Shown here: positions 1 through 64,000 of the stretch, in pieces
Position numbering within the stretch: position 1 is the stretch's first letter
How the letters are laid out: each line of letters begins with the position of its first letter
From: Kudoa neothunni
Lineage: Eukaryota; Animalia; Cnidaria
Assembly (NCBI GenBank): GCA_964304625.1
Contig: OZ199838.1
Location: 11,053,607-11,117,606, forward strand
Direction: 5' to 3'
DNA: 64,000 nucleotides
Translations under genes and position numbers: made by a program
The notes under the pieces: generated by a model
Seen by the model: only the letters and a program-made list of their open reading frames with translations
Databases searched by the model: none
What the model was told of the DNA's origin: nothing

Positions 1-1046
1 GATTTCGCGTGAATTATCGGGAATGACAGAGTCTGTATACGTAAGCTCGCATGTCTATATATATTGGCACATGTGCGAAAAATTAATAAGTATTAAAATT
101 AACTTGTTTACATATAGAAATATTATACAGTTCCACAAATAGTGCTACGACTTTCGATAATTAATTGCTTATATTTTTGTTGGTTGATAGATGCTTCTTT
201 AAGTTAAATTACATTATATATTCGAGTTTATTTCCACGCGTGTGATTCAAGGGATTAAAAATCTGTAAAAATCGTAGTAAATTTGTATTTTCTTAAATTT
301 TAGATAATTAAAATGATAGATTTAGTGTTACATTTTTCTTCCTATTTTAGTATTGATGAAATTTTGTTAATATTATTTCCTGCCAAGTCATAAAAATTAT
401 TGCATTAATTGATTCTTAAATGAGAGAATAACAATATTTTAATCCTATAAAGTCATAAATAATATTCATTAACTACTTTTAATTTATGTTTTCCCTAACT
501 ATTATTTTCATGTGATGAATGAATATTATTCAATAATTATTTCGAAATTATATAATGAATATTAAGCTTATTTTATAGCTTTTTAAATTTTTTGATTAAT
601 GTGAGACATTTCATTTAATTGGAGAACATATCTACTTCGCATGGTTTCAAGTTTTAATAATTTAATCAGTTTTTATATTTTCCATATTCTTAGAGGAAAT
701 TTTAAGGTAATAAAAATAGTTAACCTTTCATTGTGTTTTTAATACGAGAAAATTAATATTTATTTTTCATAATTTAAAATAGATTGATCTATTTGTTTAA
801 ATATGAATGAATTCGATTGATGCAAAATATATTCTGCAATTATCCATGCCAAGTTAATGGACATAATCGGATAACTTCAAATTTTTTTTGATCTAACATC
901 TGCTTGATTTTAATTAAAATTTTAGAGACGAACAGTCTGTCGTATTGTACCCAGAGATTTCTTTTTTTAAATATGATTATGGCTATTCATTTACGTATGC
1001 CAACCTATTTATATTGTCTTCATCTTGTTATCTATTTTTAACATAG

Positions 1047-4000
1047 GTATGGTTCCTATTTTCCAAAATTAGTGAAAAATATTTAAAAATGGAGGAGAAC
1101 ATTCTGCTAGAATTAAACCCTTCTGAATTCAGATCAAATAACAACGCCATGCACCATAAAAGTGGAGAGTCTAAAATCAACTATTTCAAATATGAACCTG
1201 AAAACACATTTCTACAGCTACCGTTAAAGACGCAATACTTGCAGTTGGTTGTCAGAAACGGTATGGAAAGAGAAAAAAGTTATCAAGTAAGAGTCTGTTT
1301 ATTTATTCAATGAAACTTTTCGTTCCTAATTTTGATTTGATTTGATTTTAATTTTAAATTAAATTATTTTTTTAATTCATGAATATTTTTATAACATTAT
1401 TCAGAGGTATTCATTTTAATAGAGGAAACTTTAAAAAAACTTCACAAATTGTTCTTAAGATTGATAAATAAAGTGTTTTAAACGTGATGTGTCGTATTAT
1501 TAAATGTTTGTCTTCAATTTCCATTTGAGGGAGGGTGTGTTTTTGATGTTAACATTAGAAGTATAAAAGGACCCTCACTTTAAAATATTAATTAGGTTAA
1601 CTAATTTGTAACTGGTTTTCAGTCATAATTTATAGTTGTGACATAATTTTCTGATTCCAACTTTCTTATTTATTTACACTCATTATGTTACTATTGGACC
1701 TTTTATTTAAAATTACAACAATTAATCCCATTTGGTTTTAAATTTTAACTGAACTAGCTGATTATTGTAATTGTAAGTATATTTAATAAAATTATTACAA
1801 AGATTACGTTATAATAATTTAATTCAATTATTTATCTTAAGACGTATTTTTGACACAGATTCAGATGTTTGATACTTTTTTTGAGTGGAAAGATTGTTTA
1901 TGCCTAAAACTTTTATATTATGGAAATTATATTTTGGTATTTGAAACATACAGGCCATTTCTTATCATCAATCTTATGATAATTTTTTTGCGTTGTGTAT
2001 GAATATTAAGTCAACTGAAATTCCAATATTAATAAAATTACCAATATTAATTCTTCAGTTAAGTGTTTTTTGATTATTTTTCGTATACTCTATTTATAAT
2101 ATTACTGGGAAATGAATTCTAGATAAAAGTTTATCAAAAAATCATGTACATCTAATAAAAGACATCATTCGTTATTGTAATCATCTTTTTTTCTCTCATT
2201 GAAAACTACATTAATAAGATATGGTTAATCTATTGCGTGGGTGCTTGAAATTACCTGTGATAGTTAATTTTTCATTAAAATTTTGTCTCTAAATAATTTA
2301 TTTGTGTGAAAATATACTGATATTAATATTGTCAGGGAATCCCTGTAATTTACTGAAAATCACAATTCAGAGCATTTGTATTGTTTCTTTCTGTATAAAA
2401 TTATAAACAGGTTCAAAGAATTCATGTTTAGTTTATTCATGTTTTTTATCTTGGGCTGATTAACGTTATATAATTAGTTTACGACTGAGAATGATAACTA
2501 TATTGTGATAATATGAATATTATATTTTTAAACAATTTGTTCCTGTTATTTATTTCATTGCTGATAGAAGTAAAAAATAGATAATAATTTAATGTAGATG
2601 CTGCGATTTATTCGTTAGGCATTTTATACAGATATAATATATCCTAATAGTTTCTATACTATTTTGTTTGAATTCAATCAAGTTACCGCACTACTATGTC
2701 ACTTGAGAATATAGAATTTGTTGTTTGCAAATTATTTTTTGGTTTAAATAAATTGTTAGTAAAAATGAGCTTAAGAATTACGATATATCTATTTAAAGTC
2801 ATTCATTTCTATTATTGAATAAAAAATCGCTTTGACCTTATCCTAAAAGCAAAGTCCACAATACAGGCTTAATTAAAGTTTATAGTAATAATTTCATGAT
2901 TTTGTAATTAAATTATTAATTAATGATACGTTTCCTGATATATTATGTTTTATTGGTACATAAATAAATGAATCATATTTTTTTCTTATTTATTTGGTTT
3001 TTACTAAAAATTTGATATAGTCTATAATGAGAAAATTTTTTTAAAAATGTTAAAATGTGTTTAGTCTACCATACATAAAATATTGTTGTGAGGAAAAATA
3101 ACACCTTGTTTCATACATCTTGTGTTATATTGGAATATAAATGATTAGTATTATAAAAATATATCCCGTTAAAATATTTTGTTTCTCAGTATAACTAAAC
3201 GTTATACTATTGGAGATTGCATGGCAATTACTAATTCTTGTTATCTCTAGAAAGCATTAAATGCATTCAACGATTGTACTAAATTACACTGGCCAAAGTA
3301 ATCCCTTTAACATGCAAGTTTGGTTGATGTTATTTTAGCGTTGTTTTGAATCATGTCTATTGTTGTTGGTTTATTTGTCTTATACCAATGTACCATTACT
3401 GTACTGTTGCAGTCAACGATAAAGTTGACATATTTGGGAATGAAATTCTAATCTCAGTTGTCCAATGAACTTACCAAATATTCGTTATATGTATTGATTT
3501 TGACTATTGAACTTATTTCGCCTTGCAATATTACAATGAGTTTATGTCTAGAACTTAAGGAAAATGAGTAAATTGGGATGTATAACGTCCAATGAAGTAG
3601 AAAACAACTGATCTATTTTAAATAATTGAGAAAATGTTTTTATTAGATTTATCCAAGAATTATTGCCAAATTATGCTCTTTTTCTACTACACACGATCTC
3701 TGTAAAAAGGTAATTCGTCTGTTAGTTAATCTTTACTAAAAATGATTATAATTAACTCGTATTATATGAATATGTTCAGATGCGAACCCAATTTATGTTT
3801 TTTAGACTTGGAGTTATATGAATGATCATGGTATACCAATGGACACAATCACCTCAACTATCTTTGAATACTCAGTAAGCACAATGCTCATTTAATCATT
3901 AAAAGAATGTTCTATAATTAGAATGCTATGAATTGAGTAAAAATTAATACGGATTTAGATGAAACAAAGTTCAGAAAATCGTAAAAACATGAAATTCCTC

Positions 4001-5933
4001 CATTTATTGAAAAACGCCCAAAGCGTTAGTGTAAACAAATTGGACAATTCTAAATCTACGAACGAATTTTCAAATCATATTGTGCATAAAAGTCTTGTTC
4101 TGCTTCCCCTGGTGATTTTGTCCGTCTGTCAAACGATTATAGTAAGAAACCAACCTACTCTCAGCAGCACGAAATCATCACCCAACAGGATCTGATCTAG
4201 AGTCAACATTAGAAGGTAGTTTGTATTTTGTCTAGTGTAAAATTTTTGTCTATGTGAACTTTGTAGAATCTACTACCTCAGAAGGTTTCCATAAAATATT
4301 CCATTCAATCACGGTTAAAACGATTTTTCCTCAATTGATATTCATCATGATAACACCGCTTCAAAAACTCCACCCCAACTCTTTAGATTCTATCAACCAA
4401 TATGCTGATCCACAGAAATGGTTCATGTCGCTTAGTGGGGTGAGCAAATTTATTGATTTGGACGTGGTTGATAGCGGAAATAATGCATACAAATTTTTCA
4501 ATGATAACAACGACTTTGATATCGATGACATTGTCAATGGTAGTAATATCCATACTCTAAAAACGAACGGAACCACAACCGAATCTGATCCTGTTTTCGA
4601 TAACAATGTCTATGTTCATATGAGTTGTTGTATGGAATGCCAGTTTTGTGGGCATTTTCTCTTCGATGAAGATATTATGTCTGGATGGAGCTTCAATGAT
4701 TCGAATTTTAATTTTATTTGTCCATTCTGCCCTGATAAAAAACCTATCAAACTGCGAATATTCAATATTCGAATAGATGAGTTGGTCGATGTTTCGAACA
4801 TCAGTGCAAAATCTAATCACATTATTGACCTCAAGAGTAACGAGGTCATTGATTCTAGTGATGAGGGTATAAATCATTGCTGAAGGGATATGATTCGGTT
4901 ACTTTAAATATTCTTATCCAAATAGATTCAGCCTTCAAAACAATTGTTGTGAAGAGTGTTGTGTATGTATCACCGATGACTTTGCGTAAGGAACTCGAAT
5001 GTACAATCGAGCAGAACGGCGTCAATTTTTTAATGTCTCCAACTTTTCCAGAGAAATATCCTTTGATTTTTTGGAATCTGGTATCGAGTTATTTGTAATA
5101 TCGATTAATGTCAAAATTTGAATTTGTTAGTTATGGTTTTTCAAAAGAAAATCCCTTAAGACGCATTTAACATTACTATTGACCAGTCATCTAAAGCGCT
5201 CGCACAAAGCAAAAGTAATTCAACGTTCTAGATTAAATATAAAGATTGCTTTTTCAGATTACAATATTCACTTCATGGGAAAATCCTTTCGATGAAATGA
5301 GCAATAATCGACCCATTAAGTTATTCTTGTCTTCCAAACGATCACTATCACCTATATGTAATTATTTTGATGTACAATCAACCAATTATTTTATTGTGGA
5401 TGTTTGTAGGTAATGAGAACCCCATTGATTTTATAGAAAAGTAATGAATTTAATTGCGCATTTTAAGTGTTAGTTTTGTTGACGTTTGCTTTCGAACCGT
5501 CGTAGAACACTCCATTGTATTGCCCAACTAAACGGAGAAGATTCAATCAGGAAAACACTCAAGTCTATGTACCACATCATGCAATATCAGTCGCGTCATG
5601 ATATTCCTATTTTATGGTAGTGTAATGACGCAATTCATAGACATAATTTTCTGCATTTAGGAACCTGTACAGCGAAACGTTACATATTCTAGATCTGATT
5701 AAGAGTGAATCGTTAGAGAATCTTGATTTAAGTAACTTAATATCGCTTTTTTAATTTCACACAAACCTTCATTAGATCAATATGAACAAGTGTATTCCAC
5801 ATTCTACGAAAAATATTCCACCAAAGACATCTCCCTCAAAAAGTATATGGAACCGTCTTGTTTTTGCGCCGTCAAATTTCGCAAATTGTTGGGCTCTCTT
5901 CATGTTAGAAATAAGCCTGGCGATACGACCTAG
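1047..5933 (+). CDS. DENND4: DENN domain-containing protein 4 (Rab10 GEF / Crag family), multi-exon, 5' part outside the window
   Basis: Spliced exons give VLNHVYCCWFICLIP (~3340), FYPRIIAKLC and YMNDHGIPMDTIT (PPR region), MSCCMECQFCGHFLFDEDIMSGWSFNDSNFNFICPFC and YVSPMTLRKELE...YPLIFWNLV, all matching DENND4 motifs. The last exon ends CAVKFRKLLG...TT*, with TAG at 5931-5933. The exon at 1047-1287 is less certain. Confidence 0.9.
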
Positions 5934-6715
5934 ATTGTATAAAGAAACTCTCTTTTTATTTTTAGTAACTATAAAATTTGTTTATTTACTTAAACTGTTT
6001 TTCTCTTTACTAAACTTAAGTCTCCCACCACAAAGCATTCATTTAACATGTCAAATTGTTCTAGTATCGCATGTCGTTCCTAGATACGAATAATTTCGCT
6101 GGCATTAATATTGAATTTAAAAATTTCTAATTAATTATATTCTTGTTTGATTGATAATTATATTTTACAAATTTAAAGTTTTAATTTCGAAGAATCACAA
6201 TTACTTAAATAAAATTAGTATGAATGGCAAAACTAGGATTTAAAGTTGGTAACTAATAATAAATTCAAATATTTATTGATAGATTTACACATCTTAAACT
6301 TAGTCTAAAAATTAGTTTTCTTGACTATATATCCAAATTGATGAGGTAAACTTTTCAGTATTCGTACCTTGGAATCGTTTACGTTCAATTGTAGATTAGT
6401 AATTTCGATATTATAATAATGAGGCTTGCGCGTTTTGAACACCAAGAAACATTTTTTAACTGTACTCTGAAGGTTTGTTGCTTAAATTATTGTTAAGCTT
6501 AGCTTATTTTAATTATTACTGTAAATCGTTTTTATACGACAGAGATTCATCTCATATGGGGCTCTCATCTCAAAGGTGGAATTCTAAAAATGTGACATTG
6601 TTATCCTTTAAAATATAACAAAATATTATACGACGTTAAAATGGCTCTGTAAACAAATAAACCTTTATTACAAATTTCAAAAATATTATGGAAATTCTAA
6701 GATTTTTTTTAATTA

Positions 6716-7172
6716 CAAGATAAAACCCCTGGTGCAGCTTATTAGGTTGTGGAGTTACGGTAGGTTAGACCATCCCCGTGAACGCTGTAAAAACCCCAGG
6801 ATGAGTAGCATCTGCATCCTCGTCGCTTATCTTTCTGCGGTAGTGTGGAAATTATACCCATTAAACATCCTCGTTTCTAGGGGAACTATCACCTCAACCC
6901 CTATCTATACTATAAAAACTTTTGCTCTGCGGAGATTTCATGCTTTTTAATGCATCCCCGACGATTAGAACGCCTAATTCAACCTTCTCTGCTAAATCGA
7001 ACTATAACTGCGGGATGAGATTACATTTGTAGTGCAATCGTACTTTAACAACAGCTCCTATTACGGGATAGAGACATTCGTACGGCAACAATAGACTGAT
7101 CAGTAGCGGGAATCGAACCCAGTACCTCCGGGTAATAAGTCCAATCATCACACAACTGGGCAATTCTGGGCT
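6716..7172 (-). mobile_element. tRNA-derived SINE, copy 1
   Basis: The minus-strand head (7172-7102) is tRNA-like, with B box GGTTCGATTCCC. Body and 3' end (CCAGGGGTTTTATCTTGT plus A-rich tail) share blocks with the copy at 50077-50550. Confidence 0.75.
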
Positions 7173-7548
7173 GTAATTAAGCTTCGAGATTAGATAATTA
7201 TCATTCGAGTAATGACCACTTTAAATTTCAACAATCATTTTTAAACGCCGTCACTTCTCTTGGTATTATTTTCATTTAAAAAAATAATCGTGTAAAAAGT
7301 AAATGAAAATAAAAAAGATGACGATTTAAAAGATCCATTAGCATCGTTATCAAAAGGACATAAATTTCTGTACCACGTGTTAAATAATACTGCAATATCT
7401 ACCGTAAAATTAATTTGTGATTAATTCCACGTCATTCTATCTATAAAATAAAACTTATAGTTTAAAACTGATTGATATTTCTAAGAAAATAAACCCTCTT
7501 TAAAATAATAAAGTAAGAATGTGGATTAATGAATCTTATGACAAATAT

Positions 7549-9134
<1,586 letters not shown>

Positions 9135-9618
9135 TTATAATCCCGATTATTATTTAAAATTGAACTCGTTGCTCTACGCTGCTTAATGCGATAAATCAGC
9201 GCACAAACAAACCTTGAGATGAAGAAATTACACTCGATTCGTAGAAAAAGTATACTGACCTGATATATGTTTGGAGCCTAATCCAATATAATGCTTCATA
9301 AGGACAAAACTCAAATAATATCCACCTAACGAGGATTAATAATATATAATCTAATTTTCATAGTCGTTTAACTGATTATTAAACCGTTAATTCTCACCGC
9401 GTTGTTTGTGAAAATTTGCGCATGTTTTCTTTGAATTAACTTCAGATTGTTTGACTCAAGGCCATTTTAATTACTTGATTAATTCAGTTTTGTATATCGA
9501 TTCAATTGGATAATATTTCTGCTAATAATAAAAATAAAAAAGTAAAATATTCGTAATAAGGTAAAAAAATAAAAAATAGATATGTGATTTAATTTAATCT
9601 CCTTGGTGAAGTACAATT

Positions 9619-12600
9619 TTAAACCACTTCTATGGATATATTCCTTTTTGCGATGAGATATTGTTGTAGATCCTTCATAATTTGATTTTCCTTCAACAGA
9701 CCATCATTTTGATAAGGAGTTGTCGAAGGTTGTATTTCATTCTGAAATCTCTTGAGAAGAGGCTCGAGAGAAGTGGTTATGGAAAATTGGATCGTATGAT
9801 TGCCTTTTTCAATGGGGAATAAGTTGGAATCAAAAACGATATCTTCTTGTGAAGCTATCTAATCATACAAATTATTCAATTTATATAACAAAGCACATTA
9901 CATCCTCGTAGTTGTGAAAACAACTGCCAATCCAAAGAATCGAAACTTTGGAAGTGTTGAGGAGAAGTGATACATTTGTTTTTGTTAGGTTCACATCTAA
10001 AAAGTCATTAAATCGGTAAAAACTACCTCAAAGTTACCCAATGGATTGTGAATTTTGACAAAAAAGCGAGTGAGTTGTTGCCAAGGAACTTTCAGAGAAT
10101 ATTCACTAGAATATTCTTTAATGGAGTTATTGTCTCCAATAGATATTTCTATTATAATATATTATACATATACAAATATGGTATGGTATGGTTAACAACC
10201 GTAGTCCAAAGCAACAGGTTGATACATGTTGGAAATATCAAATTCAGATTCATTAGCAGCTAGCCATTGAATGGAAGCATTTGTTGATTGGAAGTTGGAG
10301 CTATAATCTTTGAAAATAATATTTTATTAGACCGCGTTTTGTGGGTTATATTAAACATATTTACTTGAAATTGATTGGGATCTGGTTTGATGTAATGAAG
10401 AATCGGAAAAAATATTTGAGTCGTCGTGAGGTTGAAAGAATTTGGCCATATTAAGAATAACCACGTTATTGAGAAACATTTCATTCACCAGATTTAGTAA
10501 TTTTGAATAATCTCCCTATATAATGTGGCAAAATATTGATAACAACATTTTTAAATAGAATTAAACAATTAAAATTAAAAATTGTAAAATATAACGATAT
10601 TAACTACTATTAAAAACATTCCAATTTACAATAAATGACAAGTTTATGTAAATATTTTCATTCGTATATTTATTTAGCTTTTTTCCTATTTTATTTAAGA
10701 TATTTTTCAAAGATTCACGACTACCTTAGATTGTAAAATCTAAGCTATTCTCTCGTTCTTTCGAAATGCATTTGTTGTATAAAATAGAAAGTAAAGATGT
10801 TTATCTTGTTCCGTCATTAATTTTCCTGTTAACGTAGTAAGGTAAATGAAACAATTATTTAGATCAGGGGTGCATAAACTGCGGACCGCGGGCCTAATCC
10901 GACTTTCAGTGAGCTTTTGTGTGGCCCGCGATGAACCTTAATTAACTTCAGATTGATGGTGTACTTTTAAATGAAATGAAAGAATGAAAGAAGCATCCGA
11001 CTATTTGACTTCAGATGGTTTATCTAGATGTTGAATAGATCGAGAACATCTAATGAAGCTACTAAAAAAATTTATTCGAGTTTTTTATTATATGCGAACC
11101 ATTAGAACGAAACATCAAAAAAATCTCTAAATATGCAAAACTATTTATTTATACTAGCAATTTCATCATTCTATATAGAAAAGATTTGTTAATCGAAGTT
11201 CATGCACCAATTTTAATTAGATTTTATTGAGTGCGTATGGAGAAGAAGAAAATTATAGGGGTATTGGGCGGATTAATGATTTAAAAATTCGTTTGACAAT
11301 GCTGACCCGAAGTTTAAGTTTGGTTAAGATAAGATTAATAATTAAAGTACGTCTTATAAACTATTCGAAATCATGAGGTATTTATCTTGTGTGTAAAAAT
11401 CAAAATTTTCGAAAATTTTCTATAAGAAAAATAAATAAAACGAAAAATAAACTTTGACACAAAGGATAAACATCCGTTAGTGCTGATAATGAGCACATAT
11501 TAATATGCAATTTAAACTGCATTTCACATATGTACAAACATCCATTTTTCTCACCCACGGTATATCTCATATTTAATCCTGATTATTTTTAATTGATATC
11601 CAAGCTAAAATGACTGAAATTCGAAAAAATAGTTCATGATGAGAATAGAAAATTTAACTGCGCCTGGACAGAAAAATATTATTTTATTCAACAGGGAAAG
11701 AATATTATTTGTTTCCAACGTCATTCGTTATTCAATTTAAAGCATGTAGTAAACTTAGTATTTATGGATTATTTTGAATATTGCGTTTCAAAATTAGTAA
11801 ATATATCCAATGAATGAGGCGCAACTTTAGTTTTAAACTTTCTGGCCCCTGGCCTTGGAAGTTTTCGGTTATAATATGGCCCGAGGATCCAAAAGTTTGT
11901 GCACCATTGCGTTACAATATATTTTAACAACTTTTTGTTAAAATTAAATAGAAATTTTAAGCGGAAAAAATATTACTTTAATTATATCAAGGTATTTTTG
12001 TTGGTTTAGCCGAGGAATGATGATCGAATCGATTCTGGGGAACAAAATTAAAACAATAATGATCAAAAGCATTACTCTAGAGTGGATTGAGGCGAAATTT
12101 CGTAAATATTACTAACTAGAGGAGAAGTAGAAATAGAAAAAACCACCAAAGATTACCATTATCGACTCCAAACTCCATTTCTGACACTTTGAATGTTAGT
12201 TTGTCGGAATAATTATGCAGCCTAAGACAGCACTCACAGTGTAAAGGAGAGCTAAATATAACGATTAATTGATCGACTAATAAATAAAGTTGAAAAACTT
12301 TGATCTTTTGACAACGAATCTATCCATTAAAAGTTCTAGATATACAGTCACATCCATAGCCACAGTGTGATGGTATCCGAATTGTTGGTTGTCATGAAAA
12401 ATGATAAAGTCTAGGCTGATTTCTGTGTTTATAGGGAACGAAACATTTTTATTATTGAAGGTGTGTTTATGGGAGAGTTTCAAATCAATTTCGCACAGTT
12501 CGGTGGGAGGCACTAGATCGCATAGAGATCTTTTGGGGAAACGGGTTGTCACAAGTTTATCTACGGAATGCAACAAATCAAAAATCACATATGCTGATTA

Positions 12601-15600
12601 ATATAGATGGGAAATTTTCGCAAACAAAAAATACGTTCATCAGTCATTCCATTAATAAATATTTGTTTTATGGCATGGTCGGAGGTGTTTTTTAAAAGTA
12701 ATTTCTGACAACAACTAGATCAGAATTACACGCGTCCCGTTTTCTATCATAAATTACACTTCTAGCGCCAGAAAATGAGCACAAATAATTGGGGTGGATT
12801 CGATTCTATTAAGAGTTTCAATCCCACGAATAATCATGGTGTTTTTATTCGGAAACAAATAATGGAATGTAACATTTTCCAATCGGTAATCAAATCCTAA
12901 AATCACCCAAAATATAACTTTTTACAAAACTGTCACATATCATGATATAACCTGTGATGATGATATCACATTGTTTTTTTATTTCGATCATAAAAGTGAG
13001 TTTTTCAGTGAAATCGGCATCAATTAGAACATCATTTATAGTGGAGGACAAAAAAGCGTCTTTGGATGAAGTTTCCTCAAAAGTAAGTTTCTAAGGTTAC
13101 CATTTTAAACAGTTAATTAACAACTAACAATTAAAAGTTACAATATAATCAATGGATAGAGGACGTTGACAGAAATCGTTAGCAATGGATAACTCAAGTG
13201 GAACTAAGGTGCCAACTTCAGCGGCAATGTCTCTACAAATAGCTAGAACCCAAATGATTTTAATTCGTTTGGAAGTAAACTACGATTTTCAATGGAAGAA
13301 TCATCGTTTTTTCGATGTCTTGTGATAAAAACGTTATCAGTTAACGACGAAAATTTGGATATGTGAATAGGTGATAGCGAGGAAACGAATTTGGAGCAAT
13401 AATGAAATTCCCTAATCAAAAGAAAACATACTTAACATGAGTATACAAATAAATTAAATGAATGAACTATTTTCGTTTGTAAATATAAATTACTTTAAAC
13501 AAACAAGATGGAACTCGCTTATAGTGACATGATGTTTTAGTCCAGTTATCCAAAAGTTATTGGTCAAATGGGTTAGAATGGTTGTCGTAATTTCTTTTGG
13601 GAAATTTTTCAAAAGTGTGATTGAAGCGCTAAAAATAGCATAATTGATAAATATAAACTCAAATAGTGAAAAAAAAAGTACCATATGTAATTGAGAAATT
13701 TTTTATTCATTAGCATAAACACGCCAAACATGAAAACCAATTTCATTTGCACGGGTCTAAATTCTACAAAAAAAATCCACAAAAAACCACAACAGCAAAA
13801 TATACTAAAAGTGATATTTATTTGTGATAGTGAATGGTTGAAATGGTACTGTAAATCTATGCCAAATCTCGGCAATAAAAATTCAAACAGCTTCTTAACT
13901 GTATTGTTCACAGTACTCTTACTAATATAACAAATAAGATCGAATAAAAGACGATTAATCAACCATTTATCTCGATTGGCATAAAAAATGGCAAACAACC
14001 TATTCAAATAGAAAAAAGTTCGTCTGGTCATTTCCATGTGAATATTATAATCACATAACAACAATAAAACATCGATTTGATAATCCTACAAATCATAAAG
14101 ACCAACTAAACAAACAAAAATACCTTTTCAGGATTGGTATTGTTGAAAGTGTTAGAAATAAATATAGCATCTATTTTATTGCAGATACTTACGAATTTGT
14201 CCTTCAACTAAATTCAAAAAATGTATTTATTAGAATATTGGACAAAATACATTATGTTTGAAGGTGAGTGAGAGATATCTCATCATGTGTTCAAGTAAAA
14301 GTAGAACACAGTCGAATGGAGAGGAAATATAACAGTCACATGCAAAATCCAAATAACTATAGATATATCCAGTTAGTGCTAATTCGATATTAAATTTTGT
14401 GATTAATTTTGCCAAATCATAGCCATTATTTTTGGCTGTATCACAGATATCCTTATAGGAGCGGTTCAATTCGGGAAATTCAACTTTTATCAACTATATA
14501 CAAATTTCGCACATATTAATTGATTTAATTCAAAAGTACACACGATTAAAATCACCTTATCATTCTCTAACATTTTTAAATAATTGGGATTGATCGGAAG
14601 TTCATCACATGTGTAATAATATAGCGACATGTAAATAGCTTCATAGACGGCGCCAACGGCAACAATATCATCTTCATTTTTGAGATATTTTAATGTGGAA
14701 TTGAAAAAATGAGAACTATCACTATAACACCCAAACATAATGCATAAATCTCCAAGCATTTTCAAATGATAAGCAACAGCAAGACGCTTTCGATTTCTAT
14801 GTTAAGTAATCAGTAGCTGCTTTTCGTAAGAATATAACTAACTTATTGAGGGAAGAAGAACTAGAATAGCTTGACAAATACACCACAGGAACATTCAACA
14901 AATAAATCTCACTAAGCGGCATAGCTTGTAATAACGATATTTTTGATTCCATATCGAAAATAACTGAAACTATAATAGATTTCAAACATTCATCCAGTTC
15001 TCGTTTCAATAACTCATCCATTTCAAATCTATGCGGTATATAAATATATTCAAGTTGAGAATTTACAAATATTTAAATTACTCCGCTGATATGGTATTGT
15101 TTAAGAAACTATAATGAAAATTGCTTTGTGTGTTGTTAGTCAAATAGTTTTTTATTATCTTTGTTAAGGCCTCTTTTATGTCGTCCGACACTTGAGCAGT
15201 GAATATAAAAAGCAGATTGTTTGAGAACGATTTTTCAGTTTGCTTGTCATCGATCGCTCGATACCGAGAAATTATTTCATCCAACTTTGTGTGGATTTCT
15301 GAGGGAACCGACTCCAAGTTTTGTTCCTCAACAATGTCAATAAAAATAATTCCTAATTTAAGTAGAATATTCCGACTGAATTGTAAACCCGAATTGGCTC
15401 TGAAATTGGTTTGTTTCGAATTAGAAAATCGAAACAATAATGATTGGTCAGAGTTCAAATCGGCCACATTCATAAATCCATCAATCCAACATCGAATACA
15501 CTGATCCTGCTTAGGTTTTTTTGCAGTCACCAAACTTGTGACACTATAGTATGCAGTCCAAGCCTGATCAACCCTATTTTCCATGTCCCTCAAAGATCAT

Positions 15601-15848
15601 ACAACAGTCGAAAAGTCAAATTCTCACGAATGACGACGAATTTCCATTAAATTATTCTTATCTATTAATGAAGTATTTTAGTGAGATTTATCTTATGTCG
15701 TTAGTAATTTTATTATTTGTTCTATTTCAGCTATAGTCGGATATCAAAATTACGAATAATTTGAGGTTAATAAATTCTCATCAAATCAGTTAATTTTGAT
15801 TTATATTATTAGGTAAATATTACTGACAGTATATGAATTGAAAAGCAT
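9619..15848 (-). CDS. TRAPPC9: Trafficking protein particle complex subunit 9 (Trs120/NIBP), multi-exon, with a ~1.6 kb TE-containing intron
   Basis: IIVSVIFDMESK and RKRLAVAYHLKMLGDLCIMFGCYSDSSHFFNSTLKYLKNEDDIVAVGAVYEAI align with the TRAPPC9 region 'KHVGDLCL...ELLRSVNDFLWLGAALEG'. Further GT-AG bounded exons can be followed to TAA at 9619-9621. The start codon and the joining of the 9619-10517 exons are inferred. Confidence 0.75.
10865..11909 (+). mobile_element. Internally deleted hAT (Charlie/SPIN-type) transposon inside a TRAPPC9 intron
   Basis: TIRs are CAGGGGTGCATAAACT and AGTTTGTGCACCATTG, with subterminal GGCCCG motifs. Residual transposase N-terminus DENRKFNCAWTEKYYFIQQGKNIIC at ~11635-11715. 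TSD decayed. Confidence 0.85.
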
Positions 15849-17879
15849 ATGAAAATATTATTTCCAAAGTAATAAATTTGCTGGAATGTTCATGCACATG
15901 TGCGTACGCATGTTATACGAAACGACATGATTTGATAAATAAAAATGATTTCCACGCTATTATTAACTCATATAAAACATTAAATAATAATTCTCATTTT
16001 ATAGTTGTGATCAATACGACAATCAAAAGTAATATTTAGAGAAAACTATGCGCATGCGTGACGATAAATCTCCCATGTTATGCAAGAAAACAGAAATATA
16101 TATTTTAACATCATTTTTGGAGTTTTTCATTAAAATGTTAAATTTTTAGTATTGTTCGTTTTTAGTGGCGAAATTATCCTTAAAATCAGAAAAATAGGCT
16201 TTTGTTTTGAAAGATATTTTATCAACGATAGACGATGATGTTATTTGTATGATGTCTCGACCTAATGCTAAAAAATCTAATTTTTAATTGATTTTATTTC
16301 AAAAAGAGAAAGTGTTAAAAACTCATGTTTTAGTTTGTCTTTTCATTCGTATCAAGAAAATTTGAAATATCATTAATAATCGTCTTTAATATTTCTGTAT
16401 TTGTTTATGCCAATATTTTGTAATTTGAAAAAGAGACGAAAAGCAAGATTATGGTTTATTTTTAACTTTTTCCGGCGCTTCTAAAGTTTAAATATTTTTA
16501 TAATTTTATCTGTTTGATCAAAAGAAAAATTAAGTATCCCATCATTAATACTGCTTTATAAAACAGATATGCGTACATTGTAACTTGAATTTATCTCATC
16601 GCACAACTTGGATAGACATATTAAAGAATTTAACTCGATTTCAATGGAGAAATCCTAAAGGAAAGTAAAATATTTTAAAATATATTTTAGAAAAATCAAT
16701 AATTCATGTAAAGATTTTTTTATAAATTAAAACAATCAGGTAAGTTTGACATTAATTCATGTTGACTTTACAAAAAACTCTGCTATATATTAGCTTTGGA
16801 ATATTATTGACGACACAATACGCAGTTGTATAAACTACAGACACCTAAGATCCAAGATACTCGAATCTCTTGTTTGTACCCTGTAATATTTTTAATAGTA
16901 GACGAGCGATAATATGTTAGACTTTTCAGTTTTTAAATAGGAAAGCTATAACTTCCATATAGGGATGTTTTATACTAAAAAATTTAGCGTGTACTACCTA
17001 CCCTTTGTATTTCACAGTGGATTGATTAGGTGCGAAAAACGTAGCACTCTACGATATGTTAGTGGAGAATTTTAATGTTTTTATATTTTTTACGTTTATA
17101 TCATTTTTTTCAATATTAATACAAATATATAATTAAATGTCATCTTTCTTATTAAAATATGGCGTAATTATACAATCATTCAATCATCCATATGCAACAC
17201 AATTTATGCACAAGAGGTCGTTGGAGAACAAAAATGTAGAAATATTTTAGTTATTTCATCCATTTTTTATATTGGTCAAGTATATGTTTAAATATGCATT
17301 ATTTTTTAAAACATCATAGAAACTTTGGATGTGAAAATTTTTAGATCCTTTAATTTCTTGTATATTACAAAATCATCTTTTTGGGGGAGACAATTCGAGG
17401 TTTTGCTACTTCGTATATAAATGGTCTAAATTGTAAAATCTATTTTGTATAATTATATAATCGTAAAATAGATCAATGTCTCGTCAGATCAATTTATAAT
17501 TCAATTCGTTGGCAGGTTTTGAAACTCCCTAACCCCCCCCCCCCCCCCCCCAATATTATAATATACGGGGTTTTAAATTGAAATAATCATAAATTATTCC
17601 ACAATATGAATATCAGAATTCTGGCTAATTTTACCGATTTGCGAATTATAAGCTATAAAAGCGATCATTACAATTACTAATTTTTGAGACATTTTGACAA
17701 TGTATTTATCTAGCAACAAACATTTAAATCGTATTATTAATTTTATTCTCTTATTTCTTAACAATTATTAATTTGGTGCAATAAATCTTAATTTTTTTAA
17801 TAAAATTTTAAATTTACTGCTATTGAAACCATTAATGGGTTAATGTTTACTCAACTTCTGTAGATAGTGCGTACGCAAC

Positions 17880-18517
17880 ATGGAGAGCATAGGTCATGAG
17901 GTGGATCATTCTGATAGTATTACTCTAACATGCGATTGTGAAGTTGTAAAAATATTCTAGGTGCATTGAACAAATTAAAAGCATCAGCCACAACACGAAA
18001 GGGTCGTGGATTTCGAAGTAATGACTTATATTGGTTTGGTTTTTTTATTCAGCTTCAATTTCATTCGCAGATATCGAGATTGAGAGTGAAAGTAATTATG
18101 AGGATGTTGAGTCAGCTAATGTGGTTGGACCTGCCAGATGTATGTGCATAGATGTAAAGGTGGGTGTGTTTAAGTGCTAATTCTAGCTGTGGAAGGATGG
18201 ATAATCTTTGTCAGTGGTGTGCACAAAGAAGCCACCGATGAGGATATTCACAATGCCTTTGCTGATTACGGTCCAATTAAAAATCTTCATATGAATATTG
18301 AAAGACGTACTGGTTTTGTGAAAGTGAGTTGATTAGTGAGTGTACCTTGAGCAATAGTCAAACACGTTATATTTAGGGTTATGCGCTGATCGAATATGAA
18401 AGTTATAAGGAAGCAGAAGCGGCCATAAAATCTAAAAATAATACTCAACTTTTGGAACAAACTATTTATGTAGATTGGGCTTTTGGAACCAGTCCGTATA
18501 AGGTGTCCTCCAAATGA
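17880..18517 (+). CDS. RBM8A: RNA-binding protein 8A (Y14, exon-junction complex), 5 exons
   Basis: Spliced product contains [69 protein letters not shown] and IYVDWAF. Confidence 0.95.
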
Positions 18518-19237
18518 TAGTTTAAGACAAATCGATTGAACTATTTTGTCAATGATCGTGCATATATCGATGTTTGGATTTATTATTGTTTTTTCAATTG
18601 CGTAACAAATAACTCTAAATTTTTCATGGTTGCGCTTTTTGGACAATTTTACAATAGTAGAATGTAATGTTAACAGTTTGTGCTTCAACATATTTCTTAT
18701 TAATGTCGTGGTCGTACTCAGTAAACGATTATTTATTTATTTTTGCAAGAAGTGCGTGACTTGATCGTAGAAAATTCCCACGTCTGTGATATTTTTATCA
18801 ATTCTTGATACTCCCAATGCATTTTTTGTAATAATTTTCCAACTGAGTCCAAATTGAAATGTAGTTGGACTTGTATATAATGTGACTTGCTACATTGTGA
18901 TTTTGAATTTGAACGTCGGTTTTATTAATTTTGGAATTACGGAAGTTCAATTTTATTACTTTTTACGATAATAAATATAGGGAGAAAGTTTAAAATAATT
19001 TTTTAAAGCCCAATAATGTTCTCCTATAGCGAGGTTGCCTCCATAATGTAGCTTTTTGAGGTTGTTTACTTGAAATAACGATATTTCAGAATAGCTAGAA
19101 AAATTTCATTGTTGGTATAACGCATGAACTCGATTTCCGTAAATCTAGAAAAGACACCAGAGAAGGAAAGACACAAAAAGTTAAAAAATGTAACCTTTGC
19201 GGTATTTTATTTCTCTAATGCAAAGATAGGACAAATG

Positions 19238-21066
19238 CAGTCGAGATTGGATATTGCGTGGTTCGGTATTTCGTATTTTAAGATTTTCATTATGAAAATA
19301 ATTACATTGGAAATTAATTTGAAATAATTATCATTATTTCATTTAATAAATTAGTAATAAACAATAAAAATAAAAAAATATTCTTTCTATGTACCTCCGA
19401 CTCAGTATTGCGTGACGAAAAAATCAATATGACTCGATATTGCGTGATTTTACCCTCAATATATGGAGAAAAAAGTGTGATATTTTCGAGAAAATTAGAA
19501 TAATACGGTATTTAACCTCAATAAAAACAATCGAAGGTGCCATCAAAATTGCGATTAAAAAATTTATCCTTAATGGTATGGTTATTTTTGTTATATCTGA
19601 ACATATATATATATATATATATTCGATGACATTCAATGCTGACAGAATTCCTTCTTATGAAATCAAGCTGAAAAATTCAGATGTTGCTGGAAATAGGAAT
19701 GGCATTTAAATAAAGATTCATCAGCACAAGTGAAGAGATTTATCAATGGTTTATCAAAAGTCGCACGAATGATCACATTATTTCTGGAGACTTATTCTTA
19801 AAATGTTTATTATCATTGCGAAAAATAATAAAGTTCAAAATTATAAGGAACGCAAAGGATGTGTAGTGGTGTTTGAAAAAAAAGGAATCATTTTTAAACA
19901 TTTTCATGGTGAAGCTGGGAGCATTATTCTTGCATCTATTAATTAGTGGGTCTATGAAAATAAAAATTTGATTATCACCTATAAGCCAAGAGATATAATA
20001 AATATTAATGATACCGCTATGTTTTATGAGTAAGTACAGAACAGCAGTTACGTATTAAGGGAAGGAAAGTGACCATTATCAATAATTGGAAAATACTGAA
20101 ATCCTAGGTGCTTCAAGGGGGCTAAAACATACCCTATGAGTGTTGTTCTCCAAAAAATTCCTCGATGAATTTGTCCATATTTTTCAGGCAAAGAACATAA
20201 AAACGCTAATCTTGCTTAGCCAGTGCCCAACACATCCAAAAGAAATCTTTTTTTTTGGCAATATAAAAATTTTTTAACTGAAAAATACAACAGTTATTTT
20301 CCAACAAATCCATCTAAGGGTGATTTCATTGTTTTAAAATTAGAAAAAAAATGTGTACTCATTATATATTATTTGATGATTCATCAAATTCTAAATACAC
20401 TTTACTTGATGCAATTTTAACTCCAAATAGCATGGAACTGCATCACAACAAAAATTAATGTGAACATTTCAAAATATCCAATATATATTATAAAAATAAA
20501 AGCTAATGCGAACATTTAAAATTATATCTATTGTGTTAGGACAAGGAGACGGAAAGAGATGATACAAATGATAAAAAGTACCAAATTATAAATTAAAACC
20601 AAACTTTTAAAATTTTTATTATTGATGATAACAAGGAAGATTACCTTTAATGGTGGCATCGTTCATAATTGTGAAGATGAAAATTACAATTTGCATCAAC
20701 CACAAAATCCCAATTCAATGTGAAATAGAATCTGATGATGTAAAAACAAAAGTTTCGATAAAAGATGTTAGATAGGCAGTAAGTATATTAAGAAAAGCAT
20801 TTATTCAAGAATCTGCATCTTTAATCTTAGTTCTCACACCGATAATGAATCTAATATTTAAATTATCATCTAAAAAACGACATCAATTGAAAATTATTTC
20901 ATTTGTTTATAAAAATCGACATTTTTGTTCTTTTTGACTTGAAATGCTTTTCTTATATATAAGATAATTAATTATCATTGACCAGAACTAAGATAAACGC
21001 GTAAAACCTTTTTAATGCCTAATTTTTTAGCACTCCCAAAAGTTACACAATATCCAATCTCGACTG
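19238..21066 (+). mobile_element. Decayed pogo/Tigger (Tc1-mariner superfamily) transposon
   Basis: Inverted termini CAGTCGAGATTGGATATTG (19238) and CAATATCCAATCTCGACTG (21066), with subterminal TATTGCGTGA repeats. Broken transposase motifs FKHFHGEAGS, YKPRDIININDTAMFY and IGKY*NPRCFKG. Confidence 0.8.
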
Positions 21067-22519
21067 AACTACCCAACGGACTGGATTATTATTTAGAAAA
21101 TATATTTGGTCAAATAAATCTGAAAACGACTTGTTTAATTCTTTAATATTAAAATAACCTAGACTGCTTTTTAATTAAAATCAAAATCATAATTTTTGAG
21201 CATCAACTCGTTTATTGCATCCCCAATAGAGAATATCTGATCTATAGGCTTATCACATAGTAAAGACCGTGTCCATTTACCAAGTAACGGGTCATTAATC
21301 GCATACATTATTAAAATCCACAATTATATTAATCGCAAAAGTTTTGTATTCACTCTAAATTAGTGCTTCCCGCCATTTTTTCTTGAAAAAAAGTTCGGTG
21401 CACCACTTCTCTCAAAAGAATTGATTTTTTTAAACTTGACCTGTTGATAGCTTTGAATAAAACTTCTACCACATTACAATTTGACGTCAATTAATTTATA
21501 TTTCTCTCCTCATTAAAATGTGTTCGGGAAGATATAACTTAATTCATCGATGGACCTTAAAAATTAACATATTTAGTTCTTCATTCCGCCGAAAACAGCA
21601 TCATGTGAACCTCGGGATAATCCAATCTTCATTAGGAAAGACTTTTCTATATAAGGGGTTTATAATCTGAAAATTAATCAATATTATATTAGGTTAGGTT
21701 ATATCAAAAAAGGGATATATGATTCTAAAAGAGACAAGATTGAGATTCAAACCATTCAGATTCTATTCGAGTGAAGGGCACGTTAAATATTATTATTATT
21801 CATTTTTTTATAATTAGTCATTGCATTTGTATTTTTTATGATATTAACCGTCACTCAAAAATAAGCGATATTGACTTCAAAGTACGTCATACTGCCCAAT
21901 TATCTCACCATTATCTGTCACATCAATACTCAGGATTTTTCGCATCCCACCAGAGCGGTTCACTAAACGTTCAGTAATTTCTATGCTAAACCAAAATTTT
22001 TCACGCCTCACGTTGGAAACATTGCTAAAAACAGTGATAAGAAATCTCAACTACGCAGACCGGAAAACGTTATAGCTAGCCTATACTTTAAAGTACTCGC
22101 TATTCCTTACCGTAAGGATAGTCACTACGAGCTATTGTATTTACACCTATACTCCGAAACAACTTACAGGCGGCTTGCTGTTGGGTCATTTGGTCGTAAA
22201 AACTGTTAATCCGTCATAAATACTTAATCTGACACAGAAAAGTGTGGAGATATTCCTTATTAACAAAATAAAATCCAAGTAACTCTATTAAGTAATATTT
22301 ATAACTGCCTTACACTTAGATCGAAAATAGCACCGATATTTTGATGTTAATCAATAAATTTCTGAATTATATAGCCAACTAAACTAACTAAAAAATCCCC
22401 ATAAAGTAATAACAGAGTAGGCTCAGCAAAACGAGTCAAAGAAACCCCATGAAATAAAAAATATTAAACATGTGAGGGGGAAGTATTCAATAAATGATTA
22501 ATAGTTGGCCAGAGTCAAC

Positions 22520-23585
22520 TTAAATTTTAGCCATCTCGGACACAACTTTTTTGTATTTTCCAACTAGTTCTTTCCAATTAACGTTGTAATCTTTTTCGGT
22601 GGATGCAATAGCTTCTTTTACTGTCAATATTTTGGAGGAATAACGTTTGACGTGCTTTTCTACAAGATCAAAATTTTCACGATTCTCCATGAAACATCTA
22701 AAAAGTATCATATGCGAACAACCATTAATGTCACGTACATCAACATGCTTGAGAGAATATCCAAACCAATGTCATCCATGAGAAGGGCGGCCGCTAATTG
22801 GGCCGCTGGATAAATAAGAATGAGATCGGTCGTTATAAGAAAAAAAGCTTCGTTCATTGACTTATAACGAAGCTTCATCACAAAGTGATTCCTCGAGATA
22901 TCATCATGTCGTGGACCACTACTGCTTTCTAAAAGCATATTTACATTAGTCAACACATTAAAAAATGACTAAATACCTTGCTGATTTTCGCTAGAAAAGT
23001 ATGCTGAATCACTTTTTTCATCGGCGCTAGCTTTATTGTTCATATAAAATTCGTATTGCAGTAAGAGGCCATCAATCGCCGCAAATATCGAAGAATGGTT
23101 CAGATCAAAATTCATATTTTTCAACACCTCAACTTCCTTTAGCACAAAATCCTCGCGGTAACTTCTGTAACCTTCAGGGAGCATTTTTATGTATGAACTT
23201 ATGGACATGTAATTATGTTCCACTTTCGCAGAAATATAAAAACACAGATAGCACACAAATAGTGGATCATATTTGTAGATGGATGACTTCAAATAGAATA
23301 TCCTGATGAAATAGCATGCACTGCTGTAAACTGAGGTGGGAAATGATGCTTTGGCTTTTTTGAGAAAATAATCCACAACATCTCTCTGATAATAACTCAC
23401 CAGAAGAGCTTCTTCCGACACAGTCAACAGGTTGCATTTTGGTTCACTAAACGAATCGATTGAAATCAGCTGCTAAAAGCATTAACGATTAGTCACATTT
23501 GTATTTGATCTATCTGCGACCGTAACTGATCTAATTCTTCCTTAGTTCTATATCTCGCAATAGATTTACGTTTAGAGATTTTCAT
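22520..23585 (-). CDS. CCNH: Cyclin H (CAK/TFIIH), with short introns
   Basis: EELDQLR in the N-terminus; cyclin box FPTSVYSSACYFIRIFYLKSSIYKYDPLFVCYLCFYISAKVE; EVEVLKNMNFDL; TTDLILIYPAAQLAAALL. These match cyclin H. Confidence 0.88.
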
Positions 23586-24896
23586 ATTGGTGAATTTAAA
23601 TATTTGGGATTAATTTTATCAAACTTATAAAACGCAAACCACAAATAACCGGTTGGAGACAGTTGGCGATATAAGTGTACCGACGCCTTTTATTAACTTT
23701 GCCGACCACATACGACATGATTATTATCGATTTTCTATGCATCATTCCTATTGAATTCGTATGTTTGGAATTTAGCATAGGTTGATAATGTGGCATATCC
23801 ATAGTTATGTTATTATTGTTTAAATCTAATGAGGATTCAACGCCATCCTCATAACATTGGTTTACCGCTCCCGATATAAATAAGTCTCGTTATATTAGCA
23901 ATCACTACTTATTAATATTGTATATAATTATCAGTTTTGATCTTTCACTCAGTGATTAAAACGGCATAAAAATCTATACCATAAATACAGCGTAGATGAG
24001 CCGAATAAAAACGTTATTTTTAACTCGTCATCCATTAATCATTTTATCGGTATTAAATTTAGTTAAATATAAACTCGTTCTTAACATGAATGTAAGTCAC
24101 ATCAACACCAAATCCCATTATAAGCTGTAGAGCTGGCGTGAAACTATTTTCTGATAGGAATTATCCGACTTGATTGAATGTGGTCAATGAACCCTAATTA
24201 GATAAGAATGTGAATTTAACGTGTAGGCTCTGACGTTAGCTTCTGCCAGTCTATCTCTATGTGAAATATGTTCTGCTCCATACATTTTCCCAAAATTTAA
24301 ATTTATATCTAATGAGAAAAATTTATTCTCATTGGGGGTTTGATACGTCGGTTAAGCAGCTATCCATGTTAAGTGGAGCTTACATTTAACCAGTTAACGT
24401 AAAGCTCATAAACGTAATTAATTCTAATGTTAGTATAAAGTTTGATTCATAGTGCTGTATACGCTTGAGTCGCTGTCATTTATAATCCCAACGACTAGCA
24501 TTTATAAGTGATATAAGAAATCTGTTAGCTATAGTCTGATATAATGAATCATTTTCATACTATTATGACCGTTTTTAGCTCAAAGATAATTAAGTACAAT
24601 TAATAATCTGTATGGCCTGAATATTATTCACTGTGCCAATAGTCGATTCTCACAAGCATGATAAAAAGGATACTTAATCCTTTACATGTGTCACATCGTA
24701 GATAAATGGATTAAAAACTAGAATGAATTATCAAACATTATGTCAACTGGGAACACGCTATCTATACGATAATTCATTGTACTAAAATCAGAGTGGCATA
24801 AATCTAACATAACGATGAATCAGCATATATTATTGACTCGGAAAATTTTTCGCTCAAAAATCTATCGAAAATAACCAATTTGCCTCATAATTTTTT

Positions 24897-27800
24897 GGAA
24901 GTGGCTATATCTCAGGTAATCAATATCTCTGAAACTACTCAATATTGTATTCCCATATTTCACATACCATCTAATGTTTATCTAACTTAGTTTTTCGTAA
25001 AGTTTTGAAAAATTAAAAAAAATAAATATATTTTTTCTTTGTGTGATCGTGTGATCATACACAAGTCTAACAGCAGCTGGGTACGATTATTTATTTTTTT
25101 AATATAATTTCGTCAATTAACATCATTATACACAAAATATAGAAATAATAATAAAGTTCTGAGTTATCTATAACTTTGTCGCGCAATTTTTATTTTTCTT
25201 TCTGATTAGCGTGGCGCAGGATTAGTTCAAATATGTTTGCAATTGGAAAACGATTTCATTCTTTCGAGGAACTTGATAATAATATAAAAAATTACGAAGA
25301 GTCAAACTTTTGCAATCTTTATAAATATCAAGCGAGGATTATTTCGAATATTCGAAATAGAATTACAAAATCAATTAACCAATCTCTGCGGTATTATGAA
25401 ATTACATATCGTTGTGTTTTCAGTGGCAAGAATAAAACAGAATCCGATGGAGTTAGAAACAAACCGACATTAAAGGGAAACTGCCCCGTGGTTTTATCTC
25501 TTAGGACCTCTGTTGATAGTGTAGCACTTGAAGTACATTCTAGTATATTAGAACATAAACATGATTTAAGTGCAGTGCTATATCGAAATCTACCAAAACA
25601 ACGAAAAATTGACCTAAATGACCTAAATCTCGTAGAATTAATTCACCTTAGGGCCAATAAAAAATTAATTCAAAATAAAATTTACAACGAAAAGGGTAAA
25701 AACATCCGTTAAAATCCATCCACAATATTAGAGAAAACAAAGACTCGTTCTGTGATAACCTATGTGTAATAAAGAAAATATTGAAAGATTTCAAATGTTA
25801 CGTTAAGATTTTACATGATAAACATAAAGTCGTTAATGGAACTTTTTTCGCTGACGACAAAGTGAAATCATTTTTGGAATTTTATCCTGAGGTTATGTTC
25901 ATTGATGCAACTAATAAACTCCTTAATTCAAGGTAACTTTTGGAAATGGATGAATAATTTTATATTTTAGAGCCCCGTTATACATATCTGCTGGGGAGGA
26001 TTCTTTTGGTTTGACTCATATTTCGAGTGCCTGTATTCTCTACGAAGAGACGGAAGATTCCACCTAATGGTTTTGTAATACTTTGGCAGAATTGATACCA
26101 AACTTAGCAAAAAATGTACATACCATTTTTACAGACAAGGATGAAAAGCTAGGAAAATATCTCAAATTAAGTTTTCCACAATCATCATTCATTTTATGTA
26201 AATTTCATTTGAATCAAATTTTTCAAAGACATATCACCGTTAACAAATTTGAAATATCTTCTACTAAAAGACAAGAGTTTTTAAGTTGTTTACAAAAAAT
26301 GGTGTACTCGACTGATTACAATGAATATTTTCATTATGTTGACCAAATTCACGATTTTAAAAATACCAAATTAAGTGAATATTGCCAAAGAAATTGGGAA
26401 GGAATATACAATGAATGGGTTATTGGTATTAGCAATACGAAAAATTTTTACGACAGCGAAACCAATAATCGCCTTGAAGTAATAAATTCCAAAATGAAAA
26501 GTGTTGTCCAAAAATTCAGCTCGTTGGCCAACTTCATCCAAGGTTTTTTTTAATTCTAAGTTCAATTAGAATTGAAAGGGAAGTTTCTTCAATTAATCAA
26601 CTGTATTATGAATCAAATGAGATTCTCAACAACAAGCAGGTTCTACATTGTAAAGAATGTCTGACGAAGTATGCACTTATCAGGCTTCAAAAAGAACTTA
26701 AATTCTTGGACAATGCTGCATTATCCTCTAACTCAAATGAAACCACAAATCAATCAACGTGTCTTTGTTTATTTTATCGCCCATTTTCATTACCATGTCG
26801 CAATATTCTAAGCTATAGGTTATTAGAAAAACTTCCGTTATTCCGTAAAACATTGTGCAATGATCGATGGAAAAAGGCATATGGAACGAAGTTTTTAAAT
26901 GCGGTATCTACAACTCAAAATAATACAGAAAATCTTCCTACTGTTGTTCTTGAAAAGAAAAAAATTAACATAAAGACATTTGGACAAAAGTTGAAGTACG
27001 CGTCAAATTTTACAACCAAACCAACCAACACAACTTCCGAATTTTGCGGAGAATTTTTCGAAAAATCAATAAATCTATTGGAAAAAATAATTAGAAGTCA
27101 CGATGTCATGGTTATCGATCAGTTCCTTGATACATATGATTTTTGTTTATAAATGGAATATTAAATTTTATATAATTAAAGATGAAACTGAATTTCAAGA
27201 AAATGTGTAAAATTTACAATTTTACTTTAACTATTAAAATTAGGAGTCATCGAGAAATTTAATAGAAGTCTCAACTACCAAAATACCAAAAATTAATTCC
27301 AATGATGATTTTGGTCCTCTAGAAGAACAAATTGATTGTAACGATGAATCAAACGCCATCGTAGAACCTCAAGTAAACGGTTAAACTTTAAAAAATATGT
27401 TAATTTTTGTTTAGATCTAGTGATTCCTTCTAAAGTTAAATCGATTGGCCGACCACGAGGAAGTCGTTTAACTGCAATCGGAATTAAAAAGAAAAAGAAA
27501 TAAAATTATAAATTTGAATATATAAACAAAATTAATTATGAGAATAATCCCCTACATGTGTCATATGAAAACTGTTTTATTGAGTGATCGCTTAAACTAA
27601 TATTTAAATTCATTATTAGTTTTATTTCATATAACGTGAAGAATATAATTTCTTAAAAAATACAAATATTATTATTATTTCTATATTTTGTGTATAATGA
27701 TGTTAATTGACGAAATTATATTAAAAAAATAAATAGTCGTACCCAGCTGCTGTTGGACTTGTGTATGATCACACGATCACACAAAGAAAAAATATTTTTT

Positions 27801-27922
27801 TTTTAATTTTTCAAAACTTTACGAAAAATTAAGTTAGATAAACATTAGATGATATGTGGAATATGGGAATACAATATTGAGTAGTTTCAGAGATATTGAT
27901 TACCTGAGATATAGCCACTACC
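24897..27922 (+). mobile_element. Mutator-like (MULE) DNA transposon, complete, with ~255-bp TIRs and a 9-bp TSD
   Basis: 24897-~25152 is a near-perfect inverted repeat of ~27670-27922. Both flanks read TAATTTTTT (24888-24896 and 27923-27931). Confidence 0.95.
25233..27503 (+). pseudogene. MULE transposase (ZSWIM3-like: FAR1-type N-terminus, DDE core, SWIM finger, C-terminal AT-hook), disrupted
   Basis: Motifs YPEVMFIDAT, IFTDKD, FILCKFHL, TNNRLEVIN, CLCLFYRPFSLPCRNIL and IGRPRGS. Frameshift near 25705, in-frame stop near 26066, and GT-AG introns. Confidence 0.88.
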
Positions 27923-30559
27923 TAATTTTTTTTCAAAATGTTAATTAAATCATTGATAAAATGACTTTCCAAAGTTGTCTGTCTCGAATTGAAGTACAAA
28001 CATTCTCTTTAAACCTCATAAGATGCAATCGTTAATAATTTAATAAAAAATTGTTGACACTGTTTTTGTGAACATTTAAAAAGAAAAAACGTTTTTTCAA
28101 GTGATTGGGAGCAATCATAAATATTCAGATTTACGTTTATAATTATTGTAAAGGAGTTTTTAATTGATAAAGTTAAACAGCTCTTAATATCTATTTTATT
28201 GGAAGAAAGTGGCTATTTGCATGATATATAATAATCAATTGCCATTAGTTTCGACTATATTTAATCATTTTTATCCCCTAAAAGTGAAGCAGCGAGTCGT
28301 ATATAGTTATATATGGCAGGTTAGAAAAAAAATAGATCTTAATATAAGTTGTGAGAAGGAATTATTAGGATTACGAATGTCATGCAAGTAGTCCTGTCTT
28401 ATTAAATACTGTTTATTTTAAGCGCAAAATTTTTTGATTTTAAATATTAATAATAGTAATTAACTATTCGTACACAATCTCTTTCGAACTGAGGGAGAAA
28501 TATGTATGACGGCGCCTCGAACTTATAGCGCGTACGATGATTTAAGTACGTATGGGGTCTTATTATTATAATAATTAGCTATCAACGCAATGTTCTACAC
28601 ACTATTAAAATCGGATTGGAAATTATAAGTGATTTCATTGAACTATAACACTCAAGAAAAATTCCAAGCTCCTCAAAAAAAATTAAGTCATCTTAGGATA
28701 AATCAATTATTTCTAAACACAGAAATAGTTCCATGTTGCTTTTGGAAGCGAAACTGTGTTTTCATATAGTTATGCTGTGACTGGTCGTTTATAACAGTAC
28801 AAACTTTGTATTACAAAATAAATTGGCATTCACCTACTCTGTCAAATGTTTATCTCGACGTGTATTTCAGTATTTTGTTCGTTTTTTGTCTTCGAATTCT
28901 CGATATTTATCCCTGACTTAGTTGCTTTGAATTAGTCATGATAAGAAGGTTATTTCCGCCAAATAAAATGATGATTAATCTTTTCTGATGGTATAGTCAT
29001 GGGTTTTTAGGAGTAGTAATGTTTTAAAAGTATCACTAGAAATCATACATGATTATTATTCTAGTTTATAATAAATTTTTTATTATATTTTCAGGAGAAA
29101 GAATGTATAATAACTTGATATAATTGTTGCAAAACAATTAAAGAATTGCATCTCAAAATATCTAATTTGACTTAAAATAATTTATTTTTATAATTCGCTT
29201 TTTAAATTTTATATCTATCATCAAGACTCGCTCAGAATAGATCCTGATCCCTGCTAAGGTTTAACTTGGCATAATTTTAAGTAAAATCTTATTTTTATTT
29301 TTAAGTTATCAACATTTTTAAAGATTAGTTTCTACATGCGAATTCATGCAACGTGATGTATCTTCCAAATAATAAATATTATAATGTAAAATATATCTAA
29401 ATCTCTCTTTTTATGCCAGAATAATTCAAATTTATCAATTTAACATATTCGTCATATTTTTAAGTATGTGTTCAAACGCTGGAATCCATTCTTCAACGTC
29501 AAAAGATTTGATTTTATCAGTTAAATTGTGAAAATTAATCGTATGTAATCAGAAAAGCACGGATCACCTCCCCACTGATATTCGCTATTTTGTCATAATC
29601 TGACTTTGCTATTTCATTTCAAAAAATATTATCGTAACCAGAGAGTAATACAGTTACGTATACCATGTTGAAACCAATCATAAATATTGTTCCTCAGTTC
29701 TTTTTGGTAACCACTTTCCATACTTTATTACTAGCCGTCGTATTATCAATTCGGGGTTACGTTAGTTCCCTTCTCGCAAATCCCGAAAAATCCGCGAATT
29801 ATTTATGCAATTTTAAAAACTTCAACGTGATATTAAGTAGGCTGAAATATTCTGTCCACACACATTATAAAGACATTCTACCCATTAATACAGTAGTAAC
29901 GTATTAATAATAAATTAAAAATATTTTATTTTTATTTTACTCACGAGTAATGAATGATGATGACATTTGTTGTGACATGCACTGAGGATTATTATGGTGA
30001 CAATAATGTATGGCAAAACTTAATTGCTGCTTTACAGCAACAAGGGAAAACAAGAGCTTGGAAATGACATAATTATATTTAAATTATTTAAATGTTATGT
30101 ATACGCACTGTATCATCTCCCTTTCATAATTTTTTCATTTTATATTTAATGACGCTGGTATTTCAAAATTATTTACTAATTAAAATGGATAAGAGCGTTT
30201 TCTTGCAAAAAAATAATTCGAATAATTCACGGAATTGCCGATGTTAGGAGAAAAACTTTAGAATCTAATCTGTGTGAATTGGGGGCCGCAAAGGGCAAAA
30301 TGCGAACAGATGAGAGTAAACTGTATTTACTTCTAATTTAGACATTGTTAGTTTGCATACAGAACTTTTCAAGATTAAATTAGGATCCAATCCATCTATT
30401 TTAATTATTTCTTTATGCGCAAAATGTATAGATGCGTTAAATTCAAAGCAGTCCGATTAAATATTCATGGATTATATTATATACTCATAAATATTATAAT
30501 AAATCGTTGATTCAAACAAAGATTGATAAAATATATGCAAACAGGATTACGGTGAAACA

Positions 30560-33500
30560 TTACAATCGGTTTGAATTCAAATAAGGGTTGAATAGATTAG
30601 TCGTGCTTCCAACATTGTAAGGGTTATTAGGGTCCAGTGAAGCCTTTGATATATCTCTCTGAAGGCTCGGTTTATTTTCATTGTGATTGCTATCCAAGTA
30701 AGTCAGGTTAAGATTATTTTCGGATGAAAAACTCATCATATGAGCTTGGACCATGTTCAGAAAGTTATCCACAGAAGGAGACGAAAGAAGATAATTGTTG
30801 TCACCGGAGAATAGATTCAAATTAGGCACGAAATTTGGATCATTGAATTCCGAAAGTAAGGCTTGTTGGTTTTGATTATATTTCGCCATCTTATAATTCA
30901 TGTTTGATGAAGTAGAATTTGTGTTGTTCATTTGAAGGGGTTGGTTGGTGATGACGGAGTTGGATTGAAGAGGGCAGTAGGTTCTTTTACGGATTTCATA
31001 TGGATTAAATTGGTTATCTTCTGCGTAAAAGTTGAATTTGGTTGGCTGGGAAAAGGTTGATGATTTGTTTGAGAGTAATTCGAAAAACTGGGGTCAAAAT
31101 GATGGGAATATGGAGTATTTATCATCACAGGTTCGACAGGTAGGAAAGAGGGCATTGGCTGGCCTGCATTTGATTGGGATAAATCATATTGATGTATAAG
31201 TGGTTGGTTGGAATGGGCACTGTAACCCTTGTATGTAAGGTTTTCCACATTTTGTTGTGGTAACGTCGTAGCTGGTTGGTTGTAATGTATTCCAATTTTT
31301 CCCGCAATTCTACTCAAGTATTGAGGATTTTTTGATAGATGATTGTCGATTTTTTGTTTCAATTTTAAAATGCTTTCAGATTCTTTAACATTTTTGTAAT
31401 TTTTAATGTGATGATATATCACACTGAGCACAGCTAAACGGTTATTTTCAATGGCTATATCAATGCAATCCATATTCGAATGACTGGATTTGACTAGACT
31501 GACTTTGGCAGAAAGTAACATCGTAATTGCCTAGAAAAACAAATTATAAAATGTTTAAGTTGTCGATGTGATTTGACCCTTGATACTTGTTATTTTCATT
31601 CTCGACTTTAAAAAAGTATGCAAATACGTTTGAATGGCTTTCAAAGAAGTTTTTAACAACATAAATTTTAATTATGTAAAATTTGATTGAATATATTTGT
31701 CGAATTTTTTGTGTTTTTCTGATTCGTATACATCTTAATACATACATAGGTTTTTTTAACTTAACTAGGCTCTAATTTGTATAAATATTTCTCTCTTACA
31801 AAACATGCGTTTACCTTTTCAAAGTTTGGCTATAGAAAGGAAATGTTTAACTTGTATCATCATTACATTAATTTTAAAAAATTAATTTTTTCGTTATCGT
31901 AAATAAAACTAAATTTTAATGTTGAATTTTCTTTAAAATACTATATTTTAAAAATAATTCTTAATCTATTATAAACGATTAAAAACTACTTTATTTCGGT
32001 TATATTTGAAATTTCTTTAACAACTTTGATTAATTATATTTAATCTATTATCGGACAACTTTTTCAGAATCTAACTAAATTAACTGCAGTGATTTTGTTA
32101 TTTATATTTGATTTTCCTTTAAAATCAATAATATTGTAGCATTCAAAAGTAATCTCTGATCAATCAAATATGCGGGCCAATGATAACAAGGAGGTTAAAT
32201 CTGTGACAATTAATCATAAAAATCACCTCCAACGATGACTCTCTACATGCGATCATCAAGGGGGTCTCTCCTATGTTTGTGGTCACTTCAAAACTTGCTC
32301 TGTATTGATGAAGTATCTTCATCACTTTTGTATCATTTGTAGCAGCTGCCCAATGCATTGATCTCCAGCCCTAATTGTGAATAAATCATGGTTGGTGTGT
32401 GAATCATTTTAAAGTTACATTTCATCGTGGCTATCCAAAGACACTCCGTTATTACAAAAATAATCTAACCAGTCTGTTCTCGAATACATTACACTCAACA
32501 GAATAGGATGGAAAGACTGTTCATTTTTAATATCCATAAAAGGAATATCAGCATTCAAAAGATCTTCACATTTTATAAATATTCCGTTTTTAATGCAATC
32601 GTGTATGATGGTGTTGGCACGATGGTTCATACCAGCGTATTGTGAAAAATCAATCTTGTTTGCGGAACTGCGAGAAGCAGATCTAAATCCATACAAGTCA
32701 CATACGTGGAAAGAAAATTTTATGAAATCATCTACCTCTCGTTGAGTGCATATTTATCGGAACCTAGACTAAACAACGATGGCGGCATATTCGATAAAAG
32801 CAATCTGTCCATAGTGGTCACCACATTTTTCAACGTTCCATCAGTTTTTGGAACAATAACATTGTATGGTAGAACAAAACTGAATTGGCAATTGGGATAG
32901 CATACAAGCGAACTCCAATTTCCAAAGCAATTATTCGCCAAAGGTAGCGGAGAACTAGTAGCCATTGGTTGTGTGAAATTATTCCGAGACGGCACATAAC
33001 TAGATGTGGATAATGGATTGTTTTCTCCATCATAATTAGTGGGAGTCATTGTTAGATATAAATTGGGAGGAAGCGCAAAACTTTCTTTAATATCTTCAGG
33101 AGTGGTAGTGAGCAAGTAATTTTCAGGTTTCCAACCGGAAAAAGTGGGTTTAGTTGGAAGAATACATTGATTTCTGTCTTGGAATATAGTCTCATTTTCT
33201 ATATGATTCGGGATACTCGACTGAGATGAAATATTGGAGGTTGAGGATGAAGTCACAGCGTTGGGCCAATAATTGCTTCGATGAGCGTAATACATCGACC
33301 CCACAAAAATGGACGCTACCAATACAGTGCCAACAACAAAAATGAGCAAAAAGTAACCATTCTCAAAGCTGAAATATCCAGAGTGATCCACTAATGCCGA
33401 CCCCCTTGCATTTACCACTCTGAATATTAATGTATCCTTTTTTAGATAACTTGAGGCAACCAAATTATTGGCTATTTGATGGGGATTCACGACACATGAA

Positions 33501-34592
33501 TTGTCTATACACCTGTTGGGGTCTAGTGTAAACAGTATTGTTGTTGTGATTCGACTAAAGTCTATAAAAATTATCAATTAGACTCACTTCTAATATCGAT
33601 CGTCAATCAATACTTTTCGAATATTTTGAATACATCACAGGCTTCATATCAACTCCAATAGCCACATTGAACATCACCGAAAATTTTAGTGAGAGCTGTT
33701 CTAATATTGACACGAGATTGATGTATGCGAGCCCATAGCTTGATTGGAACTCTACTTCCAGATAGATATTGGACTAAAATATACATGATATAAAATTCTC
33801 AATTAAAAACAATTACTTTGAATTTTTTATTAATAGTTTGGTTTAGATGGCGTTTGATGGTTTTACAAAAATCAATACAAAGCGGTTGTTTTTGTTTGTT
33901 CATTGCGAAATCACAAGAAGTACAGGGTTGTGTTGGTCGACAGTCATCTCCATCAAACAAGCATTCTTTGTTATTACATTCTGGATCACATATTCCGTCG
34001 TTATAACTTTGAATACATTTTTCAGATTTTTCGCAAGAATCCCACGGATCCTGTTTCATATTGCTGCACAAAAGTTGTTCCGCGTGCGATTTGGTACATT
34101 GAGGCTATATTTTTTTAATCATTGAAGGTGCACTGAAGCAAGGAAGTATTTACTTCGCAGTAATTTGACCAATCTAGGCGATTACATTGGGATTGCTCTG
34201 TAGAAATCTCACTACATACGTCACCGTAAATATTTTCTAAGACAACTCAGCGTTTTTAACATATATCAATATTACTATCACAATAGCATTGGGTAGAGGA
34301 AACAGTTTTTGGGTCACAAGCTTCACTGTTGGAACAAACGCAGCTACATTTCTCTTCATAAATAGGAATTTTTCTATTTTTGATTCCAATTTTACAGGTG
34401 TGACGATTTGGACATGTGAAATTTTGACAAAATTTCGTAAATGGATGTTCAGATAATTTAACTCCTTCGTTGCTATCTACATTGAGGTTAGCGGATGGGG
34501 AATGAAAATAGCAATGACGTACATGTGGATAAACAGCACCCATAAAGAATATTAAGCAATAACAACAGAAAAAACTTTGGTATTGAAATCAT
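30560..34592 (-). CDS. NOTCH: Notch-family receptor, extremely reduced
   Basis: Domains in Notch order: signal peptide MISIPKFFLLLLLNILYGCCLS; 1-2 EGF-like modules; LNR DPWDSCEKSEKCIQSYNDGICDPECNNKECLFDGDDC; NOD-like ILEQLSLKFSVMF; NODP-like ILFTLDPNRCIDNSCVVNPHQIANNLVA; TM YFLLIFVVGTVLVASIFVGSMYY; Notch-type ankyrins GWRSMHWAAATND...GETPLMIACRESSLEAITMLL...DIAIENNRLAVLSVI; low-complexity P/S/N/Q tail. Confidence 0.9.
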
Positions 34593-35229
34593 TTGACATC
34601 AATTTTCCCAGTGAATATTTTCAATCTTATAAATGATTCTTAGTACCCTATCAGTAAGCTTATTTTCGAACAACAATGATCGTTTGTCTTGAAGACCTAA
34701 ATTATTCTTGAGTCCTTCTATAAATAACTCAATGACGCATACTCATAAAATCTTATATTCACTTTCTGTTTTTAGTTAACGTTAGTAGTTTTCTGTGAAT
34801 TTTGGTCTGTTTAGTCTCTATCACATGACAAATTTAAGCTCAAATATGTTGTTAAGTTCAAAATCAAATGGGAATGTCAAAGGATGTGTGAGAAAATTAT
34901 TTTATTCACAGGTTGATGAGAAAATAATTGTTATCGTTGGATGATGTAATTAATAAATTAATTGCAACAGCGTATTATCACCTATATCAGTATTTATTCA
35001 GGCGTTTTATCGATGCACTAATAGATAGGAATATGCAATTTTAACACGAAATAAAAGAAAAATAAGTCAAGATCAACGTTTTAAATAATTATTCCATTTT
35101 ACATAAAAAAAACTTTTGCTTATGCGCAAACATTAATAAGACAAATTAAAAATATTTGGATATCACTAGAACCAATAATCTTAATCATAATTAAAATTAT
35201 TATAAATTTTACTACTTTTTTAAGGAAAT

Positions 35230-35420
35230 ATAAACCCAGGAGTATGTATCATGTGGATAATATTAATATTATTATGGTAATTTATTGGTGATCCCATTTA
35301 TGCTTGTAGGCTTGGAAACCGCATTAAAGTTGGGGTTGTGTGTGACTTTTCAAACTCCGGATATCACCTTTCAATCCAATCAAGTTGTCATATGCGGTAA
35401 AATTAAATCCATCCCAAACA
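35230..35420 (-). repeat. Degenerate fragment of the same SINE family
   Basis: Blocks TAAACCCAGG, CCCATTTATGCTTGTAGG and TATGCGGTAA...CCAAACAT occur in the same order as in the 50077-50200 copy. Confidence 0.45.
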
Positions 35421-37132
35421 TTATTTAGCTGCCGCGCTATATAACCTTTATTTTTGTTTCTATTTATTCATTGGATTTTTTTCCTCGTCTTTTGGACAAT
35501 AATAACGTCGAAACTAGGTTACTTTTATTAGATAAATTATAGTAAATATAATTAACTAGGTAAATTTCTATCTATCTTCATAAATTCTAGTCAAATCAAA
35601 CTTACATAAGCCTACGATTTTTAATTAAATTCAAGTATTAGTAATAGAAAAACGTTCCTTGATTAATTCCGCAATTTTCATTGCCTTTTTCCAGAATTAT
35701 TATTACGACGATTAATTAACATTTCTTTAATATAAATAATTATAATTATACAGCTTAATCTCGACTTTATTTAAAAATCACCGCTCACAAATTTCTTTTT
35801 TTATAATTAAGTTTACGTTATCGAACATTTGACGAGGTGCAACAATATTTTTATATTGTGAAGTACTCTACTCAACGCTCGCTCAATACGTAAATGATAT
35901 CAGTCTTATAATTATTTCATGATTTAAAATGAAACTAGGAATCCAATTGTATGGTCTCTTAACCTTCCATGTAACGAAAAAATTTCCACCCTCCAAATAA
36001 AATTCAGCATTGACTAACAAAACATGAATAAAATTCATCGAATAAATTTTGAATAAATGACCAATTATTAAAGTTTCATTCTATGAATGTATGTGCGAAT
36101 ATTAATGTTGTTACATTCCTATGGAGTACGATTGTACTAATAGGTGTACTATCGCTAATGGCCAGCTTTGCATGGCACTATGTGATGGAAAATTTTAACT
36201 TTTAGTTTTATTTTTGAATGGAGAAATTCTACGTAAGATTTGATCTAATTAGCACATTAAACCCTGTAAATTTTATTTCCCTATTTTAATTGATGCATTT
36301 TAAAATTTCCCATTATTTTTCAATGTGATGATTTAGAAAAACAAAATCATTAAGTAACTTAAATATGACTTTTAGTTCTTTTAAAAATTTTGCGATTCAA
36401 ATTAATCCTTCTAGTTATAAAATTTATTATTAGTCTACAAACGATAAGAAAAAAAATAAAATCAACATAATATGCGTCAGAAATAAAAATATTAATTGTT
36501 CCTCCTTTTTTGCAATTATATAAAGGATGTTAATGAGGTTTTAATAAGCTGTGAGTGGTAACTTACCTATTCACTATTTTAACATAATTTCCCGATTTTT
36601 AAATAACTAAAACTTTTCTTTCTAACAAAAATACTTACTGGTTCAAAAATATATAAATTTAATTGTCAAAATACGATTAAATCTAAAATGTAAAGATGTT
36701 TTTGGTTTGAAAAATTACAGTAATGCCTAAATATCAACTGATTTTCTCGAAGGAGTGCACCCTTTAAAAGATAACGTACTGTTTGATTGCCCTAAAAAAA
36801 TTTCTGTATATTGAACTATTCTTAGATTAACGAAAACTTTGTGAAAATATCGGTTAGATCGAATAGTCCAATAATTTCTTATTAACTTACATGTCACATC
36901 ATATTGAGAAGGGATTGTATTTAATGCAAAAGTAATCGTTAACATAAATTTTTAAACTACGTATAGAATGCGGTGTCGCATATTTTTATGAAGCTTTTAT
37001 ATCATAATGAATTATTTTTAGCGAAAAGAAAATTATATATTTATTTGAATATTAACCTTAAGGTCTGGGGTAGGTAATAATTAGGTTGCTAAGAACTTAA
37101 ACATTATTGAAAAAATTATCGAATTAATTATG

Positions 37133-37862
37133 CTAGCTATTTTCCAAGAAAGTTTAGGATAACCAAAAATGAGTAAAAATTTATCAAAAAGACGAATATA
37201 GTTTAAAATTCAATCGATAATTTTGATAAAAAGAAATTTTCACGTCTCAAGAATTCCAATAGAGCATAATTTTCATTTAAGAAATTATCACAAAAATTTA
37301 TTAAATTGAAAACTCTACACACATCCTACATCGTTTTGGGAATGCTTATAGGGAACCAAACTATTCCAACATGGCAACAATTTTAATCTCGAATTGTGTG
37401 TTTTATTTAAAATGATCATAATCGTTTTCGCTTAACTATATCCACAACGCTTGAAAAGTGAAAAGATATCCAAAATAATTTGGTTATGCTTAAAATTTTA
37501 AGGGAAATGCTACATCTCTTGTAAATATGGCTCTAATGGCATAATCTGTCTTAAAATTACTCTAAACAGGCATATGTAACATTTTTGAACCATTCTATGC
37601 CAAAATTAACGGATTTACCTAATATATCGCGTGTAAAAGTTCATTCTAATTGAGTATCACCATGAAGTAAACAACCAGAAAATCCCTTACTTCTGACTGC
37701 GGTATTGATTATATTTATATTTCTAAGTAAATGAACGATTTTTATTAATGATATTATCTATTCAAATGCAAACTATAGCTATATTTAAAAAAGGTTTCTC
37801 TGTGACACATGCGTACTGCTGCAAACATACACACTGACAGACATAAGAACTTTATACATAGA
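37133..37862 (-). mobile_element. Non-autonomous Helitron-like element A
   Basis: The minus-strand 5' end TCTATGTATAAAG followed by (TG/TCTG)-type microsatellite is clear. The 3' CTAG at 37133 is tentative. Confidence 0.55.
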
Positions 37863-38998
37863 CTAGCGCGAACCGCCCAGCGTTGCTTGGAGAAGATTTC
37901 GCATAAATACGCTTATTGATAACATTCATAGAATAAATTTAAGTCGTGAATTAACCCATAGAAGGAAAATAATTAAAAAATTTTAAGCATCATACATTAA
38001 CGATTTGGATTGACAAAATTTAAATTATGATCATTTCTGTGAAGGAAAATATCAATTCCGGCGTTTATTCAAAAATTTCATGACCCGGCACCAATGCTAA
38101 ATAGTTTAAGGTCCGTGTCATTTTTTTCTACATTCCCGAATTATTTAAATTACCTTAAAGTGTTGTCTAAAATGTTGTTTTTGGCCGGATTAGAAAGTCT
38201 GTGCACCACTGTTTACGGGAGACAAATAAGTAGAAAAATATATGGAGATCGAAGAAAATAAACGAAAATTTATTTTTTTTCGCTAAAATTAATATCCCTT
38301 GGCCCAGCAAGAGCTTAACGCACGTATTCCCGTAAACAGCCACAAATCGCGTCAACTTCAACATAAACAATTCGAATAATCGGATGAAATAAAAGTACAA
38401 CCATTTGCATTGAATTTAATCACGGAAAGTTCAACTTAGTGGACGATTCCAATGAAATCTACAAACGCAGAATTTCCACTATAACGCTTCAATCAATGTG
38501 ATCTTAACGTTCTCCATAAATTTGTTATTCAAGTAACATATTTAGATTTTTTATTATATCTAAAACCATCAATAGAACCTTCAAAATGTGTTTATCATAT
38601 CAAATACGTTAAAACTCCCCACAACAGAAGTGTATATGCACAAACACCCAAATATAAACGTCAACATTATATAAAATACAGATCGCATCAGTTAATTAAC
38701 ATTTGATAGAGCATATAAAGGGGAAAATTAACTTCAACCAACCATTTAGCAGGTCATAAGTAGGTGTTAATCCTATTGTTGAACTCAAGTAATCTGAAAA
38801 ACAAACTTTGAATCGACAAAATCATCATTTTCTAAACACTTTTGGGAACATTTGATAATGTGAAAACGATTTGAAGATTTTTTTAAACATTATAATTTTT
38901 AAAAAATTTCATAAATGTCTCTCTATAACAAAAATTTTGACGCACATGCATACTTGCCGACACACACACGGACGCTTCAGCTTTATATATATAGTAGA
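37863..38998 (-). mobile_element. Non-autonomous Helitron element B
   Basis: Minus strand begins TCTACTATATATATAAAGCTGAAGCGTCCGTGTGTGTG. It ends with hairpin CCAAGCAACGCTGGG about 10 nt before the terminal CTAG. No TIRs or TSD. Confidence 0.8.
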
Positions 38999-39000
38999 TA

Positions 39001-39777
39001 CTAGTGCAAAAGCCCCCCAGCCCAAAACTTTGAGTAGGCCAAAGTCATTTTAAGTTCAAAGTCAATTATAATTATTTTATCGTTCTTTTGGCGACGACGT
39101 CATTCGATATAAACAGTAATATCCCAGTCGTCTTCACTGTCTCCTTGAGTGTACTTTATTTTCATCTAGGAATCATAAGTTCTTCCAACTCACGTGGCGT
39201 ATTGATCACTTCAACTAACCCGTCGATTAACTAAGCTAAAATTTTGTTAACAATGTTGTATTTAATTATAACGTGCTAATATCATTTATGTTTATTTAAG
39301 AATAATTAAAACTTTTTATCTCTAATTAAACGTAAAAATAAACAATTTTTGACCTGAATTAATCTCCCGTTTAAACAACAAATCTTTATTCACACCGAGT
39401 CCCCACCTACGCACGAACGAATGTTGTGGACTTTTTTAAGTATTTTCAAAGTAGAAAAGAGTAAACTTTCAAAGTTTCGGTGTTATTTACACACAGTAAA
39501 TTAGAGTTATCTACGCATATGACCTAACCCCTTAGCAAATCACGTGCAATGGTAATCTCATTATCGTCAGTTCTAATCTATTTACAAAAAGTTGACACTT
39601 CCAATTCACCACTTTATAAGCAATCAGAAGGCTCAATTTTATTTTTGTAATTAATTCTGTATTTTTTAAAGTACAAATTAATCTCAAATACTAAAGAAAG
39701 TCTCTCTATAAGAGCATGAATTTACGAACACACACTGACAGACACATGGACATTACAGCTTTATACGCTAAGATAGA
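39001..39777 (-). mobile_element. Non-autonomous Helitron-like element C
   Basis: 5' end TCTATCTTAGCGTATAAAGCTGTAATGTCCATGTGTCTGTCAGTGTGTG, similar to A and B. 3' CTAG at 39001-39004 preceded by a GC-rich tract. Confidence 0.65.
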
Positions 39778-39945
39778 CTTCTGCGGTGCTTTAGCTCTAA
39801 CGTTTAATTCAAGTTTTATAACAGCTGTCAATTAATATATCTTATTTTTAACAACGCAATGTAATACTGCGTAGAAAAACACAAAACTTTTCAAACTGTT
39901 GAACAATTACATCATATGCTTTTTAATGCTCTCTACGATACGAAA

Positions 39946-40131
39946 CTAAGAATATTGATTAACAGTTTTCACATATGTTTTTGGATGCCCTATACAATGC
40001 GGAATGAAGCAACCTGATGAAAAGTCACCATATTTTGAATAACTAGTATAAGAATAATGAGAGAGTGTGGAGCTATCGTTGTATTCAGGAGATGACATGC
40101 TTATATCGAAATTGCTCATGCGGGAGGACAT
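39946..40131 (-). CDS. Possible small Ser/Tyr-rich protein (61 aa) or isolated exon, unknown function
   Basis: ATG-initiated ORF, richer in GC than its flanks. No recognisable motif. Confidence 0.3.
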   Translation of the reverse strand: MSSRMSNFDISMSSPEYNDSSTLSHYSYTSYSKYGDFSSGCFIPHCIGHPKTYVKTVNQYS

Positions 40132-43100
40132 CGCATGTATAGTGTTTTGTTATTTGTTCATTATTTACTCGATCGAATTTTTGTAAATTTTTAAAAATGT
40201 CGTATCAATATTATAGATAATTTTATTTGGAAGGTGTTCTTACATTAACTTGTTTGTTATGTGGCAAAAAAAAATTCAATTCATTTTTCTGAAAGCTTTT
40301 ATGCAGATAAAAGATTACAAAAACTGGAGAGGAGTTATGTTTCATTAATAAGCTGTAATATTGTTGGAAAAATTCACTTGGGGTAGAAATCTATCCCATT
40401 TTACACAGAAGGTTAATGAAAGTCGTTATTCATGAAGTCACAATTATAGTCAGAATCACTGCATATATAAAAACTTAAAGAAGCTTCATATCTAATAATA
40501 TTAAGGTTTAAATTGAAGTAATTAATCAATTAGCAGTATATTTAACATGTTAGTGCAACATATGTGAATGCGCGCACGTGCTAAATTATTAATTTTGTAT
40601 TTGTTTATTTTAACTAAAATTTTTAAAGCGAATTAATAAATAAACATAATATATAATATTTCGTTTAAAGTTTTAGTTTATATATTATTTGAGTGATAAT
40701 TTATTTCTACTTAAAGCATAAAAATATCCATGTAAATTTTATAAATTTAACTCATTTTAAGAAAATTCCTAATGGATCAATTTTTTCCATAGATAATTCT
40801 GTTTTATTATTAAATGTTATAAATATTGTATAATTCCATTATATAATTTATGAAGAAAGTAGAAATACAAGGTCTCAGCTTTTATGTATATTTACAAACA
40901 GAAAATAATATAATTAAAACTTAAACTGACTTTCAGAATAATTTTTCAAATTACTTCATTTTTAGCAAGACTCTTTCGATTACGCACAATCACATAAGAT
41001 TTGCATGATTCAGAGTGTAAAGCTAGGGCCCCTTGAAAGTCTGGTAACCTCTAAAAGAGAGTTCTGATATACAGCTTCACCTATTGCGCTCTCTAAGATT
41101 TTAAGACAAACTTTAAATTTAAAGGGCTGACGATGCCCATTTTATACGATACATTCTAAATAATGTAGAAAATTTCTAGATTTAAGGTCACCACATGGCT
41201 ATATGTAACAGACATTAAATCGTCTACAATTATTCAAATCAATATGATAATGTAACCAATTCCTCGGACATAGATAAGCTTTTATACAAACAGATTTTAT
41301 TCATTTTTATAATTTAGTTTCGATCCTCACAAAAACTTTTTCGGTTATTTTATGTACATTTCGATTAGTTTTAAATCAGCTTCAATTCTGAAAACAAATA
41401 TGAATTGAATAACATATTTTCTCTAGGTAAAAATAAGATGTTAACATTTTTAAACGTATTTATAAAAGCATTATTCATATCTCGAATATGAAAAGTTTTA
41501 CGTGCCTAATCGCACACCGTAAGACGAAGCAACAGGTCCGCATTATGAGAGTTGCATTCATAATTAGGTCTTAGTACAATATATTTTATCTCTATTATTA
41601 AATTCATTTAAAGCTCCAAAGCCGAAAGAATATTACTGATTAAAAGAAATAGTTGTTCAAATCGTAAATCAAATTTTAATTGAATTATAAATATTTTCCC
41701 GTAATAATAAAGATAAATATTTTGGAAAGATAAAGTCTCAAGTTGCCATTATATAACATAACATCATTTTGATGATCCAAATCAATTCGAATATCTCTGG
41801 CATCACTACACCTAATACGTACCTTTATATAATAAGAAATGACTTTTTAATGTATATTTTCAGCGTTAATCTAGACTTTTCCCATTTACTAAAAAATTCA
41901 CACATCAAGTCAATTAAATTCATTCCTTTCAATTAATTGGTCCCATTATAATTCAATTATCTCTCAAACGAGTTTTAATATTATTCAACTTGACATAATT
42001 TTAAATGAATGGAGACGGATGATTAAACTTACCACAATAGCACTTATCACCTAACTTGGATCCGTTTAGTTTATCTCATTTTAGATTATATCTAATCACA
42101 TCTATTATAGTCTTTGACTTAAAATTTTTTATCAAGCCTCTTTGTTGTGCCATTAGATTTGTCCTAAATATCTTAATATAAAGTCAATCCTTCTTGCGTT
42201 GGTTTTAACTGCTGGAGTCTGCCGTCTAGAAAAATAAATTTTCAAGTTTACTCATAAATTTGAAGTTTAAGTCAACAGAATATAGAGAAATACCAGCCAT
42301 AAATGCCAACAATAAAAAATTAACACCCATTCTAAGGAGTTGTTTTGTTTATGATAATCATTGGTTTGATCCCTAAGTTTTATGGTGCCGAATATTTAAA
42401 GTATTGCTGAGTCAACACCAAATTAAATAAACTAATATATCAGCGAATTTGTACGAAAAAATTTCTTGGCTTAATTAAAAGTTGTTATCGGTTCTATATA
42501 TTTTAAAATCGAATCAATAATTCATACTAATTCCCCCAATACTTGTTCACCTGTTATCAACAATACCCAAATTTACTATATTTAAACTTTAAAACATGAA
42601 AGAAAATATTTTTGAATTTATTAAAAATAGAACCTAATATATTGATGTAAACTAAAAAGGGATCTTAACTTTTTCAGTAAAATTAATACTTAAGAAATTA
42701 CAGCCACTTGGATTATTTTCCAGTAAACAGACAAATGAGCTATTCCGTCTAATACCTATTTATTACATTATTGGAAAAATTTATTATCAAGTCGCAAAAG
42801 ATTGTTTTCAATAAAAACACAAACTCGGCATTAAGACGTGATTTATCATCTATCCTAGATGAAAGATTCAACAATTAACTTCACCAATAAGTATTAATAC
42901 GCACATTATGTAAATTGTCTGTGCATTATTAGTAAATATTTCGCACTATTTTTTAAATAATAATCTCCCACCTCTAAATCTGCCATTATAAGTTTGACAA
43001 TACACAATTTCTGAATATCATAAACAAACAGTATGTGTTTATTATTTCAAATAGATGAAAAAACTTCATTTTTACACGCATAGAATATCCCATAATGGTT

Positions 43101-43625
43101 ATAAATGTCATCCTGAAACCAAAAGCACATTAGAAAATAATAAATTAGCAAACAGGCTCATCCAACCGACAATGATTTAAGAAAAACTTACAAATTTCAA
43201 ATAAAGCCAAAAACCCAACAATAAAACAAGTAACAACATAAATAGATTACGTCACAAAATACATGTCAAATAAGGAATTAGATGTACACTATGTGAAGAA
43301 ATAAGTGATATATTGTACTCCTTTACACTGTATTAATTACATAGATAGATGACATAAATTTGTGGACCTAAAGTATTATTAAAAAATCCGTAGTCATAAC
43401 AACAAGTAAATACCGTCGTAATAATAACATTAATAATAATTAAAGTAACCATAATAAGCACATATAATCAATCATTGTCTAACTAATATATCATGTAAAA
43501 TTATACATCTATATATAAACATACTTTCTAATAACGTATGAAGAATATTTAGTTCTAAAGAGAAAGATGAGATTAGATATCGATATAGAAAAAATTCAAA
43601 AAAAGCTACCCCAACTGATATCAAG

Positions 43626-46379
43626 TTAGATCAACTCAATAAAGTTATCTGTGGAAACACACACCAACGCTATTGGAAGACTGTGCTCATGGACAACATA
43701 AGTGCACTGACTCTTAGAGCAGTCATTGTTGTTTACCACATAGATTTGTTGATGAACAATCGACAAAAATCCGTGATGGGTGATGAAGACAATATTCTTG
43801 GCAAGAAGTGTTTCTCGCTCGATGCATGAATCCATGCTGTTGCAATAGAGGAAGCAAGAAGCATTTGATTCAGAGTTACGGTTGTTATCCAAGCCAAGCT
43901 CATCAGCAACTGAGTTGATTCTTTCGATTATCTCATGTTTGAATACATCGCTAGCGGGGAGAGTTGACAACACACGTACAGACCTAAATTCATTATCGTT
44001 ATCAAGATGATTGTGATGCTGAACAATTGATTCGGTGCCAAAATCTCCTTGATGAGCTTGATGAAAATTGTTGCTTTCGTTGACAACGTTACTATAATTT
44101 ATCTGATTCTGATGACGATCCTGGTTATTCTGCAAATCCTGTTGAGGTGAAAGTTCTTGGTTGATTACTGGATAATTGTCATTGCTATTATTGATATTGA
44201 GGTGATTTTGGGATTCGATAGAGTGGTTGGATGACGTACGAGGTGGTGACATCCTTACACTTTCATGATTCATAGATGTGTTTGTTTGAAAGTTTGGATA
44301 TTGGTTGTTATAATATGGGCTGATTTCCAGAGATTGTTGATGGTGTATAGAGGAGTTGTGCGAATTTATCGCAGTGTTTGGAACAACAGGGAGACCAACA
44401 TTGGGAGCGTCTGGAATGTAATTCGGAGGCCGCCTAACAACTGCTAAACGTTGCTTCCTCCGCTTATACCTGGGACTGGACCTTTCGTAATGGGAATTAG
44501 GATGTGGAGGAAAATTGTTTATAGTCGCAAAGTTTCCATTATTGTTACTGGGATGACGCGGGTGGGTTATGTAAGGTGGATGTTGGTTGGATAACGAATA
44601 ACGAAAGTCTTTTGGTTTATTTTTTGAACCTTTGGGACGGCCAGGACGTTTTTTCAATACCGAAGTTTGTGGCGGATTGAAATTATGTTGCATATTAACC
44701 ATTGAGGGGGGTTGATTCGAAACATCAACGTTGCTGACGACCCCGTTAAAACTAGTTACAGCAGCTGCAAGTGCCGCATTTTCATTTCGGTAATCATTGA
44801 TCGCTAGGTCGTAACTAGGGTACTCCGGTAAACTGTAGCGTCTACTTTCTGAAGCACCAAGTTGTTTATGGATCGATGGAGGTGAGCCCAGATCAGTTGG
44901 AATAGTACCGTTTTTGGTTTCCTGATTAGAGTTTGATTCAGTGTTGGTGATTGGTACCACTTCATTGGGTGTTTGATCAGCTGAAATATCGACTATTATT
45001 ACAAATGAAAAATGCAAATACTTAGAGCAGAATCCTGAACGTAAGGTACTGAATTTTGTTGAGACGGGCTATCATCAACGGTCATTCTACTTGGTTCCTC
45101 GGAAGCATGAAAATTATTTGCAACTAGATCAGTTCCAGAAGATGTAGGTGGACCCATAATAGTATCTATGAGATATTCAATAGAAAAAATTAATTACATC
45201 ATTCTCTCAAACCTATTCATTATAGAAACTCACCTCGATTAACACTTATACTAGATTGATGATTATCGGTTGCAGGATGGGCCGATTCGTGAATGTTTGA
45301 CACTATAAAATGTCGATCACATACACAGATACACAAAAACAGTTGTCAGTCAATTAAATTAATGCCCAATCCGTAATCACCGCAATACCCACCATCAAAC
45401 AACCCAATCAAATAATCAACTACTTGTTTCTAACACTCAAAATAATAAATTCAGTGATATAACTATCTTGCAATGGATCACAACAACGAGTAATGACGTA
45501 TAAATATATATAAGGATTAAATAAATAATAGTTTTTAAAGCGCATTAACAATTATTCGTAGAAAAGCTTATATAACAACATAACAAAATGATTTCCTATG
45601 CAAACATAGGATAGGATTTGATATGTAAAAATTAGGTGATACAACATGCAATGTAGCTGATGGAGGTTTTTCATGCATCAATCACCACCCACCTTTTTTA
45701 TATTAGGAAATATTATACAACACAACAGAATATTATATTATCATTCATTATTGCTTAGACACGGTTACTGAGCATGAAGAAGAATTACCACATAAATAAA
45801 CTCTCAAGTTGACAGAAAAAATAAACAATCAACCCACTACCTCTAAACTATCTCAACCAACACCCGACTATTCTAACTATTCAGCCACACTCAGCCAAAC
45901 AACAATATACTCTAGATATTCGTTGATATCAGTAATATTATTCTATGTTATTATTATCTTAATACCATTAATAGATCATCTGATTGCAATAGAGATTATA
46001 TTTAAATCTCATTCATGTATCATTAAGTAGAGTGTTATCAACGTAAATGAAACCATATTAGAATGGCGATGATAGCTACTACACACTATCATATCAACTA
46101 ACTCTTAGATGAGAGAATATGTGTTTTAGCTGGGATTTCCGGATAAATAATTATTCTACAATACCACCCACTAGTAAACGAATCGAATAGATAATTCGAA
46201 ATACTTGCTGGTGGTGATTGGCAATAAGGTGTTAGGAAATTACTTCTAATGTAGGATTGTTGTTCTAATGATGAAACAATGGAACAACTCGCATTTTGAT
46301 TTGGTGAGATTGAATCGTCATTGGGAGATACTTCTTCATTGTCAACGTTCAAATTTCTAAAATTTCTAGGCATTTTCAT
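43626..46379 (-). CDS. AT-hook DNA-binding protein with long disordered N/Q/S/P/H-rich region and a ~120-aa globular C-terminal domain; probably 4 exons
   Basis: Large terminal exon carrying KKRPGRPKGSKNKPK and an NLS-like RYKRRKQR. Upstream GT-AG bounded exons at ~45022-45166, ~45233-45301 and ~46168-46379 continue in a similar composition. Confidence 0.8.
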
Positions 46380-46566
46380 GTCTAAATTGAGAATTTTATT
46401 GAGGACTGATTGCACATCTACCTTACGCTTAATTCAATAACAATATTATTATTATTACTAATTATTGTGATTGTTATTGTTAAAAAAATAGAGCCTTTTT
46501 TTTATATGTCATTGTTTCAATTGTATTATTAATTAATTTTAATAAAATATTTCTTAATATATTCAG

Positions 46567-46625
46567 TCAACAATAACAACAATAATAATAACAGTTTCAA
46601 CAATAACAACAATAGTAATAATAAA
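46567..46625. repeat. Two-copy ~30-bp AAT/AAC-rich direct repeat upstream of the AT-hook gene
   Basis: TCAACAATAACAACAATA(A/G)TAATAA occurs twice in tandem. Confidence 0.7.
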
Positions 46626-49600
46626 GTGCTTTTGTTTTTAAAATGGTTACTATCTGTGCTGTTCTGAGAAATCGTTTTACTTTAGATTCGAGTTTTGATG
46701 CTGACTTGTTAGCTTTTCTACTCAACGCAGCTACTATCCAGCAGATTACTATTAGCAGCAATTGATGGATGTTGACGACACGGCAGGAAAAACAAGGGCG
46801 TTTTGTGTTTGTTTCCGCAGTTAAAACACGCCCAATTTAATTCCACGTTAGACACCTATCAAAGTGAGGTTAATTCGTATAAATAGACCTATTTTATTAT
46901 GCTAGCTATAATTTAATTTTAAGCGTAATTATGAACCAGCCTGTCGTTTGGCTTCAGTACAGCTAAAATACGAACACTTGATCAGCTACTCTATCCGATT
47001 TAATAAGCGGAAAGTTGTTGAAAAAAAATTCCGAAATTATTTTGATTTTGAAAAAATCAAAATAACTAACCATTAAATTATGGATTTTAAATTTTTTAAT
47101 TCCCTAAAATGTCGTCATGTTTATCATTTACTCAATAGCCCATAATTGATATAATTCTCCAACCACGGAAATAAATGTAGTTTCTGAATTCATAGTAAAT
47201 TTTGAAAAAGTTGGCTTTCATTTTTAAAATCTAACCTATCGTACAATACCATGTATTTGTTTGTCACCCAATTAAAGCTGGATTATTACGTTAATTCATT
47301 CGCCCAAGTTCATCTGAATTTTGACCGAAACTGGCTCTATCCATTTATTTGGAAACCAATTCTAAAATGGTTCTTATTTATTGTTTCTAGGATAGTAAAG
47401 TTATTCAGAAATCAGATTAGCGGGGTAATCACATTAACGACGTCCCACCCATTCATTTCCCACCCATTCATCTTGTTCCCTTATTCATTGAATTTCATTA
47501 TATCGTTAGTGAACTATCCGTTCATTTGCCAACTATTGATTGGATGGGATATTATTTATCCATAATTGATAAGGGATTAATTTGAGTTCCGAATTCATAG
47601 ATAGACCCTCTCGTCGTATAGCAACACTTGATACATTTACTTGACCCTTGACTGTTCATTCATTTTTTTTCTCTTATAAAAATATAATACCAATACAGCA
47701 AACTGGATGTAATAAATAAAATATTTTGTCTCGGTGATCAGATCTATTGGAGTTCATTATTATGCGAAAATGCTGAAATTATGTTTCACTTGTAAGATTC
47801 CCAGATCTGTATGAACACAATAAAATTGTCAGTCCTAATAAAGCACTTCTAGTTTAATATATAAAAATTTTAATTGTTTAGCCAAACAATTTTTTAGGTT
47901 GAGGATTAACTGATTTAATTGTGTAATAATAAACAACAACCCAAAAATTGCTTTCGAGTATTTAGTAAATAATTAACATTGTGAACTATTTGGATCATTC
48001 GCATGCAGATATTCGCGAGAATATTTTAAATCATATTAAATGGGCGTTTTCTGCTATTTTTGTTACAGTTGATTTTTTATACTTTTTAAAACAGTATCTT
48101 ATTCATTTCTCTGATTGCGCATGCACGCAGATCAGTTAAGGTACTTTTCTATCTGCATGCATATCAAGCATTTCTTACCCTGAATTTCCAATCGGAATTT
48201 ATTTTAAATAATGATTCAAGTTAAAAATTAGTATGAACAAAAAACATTCTTAAAATAAATATAAACAGTTGATATTAATAATTATTGAACTATATTCTGA
48301 TTGAACATAACAGAAATAATCTCTAGATTTAATTAATTAGTCATTTTGAATAGGGAAAAAAAACCATTAAAAATTTGGGTGTAATTTAATAAATGTATTG
48401 GAGAATTTTTATTTTTAAATTAAATGTGCTAATTTTAAAATCAGATAAGTACTGAATATCAAAAGTTAATAATGTTTGTCACGAATTTTTTAATGGAGAT
48501 TTCAAATCAGTTTTCAACATCAAACAAAAAATAATTAATTTTTTGTTATATTTAATATTGATACAACTATTGTAATAAATAGACTGAATGTTAGATAATT
48601 ATTTTGTTTGGCTTCATAATCTGTGAAGTATTTATGCGACTAATTACATCAATAATAATATCCAGGAGTGCAATGTTTGAACTGTAATTAACTACTTTTT
48701 GGTTCATAAATAATTAAATCCGGTCTATGCTGAAAAAATAAAATTATACATCAACTGAAAACAATAATTTCTAAGTTTCAACGTTGCGCGCGCTTGTTTG
48801 GATATTATTAGGGCTGAAGAGTATTTGTGTCGATAACCATTATTTTCGTCTTATTTATTCACAATTAGACAAAACATTAACTCTCTAGCGTACGAGTAAA
48901 AAGCAATGCTGGTATGTCACGTGTGTGAGCAAGTTCGAACATAAGTTCAATTATAAAACCCCTTTTAAGGCTTTTAAATGTAGCTTCAATATTAATAATT
49001 TTTCTTGTTAAAAATTCCTCACTTGAATTATTGAAAACATAAGATTAAGAGAGGTTTGCCTCATTTAATATTGCCACATTGGCTGAAGGTGCAGATTAGA
49101 CGTATTGTTATATGGATTATATTCCTAGAATAGGCAAATGCGCATTTATTCCATAAGATTAAGTTGGAGTGAGTCACCACATTAATATTTGTATTTGTTC
49201 TTTAATTGCAAGAATATACAAATATCAAGACTGAATATGTTCATCAGCTCAATTTTGAAAACTAAAGCGTGCCAAAATTATATTATAGGCGCCAAATATG
49301 TAACGTATACAAAAATTATTGGTGCTTACTTTTCACTGACACTTTTAATTGAAAATTATTGAATATATTTTTTTGTAAATTTAAGATAAATGCATAGTTT
49401 TAATAGAATTCATTGCATCTGGGGAGCAATTTGCCAATTTTTAATACAAAGTAGCTGTAACTACATGATTCTAAACTATTCCCCATATTCGATTAAAATA
49501 ATGTTTTGGGATTAATAATGATACCATTTTACAGGCTAATTATATCGTTTTAAATAAGCGATTCCCAATCTTTTCAACTTAATAAAGTCAATAGAGCCAT

Positions 49601-50076
49601 TATGAAATCTTCCTCGAACCTATCCTCTTTATAACAATAACTTTTTAGACCCATGTTTTAAAATAATAAATCCATTAAATCCAAATATAAATAATAAATT
49701 TTAATACATAAACGGATAAATTATTGATGTGTATTAACAAGTGTACATGTAAAATTAATTTTATATTTACATATATTATGAAATTTTTCAAATTTTTTAT
49801 GGAGAAAAAATTTATTAATTTGAAAGCTAAAGAAATCACTTATTTTAATTATATTTATATCACGAAAAACAAACATTTCCAAATAATAATATAATTGATT
49901 CGACAGAATCAGTCAGCTATAAAGAATATTTTAATTTTAATGAAAAAAATAATTGCTTTATGAAAAGGCGATAATTATAGATGGCTGAAAAATTATAGAT
50001 AACTCACGGAGTGCCTCTATAATTTATATCCGAAAAATCGTTTATCGAATTTTTGTTTGTTTCTTTTTTCTTGTTT

Positions 50077-50550
50077 ACAAGATCAAACCCCTGGCACAAC
50101 TTGTTAGGCCTTCCCCATTTTACGCTTTAGGTACCGCAGCGTCATATTAAGGCAACTTACGTTTATGCGGTAATGTGGGATTTTAACCCACTAAACATCC
50201 TCGGTTTCGGAGCAACCACCACCCCAACCATACCCTGAACTAACTCAGAATTAGTCTGGGAAAGTCGTCTGAATGTGGGAATTGGCTCTACGGAAACCCC
50301 TTATTGGGTTGTATTTCGTTCCTGTACACCGGCGTTCATGGTTTATGAGCACCCGAAATCTACCCTTCCGCCAGGGTCCCCTCTCAACTGCAAGTCAGAC
50401 CACAATAAATCGTAGATCTTTGTGATAACTACAGCCTCCCTAATTATTTTTGGATTAGGAGTACGGGAACGCCCGGACCAGGCTTCGAATTTACAACCTC
50501 AAGGTATGCGATCTCGATCTAACACCATTATGCCATATTGTCCAGGCTTT
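50077..50550 (-). mobile_element. tRNA-derived SINE, copy 2
   Basis: Head with A box TGGCATAATGG and B-box-like ATTCGAAGCC. Shares GAGGATGTTTA(G/A)TGGGT...CCACA(T/C)TACCGCA and CCAGGGGTTT(G/T)ATCTTGT plus A-rich tail with copy 1. Confidence 0.75.
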
Positions 50551-50897
50551 ATTGAATTTCTGTTATCCGAAAATCCCTCAAAGATATATTCTTTATATTT
50601 AATTTAATGACTTACCAACGGTTACCATGTTTCATAATGGAACTTTTACTTACGATCTCATTGCAAATAACAATATCGAATTTATATACAGTATTTTATT
50701 GATTTTTCCCAATCCCTTAAAGACCAGAGAAAGGTTACTGAAAATACATCAATATCAGTAGGTCTTGCAATTATCGACATATACATTTGTTAAATTTTGT
50801 GATTTAAATCAAGGAATATTTGTAAAGAAAATTCTAGTTGTTTCACAAAAATAGGATTAAATAAAATATTGTTTATCCATACCTACACACTCATTAA

Positions 50898-51054
50898 CCT
50901 CTTGACCCCCAAATTAATTTCCGTGACTGAAAAATTTGTTGGCCCGTTATGTTTAATTTTAAATAATTTTGTATATAATATCCAAAAACTTGTGCACTAA
51001 TTTAAAAATTTTAATATTTACACAGTTCTACTTGGCAACAGTGGGACTCAAAAG
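50898..51054. mobile_element. Possible small TTAA-flanked MITE (piggyBac-like)
   Basis: TTAA-CCTCTTGACCCCCA ... TGGGACTCAAAAG-TTAA forms imperfect inverted ends. Confidence 0.35.
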
Positions 51055-51384
51055 TTAAGGGACTTTCAGCAAGAAAAGAGGTAATATTAACAATCATATA
51101 TATATATATATATATTGGATCTTGTTGGAGTTAAACAGGTAGGATAGGAAGAGTACGTAGAAAAAATATGTCATAATGGGTGGAATCAAAAAAAATAAAT
51201 CAACATAAAATTTCGTTTGTATAATTTTGATAGAGTTAATTTCTTAACGGCGAAAGGAGTAAACATTAATTGGTTTTTTATAAACCAATTAAGAAGCAAA
51301 GATAAATTAAATAATAAATTTTCAAATATCAGTGATACAAAGTGCATATCCGGTGTTTTGAAAAACTAGTTCATTACTCAAACG

Positions 51385-52410
51385 TTAAAAGTCTTCTGTA
51401 TAGAAATCGGATGGAGGATATTCCCTTTTGAGCAGAGGATAATGTTCACCACGCTTGAGTTGTTGGAAATCAATAAAATCCTATTCAAAAATGGATACAC
51501 AACAATTGGAAATTCATGTTTACTCCAAGAAATCCTTTAACATTGTAGTAATTGCAGGGATTATCCTATTAGTTCGTAACATGTTAAAATGAAAATAACT
51601 GAGAGGGGCGTATTACGGCGGAATAGTATTGAGGCATAAGAATATCAAAAAATGCGCAGCATTCACTAATTTGAAATGATTTATTGGAAAGAAATCAATC
51701 CTATACTCTTTGGCGGTAATATTATGAAAGTTATTCGAGTCTGGAGTTAATACGCAACAGTCGTCATCCATGGTAACTTTGTTGCATCCGTGAAATTCAG
51801 TCAATACATTGTAATTCTCATTGATATCTTCAGAATTATCAGCACTTCCAGAATTCTTTCTCAGATTTTCCCTTAAAACGGGTAAATAATAGAAGAGTTG
51901 GGGTCAAAAAAGTACGTGGTGTTCACCGCAGAAAAACTGCTAACATAGCAACTTCCATACAAAACTTTTCTATAGAATAACAACAGAATAAATTTGTTTT
52001 TCAAAATCACGCAGTCTACATAAAACCATGCATGTGGGGATGGTCATGCAGAGGAATCCTTAAACCCTTATGAACAACAAATATTCCAATTGAAATATCT
52101 GAATCTTCATGAATGGAATGATAATTGACTATCATCGAATTTCTTGCATTGTTTCGGCATATACATGTGTTGCTTTTGAAAAAATCTGTCTTTTTTATCG
52201 AATTCGTCTACGTTAATCAAACAATGTAAGACCATTAGTAAGATTTTTATAAAAGAGTGATTATTTGACCAAATATTTTTATCCAAATCAATCAAATGGC
52301 ATAATTATTACCAGTTTTTTCAACGATTCAAAATTTTCTGAATTTTTGTTCTTTGAGAATGACTGGCATTTTTCAAGAATTTCCCTAACCAACGTTTTAT
52401 TGAAATTCAT
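51385..52410 (-). CDS. ADO: 2-aminoethanethiol (cysteamine) dioxygenase, PCO/ADO family, multi-exon
   Basis: Spliced translation gives VNYHSIHEDSDISIGIFVVHKGLRIPLHDHPHMHGFIKVLYG, CCVLTPDSNNFHNI, AFFDILMPQY and PCNYY. All three His iron ligands are present. Confidence 0.92.
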
Positions 52411-53775
52411 GCTCACCTAAAAGTATGTTGTTTGTTACATTACATCAAATGAAAATAGCCATAAAACTATATTTTTTAATACATCAATAAGATTTAGAGA
52501 GACGATCACATAATTATTAATGTTTTTGATCACATTTTCACCTCTCAACTAGGCTAGATTATCACACATTTATTCGCTCCAAAAAAATATTTAATAAGTT
52601 ATTTCCTTTAGATATTATCAGAATAATTTGTTAAATTGTAAAACCAACATAATCTTACCAAGCGTAAATAAATAATAATCTGTGCTTAAAAAATATTTGA
52701 TAAAATAAAAACAAAGATCCCTTGGACGAGTATAAATTTAATGCGAACATAAACCCTTCAAAATGTTCAAAAATATTTTACAATTGTGTTTTTAAAAACT
52801 CTTAATTGATTATTAAACGACAAAGGGGTAGAAATATCGTTGAAAATTATTAATCAACACATCCACTTAAATAACTGACTAGCCCATAGGGACATATTGT
52901 TTATTCATAGCTTGGAGATTTAAAGGAGGACCCATATTAAAATTTCTACCCAGAAATTATAAAAAAATACTCGCACCAGTGACCACGTTCGCACTTCCCA
53001 AAGCTCCGAACTAATAGCTTCCTGGGAGGATTAGATGTAATCGTACTTTTAAATTTGTGCAAGGATATTTATTCATCCCTTTGCGGCCGATTATATAGAT
53101 GTAATGTAATCAAATAAATGCATTCGATTATTCAACTCACTGAAGCTCTTAACTGTCCTAATGTTGATCAATGGGATATTAGAATCAATTTTATTGAATG
53201 ATTCAAGGTTGCGATGAAGTCATCTTAATTTTTGTAGAGTATATAACAATTTTTTGTTCAATTTAAATAAAGCTATCTCTACTACATGTTACATACAAAC
53301 AAATCCGGCTTAATTATCGTGTTGGACGGAATTCTGGATGGTCTCGGGATCGTCAATCAGGTACGTTCCGCCCAAATTACCGGGGTTTACTCCCTATTTC
53401 GGAAAGTTAATTTTCAAATTCGTAAACGTGGACAGGCTAAACTGCAGTTTGAGACGATTGTCGGAAAGACTCGCACACAATAAAATAAAATATGTGAAAT
53501 ACACTATTAACGGAGATATAATTCATTAATTGTTAAAATATATTTCATATATGATAATTTTAGATAATTACATTTGGAATACGTTTGTTACGTCTTTCAA
53601 AAATTTACATGATTTTTATCTACATATATCACGTATTAGGGCATTATCTTTGTTAATGTTAACTATCATACTAATTTATTTTATGAAGTGATTTATTGTT
53701 ATAATATAGTCAAACGTTGTGGTATTTCAAAAATAGTTACGTAAAATAACATATATAAACTATAATTTTGTGAGA

Positions 53776-56700
53776 CTAGTGGGTAACCAGATTGGCGTAG
53801 GCGGGCGCGGCGTGAGAATGACAGGCTGGCGCTTAACTAGGTTTAACTAGGTAAACGAGCTCGAATCCTGCATCGTGATAATGCGTGAGCGCAACGAATC
53901 GTCCCGCGGAAAGAGTCGATGCAATGCGCAACTAATTGCGCGAGTTTCTATTTAATACACATTTAAGGTTTGCGCACGGAGGTACCGTCGATTCTAATAG
54001 GCCGGGGCGTGGGTGGGCAAACCTTATTTGGTCCGCGGGCCGCACCCATAAAAACAGCTTTTTGTACTGATAAAAGATAGAAAATGTTCTAAAACTCATT
54101 CTTTATCGATTACGTATGTTTTCGTTGATTAAAATAAATTTAAATTTTATTTTCCTAAATATTTTTACTTATTACAACCCTAAGTATTACTTACACAGGA
54201 AGAAACTTCCAAATCGTTTGAACTTTTAAATTAGTCCTTAATTCGAAAATTTGAAATAATTCGTCTTCTTAAAAACAACATAAAGTATTCTAATTATAAA
54301 ATTTTCCATAATAGTTTAATTTAATAAGGAAATTTTTCATTCGCGAGAACATAAAACCAAACATCGTAAAAACATAATACTAAATAAAAGGAACTAATGG
54401 GATTTGTGGAATTGACAGTTATTATTAATAATTTTTTCAAAATCAGGTTTTAATAAGTTTGTGCTTATTCTGAAAATCGAGGGTAGATTGGAGTCTGTCA
54501 TTATCGTTCTATTTTGAGACTTGTTTGTTTTCATTACAGAGAACGTTTGCTCACATGTGTACATTGGTGCAATAATAACAAATATTCTTTTAACAAACCT
54601 CAAATTAGGGAACGTATCATTGCTGAGAGCGGAGTGAAAGCTAATAAAATTTTTTGTTTCGGACATTTTTTTAGGGAAATGTCGACTTGCAGGACTATTA
54701 ATTCTAACTGCAATCCTTCTGGGGATGTTTCAATATCACACGTAACAAGAGAACAGAGAAAAGTAGTTATCTTCGATTAACCTAAAGTCGGAAAATCTTC
54801 TAGCGAATTCTTGTTTTAACCCTATTAGCTGGGAACTATAGTTATCACATAATGTTTTTAGGGGATTTTGAAGTTTCAATGTTGGAAAATAGTTGAAGTT
54901 TTATTTGGAAGCATTTCACTTCCAAATATAACTCGTGAGCAAATAAGCGTTTTCCTTGTAATTTTGAATTCAAGTCATTCATCTTTTCCATTATAGCTAC
55001 AACGAATGCGATATCATATAACCATGCATAATTTTTGATTTTATCAATAAAATCGCAACTAGTATCCGTTATGTTTAAAAAGAAGAAAATTTCGGTTTCA
55101 GGGCCCATACTTAACCATCGTACATTCGTGTAATAGAGTATATCGGTAAAACCAGATTCAATGTCCTCTAAATAGCTCCTAAATTGCCTATGCAGAAGAG
55201 CGCTTGATCTTATCACATCAACAACACATTACAGGGTCCAAAACATGCTTGAAGTTCAATGAATATTTACAGAAGCTTTCATGGTGTATAATACAATGAA
55301 ATGAAAAAATTTTGTGTGATGGGGGAATCTTCACTGATTTTATCATTCATCAGTTTTATTAGCCCAGAGTGTTTTCCCACGAGTGGAGGCGCTCCATCAG
55401 TAGTGACACTGGTGATTTTGTCCAAGCTTAAACCAGAATTGTTCCAACTATCCATAACGCTATCACACAAATCTTATCCAGTTGTGGTATTCTTCAAGGA
55501 TTCAAGTGGTAAGAGCTCCTCGATAATTTAGAAATTATGGTCAATTCCTTTTACAAAAATGAATAATTGAGCGGTATCGGTAACATCCTCACTTTCTTCC
55601 AAAGCAATAGAATAATACTCAAAGTTGGCAGCTTTTTCGAACAAAATTTCTTGTACGTATTGAGAAATATTTTCAATTCGTCGAACAATTTTTCTTCAAG
55701 ATGACCTCGGGGCACACAACGTTAACAGCATCCATAAAACACTCTTCAATAAACTCCCCATCCGATAATGCCTTGTTATGTTTTGCAAATTTGTGAGAAA
55801 ATATAAAGCTAATCATCGTTGCATCTCTTATTATGGATGTTGCTTTTCCAAATGAATTTTGCTGTCGTTTTAAATTTCGTATCATATCAGATGCCTTCTT
55901 TTTCAATTTTTCCTGTGACAAATTGGATCCAAACTTGGAATGTTTGGTTTGATAATGGTGTTTCAAGTTGTATTCTTTCTACACAGCGATTGTATCACGG
56001 CAAATCAAACATATTGCCTTATTATTGATGATGGTAAAAAAGTACTTTCTAGTCCACTTGTTATTGAAACCTCGACATTCGTCTTCAATTTTTCTTTTTT
56101 TAGATAGATTAAAACTAGCCATCTCAACAAACTTCGTATACTAAAGGAAATTCAGGAAAAAGTATAAAGGGGTAACCGCTATTTATAACGTCGTTTTTCG
56201 TCATATTTTTCACTTTTTGTCGAGAGTGGTATGTTTTGTTAGTTTACATCATTTAATTATGATACAAAAATTTATCTCTGTGTATACAAAATCCGAAATA
56301 ATTTGAATAGAAACAGCTCAACGATCAGTAGCTCCATGAATACCGGTTAAATGAAGTCTACATTACGATATTAAAAGTTGGAAGAAAATTATTTATAAAG
56401 AGCCTATTATATCACAATTAATCAGTTCCTGAAGACAGATAAGGAGAGAATTTCAAATTTTTACGACCGATGTTATCTATCAGATATTCGAGATCATTTT
56501 TAATATATATATAGTCCTTTTTTCGATGATCCCTTTATAGTTCAAACGTAATAGTTAATATTTAGAAATTTGATTATGATATGTAACGATTTTTAATGAA
56601 ATTGTTGCTAATTTTTAAACTATATTATCTCTTAGAACTATTGTTTGTAGCAATATTAGAATTTTAATATTAAATTCAGTTAGGCATGACGTTTGTGATG

Positions 56701-56876
56701 AATTATTTTAAAACTATTAAATACAACGTATATTAAAGTTCTATGAACTACAATAAGCATTTTAATTATAAAAATTAGATATATAAATTTAAATTTATTA
56801 GAACTAAAAAAGATTTTTGGCGACTGATATTGGAGCTTATCGGGGGCCGCAGTTTGCCCACCCCAGATATAGTAGA
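53776..56876 (-). mobile_element. Short non-autonomous Helitron-like element interrupted by a hAT insertion
   Basis: 3' CTAG|T at 53776 next to a GC-rich segment. The 5' end A|TCTACTATAT at 56867-56876 is the same as the Helitron B start and lies just beyond the hAT TIR. Confidence 0.55.
54002..56866 (-). mobile_element. hAT (SPIN/Charlie, GTF2IRD2-like) transposon, full length, with pseudogenised transposase (~54394-56122)
   Basis: TIR core GGGTGGGCAAAC at both ends. Transposase motifs KRKIEDECRGFNNKWTRKYFF, CLIC, YYSIALEESEDVTDTAQL, SVTTDGAPPLVG, YYTNVRWLS and YTCEQTFSVMKTNKSQNR, with multiple stops and frameshifts. Confidence 0.93.
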
Positions 56877-57005
56877 TAAAGGATAACGAAACTTTATTGA
56901 TTAACTCGTATATTGTTTAAAAAACATTTTTATTGTTTTTAAATCAATTAATTATCTAGATAATTATATTGAATCTAAAATATTCACCCTTATTTACGTA
57001 TTTAA

Positions 57006-57767
57006 CCTTTAATGGACCACCTTGGGCTCCACAAGCCCACCCACCTACTAAATTGTGTTTATGACCCCCAAATTTCCTGTAAATTCATAAACAAATTTCT
57101 TGTTTTATTTGGAGGTTGTTTCGAAAATTTTTTTATTTTAAAATTTAGTTCTTATTTAACTCATTTTGGATCAATTTTAAGCATGTAATGCAGTCATTAA
57201 TTACAAATAAAATCCTTTATTTTTTTGTTTAATTTCAAACACATTTTTGCAAGTTAATAAAAATGTTGCCTGATTGTGAAAGTATTTCATCGAGCGAGAG
57301 AGACAATTTTATCCAAAATAATGTGTTAAATGAGAATTCTGAGGATGATTTGGATATATCATTGATAAAAGACGAACAGAATAGGGGATTTAAAAATCCT
57401 AAAATTTGTTTCCAGCCTACCTTAAAGAGTTCATTATAAATCGTAGGAAATTATTTTGATATTCATTACGCAAAAAGTGATGACAACGATGAAAATAAAA
57501 GAAGGCTATGTTATCTTTGTCCATCCAATGCCGTAAGCAGTAGTAAACAGGTTTGTTGCCAGTGTCATAAGAGCGACTGTACCGAACATTCTTTAAAAAA
57601 CAATGCTTGTGCTTCTTGTAACTCTACGTAATGAAAATGTATCTTATTTTTGTTAGGCCTTCCAAAGCAACATAGTTTAAATGTTAATTGCACTAATAAC
57701 AATATTTAACTAAATGAAGCCTAGATTTTTTCTTGGGTTCGCGGAGGCCAAGGTGGTCCATTAAGTG
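57006..57767 (+). mobile_element. Internally deleted piggyBac element
   Basis: TTAA followed by a TIR containing TTAATGGACCACCTTGG, with the inverted copy at 57734-57767 followed by CTAA. Retains the piggyBac Cys-rich C-terminus KRRLCYLCPSN...CCQCHKSDCTEH...CASC*. Confidence 0.88.
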
Positions 57768-59889
57768 CTAATAGTAAAAATATATTGCGATCGTTTTATG
57801 TTGAAAGAATAGTTGAAATTTCAGAAACGCTTTCTTTTATATTATAATCCCTTCGCTGCATACCCAGAGCAATTGGTCACCGCACGTGCCTGGGTCCCCC
57901 TGCAATAGCCATTGCCTTTTTTAATCTCTTCGTAGTAAGTTGAAAGATAATAATCCTAAGAAACAATCGCTCTTTTTCTAATTTAAAATAATAATTCACA
58001 CATTAAAAAAGTAGTTGGACAAGCTGCCAGCGGCTTTTTTATTTCTGCGTCAAATTTAAAAAGTAAAAACCAAAACGAAGCATCATTAACAAACACTTTT
58101 CATTAGTTTAACTCATTTAACGTTTTTTCCATATTTTAAAATTCAGAAACTTCCCTAACAACAAGATCAACCACCTGTATTAACACATTTTTCATCCCAT
58201 CCATTTTTCCATATTCAAGCTTATTGCTATGATGTAAAAGTTTGTGCGCTAACTTAGTGAATTCTATTAAAAAGACAGATAAGGCCGATATTCGCCAAAA
58301 AATTCCATATGAAGAAAATATTAACAATAACTATCTAAATGGATAGTAAGATATATTTTTTGTCGCAGAGCTCATTCATTCTCTCATAGAGAGAATTCAA
58401 AGTATGGTGGCATTTACGTTAAGTTCATCACTTAAGAAAGAGCGTGCCGCTATCTTAATTCATTTTGGAAACCTTCATCAAGCAAGATATTGACATTGGA
58501 ATTAGTGGGAGAAAAATTTAAAAAGGTGGCCAAGCACAATTCATCTTAATATAAAGAAGAATTTATAACCGACAACTCCTAATTTATTCCTCCACTTTTA
58601 TTGGCGGTTCCATATGAATGTTACAATTGGTTTTACACAATTATGCATTTATACCTCATTGAACATTTATATTAACATTGTTGTAATATTTCCCCCAATA
58701 TGTAATCTCTATATTTCTAAATCATATCCACAGAGAATGTAAAAAAGTTTCTATATCTCAGCTCATGAAAACTTAAGGAGATTAAAATTTTGTTACGATA
58801 AATCTTAAGAACGATGCAAATATTACTCCAATAATTTATCAGATCATTAACTGAAAAATAGAATATCCTCAAATTTTAAATTAATTTTGTTCTAAAAGGA
58901 TAAGTGACAGAGTTACATGCAGTGTCTGCAGTCACTTTCACTGGACAATGAAACTTAGCAACAAATCTATGAAACCCAAGATGATTTATGTGAGAACGTT
59001 GAAAAATTTACTTATAGTAATAATCCGCTTTTCAATAAACTCCTAGTCACACTTTACATAAGCAGAAGCCGCATTTTTATCACGCAGTAATTCCCATAGG
59101 CTTGGGAATATAGCCGCTAAAAAGAATTAACTAACTAGAAAAACAATTTAACTAGAGATAACAATACTCACATTTAACTACTATTCCAAATATCTCCGGT
59201 AAACACAGAGCGTGGGCGAAATAATGCATGGCATAAAAATATTGATAGATTTTTTAGCCTCTAAATCGATTGCACTGTAAACATGGTTCGGTAGGATAGG
59301 ACGTAGTCAATTAAAAAAATGATAATTGAATATTAAATGATATATTCAACGTATCAGATAGCGTTTGGAGTAGAATAAGGTCTAACAATGGGATCTATGT
59401 AAACATTTAATAACTTCAATGATAATACCGAAAATGACTATCATCAATTATAATTATCGTTTTAGCTAAATTCTACAATTATGTAGACGTATTAATTAGT
59501 TTTATTATATATTTCAGCTGTTTATTTATAATTTTTAAGTTGGTAGGTAATAATTTATTGCCTAATGACTAGTAGTCTAATGCGGTATTCATCACTTTGT
59601 TTACACCGAATATCCAAGATGTAAACAAATCGTACATTTCGGCGGTCAATGTAGGTTTGAGTAGCATGCGCAAACCCCAATTAATCGATATGATTAAATT
59701 TAATCCTAGATTTTTTAATTGTAAATCAGCTCAGAAAATAAAATAATAATATACTGACTTGAAATACAATTAAAAATTTAACTAAAATCGATCATAAGAT
59801 GACATTATTTACCCTTGATGATTCAATGAGTTAATCCCTAATTGTGGCGCAATTTATGTTTCGGATTAATCGCTGCGCTGAATTGCGGA

Positions 59890-60994
59890 ATGGGTGAAAT
59901 ACTTGGAGTGCGTGATTTTTTCTATGGAAAATATTTGCTGGGTTTCAGCAAATATTTAGCTGCAGTGAGTCATTACAGATCAATTGGTATGAGTTTGGTT
60001 AAATTTTGAACTCCTTAATTGTATCGCTGTTGTGAACATGGATTTGAGGATGACGCGATACTTTTGGGAAAGATTTGTGTAGATTTGACAAGCTCAGCTC
60101 TAATGGATAACTTTAGGCGCTTCTACAGAAAAATTCGCAACCATATATCCACTTGCAAGCTTTTTGGTGTTCTATCTCGCACAGATTTCTGGAAACATTT
60201 TCTATAGTTTATGTGTGAATCAACCATTATTGTACACTGTGGGAGATGTGAAAACAATGGTGGTGTATTTGGTTATGTGGAGTTTGACCTTCCACTGCCC
60301 AAAGGATCTGTTCTATAGTGTGTTTGGAAAATCAGGACTCGCTTGTGGGTTTGGCGTGCTTCGTGAAATTGAAAGAGTCATAGCAGCAGAAAGCATTACT
60401 AATGCAGTTCTCGCTCAACCAGGCTCATCTCCATATAGCGCTTTTGTGGTCACTCTGGTCACCATAAATCTGCCGTATCATCTCATCTATTTGTTCGATC
60501 AATTGATTAGAGGAGTTGCTATCAAAAAGCATGAAATCTTGTCGCTGTCCTTCACCACCAAAGTTACAGTGCTTGACTCGTTTGTCTACAACTGGTACTT
60601 GTATTTGGGACAAATCTCTGGAAAATACAAAATTATTGACATTATTGCCAATATTTCTAATATCAAATTTTTGCAGCTTGTAGCTTTGTCTGCTGTCACC
60701 TTAAAAACTCTCTCTCATTTCAACTACGATTTGCTTGTCTTTGATGAATTGTTGTTGTTGGCTCCACTCATGAAGATTCTACATCTTCTCCCAGGTTACA
60801 GCAAAAGTGAACCAGTAGCTGCTAAAAGCAGGAGATCAACTTCGACTCGTCACAACGAATCGGATGTGGCACATGACGATGGTGATGTCACCATAATGGA
60901 CGGATCCCCTGACGAGTCTCCTCACGAAACTCCGAGAAAAAGGGCTGCTCGCGCCAGACGAACTGTTAGCTCCACTCGCCGCAGAAAACAATAA
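59890..60994 (+). CDS. TMEM38: Trimeric intracellular cation channel (TRIC), 2 exons
   Basis: Exon 1 59890-~59986 spliced to ~60117. YPLASFL, VMWSLTFHCPKDLFY, LREIERV and FDQLIRGVAIKKHEILSLSFTTK match TMEM38. Charged C-terminal tail. Confidence 0.88.
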
Positions 60995-61149
60995 CCACTG
61001 TTTGCATAAATGAGATAATACTACCTACTACCTATGTCTAATTTGTTTTGTGTATTGATGTTTTCTTTGTTCATTGAATTGAATGTTTTTGTTTGCATTT
61101 CTTTCATTGTTGCATATGCTTTTTTTACTCAACCAAAGAAGAGTAATTA

Positions 61150-62300
61150 TGCTTGATTATAAAATTCTTAATGAATGCAATGCTATAATAATTGCAAATG
61201 GAGTATCTGGATCATTACGTACACATGAAATTAGCTGAGAAAATTGCATGGCCATCGTATAGGATTCTGCACCTTATATGAAGAAATATTTCAAAAATAT
61301 ACCGCTCATATATAGCCATATTGTCCGAATACCTTGTTTTTCTCACCTAATTCATTGTGCAATAATAAAAACAATTGATTCAGTTTTTCCAGGTATAACG
61401 CGATTTTTCATCTAATTTTCTCCCCTTATTGTTAAGAACAGATCTGCTAAATGCCAGTTACTTTGTTTCTTACAAAAAAATGACATTGAATATTCGAAAG
61501 ATATTCCTCGAGTTGTTGATATTAGGCGGCGCAGCTTGTATACCTGCACTTTATCTTGCTGTGAATATTTCCCAGCTATAAAACAGTTGCTACTAGAATT
61601 TAAACATAATTCTATTTCAATGTTTCGCGCAATGTTTAATTCGTCTCCCGCCTCGTTGGATATTACGTTAATTTATTTTAGACTTATTATTAAGTCTCTT
61701 TCTCTATTATATGATTTCTCCCATGAAATGGAATCAAACAATTCTTTCGGCATCTCGCATCTCTACGACTGGATGAGTTCAAGCTACAATTTAAACCTAG
61801 ATGAAGTACTAACAATTAATAGCAATATTCAATCATCTCTTCCTTTTGACAAAAAAGAGAAAATTTTCGAAAAAATGACAGAATTTCATAAATACCTAAC
61901 TGAACAACTTACAAATATAGCTCAAAAACAAACTGAAAGTTGTTTCCCATCAAGTAGCTTTCTTAATTCAATGACGAATATCATCTTATCAATAATAAGT
62001 AACCTTTAGGAAGCGAACATAAAAGATATTGTGCCATTTGTTACCGCCAGTTAATGGGACGGATTACAAAATAAATGCGTATCATTATCTTCTTTTAATA
62101 CAAAGAATTTTGGAAAAAATATGATACACAGTATCCTCTGATGCTACAACCCACACAGGATTTGTCATCAATTTTATTATCGTCCATATCAGCTGAGACA
62201 AGCTTCTCCAAATTAAAGCACGTACTCACTCGTGATAGAACAAATCTATTTACTGAAAGATGTAGAATGCCCTCATTTTTACATTTTAATTGGAGATTAG
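61150..62300 (+). mobile_element. Decayed hAT transposase relic
   Basis: The 3' end translates to QYPLM...SSISAETSFSKLKHVLTRDRTNLFTERCRMPSFLHFN, a hAT dimerisation domain. Upstream frames are broken and no TIRs were identified. Confidence 0.65.
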
Positions 62301-63039
62301 AAAAGCAAAGTTAATTAATCACATATTCTGGAACTTAAAAATTGTTGTATGTTGCTTCATTTTCGCACGTGCCAAAGTATGGAATGAACGTCGAAAAATA
62401 CGGTCGCTACTTATAAGGCTAAAATCCAAAGTGAGGTGTAAGAATGGAGTACTCTATACGACCAACTAATTATTTATTTGAGCTGATATATTTAAGTTCT
62501 AAAGGTTGCAGACTTACGTTAATGTAAATTTAATTGTTGTTTTTTTGTTTATGGAGGCTGGATATAAAATTTAAATAATAAGCGCCAATGTAAAACGTGA
62601 ATTAGCGTATGAAGAATGAGAATTTATTATATACGACAGGCTTAGCATAGCAAAAGTAGCGTGATCGAAGCACTTGAAGACTTGATTATCGAGTGATGTT
62701 TTGCTATTCGTTTTATTCATTTTAATAGGTCAACGTTAAACTATGCGGATATTTGACTATCATTCATTGGTTATACACTTACGAAAAGATTAAAATGATA
62801 TTACTATAACGACAATCATTCACATTTAATCGACTCTATCTTATTGTTAATATAAAAATATTGCATGTTTGGCCATCATTTAATGAGCCAACTATTCATA
62901 TTAATTGGTGTTTTTGCTTGTTCAATAATGTTAATTAACTTGTCATAATCGTGTTTATCCAATGAATTATTTATTTAATTTTTTGTGCTTTTGATAATCC
63001 ATCTTCGTCTCAACTCTGTTATTCTGATTGTCTCATGAA

Positions 63040-64000
63040 ATGAAACTGTTGTTATTCAAGATATTTTTTGTGCTATATTTCCCCAATTTTTCATCAGGTA
63101 ATTAAAAATTTTCATCCCGTTTTCGATTATCTGTTAGAACCTATTTTACCCTCTTACGAAAGAGATGAGGGAGATTGGCCTGTCGACGTGAAAAGAAGTA
63201 TGGACACTGTCATCGATCGATGGTTCATTGACATCCAAGATGCTAAGTGCAAACCTCTCGAATACCGAGGAATCAAAGGAAACTATAACAATTTCGCCTC
63301 AAAAGGACTATGCGAACTTCATTGTATTTTTCTAAGTTAATGTAAATTTATGATCATTTCTAGTGGGGCAGTTGGCAACAAAAGAAAAACTTCAGGGGTG
63401 CAAAAAACCCATGCATCCAGGACATTGCGTAAAAAAACACATCTACAAATGAACAGTTCTATTTTGATCAAACAGCGGCCGACTGTGTTTCTTTTCAGTA
63501 TAATGGATGTGGGGGAAGCTTTAATCGTTATAGTAGTGCAGATGAATGCAAATTATATTGCTTAAGTAAAAAAATTATGAACATTTCTATAGAATTAAAT
63601 AATTGTTTTAGATAAAAGGAATGGTGGGCTTACAAATGCGGATGATACAAAAATAACTAAAGTTGATACTACGAAAAAATATGAAGTACCAAATACATTG
63701 GACTGCGAACTTAGACCTGATGTTAAAGACAAGGATCCCAGCACAGCAATTATTGCTGATATTAAGGAAAAACAAGTGTGCTTATGCAGCAGTCTCATTA
63801 GACTCAAACACAAGAGGGATTTTCAGTTCGTTTGGTGAATGTGTTGGAAAATGTTTTCGTATGTTTATTATTTATATCATTATCTTATGTATTTTAGCAT
63901 ACGAAAGCGATGAAGTTGGTCAACATGTAACTGATTCTAATAAGAAAGTTGCTGCATGTAAGAAGGGCCCAATTCAATACCGTATAACCAACCCAGAGTC
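63040..64000 (+). CDS. Secreted multi-Kunitz/BPTI-domain protein, 3' truncated by the window, with two apparent frameshifts
   Basis: Signal peptide MKLLLFKIFFVLYFPNFSS. Domain 1 RWFIDIQDAKCKPLEYRGIKGNYNNFASKGLC. Domain 2 CKKPMHPGHC...FYFDQTAADCVSFQYNGCGGSFNRYSSADECKLYC. Degenerate domain 3 ending FSSFGECVGKC. One domain per phase-1 exon. Confidence 0.85.

Follow-up and report, generated by a model that had tools for sequence, protein, structure and literature searches.

Background

A very short Notch ectodomain has already been published for myxozoans. In that report (Lovy et al. 2025, PMC12166595), the ectodomain is called 'particularly short', there are sometimes only three ankyrin repeats, the WxP motif is lost in some species, and the pathway is described as lacking Mind bomb, Neuralized, O-Fut, Fringe, MAML, and Hes. 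For Sphaerospora molnari, the same report describes a cleavage of Notch that is gamma-secretase-dependent and near-constitutive. In untreated S. molnari, the cleaved form predominates and full-length Notch is very low, which the authors read as instant cleavage; this blot result was obtained with one antibody (PMC12166595). Delta-like ligands are reported from two species, C. shasta and T. bryosalmonae.

A further cnidarian receptor, HvNotch of Hydra, has a short EGF array of about six repeats (PMC3180645) and an altered RAM motif (PMC12166595). Hydra possesses a recognisable DSL ligand, HyJagged, and CSL-dependent signalling. Receptor and ligand EGF repeat numbers co-vary in cnidarians (PMC3180645). 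The original prediction for the locus described here had used canonical receptors with about 29-36 EGF repeats and nematode receptors with 10-13 for comparison; given Hydra and the published myxozoan ectodomain, this frame was too narrow.

In human Notch1, LNR-A and the A-B linker residues L1482/F1484 provide the main protection of the S2 site, and the receptor is freed by removing LNR-A, linker and LNR-B together (PMC3145759). LNR, EGF and ANK constitute the diagnostic domain set of Notch (PMC2770060).

Results and discussion

A nine-exon Notch gene

The window, a stretch of 64,000 nucleotides, carries on its minus strand (34592-30928) a nine-exon gene for a product of about 880 aa (Table 1), which is almost certainly the myxozoan Notch ortholog. 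The introns are of the GT-AG type and 39-53 nt long, the last one being 696 nt. The order of the predicted protein is signal peptide, 10-Cys block, LNR region, NOD- and NODP-like segments, TM, linker, ankyrin repeats and tail. A hydrophobic N-terminus and one TM segment in the hydropathy plot agree with type I membrane topology. With the TM helix at about aa 336-358 (pLDDT >90 in the exon 6 model), the ectodomain comprises about 335 aa with the signal peptide counted in, which fits the roughly 300 aa expected originally. The miniature layout, a signal peptide followed through short introns by a Cys block, was recovered as well. Searches and folding of the spliced model were carried out exon by exon, and the joined protein served as a count of frame and length only.

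Table 1 Exons of the Notch gene and neighbouring features in the window
Feature	Position	Strand	Description
Exon 1	34523..34592	-	Signal peptide, aa 1-23; hydropathy
Exon 2	34276..34476	-	Cys block with 9 of the 10 Cys of the EGF-like module; all Cys kept in the ortholog (L017), 44% identity
Exon 3	34154..34236	-	Last EGF-type Cys (CxC-x8-C, Gly in its canonical position); LNR-A remnant (4 Cys), first half
Exon 4	33817..34104	-	LNR-A remnant, final part; A-B linker; LNR-B (33937-34044), intact; LNR-C region, eroded
Exon 5	33614..33773	-	NOD-like (HD-N) segment, assigned by position and motif only; 41% identity to ortholog
Exon 6	32736..33561	-	NODP-like segment with conserved Cys pair (~33410-33544), TM (~33290-33358), long low-complexity juxtamembrane linker without conserved WxP
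Exon 7	32419..32682	-	Two ankyrin-like repeats; 50% identity to ortholog
Exon 8	32227..32370	-	Notch-type ankyrin repeats; Pfam Ank
Exon 9	30928..31530	-	Last ankyrin repeats, then Q/N/P/S-rich tail to the stop codon
Cyclin (cyclin-H-like) exon	22969..23427	-	Cyclin_N; downstream syntenic marker, as the ortholog is followed by a gene with 65% identity to it
MULE-type transposase remnant	25233-27152		ZSWIM3_N and MULE domains; between Notch and cyclin, absent there in the ortholog contig
463-aa frame	43626-45017		Upstream of Notch; AT-hook-like motif, no Pfam match
TRIC channel exon	60164-60994

The genome searched (40.26 Mb in four contigs) is small and AT-rich, has short introns and contains cnidarian minicollagens; the minicollagen Cys motif was found 13 times, against none in the control, and a complete minicollagen is encoded at one locus. 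Because of the minicollagens, the low GC, the tiny introns and the pathway losses, we infer a myxozoan affinity. An orthonectid origin, considered at first, was rejected on account of the minicollagens. Myxozoans typically have four chromosome pairs (bioRxiv 10.64898/2026.02.11.705288). Genome searches yielded a single true LNR locus, and the Cys block likewise occurs once; no other Notch gene was found. A second LNR match (L002) was rejected as a chance hit of 22 codons lying antisense within another ORF.

The ortholog in a second species

Homologue searches with exon 6 detected one relative (P0001), located on a 5.8-kb contig of another species (L017, run SRR31175926, 21% GC); searches beyond it yielded no further relative, and a metagenome scan gave one partial LNR match. 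The ectodomain of this ortholog is equally short. One exon encodes both its signal peptide and its Cys block, and all ten Cys and most intron positions are kept. Exon by exon, the scores between the two genes are far above those of 500 shuffles (for example, 74 versus a shuffle maximum of 40 for exon 3, and 105 versus 54 for exon 9), except in the LNR-C region, where a score of 20 against a shuffle mean of 22 indicates that it is unconserved.

The short ectodomain would be an artefact if EGF exons were missing by assembly collapse or were located further upstream, a possibility already raised with the original prediction. This is hardly credible, because the independently assembled contig of the second species encodes signal peptide and Cys block within one exon. 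No EGF-like pattern was detected, whether in 9 kb of upstream sequence or in the rest of the window. Genome-wide, EGF/EGF_CA matches are few, none of them near the Notch locus, and this part of the contig carries no orphan EGF array.

The splice junction between exons 7 and 8 has to be considered separately. The ortholog uses phase 0 between its ankyrin exons, and from this phase the exon 7 donor at 32418 deviates by one base. Joined to the homologous acceptor (32418/32371), this donor leads out of frame to a stop soon after, which would suit a vestigial or broken gene with a truncated ankyrin domain, or one that has lost nuclear signalling, as would the absence of a conserved WxP and a very divergent CSL. 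Such a gene is nevertheless very improbable: with an acceptor at 32363, which lies 8 nt beyond the homologous one, the frame is open, and exons 8 and 9 are still conserved with the ortholog. Moreover, assembly indel errors are suspected because a minicollagen-like gene (L035, ~1465-1480, minus-strand reading) has a similar one-base frameshift within a run of C. An error of this kind is the likeliest, though unproven, cause of the offset at the exon 7 donor. Intron 6 (32735-32683, 53 nt) is absent in the ortholog and contains no stop in the frame of exon 7; it could have been gained recently or could mask an indel.

A reduced ectodomain

The ten Cys of the first block are located at aa 40, 45, 51, 67, 69, 71, 77, 87, 89, and 98, in the pattern given by the original prediction. 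Their spacing is EGF-like and conserved in the ortholog. Profile searches of the block, performed exon by exon, gave no Pfam or PDB match, its Atlas neighbours (EB/Dumpy/EGF at 0.79-0.84) are a weak lead only, and the pLDDT of its structure model is 39. In EGF modules, disulfides connect Cys 1-3, 2-4, and 5-6. Applying this pairing, the ten Cys can be read as a 4-Cys EGF half fused to a 6-Cys EGF, as would result from deletion of the junction between two repeats. As predicted, there are at most two EGF-like units, and with a 10-Cys block as the sole remainder the classical EGF ligand-binding platform is indeed absent.

Instead of the classical three LNRs, one intact LNR, a 4-Cys LNR-A remnant and an unconserved LNR-C region are present. 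The single LNR is recognised by Pfam (PF00066, E=4e-12; E=3e-12 in the ortholog) and best matches LNR-B of Notch1 (PDB Notch1 NRR, E=2e-12). In an LNR, Cys 1 and 5 form one disulfide. The conserved 4-Cys unit preceding LNR-B is spaced like LNR Cys 2, 3, 4, and 6; the pair 1-5 and the DGxDC calcium motif are missing. In length, the A-B linker equals that of Notch1, but N and K occupy the positions aligned to the plug residues L1482/F1484, and in both species a hydrophobic residue lies one place off the plug position. The NOD label of exon 5 is one of position and motif, with no Pfam or PDB match, and the NODP label of exon 6, undetected by HMM search, is based on position, the conserved Cys pair, and a predicted helix. 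Altogether, none of the EGF, NOD and NODP pieces gave a significant result with Pfam, PDB profiles or AlphaFold. Since the NOD-like and NODP-like segments lie only about 8 aa apart and no RxxR precedes the TM, there is no S1 furin loop. Of the proposed series LNR-NOD-NODP-TM, therefore, LNR and TM stand, the former as one intact copy, while the remaining labels, like that of EGF, fail in HMM tests.

Compared with the human Notch1 NRR (PDB 3ETO, 3I08), the likeness comprises LNR-B, the equal length of the A-B linker, and the NODP-like Cys pair at the same position. The 3ETO structure, like the receptor described here, is a loop-less single chain. The differences are an LNR-A with four out of six Cys, the loss of LNR-C, the plug residues that are not kept, the missing S1 furin loop, and an HD undetectable by HMM.

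Engineered EGF-deleted Notch and synNotch cores consist of NRR and TM, contain three intact LNRs, and are off without pulling. An NRR and a TM without an EGF array are common to these cores and the natural receptor, but the NRR of the latter is eroded. Because synNotch cores rely on an intact autoinhibited NRR, the likeness is superficial and smaller than had been proposed.

The intracellular part

A RAM-type WxP near the membrane is lacking; the sole WxP follows the TM at a distance of about 52 aa and has not been kept in the ortholog. While PMC12166595 left open whether WxP loss reflects an assembly problem, absence in two species argues that the loss is real. Two motifs of the juxtamembrane linker, P-x-F-x-G-aromatic and FGxWxSL (33150-33110 and ~32930-32900), are common to both species and could possibly be replacement sites for binding of CSL or another partner. 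Notch-type ankyrin repeats follow, about five being recognisable by eye, and the best single-stretch PDB matches of exon 8 are Notch ANK domains (E about 1e-9). With LNR-A reduced, LNR-C, the S1 loop and the conserved WxP missing, and about five ankyrin repeats left, the idea of an intact cleavage and signalling chassis could not be upheld.

Myxozoan Notch as described in PMC12166595, with SmNotch of S. molnari as an example, resembles the receptor in its short ectodomain, its fewer ankyrin repeats, the loss of WxP in some species, a pathway without Mind bomb and O-Fut, and its length (893 versus ~880 aa). SmNotch differs by a longer ectodomain, its figures (893 aa in total, 363 aa in the cleaved form) implying about 530 aa before the cleaved domain versus about 358 aa here. 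Set against Hydra, the gene has no more than two EGF-like units, one intact LNR, and no confirmed DSL partner.

Pathway components and a candidate ligand

As predicted, components for shedding and gamma-secretase cleavage are encoded in the genome, namely presenilin, nicastrin, and an ADAM10-like protease gene. CSL is also present (L030/L032, G000:C3 ~4.2047-4.2069 Mb); it is highly divergent and contains an insertion in the N-terminal domain. Family searches of the genome, which are of low sensitivity, gave no match for DSL, MNNL, O-FucT, and Mind bomb, in line with the myxozoan losses listed in PMC12166595. These negative results carry little weight, because the CSL families LAG1 and BTD were missed genome-wide as well, although CSL is present, and because the genome is divergent and intron-rich. 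The expected set of partners was found in part: CSL, the ADAM10-like protease and presenilin were detected, and for the ligand there is one unconfirmed candidate.

This candidate (L031, ~1690-2710; G000:C1 ~5.051-5.052 Mb) reads as a small type I membrane protein with signal peptide, an N-domain of about 150 aa, a half-DSL-like motif C-x6-C-x3-C-x-PRD, one EGF-like unit, TM, and a short tail. From these features it may be a reduced Notch ligand.

If so, receptor and ligand could have been miniaturised together, the 10-Cys module still binding an equally reduced Delta-like membrane protein and cleavage remaining contact-dependent. We regard such a pair as possible but doubtful. It would agree with the conservation, in two species, of the ten Cys of the module and of many further residues in it, with the half-DSL-like motif at ~5.0517 Mb of G000:C1, with the Delta-like ligands of C. 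shasta and T. bryosalmonae, and with the co-variation of EGF numbers in cnidarians (PMC3180645). On the other hand, the candidate has neither Pfam, PDB or Atlas support nor a homologue in the searches, the pattern C-x3-C-x-PR[DN] occurs at chance level (8 versus 16 in the control), and the ortholog has Ala in place of the O-fucose-type Thr of the module. As Mind bomb and O-FucT were not found, it is also doubtful that a pulling force or contacts through O-fucose are available.

Control of cleavage

From the features described above, there is about an even chance that the gene specifies a single-chain, weakly guarded Notch, shed and cut largely constitutively and releasing a RAM-less ankyrin domain. 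According to this reading, the EGF array would have collapsed to one fused 10-Cys module, and the NRR would have lost LNR-C, one disulfide pair of LNR-A together with the C-terminal DGxDC, the Leu/Phe register of the A-B plug, and the furin loop; the weak guarding and the single chain would follow from these NRR losses. An ADAM10-like protease would shed the receptor and gamma-secretase would cut it, either largely constitutively or at a low threshold, so that output would be set by expression, trafficking and turnover instead of DSL pulling. Lacking the conserved RAM WxP, the released domain might bind CSL weakly via its ankyrin repeats or act free of CSL. Notch would thus have been reduced along with the rest of the pathway. 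The ligand-independent cleavage suggested originally has indirect support from the S. molnari blots (PMC12166595).

As a counterpoint to constitutive cutting, autoinhibition may persist, because LNR-B is strongly conserved, the linker length is kept, and the hydrophobic residue is displaced by one place in both species. What opens such an autoinhibited core could then be force, adhesion or a non-DSL partner, each working on the small ectodomain itself, as in the synNotch-like idea put forward originally. The conserved LNR-B, NOD-like and NODP-like segments would fit a folded residual NRR of this kind. We consider it unlikely, since the eroded parts, LNR-A and the A-B plug, are those contributing most of the mechanical resistance in Notch1 (PMC3145759), and no partner was identified.

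Taking the weakly guarded receptor one step further, it may be suggested tentatively, at well below an even chance, that this is a Notch free of ligand control. It would have a single LNR and, as its EGF remnant, the fused 10-Cys module, while furin loop and RAM would be missing; it would be cut constitutively, and its ankyrin repeats would act on a CSL that has diverged with it or on some other partner. If true, its ectodomain would be among the smallest described for Notch, conserved in at least two myxozoan species. To the description in PMC12166595, the present analysis adds the residue-level anatomy of a reduced Notch in two species. LNR-B, the HD-like segments and the last ankyrin repeats survived this extreme reduction; the EGF array, LNR-C, one LNR-A disulfide, the furin loop, and RAM were lost. 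The small protein makes it possible to test what minimal guard the S2 site needs and whether Notch can function without DSL pulling and without RAM.

Other observations in the genome

The only SSU rRNA match reported (L045, G000:C2 ~5.4261-5.4267 Mb) covers the 3' third of the gene, and the sequence upstream is AT-rich and unlike rRNA; it looks like a truncated copy or a collapsed array. Among twelve homeodomain matches, three Otx-like homeobox genes were recognised by eye (L019, L026, L028). Four related genes on G000:C3 (L003, L004, L005, L012), all of which combine a calcium-binding EGF exon with flanking exons that are alike, apparently represent a lineage-specific expansion.
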